This document shows, in pieces, positions 1 through 64,000 of a stretch of DNA of 64,000 nucleotides. Source of the stretch: Diadema antillarum (Eukaryota); the NCBI RefSeq assembly GCF_040938485.1, contig NW_027272286.1, forward strand, positions 496,001-560,000, given 5' to 3'. Position numbers and translations under genes: made by a program. Positions within the stretch are counted from its first letter, which is position 1. Every line of letters starts with the position of its first letter. The notes beneath the pieces were generated by a model. It was not told the DNA's origin. It did not search any database and worked only from the letters and a program-made list of their open reading frames with translations.

Positions 1-2977
1 CCACCCTACTCCTCCTTACCGCGTTACCTCTAACCACCATCCCCCCCATTCCACTTGACACCGCCACAGACCGGAGACCCAACGAACCATCTCTTCCTCT
101 AGAGGAGGAGGAGGAGGAGGAGGAGGTGGAGGAGGAAGCAGCGGGGGCACAAGAATAGTGATGACATCACCAGCCTCCTGGAAAAGGAGCTGGCCAGAGC
201 GGCAAATGAGTAAACCTGAAGTGGATGTTGGCGTGTGCCTTTCGCGAGATGGATGGTGTCGCGAGGGCTGTGACCCGATGACATTGTGTACATCCGGAGC
301 TTGTGTTTGCAGGAGGAGTTAATATGCTCTGTCCTCCCCCCCCCCCCCACCCTTCCCAAATGTACCCATGATATATATTGTTCACTGCATCAGTCAGGAA
401 CTACAACCTATGTGGATGGACCAGCACTTAATAGCTACACATAGTATACTTTGCTTGGTAGTATTCAATGTCTCTTTCATCAAGATGGTACAAGTAGCAA
501 TGAATCTAAAAAATTTTTAAAGCACCCCCCCCCCCCTTTCTCTCTAAAAAATCACATCATATATGTAGGTTAGGGAAATGTATGTCATGTGCTTTAGTAA
601 AGAATTACCCAATTTGAAGTGTATCCATGGAATTTGATGAAATATAATGGATGAAATACATGATGTAACATTTTGAAAGGGCCTACCGACAATAATTGCA
701 CATTTATTAGATGAAATGTGAAGAGAGGGTAATGTGCTGAGCAAGCTGCATTACTTTAGCTGCAAATGAAAATTCAAAGGAATTGGAACATGAGATTCGC
801 AAGTTCTCTCGTTGCAATCAAAATGACAAAGTCACTTTACGATAAATGCGAAATTGCCTCCACTTCTTCAACATCTAAAGTAGATTTTGCTCTCAAGATA
901 CAGGGTAGTTTTCAAGAGTGCTTACTATTGAGGGCAATTCTCATGTTCCATGGTTTTAAAACATCTTGACAAGTCGGAAGATATCATTATTTTTCATACA
1001 GCTTTCATACCAGCTGCCTCTGGAATGCTGATCGATATCTTGCTTTTAATGTTCCTGTCAAACCTAGTCAGTCACACCAGATATTGTTCATCAAGAAAAT
1101 TTTAGACGTCTGACAATTGATCCACACCGCATCTCTTTTTTTGGCTTCTATCGCGCGAAATGTGACAATTTGATGTGATAATGAAAGACTGATTGCATAA
1201 CACCCTCAACCTTGTTTGTACACCATCTGGTCCCAAATGGGAAAATGTGTTCAGCATTCCTCTCTATGCATTAGCTCTAATGAGGGAAAATGTTTTGTCC
1301 GAAATGTAGACTTTGTCCGTACGCTCTCTATTTTGTGTGTTTTTGTGTTTGTGTGTGTTTGTGTTTGTGTGTGTGTGTGTGTGTGGGGGGGGGGGGGGTC
1401 ATGTGACTCAGAAGGGGATAGGAGAGGCGTCCAGAGCTGCAGAGAGTCACGATAAGGTGTAAGAGAAGACGAATACTGCCCTCCAGCAGCGAGAAAATTT
1501 AAGTCAGCAAAGGGAGCTGAAGCAGAAAAGGGAGAAGGCGCGAGTGACCGATTATCGATTTGCTGCATTAGGGACCCCAGCACACCGTCTGCAACAACAC
1601 ACATACGCACACCTGTAATGATCAGCAGCGCAGGAGTGTACAGTGTATAGATACCTCAACCTCGCCTTCATTAAAAAAACATATGGCACAGTGCTGTTTA
1701 ATTCTAATATACCTGTTGGAGCTGCTTAAAACTCAGGGGTAAAGAGCATAGATTGTTCCAGTGGTCCACATTTCCAACATGTAGATGAAAATTGCTGCCT
1801 ACTGTACATGTGTGTGTTGTCTTCATTACTTATGGTCTATTAGTACAGTGTAGATTTCCTGCTGTTTTAAATTTGACAAATACCATCCTCACATAGTCAT
1901 TGTAATCCTAATACTTTCATATCTAAGTTTGATTTGTACTGTACAGGCAGGGGTACCCTCTTTTAATTTTTCTGTGCTTTAAGTTGATTTATCTGTGACT
2001 CAAGAAGAAAAAAGGTAGAAAAGAGTGCACAGTGTGGTGTGTGCTTCAATTTTTGCTGTCATTTTCTGAAGCAGCAATTCTGTGTTTCTAATGATGTGAA
2101 TATTCAGGAAGAGCTTGTAAAGAGAACACTGCAAAGTACAATAATCTATGTGGTCAATAGTCAAACACTGAGTATATGAATTGTGTATAATATATGTGCT
2201 GCATTTTAGTTTGAAATGCTATGCGATATGAGACATGGCCCAACCCAGTACATTTGGGGCATTAGTAGCCTTTACTTACAATTTCATTCTATCTTTAATG
2301 CAATGGATATACAACATCTGATACATTTAAGTTGCAGCTAAAATATCAGTTGTCTTTGCTTTCTTCTCTGAGTACACTGTTTTGTTCTATAGTGGTTTTT
2401 CATTTTCACCTTGACACTGTGTTGTTGTATCTCCAGATGTGTTTTTTCTTTCTTTTATTATGTATGTACTGCTGTGGTTTTCTTCCTTTTTTTTTTTTTT
2501 GCTTATGAAGCCATCACTGAAAGAAAAGGGGAAAAAAAGGTGAATTCAATTTGAGTTTACAGTTCTTGTCAGCTCGATTCCATTGGATTCAATCTAAATG
2601 CAATCGAAATCCAACTTTGCACCCAGACGCGCCGTGCCCTTTCATCCGAGTGGGGCAGAGTGGGCAGCGAAAATGACAATTCACGATGTCCTTGCTGAGG
2701 CATTTCTCCTCTCATTCTCAAATCCCTGTTGATGCTGTCCAGATGAATGATGCGCTCTCCTGCTAAAGGTCTTACGTCGGTTGACAGTCACAAAGATAGA
2801 GCTGTGACTTTGAGCCACGAATCTATCAGTTGCATATCAAGTTTATCCCCCCCCCCCTCCAAAAAAAAAAAAAAAATTGCAGTGAATTTTTAGGAGGATG
2901 AGATGCTTGCAGAGCACAAACACAAACATACCTGAGGGAGAAAAAATAAATATTGATGTAAGGAAGACAGTTGACTA

Positions 2978-3439
2978 CAGTATGTCCCAAAAAAAATTAC
3001 AATCAGATTTTCACATTGATAACTTCCAGTTTGATTAAACTGTCTAAATGATACCTCAGGGTCTTGAATATAACATCTTAGCTATGTTTTGCCGAAAACC
3101 CCATTCACTTTGGTTTGTAAAAAGTGGTCGGAAAGAAATTTATGTGGATCGTTGTAAAGCATGTCATGGGTCTGGTTCTTTCAAGTTGAGCACTTGGATG
3201 CTCTTTGAACTGCATGATGTGTAAACACAAGGGACAGAACTTGGAGGGAAGGGATTCCTGACATGCTCTACAAAACTCCTCATTTCTCTTTGACCACATA
3301 AGCACATAGGATGGGGTTTTCTGTAAGATGTGGATAGTAAGTTACAGTTTCATACCCTGAAATTGTATTTGAATTGATTCACTTTTTTTGAAGTTTCATT
3401 GTTGAGGGTCCCATTGTAATTTTTTTGGGGGACATACAG
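2978..3439. mobile_element. Tc1/mariner-type MITE (degenerate)
   Basis: ta|cagtatgtcccaaaaaaaattacaat ... attgtaatttttttgggggacatac terminal inverted repeats. Confidence 0.55.
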
Positions 3440-4284
3440 CATATCCAAAATATGCTGATATCCAATTGTACGATAGCCAGATAGCAGGCAATGATAATCT
3501 CACACGAGCAAGGCTTGAAGAACTCTCTCAGCTTGGGAACACTTATTCAATTAAATCGAGCCTCAAGCCCGGTCTTCCGAGAGTGTCTGCTCACATCTAG
3601 ACTATTCAGTCTCCCAGAAGATTCTATTACAGTGATGTGAGAGTTCAGAGTTTAATCTGATATCAATTTAAACATTTTTACTTTGCCCCAAACTCACTTT
3701 TCAGACTTTTTTGCAGTCCAAATACATTGAAATGTTTACAGTTTAGTACATTTCAGACTTCTTTTTCATAAGTTTCAAGTATTTTTTCAGACTTTTTTTC
3801 TGCAAGTACTCCCACACCCCTGATCCTAATGACAGCTAGACTTATTTTTAGAGAGGGTTTAAGAAAGTAGCCAATCAGAAGTGCTGAAATGAGTCACATG
3901 AGTTCTCTTTGATATTTTCACAGAGGTGCAAGGAAGTGCAAAAGTTTGAAGCACAAAAAAAAAAGAAGTAAACTGCACTGTGCATTATCCTGTAGAGATT
4001 TTGCCGTTTGTGGGGACCATGCACCTGTGTGTGTGGCTCAAACTCAAACTATTGCTTTAATTCAAGATCATGGTTCTCTGCGAATTGCTCCTCAACACAG
4101 GTTTTCTCATGCTGGATGCCGTTTTGTGGATTCCACACCCATCCTGCTCAATGAATTGATACATCCCACCTGTCTTTGCGTACATCTAATGATTGATTTG
4201 GAGTCCACTTCATGTGCATTTTAGTTGAATAGTGCAGATCTGCTTTAGTTGTAGCTGACATTTCCTCTTGGCTATTACATTTGA

Positions 4285-4505
4285 GGAGCTGTTGTGGTAC
4301 AGTGGATAAGACCTAGGACTGTCAGTCTGAAGGTCGCTGGTTCAAGTCCCCTAGCTGCAGTGGTTGTGCCCCTTATAGGCCAGGCACACTCTCTCCTCAT
4401 TTGCCTAGTTCTTGGGAAGGGACTTCAAGCCATCACTCCCAAGGTTGCTTGCTTGTAAAGCACTCATTGTTTCTATTTGGTAGCCATGTAAAACAAACAA
4501 GTTCA
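4285..4505 (+). mobile_element. tRNA-derived SINE
   Basis: A-box-like tggtacagtgg and B-box ggttcaagtcc, then ttgtgccc...ggcac body; colinear with 19846-20070. Confidence 0.75.
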
Positions 4506-6326
4506 TACTTTCATTCCTGCTATTGCATTCATCTGCAAAATTTTGGATTATCTATTTTCTATTTTTTTTTGGCCAAAGTTTGCATTTTGATAAAAGTACA
4601 CTATATCTAAAGTGCCCTATTACCAGCTAGTTGCTGTTAAAAAGTGGTCTTCATTTTACTGCATCCAGGCATTTTGACAAACCAGCAAAGTATGTGACTT
4701 GGAGTGAGTTTGTTGCATCAGAATGTACACATGCTTTTTGTACACAGTCAGTGGTGTAGCTTGCTATATCTTGGGGCCTCCTTGATGAAGATCCTGTGGG
4801 TGTGGGGAGGGGGGGGGGGGGGGAAGACAGTGAAGACTTCAGCAATGTCAGCATGCTTGTTATTTTTTTTCCCTTTCTAACAGAAAATGTGAACCCAAGG
4901 GAAATGCATTTATGTAATCTTCCAAATGACATTGTTTAATCCTGAAATGTCATCTGGGGATTCTATCTCTTCTCCCGGCTACAGACACACACCATGCAAA
5001 CACACGCCTACACACGCTCGCTCGACAGAAAAGCTCATAAAATTATACATGAATGAGATGCTATTATTGTGTTTGAGGAAGGAAAAGATATATATAGTGG
5101 GTGTTTTTGTGCGAGACGAAACACATAACACAGATCGCTCAACTCAATTTGTGTGGATGAGTTAGACAGGAGGGAAAAAGCCCTGGGCAACAGGTCCATA
5201 AAGCATTAACGTTCACAGATGTCATTTTTATTACTTTTTTTTCAGACCTTTGTGTAATGTATTTTGCTCTAAACCTGTATATGCACAGGTGCAAATTATG
5301 CACGTATATGGCTCTGACATGCCAAGTTTTGACATCATTCGGTCAATTCACACATACTCTACCTTGATGTCATTCAGACTGCCCACTTCTAGGCATAGTG
5401 TTGCCTCAGTCCAACTAGAAGGCTATGGTGATTAAGGGATTAGGGGATTAGGGGGATCAGACAATCTCTTTTTCATTGACTCTGAATTTTCCAAAGTCTT
5501 TGCCAACTGATGAGGAGAGCTTCCCAGTGGATGTGCCTATCAGGAAATTCCGATTCATCTTGTTTTGATCTATGATGGGACATAGAAATTTTGTTTCCAT
5601 TGACATTTGTACAACAATCATGACAATTCAAACACATCTCACATCACAGTTACTTGTTTCAATGATAGTTACATTGAATGTTTTAAGCATAATATATAAA
5701 TAAATCAACTAAAGATGTCCCTATGATTAATGTGCTTCTACTGTGTCATAATTTTCCAAAGAAATTCACAAAACATCCCAACAACAACAACAACAAATTG
5801 ATATCGGAATATAAAGAGGAATCTCTAAATGTTAGCCATTTTTGCTGGAAATCTTGAATTCTAAGAATGCAAAAAAAAAAACAACAACAACAAATCACAC
5901 ATGTATGTGAAGAATATTAATTTTCATAAACTCTTTATGTGCCATGTTCGCACACCTGACTCAGTATAAGTGAGACGGCAAGCCGTACATGTACTTGTGT
6001 AACTGTAACCCTCTCAGACAAGTTTCACATAAAGCACTGCAAGGGTTAAATGTGTTTAAGTTTTTCTTATGCACCCTCTATCTACAATATGTGTCCATTC
6101 ATTCTTCACATGCAGTCAGTGAGCAATTAGCTCTGAACATGAGCTAATTGTTAGTGAGCCAGCCCGCTTGGGCATTAACTGGTACAATGTGACTCATCAG
6201 TCCAACAGGATGGAAACAAACAAACAACGTTGATTAGAGGGATTAGATAGTCTCTATTCCTTGATAATTAGTTTCTAGACATTTGTGTCAATCGGTGAAG
6301 AGAGCACTCCAGTGGACATGATCTAA

Positions 6327-6411
6327 CCTGTTGAGGACGGGCTGATTTTTCTACAGCACGCATTTCCCATAGACACTTGCCCGAGTATACTCGGGACTCG
6401 TCCTCAACAGG
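6327..6411 (-). mobile_element. ~85-bp piggyBac-type MITE (copy 1 of 6)
   Basis: TIR cctgttgaggac/gtcctcaacagg, TTAA-like flanks, internal cccgagtatactcggg palindrome. Confidence 0.75.
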
Positions 6412-7505
6412 TTAACACAGTATTTAAAAGGGTTGAAGTCTTGTCTATCCTCAGAACACTTTGATTTATCCCCTACTGTGCTCTATCCTCCAATCGACAC
6501 ATCATCCAATTGACACATCCACTCCCTGGCGTGCAGTGTTAGGGTGTTTTTATGCTCAACTTTTGTGGGCCATATTCAGGCTTTTGAAGCATTTTTAGTT
6601 CAAGACACAGTGGCGTCCTAGCTATATGAAATGCATTCAAAATGCACATAGAGGTGTGTTTACAATCAGGATTTTTTTTTTTAAATGCCTTTAACAGGGA
6701 GACATATGAGCATACCATGGTTACGATTGGCAAATTCTCTCTAAAACGCATTTAATGGGGAAGCACACACAGAATCACACATATAGAGCGCTTATTCTGA
6801 CGTCATGTCAGTGCCTTTCTGGTTCACATTAAGTAGACGTGTGCAGAACAGCTCGCTACAATAGGGATCTTTAGTTTTCCAAAAATGTGCTATGCATGTT
6901 CAAGGTATTGCCTCTCTCTCAAGCCTACCAAAAAAAAATGATAATAATAACTGGAACAGTTCCCCTGTGAATGGAATTTTGGATCAGCATTTCAATCGCA
7001 AATTGAATATAAGTGGCCCCTTTGTCAGTGATTCAAATTTCTGAAGCCTCAGTATCAGTGAGTGAGGATTATGTAATCTCCCTAATCCCTACTCCGTTGG
7101 GGATTTCCTGAAAGGGTTTTAGGAAATGATGTTTAGTAAATTCTTTCATTGTCTTTGTTTTGGTTTTTGATGAACCAATTAAACAAATACAGATTTTTTG
7201 AAAGTGCGTGCCAGGGCACAAAAAAAAAAGGGTTCAAATGACGTGCTGATCTGTCGGGAAAGTGTGAACAGTCTAGCGTTTCCTTAGACGAATGTGATAC
7301 CCAAAAATGAACACTCAAACACATTGATGCAGTTGTTGCCTGATGTGCGTTGCCATGGCTTTGAGTGCAGAATCTCTGCTTTTAGAAAGCTGTCGAGTGC
7401 AGTGAGTGCAGACGATATGATTGATTGGCGCTGTTGAAAGGTTACGGTGAGTTGACATGTAGAGTTGTTTTATCTGTATTGTTGCAGTCAATTTACAGTC
7501 ATTAA

Positions 7506-7863
7506 AGGGGATGGCTAGTAACTGTTCAGTGGGAATCAGTGGGAATGCTGGGGGATGATTGTTCCAATTCTTGTGGGATTCATTTAAGAGTACATTATAA
7601 ATCTATTGTTGTGTGAAAATTATTTGCTTCAGAATGGTCTCATATTCAAGTAATGTGCAGTGTAATGTTTCCAGGTTAGCATGCCTGTACAGTGAAGGGG
7701 CATTAAACTGCACATTAACTTGAATATGAGACCATTCTGAAGCAAATAATTTTCACACAACAATAGATTTATAATGTACTCTTAAATGAATCCCACAAGA
7801 ATTGGAACAATCATCCCCCAGCATTCCCACTGATTCCCACTGATCAGTTACTAGCCATCCCCT
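7506..7863. mobile_element. Palindromic Kolobok-type MITE
   Basis: ttaa|aggggatggc ... gccatcccct|ttca; ~160-bp arms nearly perfectly inverted around a ~33-bp spacer. Confidence 0.8.
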
Positions 7864-8012
7864 TTCAGTCAACCATAATACAGCCAATCTCATATGAAAA
7901 AGGCCTCATCAGGGAGCAGCCAGGTGGTCTTTACAGACAGGTTCATTATTTAACCTTTACCGTGATCTGAAGGCGAACAAATGCATTGGCCTTCATGGTC
8001 AAGGAGTCTTAA

Positions 8013-8096
8013 CCCGTTGAAGACTAGTCCAGAGTATACTCGGCAGGTGTTTATGAGAAATGTGTGTTATAACAAAATCATCTCGTCTTCAATGGG
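8013..8096 (+). mobile_element. piggyBac-type MITE (copy 2)
   Basis: ttaa|cccgttgaagac ... gtcttcaatggg|tcaa. Confidence 0.75.
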
Positions 8097-9433
8097 TCAA
8101 TATCCTGTGTATGGTTGCTATTAGAAAAGCTTCTCTGCCATGTACCTTGTTTAATGCAAGACTATAATGTTACCAGTATTATCTGCATAGCTGCTGCAAA
8201 GAACGATGTCAATTACATTCTGCATCTCACGCGCTATGCTGTGAAAAGCCACCGTTTGTGGTGCAGGTCAAATACAGTTCGATGGTTGGTACTACCAATG
8301 CATTAAATAGCCAATATGTGGTCCATGTACAACTTGTACAGGAGTTTTTGCAAATAGCTTGCACAAGTCTATCATTTCATGCATGGTATGATGTCCTAAC
8401 GGTGCCACTTTGCACCGCCTGATGGCTAGAGGTGACAGTTTGTGGGTTCATTGTATTCCTCATGATTTTTTTTTTTTTTTTTGGGGGGGGGGGGCACATG
8501 CTCATCTGTTTTCAGGCTCCTGATAGGTAGATTCTTGAGAAGTCTTCACTCCATCTCAAAAGACCTGGAGTGAGTTTTTTTTTTTTTTACTAGTATTATG
8601 CCCTTACGGAGTCATCCAGATTCCTATTTCCTGAGGACTCATGAAGACTTTCATAAAGAAATAAAGACTTCCAGTCAAAAAAACCAAGTTTTAACCACGT
8701 TGTATGCACACATATAGTTGCATTATGCAATAGTAAAGTTGACTAACTTGATAAAGCGAGCAAAAGAAGTCAACGGTAGGAGACAGCAGTTGTTGCTGTT
8801 GTTTTTAACCTGGAGAGATTGCAGGATTTTGACATGCTGGGTTTTCCTTATGCTATTAATTACATGAATCTTGCAAGTCTCTGTGTATGTGGGGGCAGGT
8901 GTATCGAGGAAGTGTTTGACAATGTATGACATATACATTATTGCAGTTTGCAGAACTGTAGTGTGATTTCATACACCATTTTTAACAGTAATTAAGATTA
9001 AATTTTAACATCTAATGCATCGGTGACTTACAGAACAACAATAAAACGTGCCTAGGAGGATGTGATTACAATGTCCAAAGTGACATTTGAGGGAGAAAGA
9101 CTGATTACACACATAATTTGTATACATTTTTGCTTTATGTGGTGATACACTGATACATTAATGCAATTACACTAAAAGCCCAAGTGGCATTTTCCCTTTT
9201 GCGCTTATTTCAATTTTAATGGCGTGTGCCTAAAGCACATTAACCAGCGTATTTAATCTCTTTCTCTCTTTCTTTTTCTCTCTCTGTTTATGTCTTTTTC
9301 TTTTTTCTATCTCTCATTCCGTTTGTCTCACCCACACTTATAAACACGCTTTCTCCGTCTCATACATCCTTTCTGTTTCCACCGCCAACTCCCCCCCCCC
9401 CCCCCACCCCTGCAACTTCACTTTCAAATACAG

Positions 9434-9558
9434 GAATTGCATCGCAGGCGAGCAGTTTAGCAGTGAGCACCCCACCCCCAGGCAGCCAGACGCAGCACCA
9501 GCCCCAGTTGTTAATGAGCCCCACGTTACAGGGAGCACAACCTATTCTTGCCAATCAG
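9434..9558 (+). CDS. POU6F2: POU class 6 transcription factor, internal coding exon (first recognisable in window)
   Basis: tacag| acceptor and |gtacat donor; reads (G)IASQASSLAVSTPPPGSQTQHQPQLLMSPTLQGAQPILANQ. Phase 1 in and phase 0 out, matching the next exon. The upstream exon was not identified. Confidence 0.75.
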
Positions 9559-10090
9559 GTACATTATACGTCTTTGGATTTGTATTTGTTTATTGTGTCT
9601 TTGGTTTCTATTCTCTGTGCCTGTTTCTGTCTGTCTATCTGTCTATATAAGTACTTACATGTAATTTGTATATATATATATATATCTACTACACTGTATG
9701 TATTTATGTTTGTATGTCTTTCTGTCTCTTATATGTACCAACATTTGGAGAGAGAGAAAGGGAGAGAGAAATTATTTATTGCTTGTACATTAATAGCACT
9801 TCTACTTGTATGTTTGCATTATTCATTTTTGTCAGCATTTGATGAGTAATTGCTGAACTGAACAATTTGCAGTATGTGTTCAAAATTCTCCTTTGTCCTT
9901 TGTGAGACAGGGACAGATATCGCTTATCCGCCAGGCATTTAGAATGTACACTTTGCGGTAACTCTGGAGACAGACTCTATACATGTGTACTGCAGATGGA
10001 TGACCATGCCAACTCGGTGTTGTGGCAAGAAGGATCAGCCATCAACTCGAATGTAATTTGTTGCTCGCACTCCCTCCCTGTACACTTTAA

Positions 10091-10197
10091 CCCTTTGAGG
10101 ATGTGCTGATTTTGCCATTTAACACACATTTCTCCCAGCTGACACTACCTGAGAATACATATGTGTACAAATACTCAGGTCTATAGTCTTCAATGGG
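10091..10197 (-). mobile_element. piggyBac-type MITE (copy 3, with small insertion)
   Basis: ttaa|ccctttgaggat ... gtcttcaatggg. Confidence 0.6.
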
Positions 10198-11461
10198 CTA
10201 GGACCTTTACAGGGGATCAGACAGAATGACTGTCAAAGATAGATAAAATTTGACCTGTACAGCAGATTACAAGGCTGATGTGTACACTGCATGTGTATTG
10301 GATGACATTGAATAACATTCTGTGTTTCTGTGCTAGATGTGACAATGTAAAAGGTTTTGTCACATACATTGGACAGCTATGAAATTGCGTTCTAGCTGAC
10401 CTTTGATTTAGAATCGTGTTCTTTAGGATTCAGGTTTTTATGCCTCCGCCACAAAGTGGTGCCGGAGGCATTATGTTTTCGGGTTGTCCATCCGTACGTA
10501 CGTCCGTCCGCGTTCGTTTACGCGATAACTTGAGTAATATTGACTGGAATTTTACCAAACTTGGTCCAAGTATAAAGTATGATAAGGCAATTACTTGATT
10601 AGATATTGGGTGAAATCGGCTAAAGGCCAAGGTCAAAGGTCAAGGTCAAATCATGAAATTGTATCCGTTTACGCGATAATTCAAAACTGGATCAAGCAAA
10701 TTTCACCAAGCTTTGTCCGGGGATGATGTATGATAAGACAATTTACTTGATTAGTTTTTGAGTGAAATCGGACAGAGGTCAAAGGTCAAAGATCAAGGTC
10801 AAATCCTAAAATTTATCTGTTTACGCTGTAACTCAAAACTGGACGAAGCAACTTCCACCAAACTTGGTCCAAGGATGAAGTATGATGGGGCAATTAGTTG
10901 AGTAGTTTTGTAGCGAAATTGGCAAGAGGTCAAAGGTCAAAAGGCAAGGTCAAATGCTAAAAATGTTGCTATTTCCCCCATATCTATGCAATGCCCAAAG
11001 GTATTTTCTTGAAACTTTGTGTAGACATGTACTACTGCATGAAGATTCTCCAGAGAGAGTTTCATGTCCTAAGGTCAAAAGGTCAAAGGTAAGGTGAAAA
11101 TGTTACAATTTCTCTTTTCTTGCAAATGGTTCAATGCATCTTCATGGAACTTGGTACATACACATGCACTGACTGACAGGGAATATCTAGGGAATTTAGG
11201 GGTCATGGGTCTATAGTCAGGTGTCAAAGGTCAAGGTCAACTCCTCAAAATTTCACTGTTTATTTTATACTGTAATTACACTTTTTCTTCATACCTTTAA
11301 AATCACTCAATGCATAAACTTATGAAAGGGTCGGTCAAAAGTCAAGTAAAAATCCTCAATTCCCCAAATACATGTACCTGCACTCTTAGACAATTATAGC
11401 AAACCTAGTTCAAGGAAAGTGAACATTCAAAACATTCCTGACAAACCTGTCATTTCAATAT

Positions 11462-11948
11462 TGTTGGGACCGCCGAGTTGGTACCCAAGACAGTTAGAGT
11501 TAAACTCTAAGGGACACAAGAAGAAACCAGGCAACCAGTCATTTCGATGGTTCATGTCTCAAAAGTAGTCTTTTATTCGAGCTCGCAAGATTACATGACT
11601 ATGACAAGCCAGTGCTCATTCCAAGACTGCCTTTTACTCCAGTCAGCGTCCCAAGATATACTCCTCAACACTCCCTCTTAATTTCTTACAACATCAAAGC
11701 ATCATTCATCACCTTCTTGTATACAATGACTGTCTTCTACAGTGACCGTTACCAATGACCATTTGTGGTCTGGTCTGGGGACAGGGAGTCTACTTGGGGG
11801 TGATAAACTCTAGGGGGCTCGTCCGTGGTAAGGGGAAAGGAAGAACCACAGATACAAACAATGTTCTCAGTTAATGTGTCCGCCCATAAGACTTGTCCTA
11901 CCAACTTTCAAGTGGAGTCCCAATTTGCCTAACTCTGGGACCGTAACA
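11462..11948 (-). repeat. 3' LTR
   Basis: Identical by eye to 15887-16373; AATAAA on - at 11572-11577. Confidence 0.95.
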
Positions 11949-11961
11949 CTCTTCCCCCCTT
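11949..11961 (-). promoter_or_regulatory. Polypurine tract
   Basis: AAAGGGGGAAGAG on - immediately abuts the 3' LTR. Confidence 0.85.
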
Positions 11962-14900
11962 TGAAAAAGAGGTATTGTCCGCAATACCAGAATGCGAGAG
12001 AGAAATGTGTTAACGATACATCAAATTTTTGACCCCAAAGAACCTTCCAATTATATAAAATTGTAAATAAATGTCAAATTATAACGGAATATGTTTTTTT
12101 TTTTAAACATTGACGAACCTACTCAAAAAAGTTTTGAAAAAAAAGGGGAACAGAAAAGAAGAAGTGACACAATGACCTTAATACAAGAGAGACATGTTTC
12201 ATAAAAATCTATGCTAACTCTGACAACAGATACGAAAATCTATACTAACCATTCTACGTACAAAGCTTACGCATACTCGCACTTCATGATATCTAGCAAC
12301 AAACTGGAAAATGAAACAAAGAGCACTAACGCCGGCTGAAGAAAAAAAAATGGCACGGAATTACATCTCCCCTATTGGAGACAGGAAACAACATCACTTT
12401 AAAAACAACATAATAATGACCACACCAACTGCATGATGGACAGTGCAGACAGGTGCCGACCGTCTATGGTCACCCGCCTACTAGAATTCCTTATCTATTA
12501 CTCAGACCAGAAGTCGGGCACAAACCATGCAGATGACGGAATTATGTAGCTGGACATTATCAAAATACATCTCAGAGTTATCTTTCCCAAGTTTATGGAG
12601 CAGGCACATGCTAAGTCTGACCTCATGTAACCTCCTATCCTGTGCAGGCTCATGCCAAGGAGAGTGGAATTAGCTACTCTGATTGGTCAGTGAACGCACC
12701 CCTTGTGGACGAATCAAATGCTCAATTGAGGAAAAACATTGAGAAAGGGACAGGAGAGAGAGAAACAGAGGAGGGGAGCTAGAGGAAAGGAAGGGAGAGA
12801 AGCGGAGGGAACTGAGCGGTAAAATTAAAGAGGAAACCCATTTCTCCGAAATAAAAACTCCAAGTATCCAACATGTGTCATGCGCATCAGTAACAACAGT
12901 TTGTATGTACATCAACAAAACGAGTAACTCTACACTGTAACAACGCTCGTGCCCAAGCTAAAACAAAATGAAACACATCAGCAAATTATAATAGTGCTGC
13001 TACAATAAAGAAAAGGATGGTTTTCATCAAAGAGAGCAAAGAAGTGGAAGAACTGAACGAGAGATAGAAATACAAACCGAGTGAGATGAATTGGTGAAGG
13101 ATACATTGAAAAATCGGAGGAAAGGAAGGGAGCAGCGTCTTTGCAATAAAAACAATTAAAAGAAAAGACTGTACTAATAGTAATACACAATACGGAGCAC
13201 CTCCATCAGGGTTTGTAAACTAGAATGTCTGTACCATCCATTTTACGAGATGGAAAATCAAACAAAATGGACCATCCATTTTACAAGATGGATGATCAAA
13301 CAAAGGCAAGACGATTTCTTTTAACATACAACACAGCATTGGTAAAAACGTCAAATCACATTCATGTAATCACAATGCGAAAAAAAAAATGGCACAGCTA
13401 ATGAGCGAGTAGAAGAAATACCTATTTACATAGAGAATGGGGGAGACAGAGGTAGAAATAGAAAGGGAGAGGAAGGGGGAAGAGAGGGGAAAAGACTGCC
13501 TCAACAACAACAAAAGCAAAAAAAAAATGGATACATGTTCGTTTTCCTGTAGGCTCATGAATTATACATCGCTTATTGGCTGTAGGTAATAAAAAAAAAA
13601 TTACACAACAAACATTTTGAACAGGACTTACTGTTCTCATGGCACATACAGCGATCATGACTACGATACTACTACAGTATCTTAGTCACCGAAAAGACAT
13701 TAATCAAGCAGTAAACAAAAATGCATTCTTACAGCGTCCACAATCACATAACGCAACGATAATGGCCAGTCACAACAATCAGAGGCGGCAGAAAGAAAGA
13801 AAAAAAAAAGAGAAATCCTCCAAACATCGTAAAACATTTGCCATGGCCCCTGTGACCCTTTGCAGTCCATTGACTGAGAGAGAGAGAAAAAAATGTGTGC
13901 AGGGGGCGAAGGGAGGGAGAGCCAATAAAACCAACGTGTTAGTTCTCCTTACAGTTCTCCATCACTCATAGTCTTTCTGCAGTACTTTGGCATGATCTAA
14001 GCTAAAACAAGGTTAAAATGTTGTTTATCAGAGCCGACTGATAATCTTAACTCTATTTACAAGTATACACACAAATATAAGCTTAAGTCAAATGAAATAC
14101 TATGCGAACCTCTACGTGTACTTGTACTTTGGGAACCCAATCTGGAAAGTTATTGCTAAGGTACGGCTTCAATCTATCGTGGTGAACCACTTTTGGCTGA
14201 GACTTAATCTGTCTAATCACAAACAGCTGAACATTTATCTTTCTAGTAACAAATCGTTCAGTTTACGTGTTATGACAAATAAAGCAACTTCGGCCACTAT
14301 CTAACAAATTTCGTACGACCAGGGACCAATTGCTGCCTGAAATTCAATCCAGCGAGGCGTCTTTTTCTGAGACGCAGGGCAATATAGCCTCCTTACACCC
14401 ACAAAATTCGTTAAAAAATCGGGAAAAGTTTTCAACTATTGCCAAACCGTGATCAACGGTGATCGATTAATGCGTATCTTCCAGAGTTTTGTGTGATCGA
14501 CATGAAAGACTTACCCTCCACTTAAACTGTGTAAACACTCCTCTCGCTATGTTTTCGATAAACTGTCGCTATATTCCTATATGTATGCTGTTACAAGTTG
14601 GATCATTGCTGCCTGAAAATTTCAGCTATGGCGACTTTGTCGGAGTCGCAGGGCAAGTTACCACTAACAACATACACATCTGAACAACAATGCGCATCAT
14701 TGAATTATTCCTCTTATTCTTCATTTTAGGCACCTTCATCATCATCTTATTGACAACCCTGACAAGTGGGTTTCAATTTCATCTTCATCATGCCGATTTC
14801 ACCATTTTTCATTGTTAACCTTATGCGCAAAATCTTTCATGCAGTTTCTACAGAATATCGAAAACTAACATAAACTGACAATAGCACACAGTCATAGAAC

Positions 14901-15219
14901 GAAAGGAACTCCACAAATGTTTGCTTGCATTAAAGATATGTGTGCAGTTAAGCTACAACACCAGGGTTGAGTGTATAATGATGTGAAACATAATGACAAT
15001 AACTTTTTGGTCCAAACAATAATTGACGGAGAATGAGCACATACAATACCAGTTCCCGAGTCCAATGTTAGACCTTCATGTGCCTGTATGAGGTATATTC
15101 TTGGCCCCAGTGTTCGATTCTTGGCTGTCTTGATTCTCTGTCGCACTCATAGTCGCTAGTCATGTGGATGGTCGTATATGGTCGCTGCATCCTCGTTGCC
15201 ATGGTGATATGTGCCGGGT

Positions 15220-15699
15220 CTATCCGATGTGCTCCCTGTCCAACAAAGATGTATCCTTAGTCGCGATGACAAAGTTATGATATGATCCGTCCATGTTCCT
15301 GCCAGCGCCTGCCATACTCAGCAACCAGACTTGAAGTAGCTCAGCAGAAGTTGTTGTCATCATCGAACCCGTCGCCACTAGCTTGCCTCCATCAGTGCTA
15401 TCTCCATGACTGACGTCCTCGCCTTGGATCATGAAATCCTTGATGACGAAGTTGAATTTGCTACCATCGTATCCAAATGCTTTCAAATGACTTCCAAGAG
15501 AGGAAGAGTTCTGTGTTGACTTTGGTAATGTTTTCCCAAGAAGGCCATGTCTCCCCATCTCCTTTTCTCTGATCACAGTGTCACAGAAAACACTTGCGAT
15601 AACCATTGATCCTTTTTCCGATAATTTCATTCGCTTGTGGGCATGGGCTGCTACAAGAGCTACTGATGCCATCAACAGTATGAGAGTTAGGGCCTTCAT
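15220..15699 (-). CDS. PPIB: Intronless, diverged cyclophilin B (PPIB)-derived ORF, 159 aa, signal peptide, predicted PPIase-dead; functional status unknown
   Basis: [20 protein letters not shown] signal peptide. [10 protein letters not shown] ~ [31 protein letters not shown] ~ [28 protein letters not shown] ~ VSMANAG; LLDREH ~ WLDGKH. Stops before the final strands. The ORF-track start at 15708 is a TTG; the ATG is at 15699. Confidence 0.85.
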   Translation of the reverse strand: [159 protein letters not shown]

Positions 15700-15872
15700 C
15701 GTGTTCAATGTCCTTGAGTTGAGAGTTATTTAGCAAATCTCATACTGGTAATCATAGTTCAAGCAAGTCGCCGGCTATTGCCTTGTCCTAGCTCCTCCCT
15801 TCCTCACAACATGCAAACTTGCCGTGTTGCTTCGAGATGGCGTCTTGTCCGAAATTAGATAATAACCGCTTT

Positions 15873-15885
15873 ACCGCTGCCACCA
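15873..15885 (-). promoter_or_regulatory. Primer-binding site complementary to tRNA-Leu 3' end
   Basis: The - strand TGGTGGCAGCGGT is complementary to ...ACCGCTGCCA-CCA, the 3' end of eukaryotic tRNA-Leu(AAG/TAG). Confidence 0.85.
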
Positions 15886-15886
15886 T

Positions 15887-16373
15887 TGTTGGGACCGCCG
15901 AGTTGGTACCCAAGACAGTTAGAGTTAAACTCTAAGGGACACAAGAAGAAACCAGGCAACCAGTCATTTCGATGGTTCATGTCTCAAAAGTAGTCTTTTA
16001 TTCGAGCTCGCAAGATTACATGACTATGACAAGCCAGTGCTCATTCCAAGACTGCCTTTTACTCCAGTCAGCGTCCCAAGATATACTCCTCAACACTCCC
16101 TCTTAATTTCTTACAACATCAAAGCATCATTCATCACCTTCTTGTATACAATGACTGTCTTCTACAGTGACCGTTACCAATGACCATTTGTGGTCTGGTC
16201 TGGGGACAGGGAGTCTACTTGGGGGTGATAAACTCTAGGGGGCTCGTCCGTGGTAAGGGGAAAGGAAGAACCACAGATACAAACAATGTTCTCAGTTAAT
16301 GTGTCCGCCCATAAGACTTGTCCTACCAACTTTCAAGTGGAGTCCCAATTTGCCTAACTCTGGGACCGTAACA
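15887..16373 (-). repeat. 5' LTR
   Basis: Identical by eye to 11462-11948; followed on - by a 1-nt spacer and the PBS. Confidence 0.95.
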
Positions 16374-16475
16374 ATATTTTGCCAATTATGTGAAACTGTC
16401 ATCACACATTGTGAAGACATTGTACTATACACCTATTGGGAGAATCATGCGTTATTTTTTTTTTTGGTGGGGGGG

Positions 16476-17533
16476 TTTTATGCATCTGCCACGAAGTATC
16501 GCCGGATGCATTATGTTTTTGGGTTGTCCATCCGTCCGTCCTTCCGTCCGTCTGTCCATAATCAATTTTGTGGACAGCATTTAACTTAAGAACCATTTGA
16601 GGTATCCAAATGAAACTTGGCATATGTATGTATGAGTGGGCGAAGTTGTACCTGTCAACTTTTGGTTGCATAAGGTCAAAGGTCAAGGTCAAATTCTTAG
16701 ATTTCACTTTTTTTCCCATGTCTATGCAATACCTGAAGGTAAATTTCTTGAAACTTAAGTGTTAACATGTATTACCAAATAAAGATTCTCCAGGGAAAGT
16801 TTTGGGCCATTGAGTCAAGGGTCAAAGGTCAAGTGAAAATGCTAAAACTTCACTTTCTTCTCCATATCTCTGAAATGGCACAAGGTGTCTTCATGAAACT
16901 TATACATATGCAATTGCATGTACTGCCTGACAGTGATTCTCTTGGGAGTTTGGGGTCATAGAGTCAAAGGTCAAGGGTAAAAAAATCAGTTCAATTCTAA
17001 AAATTTCACAATTTCCCCCATGGTAGCAATGCCTGAAGTTATTTTCTGTAAACTTTAATAGTGTATACATTCATAACCAGATAGAACTTGTCTTGGAAAG
17101 TTTTGGGCTGTGGGGTCAGATGTCAAGGGTCAAAAGAAAATGCTAAGATTTTACTTTCTTCGCCCAAATCTCAGAAATAACTCAAGGTATTATCATGAAA
17201 CTTACATATGCATGTGCATTGTACTGCCTGACAGTGATTCTCCTGGAAAGTTTGGGGCCATGGGGGTCAAGTGTCAAATGTCAGTTGAAAATGCTAAAAT
17301 CCCCAATACCTGCTCTCTGTAAACAATTTAAGCCATCCATCCAAATGAAACCTTGTTCACGAAAAGTACACACTCAACACATTTGTGACAAACATGTCAT
17401 TTTGATATATTGCCAATTATGTGAAATTGTCATTGATCTCACATTGCCAAGACGTACTTTAGACCTACAGCTGTATTGGGAGAACCATGAATCATGACAG
17501 AGGCATACCAGTCCCCATAGTGATATTTCTAGT
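16476..17533 (+). mobile_element. Second, diverged copy of the same HINE-like family
   Basis: Same 5' IR, microsatellite and aggtca cores; 3' subterminal gaggcata followed by a short hairpin and ctagtt end. Confidence 0.7.
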
Positions 17534-19433
17534 TTCCACTATCACATTGAGCATTCTTTATTGTAAATTGTGGTTTGCTATACAGTCTGGGCATATCTGG
17601 ACAATTCTAGTGACATTATGGCAATAAAAGGAAGTTGAAACAACCAAAAAAAACATTCCACATCCTATTTGTAAAAAGAATGTGGTTCACTATTTTTTTT
17701 TTCTTAAATCAGGTGGAGTATCAAAAAGCAGCGTGTGTAGTGCAGTTTAAAATAATCGTGCCATTACACAGTCGAACACATTCACTGTTTTTTGTTTGTT
17801 TGTTAGTTTGTTTTTCCAGAGAAGGATAAGTACAATATGCTAAATGCAGGATAATCATAAGCTAACTGCTATGGATGTGTTAAAATATCCTCACATGGAT
17901 TCCAATTTAACTTTACTCATCCTTTTGATGCCAAAACATTGAATATTGATTATTTCATGAATATCTTTTCATGTTATGTGGATTTTTTATTTTCTTTTGC
18001 AAATGCATATGTACTTGGATCATGAGACCAGTTCAATTTGCCACTGGTATATACGCTGTACATCTGCTTTGAAATACACCTGTATGCCCAAGCTTTGGTC
18101 AAATAGCAGAAATGTGCAATGCTTCAATTATACGAAATAGTGTATTTATAGATAATGTAGATCTTTCACATTCTAGATCTACCCAGATTATTGATTTTGA
18201 CATACACTGCTACTCGAATGCCACAGTGGTTTTTGTGATGAATACCATGTCACCACCCGCTGTGTAATTGTCAAAATGAAAAAAAAAAAGACACAGAAAG
18301 GCCACAAGCCGGACACCAGGATGCTGCACCATGAATGATGAATGAAAGAATGAATGCCCCGTCGGAAAAAAAAAAAAGGAGCGTTATATCTGGTACCCAA
18401 AGGCAATTCGCTCATTGTGAATAATGCATGGACAGTTCTGTGAGATTTCAAAACATACGAAATCTGCCTGTACAGGTCGGTGCATACAACTTGTCGGCGA
18501 ATACTACAACTAAACAGTTGTACACTGTCATATGACATCATCTTGTACGGGAACCTGTTGCGGCGAGACGCGTTCATTCATAATCATTCCTTGAGGGGCG
18601 TTCAGTTCAAATACGGCGATTGAAGCAGACATGTCACTTTTTTCTGTGAGGCAGAGTTAAGATTTTTTTTTTCCATTTTATGTCCAATAGCATGTCAGAC
18701 AGATTTAAGAAAAAAATAGGAAAACACACACACAAAAAAAATAGCGCAGTTCGCTTCAACTACTGATCATGCTCTGTAATATGGCTCTTTTTTCTTCTCT
18801 GGCACTGTAGCTTGTATCATTATGCTGCACTCTGCTGTTGTGTTACTGGCTTTGAATCTGAAAAATATAGTTAAGAGTAGATTTACTGACTTATGACAGC
18901 AGATGACTTTCCATCATATGAAGATTTATCATTTGGTTGTTTACACTATTATATTTCAGATTTTTCTTTTATCTGCCACTTTCAAACATACATGTAGACA
19001 ACTCGAACCTGGATTCTGACACCAACCAATAAAAGTGCACTTTGTTCACCCTGATTTCCGCAAATGCCTTCCGGCTAAATATCAAATGTGAAAAGATAAT
19101 GCATGCAATAGATAACTAAAATGTATCACAGCTGCCGTTAAGGCGGCACTGTAACTCATTCTGCGGGAATAGATTTGTATGCCACTCTTACAGCCAAATT
19201 AGAAGGGAGAATTAACCTTTGCTTTGCTCTCTTCACCACTCTGCCTGTCCACTTCTTTACTTTCTTCGTCGACTGGCGCCAATGTTCGGAGATGTAAATG
19301 GCGGTGAGCAGGGATTGCGTATCCCTAGTATGTGACAATTACCTTCAATAGTGTAGGACGGTTGTAACATTTACAAAGCCCAATTGGTGTGCCTGACTCT
19401 CATTGTGGCCAAGTTGTGAGGGTTTATTTTTCA

Positions 19434-19824
19434 AGCCCCAGTCACATATAAATGCGGATCCTCAAGGATCTACACAATGATCCGCGGAGTTCCTGGATAG
19501 TTTCGCCCTGGATGGAGCGTTGACAAGCATTGATGACTGTACACATGGTATCAACACGGCAGCTACACGGATAAGGCCGGAACAGCACGGCATCTACACG
19601 GCGCTTACACAGACCAACACAGCTACGCGGCAGCCACACGAACCATCCCGGATTGCTCTGCCAACACAGCAGTCCCCAGATAATCCCGGATGTTTTTGAC
19701 CTCCAAAAATTGCCGTGTTGGCCTCCCAGATGTCCAAGGATGCCCAAGGCGTCAATACGGATCTCTCCCCGGATTACCTTGGATCAGATCCAGGGTGATA
19801 CGGCATGTCTATGTGACTGGGGCT
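19434..19824. mobile_element. PIF/Harbinger-type MITE
   Basis: TIR agccccagtcacata/tatgtgactggggct with a 3-bp TCA TSD on both sides. Confidence 0.8.
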
Positions 19825-19845
19825 TCAGATTGCCAAATGCTTTTG

Positions 19846-20070
19846 AGGAGCTCCTGCAGCTCAGTGGATAAGACCATGGACTGTTAATCACAAGGTCCCT
19901 GGTTCAAATCCCCTAGCTGCAGATGTTGTGCCCCTAGACCAGGCATTTTACCTTGGCTTTGTTGCCTGATCCTTCCGAGGGGACTAACGTAAAGCCATCG
20001 CACCCGTTGTTGCTTACTTACAAGCACTCATTTTTTCCATTAGTGGCCATGTAAAACAAATCAATTCAAT
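19846..20070 (+). mobile_element. tRNA-derived SINE, same family
   Basis: agctcagtggataagacc...ggttcaaatccc head; shared 3' aagcactcatt...gccatgtaaaacaaa. Confidence 0.75.
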
Positions 20071-20176
20071 TTATCATGTAGTTTATAAGCTGAAGCAAAA
20101 AGTGTGTGGGTCAAAGGTTAACGAAGTTGTGACCGTCCATCATATTTCTTGACTAAGACCTGTCATGTGTGATTAA

Positions 20177-20266
20177 CCTGCTAAAGACGAGTTCCACCAA
20201 GTATACTCGTGAGGTGTTTATTTGAAATGCGTGTTGTACTAGCAATATCAACCTGTCCTCAATGGG
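20177..20266 (+). mobile_element. piggyBac-type MITE (copy 4)
   Basis: ttaa|cctgctaaagac ... gtcctcaatggg|ttaa. Confidence 0.7.
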
Positions 20267-20351
20267 TTAAAGTGTCAGTACAGCAAAAAGTCCATTTCCC
20301 ATCCATCCCCTTTCTCTATCTCTCTGTCTCCTTTTTTGTTCACTACCACAG

Positions 20352-20573
20352 CTCTCAGGGGCCCAGCAGCTGTTGACCATCCCGTCCAACGGTGGCCAGC
20401 AGCAGATACTGACCCTGCCCATCACCAACGCGGCCGGGCAGCAGCAGATCCTGACCATTCCCGTCACCCTGGCCCAGGGGGCTGGGGGCATTCAGTTCCT
20501 GATTCCCACTGGTACCGGCGGGCAGCTTCTCGCCTCCCCGAACCTCGCTAACCTTGCAGCCATGCCGTCACAG
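20352..20573 (+). CDS. POU6F2: POU6 coding exon (Q/G-rich QQILTLP repeats)
   Basis: ccacag| ... |gtatac; 74 codons LSGAQQLLTIPSNGGQQQILTLPITNAAGQQQILTIPVTLAQG...AMPSQ; GC-rich; phase 0/0. Confidence 0.85.
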
Positions 20574-21269
20574 GTATACGTACCCTCAGAGCCTCAGATG
20601 TAAAGTCCCCACATATCGCAGAAAGTGCCACATGAAAATGTGTTACTCTGCTCTGATAAACACTTCATACTGTACCTTTTAAAAGAGCAGTTCTGGACCA
20701 GTTGAAAGTATGATTTCAATCACGATTCAAATCACACTTTTCTATTGTGTGTGAGTGAGACTAATTTCACACATTACCATGACTATTCATACATTGTACA
20801 TGTGTGAACCTTTCAAATGATGATTAATCCATGTTTTATAAAGTCCACAGTACACTCAACCCAATTGTTGACCCCTGAATTTGTCTCTATAAGATGCCAA
20901 GAGATGCATGCATGTGGTTTTGTTCTGCTCTGACACAAAATGTCTGGACTCTGGACATCCCTGTGTTTGTGTAGACCCAATTTCAAAATGTAGTGCTGTA
21001 TGGTGACAAGTAATCAGCTACAGATCTGTTAATCTCTATAATCCTAATTTTTGCAGATGTCTGTATTTTCCCATGTGTATTCCAATAATAATCTGTGTTT
21101 AGGCAAGTGAGTTTAAAGGTGCACACACGAACATACAGTACACACATAGACAGATACACAAAATACATATGCAGACCTACAGACACAAACAGACAGACAG
21201 ACACGCAAGCATACCTGCAAAATTAACCCAGGTGGTCACTTCGGCTTCATTGTTTCCGCCATCTTGCAG

Positions 21270-21519
21270 GTATTGCCGTCGGCCCCGGCCGCCATCCCCA
21301 GCATCACCAGCAGCACCAACGTGGTCTCCTCCGCAGCGCATCTTGCCAAATCCAACCACATGACCTCACCCACCGCACCCCTCCCTCCGGTCTCCGTCCT
21401 GACGGGGCAGACCGGCCTGGGCACACTCCCCCTCCCCCAGGTGCTGATGGGGGCGGGGGCGCAGGTCCTCTCCGTCTCCACGCCGACCAGCAGTACATCC
21501 AGCACAGCTTTCAAAACCA
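21270..21519 (+). CDS. POU6F2: POU6 coding exon (S/T/P-rich)
   Basis: ttgcag| ... |gtgagt; VLPSAPAAIPSITSS...STAFKT; 250 nt, phase 0/1. Confidence 0.85.
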
Positions 21520-22039
21520 GTGAGTGTGTTTTCTTTCTATTTTCGCTGGCTCCCGTTTCAAAATAGGGAGATCGTGTTGCCTCCTGAACTTCAAGACAAA
21601 GTCTTTTGAGCGCAGGAAACTGCGACCGTGTTCTACTGCCCTCTTTTCTATCTTTTCTGTCTTTTCTGTAATTCTTTCTTTTTTTCGTGTTGATTTTTAT
21701 CTTCACCCCTCCCCCATTCTCTTCTTTCATCATCTCAATCTTTTTTCTTCTCTTTTCTTCTCCAGTTTGTCTTTTTTTCTCTCTCTCTTCTCTTTTCAGC
21801 CATTTCTGTCCTCATCTTCTTTACGATTAAAATGTACACTACTTGAATTATTATGGGATGTGTATTTGAGTGAATTGTATGTCGTTACCATTGTCAATAG
21901 GTACAAACGGCTTGCTCACACATTAAAACAAATATGTCACTAGTTCAACCAAGTCTAGTCAGAAGCATTGCTTGAATATTTGAAAAATTCCATGTTCATC
22001 GCTTTATGTGTAGGTGATTAGAGTCTCACAGATTAGATA

Positions 22040-22247
22040 CTGTAAAACGAGGAATGTTCGCGTACATTTTGATTTCACGAGTTTTGCAAGAGCCAAAATT
22101 AGCAAAATGAAAATGCATGCCAAAGCTCTTGTCCTACACTATATGCATTGAATGTTAGAGGCAACTCGCGAAAATTTCATGCTGCGAAAAGGGCTGTCGG
22201 CTCCAATTCATGAAAATTTCATGCCCCCAAAAAATCTTGTTTTACAG
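22040..22247. mobile_element. TA-flanked MITE, (tt)cgcgaa-rich family
   Basis: ta|ctgtaaaac ... gttttacag|ta. Confidence 0.7.
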
Positions 22248-22480
22248 TAGTAGGCCATAATTACATAAGAATGGTTAAAAGATGTCAGTTCTTTCTTCCT
22301 CTTTTTTTTTGCGAAGAGATTTTACAGAAGATTTTACATTGAATTGGAATGAAGCTGATTTCTTCTCAGTCTTCGCCGAATGAATAACGGAATATAAAGA
22401 ATACCTGCCGTGATAATATGCTCTTTCACGCAGTGGTCCTTGCATGTAGCCAGTGGGTCTTTACGTCTACTGTGTGCAAT

Positions 22481-22516
<36 letters not shown>

Positions 22517-23554
22517 TTTAAAGCTGTTGCACTTGCTCCCATATGCAACTATTTGGGCCAATAGGTATTCATTCATTTTGGTCATTAGACTGTTTGCTTT
22601 TTGTAAAATTCAATGATAGTTTTCAAGATTTTGAATGCTCAGTTTTATATAAAAGATATATAGGGTCATGCGTATGCAACCGTATTCATTCTCTTCCGAT
22701 AGACTCTGCCCTAAAACTGCATATCCCCAAGGGGTAGGGGGTGGGGGTAAGGAACAGAGCCTCTAGAGAAAATTTTCCATACATTCACAGTGGTTCCGAT
22801 GGCATGGGAGCCTCTATTGCCTTGTTGATGGATAGATATCAGTGGACGGTCTTTCCGACTCCCTTTTCCCTAAACATCCGGAAAAAAATAAACATCCCCC
22901 GAGTCCTCCAAATGTTGGACAGTTTGTGGGTTTTCTTCTTCGTTTTTTTTTTTCCTTCCCGCAATCCTCTCTGAACAACCCATGAAGGAAGGTTCCTCCT
23001 TTACAACCTCGGAGGGCGGTCAATATTTGATTTGTATTGCACAAAGTTTCATGTTACCCGGACGCCAAGCAGAGTGCGGTTATTTGAACTTTTCTGCAGG
23101 CATACGAGCTGGCATATAAAAAGAACTCACCCACACACAAAAAAAGTGAAATGACATTTCCCTACCTTTTTTCCCCCTTTTTTCATATCATTTGGGTTTT
23201 TAGGCTGGGAAAATAAGAAAGTGATCACTTGGATGAAATCATTCAAAATGGGAAAGATATTGTTTCATGTGTTTCTTTTTCCTCCTATTTGGAGTGGGGC
23301 TGGGGAAGGGTTGGGGAGGTTTGGCGCTACTGATACTCTTCTACACAAAGTGTAGCTCATGCTTAGTGTATCAAATGTGATAGCTTGGTAGGCCCTTTGT
23401 GATTGTGTGTGGAATGGTGTGTGGTGGAGAAAAGCTAGGTATTGGATGATGTCAGAGGAAAACATTTTGACAGTGATGCATCGCAGACTGTCATGATTTA
23501 TTGTATTGCCTGACTATGTATGCTTGTTTTGTTTTGATATGACTATTCAACATA

Positions 23555-23775
23555 CTGTATACGCCGAATATTTCGCGAGGTTTTTATTTTCGCGAATTTT
23601 GCGAGTCGGGTGCTATTCGCGAAATTAAAGACACGCGAAAATATTGACTCTGATATGCACATACATTTCTCCGTTCAGTACAGGACTCCACGATCGCGAA
23701 TTTAACCACTCACAAAATCATCGGGAATTCCCGATTCGCAAAAATTTAGACTCATGAAATATATGGCGTATACAG
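23555..23775. mobile_element. TA-flanked MITE, cgcgaa-rich family
   Basis: ta|ctgtatacgcc ... ggcgtatacag|ta. Confidence 0.75.
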
Positions 23776-23954
23776 TAGTATTAATATCTGTGCTTGTATT
23801 TTCATCTGTGATGCTACTAGGTTCATGTTATGTCAAGGGTCAAATTTATACCACATCTATCGCATTCTGTAATATCAGATTCATTCTGCACCCCCAGCAC
23901 TTTGTGGGAGGTGAATGCCTCTGATTGTTTCTAGAGATAAATGGTGCAATTTAA

Positions 23955-24174
23955 AGTGGATGGCTAGTAACTGATCAGTGGGAATGCTGGGGGATGATTG
24001 TTCCAATCCTTGTAAGATTCATTTAAGAGTACAGTATATGCATGTACAATCATTGTTGTGTGAAAAGTATTTGCTTCAGAATGGTCTCATATTCAAGTAA
24101 TGTGCAGTTTAATGTTTCCAGGTTAGCATGCCTGTACAGTGATGGGGCGATCGTTAACGATCGCCCCGTCACTG
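23955..24174. mobile_element. Half copy of the same palindromic MITE with central hairpin
   Basis: Matches the left arm and spacer of 7506-7863, then cagtgatggggcgatcgttaacgatcgccccgtcactg. Confidence 0.75.
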
Positions 24175-24664
24175 TGTGTAGGTCACTGTGTGTAGGTCAG
24201 ATGTATCACAAAACATACTACACTGTACATGTACATGTACCATGTAAAGATCTAGCAATAAAAACCTAAAATATAAGGAGATATCACTATTTTTTTCATT
24301 AACCAGTTTAGTCTAGAAACATTCATATTAAAACTGTTGTTCACATTTTGGATTTTTGACAATACTTTACACTGATTATACTGATTCAATTTTTACATTG
24401 GTTGTTTCTATCCCTGACTCACATTTTAGAACTATTTTGAAGCACTAAAGCTGAGTTTTTTGTTTTGTCTGCAAATAGTAAAAAATGCCTTTAAATAGTG
24501 TCGTAATTGCGTCTTAACAGATTAAAAGCAAAAAAAAATGTATGGCTACAAAAAGACATCAGTAGATTGGCCGACGACAAACACTGATCTGATGCTGATT
24601 GATGTAGATATTTGTCAGTGAAATTATTTTTGTCCAAAAACTCTTGTTTTGTTTTGCCTTGCAG

Positions 24665-24803
24665 ACAGTACAACGTCTGCGAGTGTTCCGAGTCTCGTGA
24701 CCACGCACAGCAGCCAGGCCCTGCCTTCCCTCGCCACGGTAACGCAAGGCCTGATGGGAAGCACGGCCAACCAACTGAGCCTTTCAGGCCAGCATGCAGC
24801 ACG
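24665..24803 (+). CDS. POU6F2: POU6 coding exon
   Basis: ttgcag| ... |gtacat; (N)STTSASVPSLVTTHSSQALPSLATVTQGLMGSTANQLSLSGQHAA(R); 139 nt, phase 1/2. Confidence 0.8.
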
Positions 24804-25438
24804 GTACATTCTTTTCCCCCAACCCCAACCCCCTACCCCCACTTGAAGCAATTTATCCATTCTGTTTCTTTTTACTTCAAAATATGAATGCAAAATTGAT
24901 CAAAGATGTCTGTATAGACAAGTCTTTAGACACTAATGTGTGCATATGTATGCACAGATGCACATGCAAGTATATCATTCAGTATGATACAGTGTATATT
25001 CATGTATGTTTACTGTATCCAGTACCCTGATAAATGTATACTGAATACATCCATTTGCTGTATGAAGTGAGATTCATATTTCAAACAAGTACAGTGTATT
25101 TGTACATTTTGTCTTTGGCTGAAAACAATCATAACCTCTTTGGCTTTCCTAGTATTCCATGAGAAAGTTTTAAAAGTTCTACATGTATGTTTGCAGGGAT
25201 AGGGGTGCATGCATTAGGCATCTAATTTCTGAATGAGTATTACTAAAAGAAACAGGAAACTTGTACATATTACATTAGTGGGTCTTCTACATTCGAAAAG
25301 AGAGTCAGTTCGCCTAAAGAAAGGCAGAGGCTGTATTGCAAATGTTGCATTGATCTATTTCAATTTTAATCTCTCTCTTTCTCTCTCATGACCTCTGTTT
25401 GACCTCTCAAACTCTCTCGAACTCTCTCCCCCATCCAG

Positions 25439-25560
25439 GTCAGTGCTGGTGTCACAACCGACCACCACCTCTAACCCCACTGCCCCTCTCCTCGCGGCAC
25501 AGAAGCTGAGCACCACGTCATCAGCCGCCGCCCAAGCCCTCTCACTACAGGGACTGGCAG
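25439..25560 (+). CDS. POU6F2: POU6 coding exon
   Basis: atccag| ... |gtacta; SVLVSQPTTTSNPTAPLLAAQKLSTTSSAAAQALSLQGLA; 122 nt, phase 2/1. Confidence 0.8.
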
Positions 25561-25800
25561 GTACTACTCACAGCGTTCCTCCCTCGAGCTCCAGCCACAA
25601 GGAAGAACTCATTGTTCATGTTTGAATGTGATAAAGGGAGGAGAAACGAATGAGACAGAACTGTGACAGTTTCGTTAGAATTGTGCAAAGTGTAGAGAAA
25701 GTTATGGCATGCTACAGTTTCATATATACTTCCACCTCGTGGTGCTGTTGATCAGTCAGTGCTCTTGCACTTTGAAATGAAGAGTTGCAGCAAATTTTAA

Positions 25801-25885
25801 CCCGTTGAGGACGAGTCTCAAGAGTACCCGGGCAAGCATCTATGGGAAATGTGTGTTGTAGCAAAATTGAACCATCCTCAATGGG
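25801..25885 (+). mobile_element. piggyBac-type MITE (copy 5)
   Basis: ttaa|cccgttgaggac ... atcctcaatggg|ttaa. Confidence 0.8.
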
Positions 25886-25957
25886 TTAAGTGGGTGAGAA
25901 TGAAGTATGAAGGAGGAATTCTTTATGGTGGTACAACCTTTGTATGTGTGATTGTAT

Positions 25958-26148
25958 GTGAAATGGATTGATTTTGATTTTGAGATCACCCTGTGAAATA
26001 GATTGATTTGATTTTGAAATCTTGTGAAATAGATTGATTTTGATTTTGAGATCACATGAAATAGATTGATTTGATTTTGGGATCATGACATGAAATGGAT
26101 TGATTTTGACTGTGAGATCATGACGTCAAATGATTGATTTTGATTTTA
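25958..26148. repeat. ~30-bp minisatellite (tgaaatRgattgattttgattttgagatca), 6-7 copies
   Basis: Direct reading; ends about 30 nt before the POU6 acceptor at 26177. Confidence 0.8.
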
Positions 26149-26177
26149 CAATATCTTTGTTGTCCTTTCCCCCCCAG

Positions 26178-26420
26178 CCGGGCTGAACACGGCACAAGGC
26201 ACCGTCATATCTCACATAGCGGCGGCCCAGGGCTCTCAGAGCAGCATCGCCCAGATCCTGCCCAGCCAGCTGGTGCGGAGCTCTGTGGTCTCCAGCCAGT
26301 CCGCGGCGGCCCCCGTCGGGGTCACGCAGGTCGGGGGTCAGCCGGGCCACCAGGTCGTCGTCTCCACGACGACGGCAACGACGGGCGGCAACCACGTGGC
26401 CGGAGGGTTGGCGAGCCCAG
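26178..26420 (+). CDS. POU6F2: POU6 coding exon
   Basis: ccccag| ... |gtaaag; GLNTAQGTVISHIAAAQG...GGLASP; 243 nt, phase 1/1; GC-rich. Confidence 0.85.
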
Positions 26421-27665
26421 GTAAAGGTACTGTCCGGGCTCCATTACTTGGGATGGGGCTTCACGATTTTTACCAAACTCAATGCGACGCAAATTTCGAC
26501 AAACAAACGAAACAATCAAACAATTGATAATTAACTAGAGAGGAAAGAAGTGAAATTATGCTTTCGGAAAATTTAGTTTGTGTCTCCCACCCACTGACAA
26601 ATTTTTTGTTTGCTGTCCGCGATAGATTCCTTCAACTGACCACCCTAACAAATGGACATTTGTGTCCCTTTCACGTCAGCAGTGTCGCGTGTCTCCATTC
26701 CGGACTGACGACACCGAAATCAAAGTGTCCTCCTCCCCTTCTTGCATGGCTTGACGCACTAACACTGGGTTTATTAACCCCCTTCTGCTCCCACTTACCA
26801 CCTACTCCGCACAGCCAGTCGACCCTCCTTCACACAGTTTTGCAGCAATATTTGGCACTTGTGAAACAGGCTCTGATCTCAATTGACTCTAGTCATTGTA
26901 CTTTTGCCCCTCAAAGAAATCAAACATCAAACTTTTATGGAAGTTACCACTAAGTTGTAATGCTAAACATCTACCAAGTCACAAGCATGTGGCAGCAAGA
27001 AGATAATTGATTTCATCATTACTGCAATTCAAGTAATGAACTTTAGTCCTGATTCTCTAGTCAACCTTGTGCATCTAGGCAGATCATCTTAAAATTTTAC
27101 TCTCTTCTTACGGGTCAGATTCATGAAAATGATTGGGTTTATTCTATTTCGATTGCTACTGGAATTACAGTTAACATGACAGGAGTAACTCCAGCCTTAA
27201 TGCACAGAATATCTCTGCACTTGTCTCATCCACATTTCGATTGAAAATCTACTGCAAAATTAAGATAATACAAATTTTTATGCAACCGAAATACAGTGAA
27301 GATCAAATCATGACATGTTAAGTCAGAGATATGTGGTTTAATGTCCCTCCTGCCCCACAAGAAATCCAGTGTTAACTGTCCAAGCCATGCCTCCCAAATG
27401 CAGCAAAGCCCAGAAGTCCCCATCCCAAAAATACCCTACATACAACTACGGAGCCAGGTTGATGTTGTGTACATGTCTTTAGCATCTGTGTCAGTATATG
27501 TGTGTGTGTGTCTGTCTCATGCATGAGATTAACTCTATGCAATGCATATATTTCATGAATGCTCGTATATTGTGCTTGTTTTGTGTAGACATGATTTGAT
27601 GTGGTGCATGTTTTCAACAGTGAGAGTGTGGCCCGAGAAGACGCAAGTGTGCTTTGTAGTAATTA

Positions 27666-27887
27666 CTGTTTTACGCTGTTATTTTCGCGTACAGATATTT
27701 TCGCGATTGATGAGGTTGTAGACATTTTCGCGACATGTTGTTTTTGCGAATCGACGCCGATGCTTACGTTAATGCTCTGTTAACAAAGCGCATGGAGACA
27801 ATTTTGTGTGTTGTTAAATTTGCGATCCAACTGTGATTCGCGAAATTCGCGAAAATTAAACCCTCGCGAAAATAACTGCTTATACAG
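27666..27887. mobile_element. TA-flanked MITE, cgcgaa-rich family
   Basis: ta|ctgttttacgc ... gcttatacag|ta; repeated ttcgcgaa motifs. Confidence 0.65.
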
Positions 27888-30767
27888 TACCATAGAGATT
27901 CTTGTGATAGGAAAGCTGACATTTGAGATGCAACTGTGACCACATTCAGGCTTTTGTGTAGCCGTTTCTAGACCTTGATATAGGTCATATTTTTGTGTTG
28001 TTCCGTGCTTCATTAGATTTAACACCCAACCCATGAAGGAAAGTTGTAATGACTAATATTTCCCTCTTTAGTGAGCCTTTTGTTGTCTGTCCATTTAAAT
28101 AGTAATAATTTTTGTCTCTTTTTTTTGAAGGACACCTCACTGAGAGAAATTGATTAAGAAAAAGAAAATAAAGTCAATCTATGTCATCTACTGAGTTGTA
28201 AACTTTGTTATGATATGAACACATCAAAAGAGCAACCAGATATATGAATATCAAATTCCTATTCATTTATGTCAATGTTTTATCACTTTGTTTATCCCCA
28301 TCTGCTTTTGAATATGGATAAATTCAGCTCTTGTCCTACTAAAACACAAAATGTGATGCCAGCAACAACAAAAACAACGAATGAAATTGTCATTTTGTTC
28401 CGTGCATACAATTTGTATATATACATACCAGTGCTTTTAAGTCTGCATTCAGTTCCTTTGCTTCAATTTATTAGTCCCTTAATTTAAGTTTTAAGTGATA
28501 CAAGCACATGTAGCATTTATACCTGTGCAGTAAGTCTGTCTGTCTCTTTGAGCACTAAAATCACTGTAGAAGTACTTCTGTGGATAGTAGAATATTGTCA
28601 ATATGCCACCTTGTGAAGCTGTCAAAACATCTGTGTTTGTCATTCTGATTACCTTTGCACTGAGAACTATAAGCACAAAGTCATGTGTCTATTTCCACCT
28701 GTCAAATTTCTATACCTGAATCTCCCAAAATGGTATGTTTTTAAATGAAAGTTCGGTCATGTTTGTGATGTGATCAGTCCTCAGTAGCTGATTATACTTC
28801 TTGTAAAAGAAGAAGGAAGATTGGTGAAGTGGTTTAAATGATGAAGATAGATGTTTTAACCATTAGAATAGTGTGCTGTGAGTGCTGATAAACATGCACA
28901 ATCCACAGTCCCTGGCACACAAATGGGTTCGGGAGAAAATTCATCCCAGTTAGGCTCTCAGTTCCTTATTCTGAATGATTTGCTAACAACCAGAGTCTTT
29001 AAGTCAGGTTGATAGTTTGACGAGGATTGGGCACACTCACTATGACAAGTAGAAGACATTTCAGCTGTACATGCAGTTGTAAGTTTTTGCATACAGACCT
29101 GTGCATGGATTAGACACAGCTCCATTCAGTGTTCTTTTTGCTCCCCCCCCCCTCCCTTCCTCCTCCTCTTCTTCTTATTCATTATCTTCATAATGGCTAT
29201 CATTGTCTTCTTCCATTTTCGTCCTCTTTCTGCTTTTTTTTTTATTGCAATAGATACTAGTTATATAAAAAGAAATTAGTTAGATATATCATTTTGTTGA
29301 GTGATTTGATTTCAGCAGGATTTGTTTGAGTTGAAAAGGTTGAAAATAGAGGCCAAATATGGAAATTTTAGAGTTAACACACAGTCAGCAGCACATGCAC
29401 TCCAATTTACTTGATGCTGTCAATTCACATTTCTCAATTTGCACAGATTAAGTTATGAAGAGCGCCACCTGTGGCTCTAGGGGAAAAGGTGTACTGCTGG
29501 AATTTCTTTGATATCTCAAAAATTTGATAACAAAGTACTGAAATGTAATTTCATCAGACTGGCTGCAAAGTGCTTAGTATGACCGGATCCCATCATTTCA
29601 GCAGAGCCAAATTCTGGCAACGGTCAGAGGTCGGCTTCCAAATTTAGCAGTACATTGTAGTTTTTTATTCAAGCAAACTATTTGAAGAAGTTTGTATGTG
29701 GAATAGTAGTGTGACAGGGCAGTTGACTGACTAGATTATGGGCAAGGTGTAGGCTTAGTCATTTAAATGTACAAGGTGTAACATGAAAAGATCGGCATGC
29801 AGGCGATGATTGAATTATTGTCCTCATACCATTTATTTTTCCTCCTCTTCTTGAAGTGGCATGTGGGATATACAACAAGGAGATAAGGGCAGTTTTGTGA
29901 GGAAGAATAGATTGAGAATGTCAAAGGGTTCAGAAGTCATTGGAAGGAGAAAGATGAGCGAGAAAGGAGGGAGGAGAGGGGGAAGGAGAAGATTGGGAAA
30001 TCAAGGGGATAAGAGAGAGAAGTGATGAAGAGATGAAATTCAGAACAATGCATCATGAAACAAAGAGAGAAAGAATGGAATTGGTATAGAGATAAAGAAT
30101 CTGAATGAATAAGAGATAGAAAATCTGAATGAGGAGTCAAAATGTGTGAAAGGTGAGAAAGGGGGGTGGATGATCCTGGGAAGAACTCCGGAGGGGGTGG
30201 GGGGGGGGGGGAATTGAGAGAGAGGAAGAATAATTTTTTCAATTTTATTTTTAGAGTCCTGAAAAGGACTCCTCTGGAAGTGGGAATGTGGGAGAGAAGA
30301 CAATAAAATTAAAAAAAATATATAGTCCTGAATGGGGAAGAAGAATTGAGAAAATTTGAGAACTAGTTCCCGTAAATAAGTGTGAAGTGGTGAGAGAAGG
30401 TTCTGAATGGGACTGTTGGGTTTTGAGGAAAGTAGGAAATACATGTACAAAAGAAGAAGGAGAGAGGTAGGTCGAAGAGAAGTTAGACTGTAGGATAAGA
30501 GAGAGAATCCTGAAAGAAATCTTCCTTCTCCCTCTGACCTCCGAGCCATTTACCTGATTCTCACTCTGTTCTTACCTACAACTACAAAAATGTACGTATG
30601 TATCCCTATCTACTATTCTCTTGTCTCCATTGGTGCAACCTCAACTTCCAGATCACCCCTGCCCTCCTACTATCACTTTTTGCCTTCCTTACACTCTCCC
30701 TATGTCGCTTCCCTCCTCCACTCTTCTCTTTCTAGGGTCTTCTTTTGCCAAAGAGCAGTCCTTTTAA

Positions 30768-31190
30768 AGGTGCATGGTCCCGGTGGTTAAGTCAAAGGCG
30801 TATGCGAGCGCACGGCGCAAGTTTCCTATAGAGACCTACGCTATCGACTCCTCTTTAGTGCTTACGCTGTGGCCCATTTCCCCTGAGTCCGAAGAAGTCC
30901 GATCCACTGTAGTCATTGGTTCGATCACAGTTCGGCTCATGATTCGGCTGAGGGGGATGACAGCTTTAGCAAACTTCTTTTGTGATGTCATAAGAAGCAC
31001 ATATGCACGCACCCTGGCATTACTACAGACTGCGTGATGCGCAGAGAAGACAATGAAGGCAACGTTACTTAGCAACACCTACGTGCTTTACTCTTGATGA
31101 CAGCTCAACTTCGGCAATCTTTGCATCAATGCTAACGGTAATCGGCAGTATCATCAACAGCGCCCTCTTCACTACCGGGACTATGCGCCT
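30768..31190. mobile_element. Kolobok-type MITE
   Basis: ttaa|aggtgcatggtcccggt ... accgggactatgcgcct|tgaa. Confidence 0.7.
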
Positions 31191-31330
31191 TGAATGACTA
31201 CACACGCATGGTGTTACTGTACTTCATATCTCTTTCCCTCATTTACATCACCATGCAAACTTTAAAACAAGACAGGAGGCAATACAGTGTATAAGTATGT
31301 GAAAATTCAACTTCTGTGAACTACACCATG

Positions 31331-31633
31331 CAGAGACTCCAACCCGAAGCACCTTCTGATCGGGAGATTCTCCCGCCTGAAACCCCTAGCAAACGGGAGA
31401 CTCCAAGTTTATGTGTGCGAAGTGCGAAGTTCCTAGGGTTACAGATGCTCTCTGGTGCTATCTAAGGCTTATTCTTGCAACATACGATAGCAATAAGTGA
31501 GAAATACTTTCCAACGGGAGACATTGAGCCAGGGCGGGAGAAATTAAATCTCAAACGGGAGAACGGGAGATTTTGCAAAATTGGGTTTTCGGCGGGAGAT
31601 CTCCCGTCGAAAACGGGAGAGTTGGAGTCTCTG
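31331..31633 (+). mobile_element. MITE with CAGAGACTCCAAC TIRs (hAT-like)
   Basis: Perfect 13-bp TIR, many cgggag subterminal motifs, flanked by caccatg direct repeat. Confidence 0.8.
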
Positions 31634-32115
31634 CACCATGATGTATACAGTATGCATATATCTGTCAATCTGTCATTGCCATCTCTCTCTATCTAGCTAT
31701 TTTGTCTTTCTGTCAATCTCCCAACCTTTCTCTATATTCTGCCCTTCATATATTATATACTTTGTTGTTGTCATTCATGATTGGTTCGTTGGTGACTAGT
31801 TGTTTGTGCCCATGACTTTGTTTTCATTTCTTGTTAGTTCTTGGGGTTTTTTGTTTTGTTTTGTTTTGTTTGTTTTTGCTGTTCTTTCTTCTTTTTTTTG
31901 CTGTAGTGTGACAAGAAGACAGCTGCTTTCATATTCAACTCATAATATATTGAGCTGCAGCTCTGTAGTGAAATTGTTTCCTCTGTCTCCATACATGTAG
32001 GTCTGTATTTTCAATAACTTTGTAGCAATATTTAGTGGTAGGTAAAAAAGCTGCTAATGGAATTATCATCTCTATGGTGTTGTCTGTCTGTCTCCCTCTT
32101 GTGACCCGGCTGCAG

Positions 32116-32287
32116 TAAGTAACATGGGCAACGCGGCCGAAGTGGACGGCATCAACTTGGAGGAGATCAAGGAGTTTGCCAAGGCCTTCAAGATCCGACG
32201 GCTCTCCCTGGGCCTCACCCAGACCCAGGTGGGCCAGGCCCTGAGCCAGTCCGAGGGCCCCGCCTACAGCCAGTCGGCCATCTGCAG
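32116..32287 (+). CDS. POU6F2: POU6 exon encoding most of the POU-specific domain
   Basis: (V)SNMGNAAEVDGINLEEIKEFAKAFKIRRLSLGLTQTQVGQALSQSEGPAYSQSAIC(R), near-identical to the vertebrate POU6F1/POU6F2 POU-S domain; ctgcag| ... |gtagag; phase 1/2. Confidence 0.97.
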
Positions 32288-32964
32288 GTAGAGTATCAAC
32301 CTATTGAGAGTATTGAGTTATCATATAGTGATAATGAAATTGATTCTGTCTGCCCCAGCAGAAGGGCCCTAACGTGAAATTTCAACCCCCAAAATGGGAT
32401 TTTGGTTTGCGACATTATTTGACAGTTTGGAAGCTCTTTCATATAATGTAACCATCATTTTGTGTGTGTGTGTGTGTGATTTTGTGGGCACACTAGCCCT
32501 AGGGCCCATCACTAGACCCATCTAGTCTTTCTTCAATCTAGAGTGTGCAGCAAAACTCAATGGTGCAAGTCTAAATATAACAAGGTGACCGTTTCTGCAA
32601 AAGCATTTCAATAGCTCAGAATTGGATAGGGTGAAGAACTTTTCTCTTAGAGGCAACTTGAAGACTCTTAAAGATTGAACATGGTGCAAAAGATTGATAA
32701 ATTTGTTCTTATTTCTCAAATGTTGGAGAAAGGCAGCCACTTGAGTTCAGGAAATTGGCTGGTGTTGTTAGCTGTGAAATCAGAATTCATTATCATGTTT
32801 GGCCTCTTATTTTTTGAAGTTCAAAGAATTTTGTATTTGGTTAGCGTTACTTGAGACCCATCTCATTGTGTTCACTGCCCTTCCTTGAAATATACGTTGG
32901 ATATTGATGGTTGAACAGGATATGTCATAAGCGTGTTTGATACCTTTTTTTTCACAAATGGTAG

Positions 32965-33364
32965 GTTTGAGAAGCTGGACATCACGCCGAAGAGTGCGCA
33001 GAAGATCAAGCCGGTCCTGGAGCGGTGGATGGCGGAGGCGGAGGAGCGGCACAAAAACGGCCTTAACCAGCTCACCGACTTCATCGGCAGCGAGCCTGTG
33101 AAGAAGCGCAAGCGGCGCACGTCCTTCACGCCCCAGGCCCTGGAGTACCTCAGCCGCCACTTCGAGAAGAACACGCACCCGACAGGCGCCGAGATGACGG
33201 CGCTAGCCCAGGAGCTGAACTATGACCGGGAGGTGATCCGCGTCTGGTTCTGCAACAAGCGCCAGGCGCTCAAGAACACAATCAAGAAGTTGAAGGCTGC
33301 CGAGGCGACGATAAACAACAACGCGGAGGACTCTGAGTCCGCCGTGAGTCCGGAGCATGTGTAG
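32965..33364 (+). CDS. POU6F2: POU6 last coding exon: end of POU-S, linker, POU homeodomain, stop
   Basis: FEKLDITPKSAQKIKPVLERWMAEAEE...KKRKRRTSFTPQALE...EVIRVWFCNKRQALKN is diagnostic of class VI POU. The single invertebrate gene is co-orthologous to POU6F1/F2. TAG at 33362-33364. Confidence 0.97.
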
Positions 33365-36300
33365 CTCTTTTTTCGCCGGTAGAGGGCAAACGAGAATCTT
33401 CAGCCAAGGACGAGGTGGCGGGAGAATTTGTGTACTCTGGCATGCAAAAAAAAGGGCAATGGTGCTTATCAGCTAAGTGTTTTCCAAGTTTAAAGAGAAG
33501 GACAATGGAACTCGTGGAACATTCTGGAATATGCATTGATGTGACATTGATTGAGTGGAGACAGAAGCAACATCTCTATCGGGTGCCGAGTGGATGTGGG
33601 CACTGTCCCAAAGCTGCAAATGTGGGTTGCGAGAGGGCACTTCTCAAACTTTGTGAGTTGCTTATCAGGGAAGCGGCACCCCTGGTGTCGACGGCAACCA
33701 GTCGTGGTTGGGAACGTGTACATTGACATAGTATCAGTAAGACGAAGCCTTGAGTAAATGAATACTTTGTGACAGGATGGAACAACGTGAGCAGTTGAAG
33801 TGATCTTCAAGATTCCAGACTCTTTTTTTTTTTTTTTCGAGGGGGATTTAGTCTGCCAAATTTCATAAGGTTGATCTCCACCGTCACTTTGTTGCTTGAT
33901 GAATTGATATTCAATTACTTATTCTGTGTGAAGAATAAATTGACAATATTGTCATGAAGGGTTTTTTTTTTTTTAGTGATCAATCCATACAACAAAGACC
34001 AACATTAATCTTCAAGCGTGCCAGTTCAAGATGTCGAGATGCGGTGTAATAAAAATCTTTGGCATTGAGAGGTCAGAGGTATCTAGCACCTCTGCCATAT
34101 GGGGAGTACTTTTGGGAGCGCAAATAGAAGGTGCAGCCTTCAATTGGCAAGAGGTTTTGTTTTTTCTTTCTTTTTTTTGTCTGAATTACAGACACAGTCA
34201 GTACATAACATTGGTGATGCTTGCCCAAGAAACGGTGATAGATGGTCCTACCCCGTGTAGTGTGAGAAATGAATGCAGTATTTCAAAAATAAGAGGCAAT
34301 TAATTCACAAGGGTGCAGTTACAACGTAGGGAATAATCTATTTTTTCAAATTATCCTTTAAATAATTGGAAAGGCAATAGATTTTCTCTCATTCCTCATC
34401 ACAGGATTTGTTTCAAATTAGCAGTATTGTTCTGCAGTAAGTATACATACAGTAAAGCATAGCTCCTGCCTAGTTTAACTTACATATCCTTAACCTGCCG
34501 GTATTCATTTCCTGTAAAAAAAAAAATTGAAGCAGATTCAATTTTCCCAGCAAAAGAGCTACAAAAGAGAAGGAATAAAGAGCAGAGGTAGAACTCAGAA
34601 TTTCACATTTCATTATATGCCACTGCTACTTTGTCCATACCTTTACCCTACCGGTATTAATTTTCTTTAGAAAATTCGGAAGCAAATTCAAGTTAGCCTC
34701 AAAAGAGCTACAGGAAAGAAGGAGCAAAGAGGTAGAAAATAGAATTTCAAATTTCGTTTTGCTACTGCAATAAGACCCTCAGTAAGGGATACACGTAGTA
34801 GGCAGTTGTATGCAGGATTAGGTGCAAATCTTCCAGTAATTGAGCAGGAGAGTGATTAAGTCACAAAAACAGTGTACTGCATTTGATGTACATGACGTTC
34901 ACTCAACATTAGCTCAGACACTTTGCAATCTTAATACTAAGTAGCACCTCTATCAATACTGTGACTACCACTGTACAGTAGTCGTAGAGGAATGACACCA
35001 ATTTATTTACTAATTTATCTTTTACTTATGATTATTTTCATCAAGCTTTTTTTTAAAACAAGCCAGCAGCCACACTCTACAGTGCAGGTTGTTTAGCTTC
35101 ACTAAGTTGACAACAGCACTATGTTTATTTGTTTTTGTTTGTTTGTTGTTTTTGTTTTTTTTCTCTGCCACTTAACATATACATAACATTAGGCTTCCAA
35201 TACTGTCCCCCCACTGGTATTGTGCATAAGCCTACCAAAGCTTTCTTGCAGCGCATTTCTTCCGTAGGTGGGGGGAGAGACATTTCTGAACGATATGTAT
35301 GAGAAGAGTGTTCTTGCGCAATCATCATTTGAGCGTGCTTCTGGAGATCCAACGCTGGCTTCTACACTTACGTAGTCACCATGTACAGGTATAGTAGATG
35401 GAAGTGATGACTTACGAAAAGGACACCCGATATACCAAAGTCTACAGGAGTGCAAAGAGTTAAAAGGAAGCTTTTGTTTTTTTCCTTCAGGACCAAAGTA
35501 ATGGTTGTACATTTGAACTTGATACGAATGTGTCTTGTACGAAAACGTGTCGCTGTCAAAACGTGTGGTCTGCTTGATTTCCGCTGGTCTGGAAATTTGT
35601 TCGCGGCAGCTCGTCACGAGGAGAAAGTGTGTGTAGAACTCGTGTATACTCAAAACAGTCTCGTGCTTTATCGTTTCTGAGCATTTCTATGGGGTTGCTT
35701 GTAAGTCAGTACTGGGAATCGTATTGCTGTTCCGTGCAGTTTTGCAGGGACACAGGTTGGTGGTAGATATTGTGCGTAAATTAAGTGATTGTGAAATTGT
35801 GCGAGTGTCTGCTTACTATTACAACCCATTGTTGGTGAGGTTATAAGCAGCACTGTGCGGCAAGACACCTTCTTTGGTACAACACTAGTGACAGTCAGCA
35901 CATGTGCACCTGTCTGTTATATCTCATCAGAAGAAATTTTAGTGTGGAAAATGGTCCAATTTTCTTCTTTCTCTGTAAGAATAAGAGTCCCAGGGTAGGT
36001 TACAACAGTCAAGGGCAGACCAAATGCCTTTAAGAGTCATAAATTTCCCTCCCTCTTCTAGTATTCCAAATTCTCAACGACAAATATGTCTAGTGACCGT
36101 ACATTAAGGGCAAAGGGGAAAGTTTGTATGAAGGTATCCTTAAAGCAACTCTTTTTTTACTGTAAAATTGAGGCCACCTTATAAGAATTCTAAACAAGAA
36201 TTTGCAACGATGCAGGATCACTTTAATATTTGATTCTTCCAGTGCAGGTATGGTTTAGAAGGTAGGTCAAGGGTGGTATTTTCCCACTTTAATTCTAAAC

Positions 36301-38322
36301 ACAAAATGTACTGATGTAGGCATAAATAGGGACCAGATGGGTATGCAACTGAGCAGTTTAAAGGTTAAAGGAGGAACTACATCATTCAAAGGATAGGTCG
36401 AGAATAGTAGTGAGTCCCATGCAGAGAAGTAGATTGGGGGAAAAGAAAGAATTGTAACCAAAAGACACAATAAGGGAAAACCAAGTGTTGATCTGACAAT
36501 GCAGTTTTGCAGTCAATTATAGTTTTCCATCACAACCCTTTCAGCATCACAGAGAATGGTACCACCCACTGAAATTTTACAGCATTATTATGGCTTGTCG
36601 GCGTTACACAAGTACATTATGGAATAAATGAATGAATGAATAGACAAAATGTTTGCCTCAAGGTGCAGGCAAATGAGCCTGAACTGTTTTCAAAGGTGAC
36701 TTTGCCTAGATGCTTCTTGTGATGATAAAGATATTCCAATTGCTTAATGCAAGGATTTTTAGATCAAAGAAAAAATGGTGTACACGATCACAAAGATAGA
36801 AGTTGCTGAGGGTAATTGTGACTGAAAATTCACATCTCTTTGTCTCTGTGACAGTCACTCTAAAGATGAGTTATAAGTGTAAAGGTAACCACCGGTTGGT
36901 TCGTGCTGCTTTTTTTTAATTCCTCTCTCTCTTCTGAATCTATGATGACAAGTGACTTTTGGTGTGACGATATTGATCCCAATTCATCCAAAGTTTGTGT
37001 ATACAGCACAGACTATATTCCATATTTATCTGTCAGCAGTGATCAAAAGACACCAGTGGACATTTTGATTTTCACCTTTTTTTTTTTTCGAAAGTGTGCT
37101 AGAAAATTGAGTAAGAAAAGGATAGATCGCAAGGTTAATACAATTCTGGAAATTAAAAAAATAAGGACATATTGATAAGGACTACAGCTGTGTTGACTGA
37201 AGGCAAAGAGACTAAGGGGAAGAAACTAGTGGAGTTGAAGATTAAAATGTCGGAGCGGTAAGACCTGAAATATTTAAACGAAATGATGGTTCACCTGTGA
37301 ATTCCTCGTATCTTGTAAAGCCTAGTTGTCAGTACATATTTTTGTCCGTACTTTCCATGATGTATCTGTGTAAAAGGGCACAAAACGTGGAGACTACTGC
37401 TGAAGTCTTTGAAATACAGCTGTACTTAACTTATACAACCCAGTATTTAGTATCTATCGAGTAGATCAGTAGGATGTTTTGTATTATCGTGTCATTGAGG
37501 ATGATGTTCTGTACATATTTAGACAGGGAAATCAGATTCCCAAGTGTATATTTAGAGTATGTCATGTGACCTGTCTGTTATGCTTGGTATTCAAAATCGC
37601 ATGCTTTTTCTGAATGCAATTGTATACAGCAAATCGATAATTCATACAATATGCTTCTTTCTTTCTTTCTTTTTGATTTCTTTGAATATTGCTTCCTTGA
37701 AAAGATGCCCACTCTGTATTCCCTTTTTCAAAGCTCTCTAGTGATCATGGAGGATAATTTAGCATGACCTTGTTAAAATCTGTAGAATCCTAACAGTACT
37801 GGGCTGTATGCAGGACAGAGCAATATACATGTTGAAGTGCTAGTGTCGATCCAGGCTTTTGTCAACCTCTTCCTTGTTATACTGTCATAATGTGTGAGAG
37901 GGAGGCCAAAAAAAAAAAAAATCACTGTGACAACACTTTATTCAAATGACTTTGAGAAGATGCTCTTGTCGTACAGTTAAGTCAGAAAGTTCCATGAATA
38001 ATCCAATCAGAACTATACTGTGCTATACCGCTGGAGTAACAAAATACCTTTTGTAGGTGTGTGTTTGTGTGTGTGTGTAGAATATGCTAGTACTGGCACC
38101 TGCATTGACAACTTAAGAATCTTTTCTCAACAAGAGTAGAGTTCGCAGGTGAGACACCCACATTCCGTAGACTCTAGCCAGGGTGTGTTTGACCCACCCG
38201 TCTTTGTGATCAGTAATTTCCCATGGTTTCAATACTTAACATGCCAACTTCATACAGGTGATGGGGTAAACACAATACGTAAACAGTTTGACAAAATATC
38301 CCAGGGCTTTTTTTTTTTTCAA

Positions 38323-38407
38323 CCCATTGAAGACTAGTCCCGAGTATACTCGGGCAGGTGTCTTTTGGGAATGTGCGTTGTAGCAAAATCAGCTTGTCCT
38401 TAACGGG
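38323..38407 (+). mobile_element. piggyBac-type MITE (copy 6)
   Basis: tcaa|cccattgaagac ... gtccttaacggg|ttaa. Confidence 0.75.
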
Positions 38408-41400
38408 TTAAGGTGTTTGCTCAACTGTAACTATGACATCAAAGATTGTAAGCAAAGCATTCACATACAGTACACACACACACTCACACATGCACATGAT
38501 ACAAATATCGCTGATGGGGCGACGAAACCTCATATCTCAAAAATATCAAAATTTCTTGGAGAGCAGAAAAAAAAAGCAGCTAAAGCACTATAACAAATGG
38601 GATCACCTTTCCTTTAACATGCAGTGGTGGCTTTACTATGAGGGCAAGACAATTAGTAGGATTTGAACAGGACATCATCTAAAGTGATTATCTTACAATG
38701 AACTCGAACAAGTGATTTTCAACAAAATTTGAGATGTGAGGTTTTGTCACCCCAGCGATTATATGATAATTTCAGTACAAAAGGTAGAGTGCAGTTTAGA
38801 TTTGCTTATAGTTGACGTATCACGCAGTGTCCAATGATTAGAAAGTATAGAGTAATTATTCCATAAAAACCTGCCATGGTTTGACAACGCTCAGTGCCAA
38901 ATCTCAAGAGCTGGCAAAATTTGTCTGCCGTTGACTCTTACCAGTGTGTTTTGAATGCTTAGCATGAGCAAACGGTCACATCCGGTAGTTGTGCAAGTCT
39001 ACTACATGTAGTTACTTTTTTCTGTGCGTTTATAAAGTAGCAATTCGAGGTTGATGTCGATGTAGACATGACGTTGTATGCCAACTTGTGACAACTAAAT
39101 TTTGTATTGAAAGTGATGCAGCTCTTGGCGTCTTTTAACAGTTGACACTCAGTGGGTATGATGACAAATGACATGCAAACAATAGTATATACATTTGTAT
39201 GTATAATGTATATATAGATATTCTTTCTTCAACTTGCAACCAAGCTGGAGTGATTTTATTTTACAAATCATGACTCTGTGATTGATATGTACTATTAAGC
39301 CATTATGAGATTTGTGACATGCAGGCACAGTGGCCGTTGCTATAATAGTATTCCTGTCAATTTTCTATTTATTGTCGTTACTGTTTTTTAGTCAAACCCT
39401 GTTGCCATTCCCGCTTCAATTCCGTTCAAAATGCAATATTATTCCTGATAGTGTCTTGCCATAGTATTCATTATTAAGTTCTGTATGTATTTTGTGTAGT
39501 ACAGTAGGCACCAGGCGTTAGTACCTACACGTAGTCTATCTGAAATGCCAAATTGATCCTAACGGACATGTCAGGTTTTTATATATATTTTTTTTTTTTA
39601 GTGCAACCTACATTGTAGCTAGGCAGTGGGTGTTGCATGATTTGTGCCCAGGAATGAGATGTTCCCGATAATATCCCGTGTGCGTTGTTGCCAAATCGAA
39701 GCGACCGAAACAGGTTTAATGCTCTCGCGAGACGATGTCAAGGACTTTGAGCCGCCGAGACTCGTATAGAATTTCTACGCAACTCCGGGCGTTATTTTCC
39801 CACTGGGCCAGTCAGTTGTTCTCAACAGCGATCTGCGTGTCACACCGCGCTCACTCACGTTCCTTTGTTAGTTTGCTTGCAATGGGACAAATGCTGCAAT
39901 CTTCCCAACACAAAATATTTGCTGTGGGGAATCAAAATGGATGTATCCCTAGATCCTTTTGGTTCCAGAGTGCAAATGACACCCTGAATAGCATCTGTTA
40001 TGCAGATTATCATTTGATATGCATATATGCAGACTGAATATGAGAAATACTTGTATCAAGTGGTATACATGTATTTGTATGTAGCAGGGGTAAAAAAAAA
40101 AGAAGAAGAAAGAATGCAGTTAAATCCTTGTCATACCAAGCAAATGTACTATGAGTGCATTTTTAAATAGTTTTTACATATATAGTCACTGTACAATGTG
40201 TTTGTCATTTTGTTAAGTTTTGGAGATTATGATATGTTGTAATATGTTTGTTTTTGTTTTTTTAAGTGCCCCGAGTAAAGATACATAATTATATGAATGT
40301 GTTTTTGCATTTTTGCTACTACCTTTAGGTGCTTCAGCAATTATCCTTTTTACTACCATACAGTGTATGTACTGATTAACAATATCAAATCGCTGATGGC
40401 TTGTTTTCAGCAGGTTCAGAATTTTTTTGTAGATGAGGCTATCTATTTATATGACGTAATGATATTTGACAGAGTGTGTACAATATTCATAAGTCATACA
40501 TGTATTTTTGTGTGTAGATAACTTATCGCACCTTACTTCCCCCCCTCTCTCTTTCCTCATCCCCTCATCCCCCCCCCCCTTCGCCTCTTCAGTTGTTCCT
40601 TTCACAGTACTAGAAAGCTTTATTGAATGTCTTTGTTTTTGCTAGACTAGAGTTAGTCTCTCCGTGTCTTCTCTGTCACAGAATACAATACTTATTTTTG
40701 GTACATGTAGACGTGTTTTTGTGTGCTTGTGTGTTATCGTGGTATTTGACTTATGTCTGGACTGTTCTGTCGTGTATTTGTGTACTACAACCACCGAGCT
40801 TTAAACCATTTTCTTACCCCCTCCCCTTTCCCTGTTCATTGTCTTTGTTTGTTCATTTCATTTCTTCTTCTTTTTTTATCCTGTGCCCCCAAATATGTGG
40901 ATAATTCTTTGATGGCAGTTTCATATTTATAGCTGAAATATTCAATTATCCAAAATGGAAAGCACCAAAACAAAAAAACAAAACAGCAAGTCAGGAAGCA
41001 ATTTTCCTGGCGTCTCTTTTGTGGCCAGATGTGCTCCAAAAGTTTTTGGCCATTAGCACATAGCATGGACGATGATGATGTCAGCAAGGGGCGTATAGAG
41101 TCTGAGCGAGAGCAACTGTGACACCCAAGGCGTGGCAACTGAATCTCTCTTGCGCGTGTTGATGTTTATGCGGTGCAATCATGCGAGTCAAGCCGCTAAA
41201 CCCAAACGTTGGCGTGCTCTTGTGTGCATTCATTTCTTTGCAGTTGACTTTCTTTCTGGGTTTTGTTTTGTTTTGTTTTGTTTTGTTGTGTCTTCTTTTG
41301 CAGTGGTTCAGGTGTGTTTGGTATCAGGGGTTTACCAAATTCTAAAACCCACACCCCAATACCCCAAAGCCTCTAGACCCCTTCCCCCTCTCCAGAATAT

Positions 41401-44400
41401 TCTAAGCAGAACTGAAGACAACAGAGGCTTCTGCGTGCTGACTGATGTGGTGGTATTGAAATGCTTTTAAGTCATTTTTTAGTCTCAGTGCATGTGTGTA
41501 TGGGATTGGCGCTGTTTGTTTGGTTAGATCAAGAACAACAACAAAAAGTGAAATTTTATTAGCTACGTTATGTGGTTACGTGCTTGCAGCTGCTACCGTT
41601 ACATCCCATACACATGGAAATTGTGCATATGATGGAATCTGCCTGAACCCCACTGTCCTCCTTACAGATCAGCTTGGGACGGAGAAGAATCGACAATATC
41701 CTTTCGTTTATTTCAACCTTCATGTGTGATTACATGAACACCCCCCCCCCTCCCCCCCCCCCCACACAAAAATATGTGTTATCTTGTGTCGTGTTCCTCT
41801 CAAAGCATTTTCAGTAGAGAGATTAACATCCTTCTTGCTTTGATGGTCCATCCTAGTACCCAACGTGAAGATCAGTATTATTGTTCTCTGTACTTTTTAT
41901 GTTGTATAGTGTTTCTAACTACTACATACATACTCAGGAAGAATTCATTTCAGTGTAGCCGTTTGATTTTTTGTGGCTCTTACACAATGTTGCTTTGTTG
42001 TTACTGCAAAGGGGGTTAGGGTGGTAATAGTTGTATGGTTTCACTTTCCAAGACTTTTGTGTAGTCGTTGCTTTTGTATTTTGTACATGATATTTTGTCA
42101 GTTCTTACTGTGTTTTGTATTTAATATACATATGTTGTTTTTTTCAGTTACAGACAGTCCTTTGCTTATGGCATAATGTGACTGAGCTGATCATCTTTTT
42201 AACAGTTTCTGGCCATCTTGGATGGAACAAGAAGCATTTTGGATCCCCACCCCCAGTACTACATGTGGCCACAGTTTTTCTAACAATTTAGGAAAACTGG
42301 TGTCGGGGAAACTGGGTTTATTGTACATTTGTGGTGCTCTCTCTTGCACAAAAACTCTCATTCTAAACGTAAGAGAGCCTTGATTTTAAGACATGAGTTA
42401 GGCACATACATAGAAGCCAAGCAGAAATTTGTTCCACACATGGGAAATTTGACCAACCACTCTCTCCCATCAAAATTCAAAACAGCTTTTGGCAGATAAT
42501 CCAATCCCTCCATTCTATAAAAGAAGGGGAAGGTCTTTTGCAATGCAGGGGAGGGCATGGTGTGTGCAACACCAAAAGGGGGCATAACAGCTCCTTTGTT
42601 GGGACCAGGGTTTGTACACAAGCACACCACAATCCGCAAATGTTCCATCTCCCCCCCCCCCCCCCCCCCCATACCCTATGCAAGGGACTATACAACTTGA
42701 CGTAGTGTAAGGGGAGACCCGTCACAAAACAAAGCAATAACAAATTTTCGGTAGGTGTATGGTTAAACTTAAAGAGACCATTTACCCTGAATACCCCCAA
42801 AACTAGCATATCATCTACCAAGCTGACTCTCCGCTTTTGACCACCAGCTTAATATCTGATTCACATCAATGAAAACTGTTACTTTAATCCAATGCATGTG
42901 GGCAAACTATCTCAAGATTTACCTCATGAGGTGATAGTGTGTGTGGGAATGGATGGTGGGGAAGAACAGACTATCAAATTTTGATTACAAATTTCATTCT
43001 GTAGAAATTATCCATGTATCATGAGGTATGTCAATCTATTTTTAAATAATTGATGATCTTTATGAGAGGTTGATGTGTCCTCATTTATTCGTACACTTTC
43101 TCTTGGAATTTTTGGGGTCAACATAAACAAGATCGGATATTCTTATTGACCTCATCATTCAGACGATTTTGACCATGTCGAGTGCATTGATCAGTGTGAT
43201 TGGAAATGCACTATAGGCCTACAAAAGACTGTCTTTTTTGAGATTCGTAGTATGTTTAATGTCACACCTTTAGAAATATTTCATATGCAACCTTGATTAC
43301 TATTGTTGAAAAATATATTCAGTATATATATTCTAAAGTGTAAGGGCCATTCATTGCATTGAAACCTTTCCATTTGGGGGAGATTGCTTGATCCTTTTGC
43401 AAGTTTCTTGTAAAGACTGTTTTATGTGGAATAGGAAAATTCATGCAAAATTATGAAATTGTGCTGGAATTCACTCAAACTAAAAAGTACCTATGTACAA
43501 ACGTACGTGGGTATGAGGGAATGGCATACAGTTTGTATTGTATTTCTGTAAAGACAACTGCCAACAACTCTGAAAGTTAACATTATTTTGGTCTGGAGGA
43601 TGAATGAGATTTCTCACACCTATGATACAATGTCTTTTTTCATTAGTTGAATGAAGTTTCACAATACTTTAACTTGTAATTTCTCTCAAATCAATCAGGC
43701 TTTGGATCAGTCTCCCCTTCCCCCCCCCCCCCCCCCCTTTTATTTCGTAGGTGGTTTGTTCATCTGTGAATATTGAAGTATATTTATATTATCATCTCTT
43801 TTCATTGCCAGAAGTGTTATTGTACCCCTGAAGTCAGTGCAAGATTTTTGCACATGAACTAAAAAGGCTCTTAGCCAAGCTGACTAACATATGTATCGTA
43901 AAAAGAAGTGAGATTCTTGCCAAAATACTCAAAAGTGTAATGCTTTCATCTTGCCCACCTTGTGCTCTTATTTCCCATGCATCTACGTCCGTCGTGTACT
44001 TTCCTCTCTTTTTTATTAGATACTTTACAAAACACAACTCTTGCAAAGTTTTAATTTGAAACAGCCAGCGGTGTACACTGCCTAATTACAACTTTAGATA
44101 ACGTAGACATAGATGTTCTCTTTTCCATGCCATTTATTCTAACGTCATCTCGTGTTTTGGGGTGGTTTATTTTTCCATGCCACTGATATAGAGCCCTGCC
44201 GATGAATCTTAATTGTTATGAAGTGTTAAATTTGTCAGATATATAAGTGTACTGTTTTTTGTTTTTTGTTTTGTTTTGTTTTGTTTTTTGTCTGGGATTT
44301 TTTTCTTTGTGTGTGTGTTTTTTGTTTGTTTTTGTTTTGTTTTTTGCGTGTGTTGTCTTGCACAGGTCCTGGTGCTCTGCTGGACTGAAGAATTATTTTG

Positions 44401-44972
44401 ATTTATTTTGGACCAAATGCCTTTTGTTTTTCCTCGCGATGATTTGAATGTGTAAAGAAACATGGCAAACTGTGCTCTGTACTAGCTGGCTTGCTTTGTT
44501 AGTGGCCTGTGTCGATATTCCGTTTCAAAGTGAGCTACCTGCATGTTAGTGTCATTTCGTGTACAGATTTCATGAGATTGTTGCTCCCTGTACATAAAGT
44601 AACTTTGTTATCTGACTCTGAAAGAAAGAAAAATGTATATGAAAACTCAATGGACGAAATGTTGTATTTTTTTTTTTTGTCTTGCCAATTTGGTACTGTA
44701 TCTTGTCTGTGTATTTATTGTGCAAAGTATAATTTGCTACAACTATGTCTTATTGTATTCACCCTTTTAACTTATTTGATGTTCCTTCTTCCTCCTACTG
44801 CTCTTAATTTTCACCCCCTTCCTCTTGAACTTTCATGGTGTGGCGAATTTGGCTATAAAGAAATCATGCAGAGAGGAATCAAAGATTGAGCTGGCTACAG
44901 TGGAATTATTTTTAAATTATGAATTACGTGATTGTTTGTATTTATCATTTCTACCAGTGTTGAAGAAAATGG

Positions 44973-44978
44973 AATAAA
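44973..44978 (+). promoter_or_regulatory. Candidate distal poly(A) signal for POU6
   Basis: AATAAA followed ~25 nt later by a GT/T-rich tract, at the end of the T-rich UTR-like block. Confidence 0.4.
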
Positions 44979-45354
44979 AACTAAAAATGAATGACAGAAC
45001 TTTGTTGCATGTGGTCTGATTTTGTGTACCGGTAGATGCGAGATGATACGGTGTTGTTTGGCAGTCATTTTGTCAGGGATCAGCCATCCTCCTGTGCGTG
45101 TTTATAAATGTAAGACAAGCCATGAATGCAAAATGCATTAGGGAAAGAGAATTTGTATTTTGATACTCCAGAGCACTGAAAAAAGAAACAACCAAGTCAT
45201 GGGTTTATCCAATTTGAAAATCAAGTCTCAAGAGACCACAACATGTGGTTTGGTGCTGTATCTGTATACAGGGAATCCTCCTATTACAAGCTCGCTTATG
45301 AGGTACTGTACCGCTTTGAACGAGGTGAATTGTGAAGTCCCAATTTTCCATTAA

Positions 45355-45933
45355 AGAGGAAGTCCACCCCAAAAATAGATAAACTCTAGAAGAAAGAAGA
45401 AAAATATATACAGAACATTCCAAAAATGACCAAAATTGGATAAAAAATAAGGAAGATATGACATGTTGAACTTTCACATTTTTTCAGAAAACATTGCTTG
45501 ACCAGTCCTTACGAATATTCAAATGAGTGAGTCAGGCGATGATGTCATGCCCTCACAATTTTTCGTGGATGTTTATATGTGTAAGAAGTTCGGAAAAATT
45601 GTCATATTTTTCAGAGGTAAAAGCATATTCCCATAGCGAAATATATCGGAGTTAACATTTATTCTTCTTTATTTTGGGCGGCAAGTTTTACATTTGTCAT
45701 TTCTATACATGAAATGAAGAAGAAATTGTAAGAGCATAACATCATCATCTTGCTGATTTGAATATTCATAACGAGTGGTCAAGAAGTGTTTTCTGAATAA
45801 ATTTCTCTGGAAATTTCAAAAGTCATTTCTTCCTTATTTCTTGTCAGATTTTGATCATTTTTGTACTGTTCTGCAGGGACTTTTTTTTCCTCTTATGAAA
45901 TTGATAAAAACTTTGAGTGGATTTTTTTTTTCT
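45355..45933. mobile_element. Kolobok-type MITE with long imperfect TIRs
   Basis: ttaa|ag ... ct|ttaa; inner IR ttgaccagtccttacgaatattcaaat / atttgaatattcataacgagtggtcaa. Confidence 0.65.
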
Positions 45934-46286
45934 TTAATATACATGTAGGTACTGTTACATTGTAATGCATACTAGGTATGGATCATAATGAGGTAAACTT
46001 GGCAATCCCTGCATGATGACCTCATTGTAAGAGGGTTCCTTGATTGTGTTTGTGTGTGTGTGTGTGTGTGCCCATGCTCTTGTGTAGAATGTGTGTATAT
46101 CTGTTTTGTTAGATAGATGGCAGATGATAATCATTATTTTATATTAAAAAAAAAGAAATTACTGTTGAAACAAAAGCGAGAGAGAAGGGAGAATGGCTCA
46201 CAGGAGATACACATGTGTACTAGTAATACAAACTACAGCATAGGAGAATTTCTAGTCTTTGCGAATATGTATCATAAATCTTATGT

Positions 46287-46324
<38 letters not shown>

Positions 46325-48279
46325 TCTCGTAAACAGCTTCAATCTAGTGTTTCACTCCAGGCAACCAGGGATACATTTCACATAGCACATACGCCCGTTT
46401 GTTGAAATGTATTTCAAACAAATAAAAAACCGCCCTCTCAAGGCCCTAGGGGTACAGTACCTGAGGGGTACAGCTGTACAATGTACATAAGAATGCACCT
46501 GCATCTTTACCCATTCAAATGGGGAAATTTGCACATTTTCACACATATCCTCAATTGTTGGATAATTATCTATACAATACATGAAGCCTGATTTTTTACT
46601 TACTAAAGTATTTTTTCTCTCATCTTTTTGTTTCGTTGTAATGATTATTGTGTATATAAAATGTATTATCTTGTATGTTGATTGTACCACTACAATTGTA
46701 CATGTTTTTCTGCATATCATACGGACTTCCTGAAAAACAGCCTAACAGCTGAGTGCAAGTATTTTAACCTGTGTTTAAATAAGTATTAATTTCTATGCTT
46801 TTCAATTTCAATTACTGGTCGTTGATTTATTGGAAAAGAAAAAAAAAAGATTTTTTATTTTCCAGAAACAAATAATGGAAAATGCCCGGTTGCCCTGAGC
46901 AAACTACAACTTGTATCATATCCCCAGTTAAAGCATCTTATAAGAATGTGCGCACATACGCATACATAATTTATTATATACACACACATGCGCACAGTCA
47001 CACTCTTCTTCTTATTCCAGAAGCATCTGTCCAGGATCAAACCAATGCTGTTGGTTTGGCCATACATTAGCTGCATTCACACACAGGAATGAATTATCAG
47101 CGTTTGCATCGCGATGTGAAAAATCAATTGTTTGCCACTTTTCATACACAGCAAAAGATACAAAAGGTCCTCAGGTCACAATCGGATTCAGGTGCTTTAA
47201 ATCTCCAGACTACTCATGTTAAAACAATATGACTGGAGCATTACCTGGGCACCCAAGTGTGCGGACCTAGTGTGGTAAGTTGCATTATTTGATTTTAAAG
47301 ATAAAGAATAAAAAAAAAATCTGCATGCTTTTCATGCATTGTCATGCAATTCAAATTATCATGAGTTAAAAAAAAAAAAATCAACCTGAACTTATTTTCA
47401 CATAGCAATCAAATGCGTAAAAAATATTTGAAGAATTAACCATGTTTTGGTGTCCACGCACAAGAATTAAGATTTCGCATTGCATTGCAACAATCAATCA
47501 TTATTTTTTGAATTGTAAATTTCTAGTGTGTGTGTGAGTGGGAAAACTGGGACACATTAAATTTGTACAAAAAAACAGGAGTGTTACAAAGTAGTCATTC
47601 TTTTTTTTTTTCAGCATGCACTATTCCTTCAGGTATCATACACTGTTTTATTGATTCATTCTTGCCATTTGCAATCATGAGGTAATGTTTACCATAATCT
47701 GATTCTTTCTCTGTCTTGTTAAATAAACCTAGCTATGATATATACATTTGTACATTCCTGTGTGGCAGGTCTTACACTGTACACTGTACACAAGCTTTGA
47801 TACATTGTAAAACTTTGACATACGATTCTGTGCATTCATTACCTACACAAAACATTCATTTTTGGACATATATGAACATGTGGAAAGTGATATGAACAAT
47901 GTACACTAGCAGTTGGTAACACAGACAGACAATGAAATTGTCAGCTACAACATGTATTGCAAGTTGGAGAGAAAATACCTTGTACAAAGTACCTCAACCT
48001 ACATAAAAGGCCTCAGAAGTGAAGTGGATCTCAGAATAAAATAAGAAAGGACAAAATTCACTTTGTTGCCCTTCACCAGGCACACACTGTAAATACATGT
48101 ACAACATTACTCTTAAAAATCAAAGACCACACAGTCTACACAGACTACAATAAAATTGTGGTCTACACTCATTCTCTGATTATGTATTTTCAAAATATTC
48201 TACATGTACATAACTGCAAACTTACAATCTTTATACAATTACACTTACATCATCAAAGAGAAAGTAAATACAATGTGTA

Positions 48280-48444
48280 CAGTGCACTCCCGTAATAACG
48301 AAATTCTCCATTCAACAAAATAAAAATTCAGGTCCCAAAATTATCTATATCTACACACCATTTGGCGACATCCAAATGTTGATACAACCGTATAATGAAA
48401 GAAAACTGCTGATCCCGAGACTTCATTATAACAGGAGTTGCCTG
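48280..48444 (+). mobile_element. Tigger/pogo-type MITE
   Basis: ta|cagtgcactcccgtaataacgaa ... ttcattataacaggagttgcctg|ta. Confidence 0.65.
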
Positions 48445-50213
48445 TACATGTTGATCCCGTCTTAAAAAAACAAAACAAGAGAAAATGTTAAAGACATCAC
48501 AATCAAGAGGAATAAATTTTTGCATTAAATCGAACATACCTTGTGGGAACAATCCCATGGGCTGGTGACACATGTGCGCACACACAAGAAAGAAGGTATC
48601 AGGTTTGGCTACACTTCTATTCTTAATTTTGCCAAGGAAATGTGTATCTATCATTACCCACAGGTACTACAGCAGATCTATTTCAAGAAACCTCACGGAC
48701 ACAACAAAGCTGTCAAATAAACATGATATTGTGATACATTCACGATTGTACATCAGGTTTACAACACCAAACTATGTAGCACATCATACATTGTATATTT
48801 GTGGACAGAAGAATATGTGGCGACTGTTGCAAATGTGAACATAGACTCATAAAAGTTGACATAAGTAGAGTCTACTTGTAAACACATTTTTCCCCAAGCA
48901 AGCAGTAATTTGAGTAGCCCATGTTGATGATCACACATACAATATTAAAGGCATACGATCGTCTTGTATGGTACGTAAACTCCGAACGACCGAAGTTTGT
49001 GCATGCAATTGCGCAATGCCAGACTCGGTGCTATATCCATAAACGTGTGGGACAATGCTGCCACTGAGACACATGTGTGTGTGTGCGTGTGTGTGTACGC
49101 ATCATACACAAACATTGTCACCGCGAGCTGCGGTGATTGGAGGAGAGAGGCCAGAAGACGTGTGGCTCTTTTGGCCTCTCTTCATGCGCATGCGCACTGA
49201 GAGTATGCGTCCATTCGGAAGCTCTCGTGGTTCGCTCGGACAGCCATTTTGGGTTAGGAGATTTGTAGCACTAGAGCTCTTGTAGTCTAGCATATTGTTC
49301 GCTGACCCATTGAGCCAGCGTTATTCTCATTCGGGGTCACTACATTTGATACAGAATGGGGGAGGCAGCGTGTTGCGTTCGTCTCCGTGCCGCACAAACC
49401 ACTCGCCACGATTGAGTGCCTTTAAGATGATTGAATTTTCACTCTTTACTTTATGAAGGAGACATCTTGGATACAGTGGAAAGGCAAGTTCAGCCATGAA
49501 TTTGGGGCATGAATTAACATACATATTGACATTCTTACATGTAAGATTAGCGACATTTTCCCTATTCCCAATCATCCAAACCCTAAATCTGCAATTTCAA
49601 AGCCCGGAATGTCCTAACAGGCAATTTTTTCCTTCTGTCACAAAAAAAAAAAGAAAAAAGAAGAAGCCTACTGTGTTTATCACTGCTCTCTTATTCACAT
49701 ACACAACTGTTTTATTATAGCTGAAATGGAATCATTTTGATAGACAGCATAAAACTCAAAATCATGTATTGGAATAATATCACAAGTGAAGTGGCTGACA
49801 CCTTAAAAACGAGGAACACATGTGGTCACTGCTGAGGATTAAATTTAGTGAAGGGAGGTTATCTGAAAATTATAGCAAGATTTCAATTGCCAGCATGCAG
49901 TGGCACTGTCATCAGAACTTACTGTTTACATTATATCCTGATTTGAGTGAGAGAAGATGACCATTTTAATACAAGGATTCAGAATATAAAAAAAAGACAT
50001 ATGGATTTAAATGCAACTACAGATGCTCGAGTGCCAATTCAGACCAGCAGTACATTGTAATATTTGTCCAGCGAAGATGATGCGTACTGCCCTAGCCACA
50101 CCTGCCATCCTTGTGGGCTTGACCATGCTCCTATGTCTGGGGGACTCCTCTGCTCCTTGCTTGGACACTGGTAGAATGCTGTGCTAGCGATGTTGGTCAG
50201 CACTTCATTCCTT

Positions 50214-50219
50214 TCAGGC
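50214..50219 (-). CDS. SGO1: Candidate shugoshin terminal exon start (Ala + TGA, then 3' UTR)
   Basis: The best downstream acceptor (ttttgtccatctccag|) reads GCC TGA in phase 0; inferred from acceptor quality only. Confidence 0.4.
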   Translation of the reverse strand, partial: A

Positions 50220-50300
50220 CTGGAGATGGACAAAATGTGGGAACAGGTAAATGCAGTATGACATACTGCTCATGATCAACCACTGAAGCTAATATCAAAG

Positions 50301-51095
50301 TAGCCTATAATCTAGGCAGAGGATGCAGCTACTGTCTTTGCTGTTACGCAAAACGTCTGATGTAGCGAGATTGTCTTTGCTAAGCAATAGGTCTGACACG
50401 GCCACACTACCAACAGTGGATGCGGCCAAAGCATCCACCATTTACATTTGTATATCCACTCATCTTGCTGTAGTCATTATTTTCTGATTATTGATTGTGA
50501 ATTGGAGGCAGTTTTCTTATGAAAAAATGTCACTGATTCACAGAGACTTCAACTCTCCCGTCAAAAACGGGAGATCTCCCACCGAAAAGCCCATTTTTGC
50601 AAAATCTCCTGTTCTCCCGCTTGAGATGCAATTTCTCCCGCCCTGGCTCTGTGTCTCCCGCTTGAAATGATATCTTACTTAGTATCATCGTATGTCAAAA
50701 AATAAGCATGAGATAGCACGAGAGAGCATCTGGAACCCTAGAGCTTCCAGGGCCCGCTTAAGGGCCCTGGACCAAGGCCGCAAGGGACTTCGCACTTGTG
50801 ATTTGCGCTTCGCGCACATACAATTGTAAATTTGGAGTCTCCCGTTTGAAAGGGGCTTCAGGCGGGAGAATCTCCAGATCAGAAGGTGCTTGGGGGTGGA
50901 GTCTCTGGATTCAGTGGATAATGAGAAAACAACAATTAAAGCAAGATGAGTGGATATAGGCGGTGGATGCGTCCACTGTTCATGGTCTCGCCGCATCAGA
51001 CGTATTGCTTAGCAAAGACAATAATCTCACTGCATCAGATGTTTAGCGTTTACAGCAAAGACAATAGCTGTATCCTCTGCCTGGATCATAGGCTA
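50301..51095. repeat. Foldback: ~160-bp inverted arms (50301-50469 and 50940-51095)
   Basis: Arms align as reverse complements (tagcctat...gcagagga...tgtctttgctaagcaata...atatccactcatcttgct). Confidence 0.8.
50541..50907 (-). mobile_element. Second copy of CAGAGAC-TIR MITE
   Basis: Reverse complement of 31331-31633 with an internal insertion; flanked by gattca direct repeat. Confidence 0.8.
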
Positions 51096-51343
51096 ATATT
51101 TAGGGCACATGAGAACACACCCACTCTGCTTAGAGATGCAACTCTCATTATTGACCCATGCGTTTTGGCTCAATACCAAAGTCGGGAAAGCTACATCACA
51201 ACTAATTTTGCTTCATCAAGGGTTTAAGACACATCAGACGCACGGCTTTATCAAAAAAAAAAAAAAAAAAATCCATTGCTATATGCAGCAAATACTTGTA
51301 ATGCTTCACATACCCGCTCCACTCTTGAATTTCAATAATAGTA

Positions 51344-51743
51344 CAGGCAACTCCTGTTAAAACAAAGTTTTGTTATAACCGAACAAATCATATCAGGGCA
51401 ATTACCCCCTGAGTACAATTACTCCCTTCTCCCCCCCCCCCCCCCCCCCCCCCAAAACACACACACAGAGCTAAATAGTGGTTAGTGATAAGGTCAGAGT
51501 AAAGATTAGGGTTATGGTAAGGTTTAGGATAAAAGTTTAGGTCAGGGTTATGATTAGATTCAGGATCAGGATTAGGGTTAGGGTCTGGGGAAGGGTCGGG
51601 GCAATTGTCCAGGGGGAAATTGCCCTAGAGCCAAACAAATTAAAGTGCATAAAGATATTAGATAAGAGTTTTAGGACCTGAATTTTTACTTCATTGTAAC
51701 GAAAATTTGTTATAACTGTGTTTGTTATGACAGGACTGCACTA
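51344..51743 (-). mobile_element. Same Tigger-type MITE, reversed, with nested element at ~51396-51632
   Basis: ta|caggcaactcctgtt ... caggactgcact; shared caggtccc/ggacctgaattttt interior; the nested insert has gggcaatt ends. Confidence 0.6.
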
Positions 51744-51824
51744 TGAAAGTGATTCAAGGTGCGTTATTAGGAGCTCCATATATGTATGACAGGGATGAAG
51801 CACAGAGCTCAATGATTTTGTTAC

Positions 51825-51894
51825 CTTGGGTACGTTGGTTGGGGCAATGCTCTTATATACTGTGTCTGTGAAGGGATCCCCCTGGCGGAGTTTC
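51825..51894 (-). CDS. SGO1: Shugoshin exon completing the SGO basic motif
   Basis: ttgcag| ... |gtaaca; KLRQGDPFTDTVYKSIAPTNVPK joins in frame to give YKEPSGNKKLRQGDPFTD, compared with human SGO1 YKEPTLASKLRRGDPFTD. Confidence 0.9.
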
Positions 51895-52147
51895 CTGCAA
51901 TGAAAATAAGTACATGCAGATATGACAAAATTTGATTTGTTGCAATTACACTGTACATGTGCAGATTCAAATTAGCATTTCATATATAGCACTGTAATGC
52001 TATGAAGGGGTGCTCTTGTCTTTTTTTAAGAGATGCATGAGATTTGTATAAATTGGGAAGTAACAACAGAAAGTTTGGATGAAACAGACAAAAAGTAGGC
52101 AAATACGAAGAAATGTAGCATCATGTGCACATTTAAATAATAATGAT

Positions 52148-54218
52148 AACGAGATATGAAACTCGTCACGCTGACGAGTTAGGTGATACGCTTGGGGTCA
52201 TCAGGTGTCGGTCATCTGTGATCGACAAAGAAAAGAATGTGATATAGGCACCTTGAAGTTATATTGAGCGTGCATGCAAAACCGTTTCTCTAACCAATCG
52301 GCCACGGGACATCCCCGGAAATGGTAAGGCAAAAAAGAAATGTATGGATATTACAGGGGGAAAAAGTCAATGCCCACTCAACAATCGTGGCCGCGTGAAC
52401 ATGTATTGCATTGCTAGACGGAAATGCGGCCTTGTAACGACTGATGTCGCTATGCCATTTCTGGCAACTTGGGAAAAATACGCGCCGTAGACATAAAGCC
52501 TATAATCGGCTGGTTTTGATACCTTGCCTTTAATCACAATTTTCAGTGTGATGACGTCATCAAAGTACAAAACAATGACATGGTCTTGAAAGACAAATGT
52601 TCAAAGTACAACACCTCAGTCGTCGTCATTACATACTATGATCGGTTTGACAAAGTCAACCTGCAAAATGTTGCTGCAGTCGAAGCAATGTGGTCTCCAA
52701 CACACAAAAAAGAGGGATATGGCGTGTGTCTGTGTGTCTGTGTGTGTGTATAGGTGCGTTTATATACGAACGTGATTTCTACATGGACGAATATGTAATA
52801 CAAAATTGAAGAAAAAAAGTAAAATAGCTAAGTATTTTGTTTCGTGATCTTGTGGGGTTCGAACCCGCAACCTCAAGTCTCTGAGACGTCGCCTTTAACC
52901 ACTCGGCCATACGTCTCGGCGAGAAAATATGAGGAACGTAAACTTATGTATGTGAAAGCTGAATCGGGAATCGTTTTGTCCACATTCCATTCTCATTTTC
53001 AGTTTTAAACTGCAAAATTGTCAACCTGATGATGAGATTTCAAAAAATAAAATGCATGATTACTGAAGCTTATTGTCTCAGCTACAACATACTTAAGTTT
53101 CAGAGGAAATGAAGCAAAATCAGCTGAGATAAAGGTGCTTAAACGTTGTCAAGTCAATGCATGGTTTTAAAAAAAATCACCTCCCATAGACAATACACGT
53201 AAACTTGTCCGATTTTGCATCTTTACCTTTAATCACAATTTAAGGTATGATGACGTCATCAAATTTCAAAACCATGACTTGGACTTAAAAGGCAAATGTT
53301 CAAAGTACAACATATCTGAATTTGGGATAATATTGAGCTTAAACAACAGAGATACGAGCAAATGAATGTCAGAAACAGTACCTCAAAAAAATTAATTCCA
53401 CTTTTTTGATTTCAGATGATGATATGATGACGTCATAATGTATTTAGGGAAATATTGATACTTGAGACGTTATTTTCAATTCATATGCTTTTGTAATATG
53501 CAATAAAAACATAGGGTCACCTGACGTTTTAAAGAGCTATGGCGAAATAAACAAAGACATGTTTTTCGCTATATTTCCACATAGACGCGAACACGAAATT
53601 TCAACTTTGACGCCAGCGCATTCCTTTGTTATAGGTCGAAATTGATCGGAAATCAATGGATATTGTTACTTAATGTATCAGGAATCCAAATCTGTCAAAA
53701 AATGTGCATTTTCAGTTTGCTTACGCGCACTACGCGCGAAAATGTGCGGACGGACGCGAACGCGCGAAACGCTTAAAATTGTCTGAAACTTCGAGATTTC
53801 CCATTGGTAAGTTGTTTTGAGCCTTTTAAAAGTTTGACGCGCGCGTACGCGCGCGTAATAATGTCTTAGGTAATTAGCATTAAAATGTATGATAGAGCGT
53901 GACCTGAACTTAATGTCCGCCGAAAATGATACAGACATGACCTTTAGATATGAAGTTATGATCGATCATGTAACATGGTCCGAAAATCACAAAATGGCGC
54001 CTAGATGACGTCATAGATATGTTACTGTCATGAAAACCTTATTGTGGCTAGATTTTGTCATGAGACATGTTCCCTGAAAATGTCATGTTATTCCGTAATG
54101 TCATTCTTGAGATATTGATGACACAAAATTGTCCAGAAAGAAAGAAGAATAAAAAGAAATAAAGAGAGATTTTGACAATCACAATAGGTGATACGCTGAT
54201 AGCGTATCACCTAATAAT
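52148..54218 (-). mobile_element. HINE-like non-autonomous element (second family)
   Basis: Hairpin taggtgatacgc-tgata-gcgtatcaccta at the right end with an adjacent (aaag)n tract; matching aggtgatacgc and hairpin aactcgtca-cgc-tgacgagtt at the left end. Confidence 0.7.
52846..52915 (-). pseudogene. tRNA-like sequence embedded in a HINE-like element
   Basis: TGGCCGAGTGG A-box and GGTTCGAACCC B-box; acceptor and anticodon stems do not pair properly, so it is not a functional tRNA. Confidence 0.6.
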
Positions 54219-54438
54219 GTGCAGATTTAGATGTGAAACAGGACACCCAGGGATAATTAGCAAAACTAAATTTGTCTTGGCAAGCTGAGTGACCAATTTC
54301 TTCAGAAATACACTCAGAATTGTAGCTGAGTTACTAGGAGTTTTGTGTTGATTTTGGTGATTAGATAACATGTTTTTAAGTTGAGTATACAAACAAAACA
54401 TATCAATATCAATGCACTGAATAGTGCATTCCAAAAAA

Positions 54439-55881
54439 AACAAGGAAAAGTAGAAATTACGCGGTGCGTAAAATATGTCCCCGCCGGAAGTAGCATTTTG
54501 TAGCCAATGTACAATATAGGTAAAAAATCAAGGTCAAAGGTCAAAGAAGTCAAAGGTCAAAATTCTGTGTAGAAGTTTTGAAGCCCTCACCTAGTGCCAT
54601 CACAAAAAGCAAACGGAATCGAAATCGGGTTAGAAATGGCGAAGGAGTAGCATTTTGTAGCCAATGTACAATATAGGTCAAAAATCAAGGTCAAAGGTCA
54701 AAGAAGTCAAAGGTCAAAATTCTGTGTAGAGGTGTTAGCCCTCACCTAGTGCCATCACATAAAGAAAACGGAAATGAAATTGGGTTAGAAATGGCAAAGG
54801 AGTAGCATTTTGTAGCAAAATGTACAATATAGGTCAAAAATCAAGGTCAAAGGTCAAAGAAGTCAAAGGTCAAAATTCTGTGTAGAAGTTTTGAAGCCCT
54901 CACCTAGTGCCATCACATAAAGCAAACGGAATCGAAATCGGGTTAGAAATGGCGAAGGAGTAGCATTTTGTAGCAAAATGTACAATATAGGTCAAAAATC
55001 AAGGTCAAAGGTCAAAGAAGTCAAAGGTCAAAATTCTGTGTAGAAGTTTTGAAGCCCTAACCTAGTGCCATCACATAAAGCAAACGGAATCGAAATCGGG
55101 TTAGAAATGGCGAAGGAGTAGCATTTTGTAGCAAAATGTACAATATAGGTCAAAAATCAAGGTCAAAGGTCAAAGAAGTCAAAGGTCAAAATTCTGTGTA
55201 GAAGTTTTGAAGCCCTCACCTAGTGCCATCACATAAAGCAAACGGAATCGAAATCGGGTTAGAAATGGCGAAGGAGTAGCATTTTGTAGCCAATGTACAA
55301 TATAGGTAAAAAATCAAGGTCAAAGGTCAAAGAAGTCAAAGGTCAAAATTCTGTGTAGAAGTTTTGAAGCCCTCACCTAGTGCCATCACATAAAGCAAAC
55401 GGAATCGAAATCGGGTTAGAAATGGCGAAGGAGTAGCATTTTGTAGCCAATGTACAATATAGGTCAAAAATCAAGGTCAAAGGTCAAAGAAGTCAAAGGT
55501 CAAAATTCTGTGTAGAAGTTTTGAAGCCCTCACCTAGTGCCATCACATAAAGCAAACGGAATCGAAATCGGGTTAGAAATGGCGAAGGAGTAGCATTTTG
55601 AAGCAAAATGTACAATATAGGTCAAAGGTCAAGGTCAAAGGTCACAACTGAAATTCTGTGTAGAAGTTTCAAAGCTCCCATGTAGTGCTATCATATAAAG
55701 CAAACAGAATCAAAATTGGCTCATAAATGACAGAGAAGTAGCAAATTGAACATTTTGATCACACACGGACGCACAGACAGACAGACGGACGGACAGACGG
55801 ACGGACGGACACACGGACACACACACGTACGGAGCCCGTTTCATAGTCCCCTGCTCGAACTCGTTCAGCGGGGACAAAAAA
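54439..55881 (-). mobile_element. HINE-like element (third family) with about 8 tandem core units
   Basis: On -: tgtccccgc subTIR plus IR, (gtcc/gtct)n microsatellite, core array, gcggggaca subTIR, tacgc-acc-gcgta hairpin and cttgtt end. Confidence 0.85.
54491..55750. repeat. Tandem array of 155-158-bp units inside the HINE
   Basis: Units start at 54491, 54648, 54803, 54961, 55119, 55277, 55434 and 55591 (last one diverged). Confidence 0.95.
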
Positions 55882-55977
55882 GGATTGGTTATGATGTATA
55901 ATGGCAGACATCATGTGCTTTAAGGATGCATGTTCGTAAGCAAATATTGCCTGATACACTTGTAAGTATACAGTGAG

Positions 55978-56954
55978 TAGTAGGGCAGATGTAACAAAAA
56001 TTGATCGAAATGCTCACATCCGGCGGAAAGTATGAAATTTTGCATACAGGGGTATTTTGGGGCGCTGATTTCAAAAATTGCCAGATCCAAGAGATCTGGC
56101 CACGGGATCGGCCGCCATTTTGAATTCCAATATGGCCGCCATCACAAAACAAATTTAAAGATCCCTATCTTGAGTTTTAAATGACCTGTGGCACCAAAGT
56201 TTGGTTCACAAGAGCGTTTTGACATATTAAATGTGATGAAAGATTCATTTGTGGTGTCTGACAATCATCGAATGGCCGCCATTTTGAATTCCAATATGGC
56301 CGCCTCAACGAAATTGTCAAAATTCCTATCTCGAGTTCTAAGTGGTGAGTGACGCTGAAATTACGTGCAAAGAAGTATTTTAACATACTGAGTTTAAAAA
56401 TGGACTAATGCGATGTGTCTGACAAATGCAATGCCCGCTATTTTGAATTCCAATATGGTTGCGAAGACAAACATCACGACTAACATTCACGGGCATGCCA
56501 AAAAGTGCAACAAAAATGAAGCATAACGCACCTTTCACTGACGTCACAATGTAAATACAGCAGCGCGCACTCAATCAGTTACAGACGCGCGCTCAATCAG
56601 GTAGCCTAATTCACAAACCCGAGAAAGAGATTTTCAACACTGCAACATGGAAACTACGTAGGAAAATTCAAATTGACTGCCGTGCAGCTTGTCAGAAGAA
56701 TCGAATAAGTCTGTTATTGAAGTCATCATATCACCACGCTTTTATGTATCAAATTTCAATGGCTTATGTCATTCAGAACTGAAGATAGGGATCTTTGACG
56801 GCGGCCATATTGGAATTCAAAATGGCGGCCGACCCCGTGGCCAGATCTCTTGGATCCGGCAATTTTTGAAATCAGCGCCCCAAAATACCCCTATATGCAA
56901 AATTTCATATTTTCCGCCGGAAGTGAGCATCTTTTTCACATATCTGCCCCACTA
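55978..56954. mobile_element. Academ-like non-autonomous DNA transposon
   Basis: ~200-bp TIRs, TAG...CTA termini, 3-bp GAG TSD (55975-55977, 56955-56957). Confidence 0.7.
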
Positions 56955-57184
56955 GAGAAAAGCAGAGGTTAACCTTGTCTAATACCTTCACGTGTCTCAG
57001 TTCTTGCCCTCTATATTTCAGTTTGTGTAGCTTGCAAGTACACAGTAAAGGAAACCTATGGAATATATTTGAAACAAATGCCACATAACTCCCTTTCACT
57101 ATCTCTAATGATATCTAAAGGTTCTCAGTTTATCCACCAGTACAACATATAACACAGAGGTATACAAATATCAAATGAGCATAC

Positions 57185-59825
57185 TTGTTTCCTGACGGCT
57201 CCTTGTAGCTGACCATGCCTTTTGTCCTGCGCGCCCTTCTCTGGGGCACCTCCGGGGCATTCTCCTTCGTGGCATCCCCTGCAGGAACATCTCCCTTGCC
57301 CCCTGTGCGCACCACGTCATCCCCACGGCTCTCCTCGCCAGCTGCTAATGTGTTGGTCACATCTGTCATGACCTTTGACACAGCATCGGTCCTGGAGACC
57401 TTGTGCGGCTTTTCCTCCCGGTCGCCGCTGGAGTTGTCTTCGGCCGGCCTCTTCTTGCTCTTGCTGGTGTTGATACCTTTCCTCCCAGCTGCTTCAACAG
57501 CATCGGCTGTTTGGCGATCACTTGTTTCCCGGGGCAAGGGGGCATGCCGATCTTGCTGAACTCTTTCGCGGTTCTCAGTTGCTGTATCAGAAGATGCTTT
57601 TCTGGCTACACCCTGGGTCGACTCTTTGTCATGGCCAATTTCATCATCAAAGCATTTCGAGGGAATCGAATACTGTTCGGTAGCCTTCTTTGAGTTCGAA
57701 CTTTTCTTTCCACCCTCATTCAGCGCCTTACGGTTTTGATAGGAATCATCATTGCCATGAAAGTTTTGGGGCTTGTGAGAAATTTGCATCCGAGCACAAT
57801 CATTCTCTGGCTGAACATCCAAATCAAATGTTACATTCAGGTTGGATGTCTCTGTCTGTTTGCCTGACTTCAGGATTGTGGTACGTCTTGGGACTGGCTT
57901 AAGTTTGCCCTGAGCATTACTCACTGACACCAGATGATCTATGTCTTCCAGGACATTGTGGGTAACATTAAGGCTTTTCTGCCCTCCTTTACAATCAGGT
58001 ACATCATCATCACGCAAATCCTTCAGTTTCATGTCAGAAACCTTTGAGCTTCTTTTCTTCTCTGTCTCTTTGCCAAGACTCAAGCTGCGGCTTTCACTCT
58101 CAGCATCCTCCAATTCCAAGAAAAATTGCATCTTTGAGAGCTTGCGTTTGTTGGAAGACTTTCGCACGAGGGGTCTTGTGATCAAATCGCTCAGACTCTC
58201 CCGCTCCTCCTTTTGGTTGCTGCTCTTCCGCGATGGCAGGGAGGATCCGATCTTGCTCCTCCTCTCGGGGTTGGTGACCTCGCTCAAGTAGGAGGCATCG
58301 AGGTTATTCAGCTCTTCCAGGAGAGCCTTCTCCGACGTCATCCTCTTGGCCTCCGGATTCCTCGGGGTGACAACCGATTTTGATTTTCGGGACTTTCTCT
58401 TGATCACACCATGTTTCTCCACATTCTCTTGGCCTTTTGAGCTTTGAGTATGCGCCAGTTCTGTGGTTTTTGCAGAAGATGGAGAATTTCTCACTGATCT
58501 GTTGTGGTCATCGTCCCCTTCAGGCATTCTTGCCTCCTGGCTGGCCATCGCATCAGGAGCGGGCTGGGTCTGAGGATGCGGTTTGTGCAGGCGGGAAGGG
58601 GTTGGATGGGAAAAACTGTCCCCAACTGACAGATCAAAGATGGACATCTGCGCAACATCCCTGTCATCCGTGTTATCCCGCATCTCCTTCTTGCTCCTAG
58701 CCTTCGAGGGGATCTTTGAGCTGTGTTTGACCAGTCTCAGGGATTTTGATTTGTCCTTGAGTTTCCCTTTTTTCATTACAGGCAACTTACTCTTCTTCGA
58801 AGTCGGCTGACTGTTGGTGTCTTCCTCTCCGATCTCTAAGTTGTTATCACCTTTGCTCATGGCCTCAACACCTCTATCCCTGCCAGATTCCAAGACTGAA
58901 ATGTGTCCGAGGGCCGTGCTGGTCATCTCCATATCTGCCAGTCTGTAATCCGATTTATTTCCGTTGGAATCTTCTTTCTCTTTCTGCAGCTGACTGCACT
59001 TGTCCTGCCTACTACTTGAGTCTGTGGAGTTCCCTTTACCAGAACTGCCATCTACTTTGTGCTCAATCTCTTCAGCCTGGGCGATCACCGATGCATCCTT
59101 TCCACTGGAATTGTTCTCTTTGCCCGAGTGCTCTGGCTGTCCTTCACCAATAATCCCACCAATTTCAGCCTCTGTACGCTCACTCGCCGGCTCGTCTTTT
59201 GTTTCACTGACGCCCAACTGGACTGCCACCTCCCGATCCTCATGACTGTGCTTGACAAATGTGCCCCTCCTCTTCGACTGTCTTTTGCTTCTCCTGCGAC
59301 TTGCTGTCCCATCATTTAGGTCCTCATCTGGCCCCACTTCCATGGCTTCCAAGTCTGCCTCCATCTCCTCCTCCACTAAATTCTGCTGAGGAGCAACCAT
59401 TTCCTCCTCTTTTCCCCGTCGCCCACTCTTTTTCCTTCTCTCCTTGCCACGCTTTTCCTCCGCATCGTCATTCTTGCATCCATCCTTTCCATCGTTCTTC
59501 TGGTCTAAGGGCTTCCCACCTGTGCGATCTTTCTTTGACTGCCTGCTGCGCCTCTTTCGCGGAACCCTTACATCTTCCATCATCTCAACTTCATTTCCAT
59601 CTGTGCCAGCATGCGCAGCGTCAAATAAATCTGCATTTGAGTCGAGCGATGAATTCCTACGGACAGGATTCTCTGCCGCTGCCTCATTCAGCATCGTTTC
59701 AGTCTCCTCGGCCACCTCCTTGATCTCAGAATCTGCTGTGAAGTTGGTTCCAGGATCCTCGCGTGAGATTGGCATTGGTAACAGCTCCTCAGGCGAGATG
59801 TTTCTGGTATCCCTTCTGGCCGTCA
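57185..59825 (-). CDS. SGO1: Shugoshin giant central exon (disordered, charged) ending in first half of the SGO motif
   Basis: Lies within the 908-aa ORF; tttcag| ... |gtatgc; ends RRARRTKGMVSYKEPSGN(K); 2641 nt, phase 1/2. A large central exon is typical of shugoshins. Confidence 0.9.
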
Positions 59826-60637
59826 CTGAAATATTGGACGGGAAGTGATAATGCAATCAGTACTACACTCATTAATTTGCATACTTTTTTGATAGCCTTT
59901 AAAAGATTAATTTATCGAGTAATTCCAGCATCTGACAAAACTTTCAAAACTGACAAGACCTTGCCAAAATGCATTCTCATTAGATGTCAGCATCACTGGC
60001 AGCAACTATGATTTTAAATCACAGCTTTAGCTTGAGATATGAAATATTTAATTGCATAATGATTTTGGTACCATTTGCAAATATTACAAAGTAAGTCTAT
60101 CATCACAGAGCAAAATTCAACCTTTCCAATGACCCCTCACTTGCTACATAACAAGGAATCTCAAATTCACAAGAATGGACGTAACTTGTTTTGCCGTCAA
60201 ACCCTTTATATATTGACTTTAATAATAGGTTGGTTTTTAAAGTGCACCAGAACTTTAAAAAGTCAAATAAAGAAATCAAGAATTTGCATATATGAAAGAG
60301 TCCACACTCTTGTCACCAAAAGTACATCATTTGCACGATAATTGCATAAACTGCAGCTAAAACTAGCACCTTTGCTGTCGTTAGATGACCCTTGCCTCTT
60401 TCCATTTTGGTTGCTGCTCCTGTTTTAAGAATGCACACAGTGAGGTGTATTGCTGGAAAGCAATGTTCATATCAGCTTTCTATCAACAACTTGGCATTAT
60501 AGTAAATTACATTAGCATAACACAAGAAGCTGAATGTCCACATACGGCCTTCTGTATTGACCTTCGCAGAGTGCAGCAACAATACAAGTAATGAAAAAAA
60601 AAATCAAACATGGTGGTTGAAAGGTCAAGATAAGTAC

Positions 60638-60861
60638 CTTTGCCTTTTTTGGACAGGGGGTAGTCATCCGACATAAACATGAGCGGTATGTCTATGTCCG
60701 GAAGGTCTGGAATTTCATCCTGGGGTCTGTCGCTGGACGAGTCCTGGCAGAGATCCTCCTGGTCGCCTACTGGGCCCTTTGAACGGGCAGACATCTTTTG
60801 CAGCTTCTTCTTACTGACAATGTTCTGATTGAAGATGTTTGGATTGCTGGATGGAGCCGAT
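60638..60861 (-). CDS. SGO1: Shugoshin coding exon
   Basis: tctcag| ... |gtactt; SAPSSNPNIFNQNIVSKKKLQKMSARSKG...YPLSKKGK; 224 nt, phase 2/1. Confidence 0.8.
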
Positions 60862-60871
60862 CTGAGACATT

Positions 60872-61345
60872 AACAAGGAAAAGTAGAAATTACGCGGTGC
60901 GTAATATATGTCCCCGCCAGAAGTAGCATTTTGTTGCAAAATGTACAATATAGGTCAAAAATCAAGGTCAAAGGTCAAAGAAGTCAAAGGTCAAAATTCT
61001 GTGTAGAAGTTTTGAAGCCCTCACCTAGTGCCATCACATAAAGCAAACGGAATCGAAATCGGGTTAGAAATGGCGAAGGAGTAGCATTTTGTAGCCAATG
61101 TACAATATAGGTCAAAAATCAAGGTCAAAGGTCAAAGAAGTCAAAGGTCAAAATTCTGTGTAGGAGTTTTGAAGCCCTCACCTAGTGCCATCACATAAAG
61201 CAAACGGAATCGAAATCGGGTTAGAAATGGCGAAGGAGTAGCATTTTGTAGCATTTTGATCACTCACGGACACACGCACAGACACACACACGTACGAAGC
61301 CCATTTCATAGTCCCCTGCTCGAACTCGTTCGGCGGGGACAAAAA
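60872..61345 (-). mobile_element. Second copy of third HINE family with 2 core units
   Basis: Same termini as 54439-55881; core units start at 60924 and 61082. Confidence 0.85.
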
Positions 61346-62036
61346 CACAGACAAAAGGAAAGAACATTGGACAAAGCCTTTGACAGAACATATTTTTTCT
61401 CCTTCTTTTTCTCACCTGCATATACCCTTTTTATACAGCGCAGTCCTATATTATGTTTTGGACACATCAAGAGTTGTTCGAAAATGGGTCACTTGTCTAT
61501 TTACACTGCTTACACTACCAATCAAGAATGTCCTCAACCATTCTTGTTGGATCTTTGAGTTCAACCTAGTGCACCTGCTATGTTCCCTTGGTTCATGCAG
61601 GGTTTTTTTTTTTCTTCTTTTTTGTAGAATACACAGACTATTCAAGGAAAAGGTATGAACAGAATCTTGAGCAAAGTGTGACCCAAATAGAACTCTTTCT
61701 GGAAGTGATTGGCATCTCTCCTAGGCTATTAAAACAGTCTGAATCATCTTTGAAAATGTGTTCTACTTGCTCTTTAAATGCTACATCCTGACCATGGTTT
61801 GCATAAATGAAATACATCTCACAACATAATTTGCTATACAGAGACAACTATTGTCTGAGAATCCTTTGTTTTAGATGATACTTTTAGATAATCTACTTGC
61901 ATCAATGTAAGGAAATTCTCCCAATCTCCAGAGCACAGTATACACATTCCAGTAAACCTGTGCTACTCTTAACTACTCCATGCTAACCATGCTATGATTT
62001 GTGACAACGGTTTAAGTTAAAGAGTCAAAACCTCAC

Positions 62037-62245
62037 CTTCCCGCACTATTTTTCTCCAAGTCGGACGAGGATGAGTCATCGTCGTCAGACATGGCACATG
62101 ACTTGCGAAACACTGTGCCGAGGCTGCTGTCCTTGCTTGGTCTCGGGATGACGCACATGTCCAGAGCTTGACCGAGAATGCCAACAGTGTCCAGGAGGCT
62201 GGCGGTCACTTTGTTCAGCAGGTCTCTTACCCCTGATATTTGATT
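62037..62245 (-). CDS. SGO1: Shugoshin coding exon
   Basis: ctgtag| ... |gtgagg; NQISGVRDLLNKVTASLLDTVGILGQALDMC...EKNSAG; 209 nt, phase 0/2. Confidence 0.8.
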
Positions 62246-62918
62246 CTACAGTGCAGAAGTGAAGATAGTAAGCAGTAAGTAAGGACATGTGGAGATTTTG
62301 TTGAAAATCTAATATGCAGTTTTTCTTTTTTATTCTTCCTATGTCAGATTTTATGATTATTTATTGCTTTGCTTGTTTGCCACACTGACACTACAAAAGT
62401 ACAAATGTACATGAAAACCTTTACCAAAAATAACTCTATTTCTTTTCATTTCTTTTTCCAGGATTGCATGAATAATTGAACTGGAATCGAACTAGGTATG
62501 AATTGTAAGTTAAATGAACTCATACACACATACGCAAACACAAATACACATTCACATACACAAGAAAAACAGATGTTTACAAGCACAGACACACCCTCAG
62601 TCTTAAACACACATAAACCCAACTCATAAACTGGGTACAGACACTGCCATGATTACCTTATCCCTTGGAATCAAGCTATTCATCAAGCAAGTCATTCAAA
62701 CTAATAGCAACAGTGCCACGATTTGAATGAAAACATCCGAAATGACAGACTGTCATAGTGTCTGGGAATTTACAAAGAAGGACTAAAGTTTTGAACAAAA
62801 TTTGCTCAAACCCGTTAACAGATCTGTTACTCAAAGTTTCTGCTTCTACTCACAAAAACTGATTTTTTTGGGTAGATTTTTCCCTTTAATTAACCCAAAG
62901 AAAGCAGTAGAGACACAC

Positions 62919-63094
62919 CCTCTGCTTGCTGTGCTGCTCCTGGTACCGATTGATGACGCTCTGTAGGAGCTGGCGCTCCCGCTGGAGCTCAAGGTTAGCC
63001 TGCTGAGTCTGGCGGAACTCCGTCTGCGCCACCTCCAGAGACTTGGCCAAGCTGCGATTGTTCATCCGCAGACTGGTTTTCAGAATAAGATTCG
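62919..63094 (-). CDS. SGO1: Shugoshin, N-terminal coiled-coil exon
   Basis: ttccag| ... |gtgtgt on -; NLILKTSLRMNNRSLAKSLEVAQTEFRQTQQANLELQRERQLLQ matches the shugoshin PP2A-binding coiled coil (conserved NN..LA..L). Phase 1/0; upstream exon(s) lie outside the window. Confidence 0.9.
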
Positions 63095-64000
63095 CTGGAA
63101 AGACATGTGTAAAGGTTAAACACTTGCTGTGAGAATACACAAAAGATATTACTCTATCGCAATATGTTGTTCATCCGCAGACTGGTTTTCAGAATAAGAT
63201 TCGCTGGACAGACATGGACCATACATGTAAAGGTTATCACTTGCTGTGAGAATGCACAAAAGATATTACTCTATGACTATATGTGACCCGCTACAACAAA
63301 AGGATCCGAAAGTTGGGGGAGGACAATTTTCTAAAAATGGCACGGCATTATTCCTTGACTCTTCTACTTTAATTTCATATAAAGCACAACAACTCATAAA
63401 AGTACTCGGTTGCTGAGATATCAATGATTTCATTAGCGCATGTCAAGTAGCCGAGGAAATCAGTTTTGAGAAAAACGCCTTCAAATTTTTCCTTCCGACG
63501 TTATCATGATCAAGGGGTGACGAGAGGGTTTTCATCGCTTGACAATAGAAGGCATGCTCCTAGTGACCTCCCAGATGTTCATTCAAGCTTAGCGCCAGTG
63601 GTCTACGCACGACCAATCAGTAATCAGAATGCCTTGCACTGACCAATAAGATCACTCCCTCGTTGCTAGGGGCACAGTATAGCTGCAGCGCTAAATCCCA
63701 ATCTTTGGACATGTTTCTGTTCCGCTGAAAGTCGGAAATTCATGGCCCAGAAAATCACTGATTTCTTGCCTTTCCTTTAATCATATCAAGATTTCAGCAA
63801 ATGATAGACAAAACATTACACTACAAAATTATGCCGAAAACAGAAATTCGATTGGTTTGACCAATTTTGATGATGTGACTTCAAACTCGATTTTCTCGGC
63901 TCAGCCGTTAGCGACTTTAGAACCCTTTTGTTGTAGCGGGACACATATTTTGTTCATCCGCAGACTGGTTTTCAGAATAAGATTCGCTGGACAGACACGG
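63055..64000 (-). repeat. Tandem duplication of shugoshin intron/exon junction (3 copies)
   Basis: ttcatccgcagactggttttcagaataagattcgctgga starts at 63061, 63170 and 63953. Confidence 0.9.
63281..63946. mobile_element. TIR element, superfamily unassigned
   Basis: atgtgacccgctacaacaaaagg ... ccttttgttgtagcgggacacat, AT on both sides. Confidence 0.75.

Follow-up and report, generated by a model that had tools for sequence, protein, structure and literature searches.

The window, a 64,000-nucleotide stretch of contig NW_027272286.1 of Diadema antillarum, carries on its minus strand a recently inserted, hemizygous LTR element of 4912 bp (Table 1), the interior of which contains neither gag nor RT. 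The LTR pair with TG...CA ends, the target-site duplication (TSD), the primer-binding site (PBS) and the polypurine tract (PPT) of Ty3/gypsy LTR retrotransposons are all present and, judged from its sequence, the element is a non-autonomous derivative of this group. Between the LTRs lies a cassette composed of a spliced host cyclophilin B fragment and a doubled RNA structure, which has likely moved between helper lineages. The reading put forward here, the case for which we regard as evenly balanced, is that of a recent non-autonomous insertion mobilised in trans and equipped with a helper-switching cassette, the frame of which is kept for translation in cis.

Table 1. Features of the element and of its target site in the window
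Feature	Position	Strand	Remark
Left TSD, ATAT	11458..11461	.	single ATAT in the empty allele
3′ LTR, 487 bp, TG...CA	11462..11948	-	no difference from the 5′ LTR
PPT, ahead of the 3′ LTR	11949..11962	-	
3′ untranslated region derived from the autonomous helper	11949..14118	-	about 95% identical
Integrase C-terminus remnant from helper A	14121..14244	-	89.5% identity to helper DNA
Three-helix RNA structure, copy 2	14319..14394	-	
Three-helix RNA structure, copy 1	14595..14668	-	homologue within helper pol genes
Non-coding cassette part common to families A–D	14299..15214	-	65–81% identity by stretch
159-codon ORF	15220..15699	-	signal peptide and truncated, catalytically broken cyclophilin B; spliced host exons 1–4
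5′ leader in common with helper A	15814..15886	-	
PBS, directly after the 5′ LTR	15873..15885	-	presumably of tRNA-Leu type
5′ LTR, 487 bp	15887..16373	-	
Right TSD, ATAT	16374..16377	.	

In pairwise comparison the LTRs lie inside a 489-bp block with zero differences, and the TSD, PBS and PPT were all located intact, in agreement with the initial annotation, which had also described the insertion as recent and possibly polymorphic. The latter proposal was borne out by contig C274, in which both flanks were matched at about 96% and joined via a single ATAT; the element sequence was absent from the 20 kb of this contig that were inspected. The empty site on the other haplotype shows that the insertion is hemizygous and did not arise in the assembly. 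Compared with each of the other full-length LTRs that were scored, both LTRs of this locus show 96–98% identity; being identical to each other yet different from all these, they do not represent a collapsed repeat. A collapsed-repeat origin of the LTR identity, which had been raised as a possible objection, is thus refuted and its chance is virtually nil, as the TSD, the clean empty allele, the LTR variant private to this locus and the many copies with the same anatomy elsewhere all speak against it. Contigs of four sequencing runs cover the family, and among those listed none bridges the LTR–flank junction with 31 letters on each side. A joint of 16373 to 11950 in the run contigs does not represent a circle, as it arises from the LTR that was omitted from the compared stretch. 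LTR pairs without any difference were present in 7 of 16 independent family-A copies. LTR identity is the least unusual feature of the element; it stands out, rather, by its cassette, by the likely switching of this cassette between helpers, and by the sharing of an RNA structure.

Autonomous helper copies agree with the element in LTR, leader and 3′ region, and contain open gag and pol in the order gag, PR-RT-RH-IN; in a weakly supported tree, helper and cargo LTRs are intermingled. Mobilisation in trans, as suggested earlier, is supported by these helper-type copies, which are likely to be the ones that mobilise the element. The claim that the interior is free of gag and pol holds for gag and RT but not for integrase, as the 14262–14086 segment matches Integrase_p58_C (Pfam, E = 1.1e-5, under the curated cut-off). 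Nor is the element coding-less as had been stated, since in addition to this remnant the ORF at 15699–15220 matches the Pfam family Pro_isomerase (E = 1.3e-8). An Rfam scan of the element (hammerhead, SRP, and others) gave three weak matches, none at gathering score.

The 645–1149 part of element A could be aligned contiguously over the host exon junctions 1/2, 2/3, and 3/4, with the parental exons joined without introns. By this alignment, the ORF is a retrocopy of the spliced exons 1–4 of host cyclophilin B, very probably captured by template switching; host PPIB exon 5 had no match in the non-coding cassette of family A. The ORF retains an N-terminal signal peptide (recognised by hydropathy alone), while the active site and the C-terminus are gone: the stop lies approximately 40 residues short of the domain end, the catalytic Arg is missing in A, B, B2, and D and the Gln in C (residues that we place by CypA numbering), and stretches of 22 and 43 core codons have been deleted in frame among the cargo ORFs. 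Neither an intact set of catalytic residues nor the complete eight-stranded barrel of a functional cyclophilin B was found. AlphaFold gave no confident fold for the cargo protein (pLDDT 46 despite the inclusion of 48 aligned cyclophilins; the pLDDT of 35 obtained with a shallow cargo-only alignment is uninformative). Upstream of the cargo start codon lie further, short ORFs. No LTRs flank the intron-less cyclophilin A-like genes on contigs C152, C129, and C935, and these are unrelated.

Tens of cargo copies with the same anatomy occur at other sites. Although no blastn match was obtained among the LTRs of families A–D, these families have one cassette in common, its 3′ junction and a compensated frameshift being likewise shared. 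The helper pols differ at 69–76% of four-fold sites, compared with 39% (A–C, p = 8e-4) and 32% (C–D, p = 2e-6) for the cassette, while the A–D contrast was not significant (56% in the cassette versus 69%, p = 0.20). As a further point against the reading put forward here, the cassette tree branches in the same way as the helper tree, C and D being closest. Since the helper pols are synonymously saturated and the cassette is not, the cassette likely switched helpers, and recombination is the likely way in which it did so. These comparisons also support the earlier view that an old cargo resides inside young LTRs. No helper of family B was found in the genome searches; a candidate at C1167:540715-550577 proved to be a B copy with an insertion.

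The reading frame of the cargo has been maintained to an extent that is hard to attribute to chance. Indels in the ORF are in frame in 16 of 21 cases (counted by eye) and four of the remaining five form compensating pairs, whereas in the shared non-coding DNA only 12 of 49 are multiples of the frame (p = 1e-4). In neutral simulations, 0 and 1 of 20,000 sequences were stop-free, the mean being 13–14 stops. These results largely refute the view that the ORF is a neutral passenger, open by chance after a single capture and preferentially found in open families, and we consider it very improbable, even though the overall dN/dS (0.82–0.86) is not different from 1, the ORF is broken in 9 of the 38 dated copies, and the protein search was biased to open frames, so that the broken copies D2 and E escaped it. 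However, families D and B2, which were reached via non-coding DNA, have the ORF open over 124–132 codons. Copies with a broken ORF are older (LTR divergence with a median of 0.56% versus 0.16%; 9 versus 29 copies; p = 0.003 in the de-duplicated test, where three C104 copies with one flank in common were counted once; p = 0.029 and Fisher p = 0.17 in an earlier version including duplicates), indicating that the frame decays after insertion. This decay, the hemizygosity of the present copy, and the location of the examined copies between LTRs with TSDs make host-domesticated cyclophilin B paralogues hardly credible, despite the PPIase B-like names given to several copies by NCBI; no fixed LTR-free orthologous copies were seen in this genome. 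The full frame is not essential, since a frameshifted 127-codon variant sits at two independent sites. An apparent fifth family, E, with a 60-codon ORF at five loci, turned out to be a single truncated copy that was multiplied together with its flanks and therefore gives no evidence for the spreading of a short ORF.

The truncated cyclophilin could act in trans as an ER-resident or secreted pseudo-enzyme accessory, such as a capsid-binding or defence-blunting decoy, under element-level selection. Hints of protein-level function are given by the comparison within families C and D (dN/dS 0.51, p = 0.011) and by 12–18% of sites that look constrained (p = 0.014–0.04); furthermore, compensated frameshifts restore the reading of the C-terminal block, and open orthologues of 159–163 aa are found under public names in a second Diadema species. 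Yet dN/dS reaches about 1.08 when C/D are left out, a positively selected site class was not detected, and the losses of catalytic residues, domain end, core segments and predicted fold described above are difficult to reconcile with such a protein, thus we regard this explanation as unlikely, if still worth considering. Alternatively, translation might serve only RNA stability or export, through ribosome coverage and avoidance of decay, with the signal peptide being incidental. The open frame with near-neutral amino acids fits this, as does the dN/dS of the signal peptide (0.84–0.88), which is no lower than that of the remainder. On the other hand, its hydrophobic, uncharged core was kept in all six lineages, an outcome seen in about 0.1% of neutral simulations (by a criterion that counts stops too), a hydrophobic stretch also precedes the RNA motif in the helper pols, and the long 3′ tail behind the stop persists regardless, making this explanation quite improbable. 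We favour somewhat the inference that what is selected is the translation of the ORF and not a function of its protein.

The covarying three-helix RNA motif (76 nt) is 98% paired, three of its pairs are altered on both sides, and it was equalled in none of 500 shuffles. One copy is found in each pol of helpers A, C, and D and in that of family F, and two copies in cargo elements, where they lie 550–830 nt after the ORF stop; in the helpers the motif is inside the pol ORF. In all four pols, the 19-residue window of highest hydrophobicity (KD 1.9–2.8) was found 71–97 codons upstream of the motif, while no such window above KD 0.94 is present in the gags; this pol stretch may be transmembrane-like. 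In the literature listings searched, nothing was found on this pol motif, nor was any cyclophilin-bearing LTR element. A role of the RNA structure in packaging or localisation is about as plausible as its absence. In the mechanism we propose, translation of the cargo ORF in cis would favour entry of the RNA into helper particles, and the signal peptide probably would do so by directing the element RNA to the ER through SRP; that this routing is the reason for the kept frame is offered tentatively, by analogy. A more specific and rather doubtful version is that of a satellite cassette that persists by passing from one retrotransposon lineage to another and has reassembled the RNA-delivery module of its helpers: the captured host signal peptide substitutes for the membrane segment of helper pol ahead of the RNA structure, and SRP brings the RNA to where particles are assembled, the ORF being selected for translation and not for its protein.

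LARDs, such as barley Sukkula and the similar Dasheng, are large, lack gag and RT, are mobilised in trans and have conserved, structured internal RNA. The element resembles them in its length of over 4 kb, its non-autonomy without gag and RT, its likely mobilisation in trans and its conserved internal RNA structure, but differs in its short, helper-derived LTRs, and its internal domain is not devoid of coding capacity, as it contains the integrase remnant and the 159-codon ORF. The label LARD-like given to it initially is therefore not appropriate, since the cargo ORF is open and its frame maintained across four families. TRIMCyp and viral cyclophilins have roles at the host–retroelement interface, where the captured cyclophilin described here also belongs, and TRIMCyp was among the PDB matches of the cargo ORF; however, the cargo is an ER cyclophilin B and not A, is truncated and broken, and has an element, not a host restriction gene, as its carrier. 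With LTR retrocopies of the maize Bs1 kind the present element shares the partial spliced host mRNA in sense orientation within LTR-element sequence, secondary retrotransposition and shared copy junctions. Tan et al. (2016; PMC5131818) describe Drosophila LTR-mediated retrocopies as non-autonomous elements with 1–5 copies, in contrast to the tens of copies found here, spread over four families that have different helpers and LTRs that cannot be aligned; the frame kept without overall amino-acid constraint and the doubled, pol-derived RNA structure are further differences. According to Doh et al. (2014; PMC3945221), yeast Ty1 RNA is routed to the ER by SRP, with Gag as the SRP substrate, and is packaged in trans. 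The proposed likeness to these ER-nucleated Ty1 retrosomes is translation-coupled SRP targeting and packaging without cis preference, but Ty1 is a Ty1/copia element of yeast, and the candidates here would be a captured host signal peptide in the cargo and a pol linker in the helpers.

The single capture present in four lineages represents a natural experiment, in which the frame, the signal peptide and the doubled RNA structure were kept, while enzyme activity and fold were lost, and the features kept and lost name candidate cis requirements. How non-autonomous LTR elements succeed in being packaged and persist through the turnover of their helpers is poorly understood. The analysis also brought to light, in pol of a Ty3/gypsy clade, an RNA structure and a transmembrane-like segment for which the literature searches gave no earlier description, and revealed transposon cargo behind several sea-urchin genes with public "PPIase B-like" names. 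As for the insertion, it can be used as a presence/absence marker.

The element, a non-autonomous Ty3/gypsy retrotransposon, is bordered by ATAT duplications on both sides; its 5′ LTR is followed by a PBS and its 3′ LTR preceded by a purine tract. The identical 487-bp LTRs, TSD, PBS and PPT of the initial annotation were all recovered. The 1.75-Gb assembly contains both haplotypes of the locus: contig C1398 carries the window, while contig C274, approximately 96% identical to both flanks (about 2% substitutions), joins them by a single ATAT without element sequence. This empty allele shows that the insertion is hemizygous, as the suspicion of a polymorphic insertion had anticipated. Zero differences in 487 bp bound the LTR divergence at ≤0.6%. 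Of 102 candidates from the LTR search, 40 were scored and yielded 41 matches. Seven of 16 independent copies of the same family (family A) lacked any LTR mismatch; the LTR identity is real but not unusual, and the youth of the element is typical of its family. The TSDs of families A–D (B–D being further LTR families with the same cargo) are 4 bp long, with a strong bias to ATAT, ATAC, GTAT and GTAC.

Features of the window and of the related families
Feature	Position	Strand	Description
Element	11462-16373	minus	4912 bp
LTR pair	11462-11948, 15887-16373	minus	487 bp each, no difference
ORF	15699-15220	minus	159 codons; matches cyclophilins, best cyclophilin B/C
Three-helix RNA motif, two copies	14595-14668, 14319-14394	minus	within noncoding cassette
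Target repeat	10433-11461, 16378-17300		very high copy
Related 157-158-bp arrays	54489-55644, 60922-61253
POU + homeodomain exon	32915-33364	plus
Exon-like frames with POU gene	20271-20603, 21150-21566, 26144-26527, 9244-9849
Low-complexity frame	57130-59856	minus	908 codons; no Pfam match
MITE-like inverted repeat	7504-7865		148 bp, 99% complementary
Family B			LTR 613 bp, element 3.9 kb
Family C			LTR 928 bp, element 4.7 kb
Family D			LTR ~1155 bp, element 5.7 kb

The interior had been regarded as coding-less, which is contradicted by the ORF and an integrase remnant. From 5′ to 3′ it consists of a leader common to autonomous copies, the ORF, a noncoding cassette part of about 0.9 kb, the integrase remnant (124 bp) and a 3′ region of 2.2 kb that shares 95% identity with autonomous copies. 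In the autonomous copies bearing the same LTR, gag (zinc knuckle; resembling Ty3 capsid) and pol (PR-RT-RH-IN) are both open, and cargo-type and helper-type LTRs are mixed in a weakly supported tree. The comparison with LARDs holds for size and dependence but fails on their no-coding criterion; in its working the element resembles Bs1-type retrocopy elements. One helper-type copy contains a non-LTR element with endonuclease and RT (L033:2102-5107).

In the host, cyclophilin B is encoded by five exons, and the gene is present on two allelic contigs. The cargo runs through exon junctions 1/2, 2/3 and 3/4 in one contiguous alignment with 61–69% identity, and the match stops late in exon 4; the ORF is thus a spliced, truncated cyclophilin B retrocopy. 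Public proteins include 97% identical homologues under D. antillarum names and open 159–163-aa homologues from D. setosum (90–92% identical); none of the best 120 profile matches was a cargo-type protein with a species name outside Diadema. Nine such ORFs of the two species (P0001-P0005, P0014-P0016, P0018) are publicly named as PPIase B-like genes.

Families B, C and D were reached by a genome protein search (56 matches) and a noncoding cassette search. Their LTRs and those of family A gave no blastn match to each other; the ORFs agree in start context, stop region and 3′ junction and share a compensated frameshift, which marks a single capture of the cassette. Helper-type copies exist for families C and D, and none was found in the genome for B. 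The helper pols are 50–67% identical with saturated four-fold sites (69–76% differ), whereas the cassettes differ at 39% of such sites between A and C (p = 8e-4 vs. helper pols), 32% between C and D (p = 2e-6) and 56% between A and D (p = 0.20). Given this lower divergence, the cassette probably postdates the separation of its helpers and was passed from one to another. Co-divergence of cassette and helpers at unequal rates, which would agree with their matching branching orders, is the weaker option. Five loci (L136-L138, L141, L142), about 99% identical over approximately 10 kb including flanks, represent a segmental duplication that contains one truncated cargo copy.

Among the copies examined, the full-length frame was present in 11 of 20 for family A, 19 of 21 for B and 2 of 4 for C. 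No internal stop occurred in six representative lineages, whose tree spans about 2.9 substitutions per codon; neutral simulations were stop-free in 0 and 1 of 20,000 cases. Counted by eye on the lineage alignment, with the dead copies D2 and E kept outside, 16 of 21 ORF indels were in frame, four formed two compensating pairs and one, in family D, disrupts the last codons; in the shared noncoding DNA, 12 of 49 were multiples of three (p = 1e-4). Dating covered 38 independent copies, after removal of 8 rows that were allelic or duplicate and of 4 that lacked an LTR pair or a start; in this set, broken frames belong to older insertions (median LTR divergence 0.56%, n = 9, vs. 0.16%, n = 29, for intact ones; p = 0.003). 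The catalytic residues are lost, 22 core codons are missing in C/D and 43 in the B2 lineage, the overall dN/dS is 0.82–0.86 (p = 0.15–0.31 against 1), and AlphaFold (pLDDT 46) is confident only for the N-terminal helix. Full length is dispensable, since a frameshifted variant of 127 codons is found at two independent sites. We infer from these comparisons that selection acts on the frame and little on the protein, although dN/dS is 0.51 for C/D taken alone (p = 0.011) and a small share of sites is constrained (p = 0.014–0.04), both of which count against a purely neutral protein. Each of the six lineages has kept a signal peptide that is hydrophobic and without charge, as in about 0.1% of neutral simulations; its dN/dS equals that of the remaining ORF.

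In 18 instances of the RNA motif, 98% of cells pair and three pairs change on both sides; no shuffled or slid control approached it, by paired cells or by covariation score. The structure was derived from the tested sequences, and their relatedness raises the apparent strength of the shuffle test. Trained only on cargo copies, a model detects the motif in the pol genes of helpers A and C (39–54 bits). Searching the genome for the pattern yielded 64 matches, and 0 with the reversed control; all 14 inspected of 19 new places lie within Ty3/gypsy pol or the cargo cassette and show further compensatory changes in an alignment fitted to the model. The motif was absent elsewhere in the window and in non-element loci among 50 sources, and had no Rfam match. 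In each of the four autonomous pols, the 19-residue window of highest hydrophobicity falls within the RNase H-integrase linker, 71–97 codons before the motif; three gags tested had no comparable window. The linkers of L044, L094, L133 and L144, representing four autonomous families, carry a transmembrane-like segment, often with two windows, after which the motif reads as PCxS. The passages of PMC13524379 consulted on this bridge region mention neither. Downstream of pol, autonomous families F and D have extra open frames of 258–378 codons (L144:1978-2769, L143:6837-7970, L133:6372-7145).

A translated hydrophobic segment followed by RNA structure, in helpers and cargo alike, suggests that element RNA may be routed to the ER by SRP, coupled to translation. 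The precedent is Ty1, where such routing has been demonstrated and the element's proteins package RNA in trans (PMC3945221). Cyclophilin B mRNA would have been captured by template switching inside the particle and secondary retrotransposition, an established route (PMC5131818). Helpers likely provide Gag, RT and integrase, recombination likely renews the LTRs, leader and 3′ region of cargo elements, and the cassette would retain what helpers cannot give in trans. The literature listings searched and the passages of PMC13524379 contained no description of the cassette, RNA motif or pol segment. The novelty lies in a cassette that probably hops between helpers and whose ORF is maintained though nearly unconstrained; the identical LTRs are ordinary.

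An intron of the POU/homeodomain gene may contain the element in antisense orientation, with candidate exons upstream of 11462. The repeat targeted by the element has 152-bp tandem units and a CCGT microsatellite head, which we take to be Helentron/HINE-like in anatomy. The end of the low-complexity frame is similar to a shugoshin C-terminal motif.
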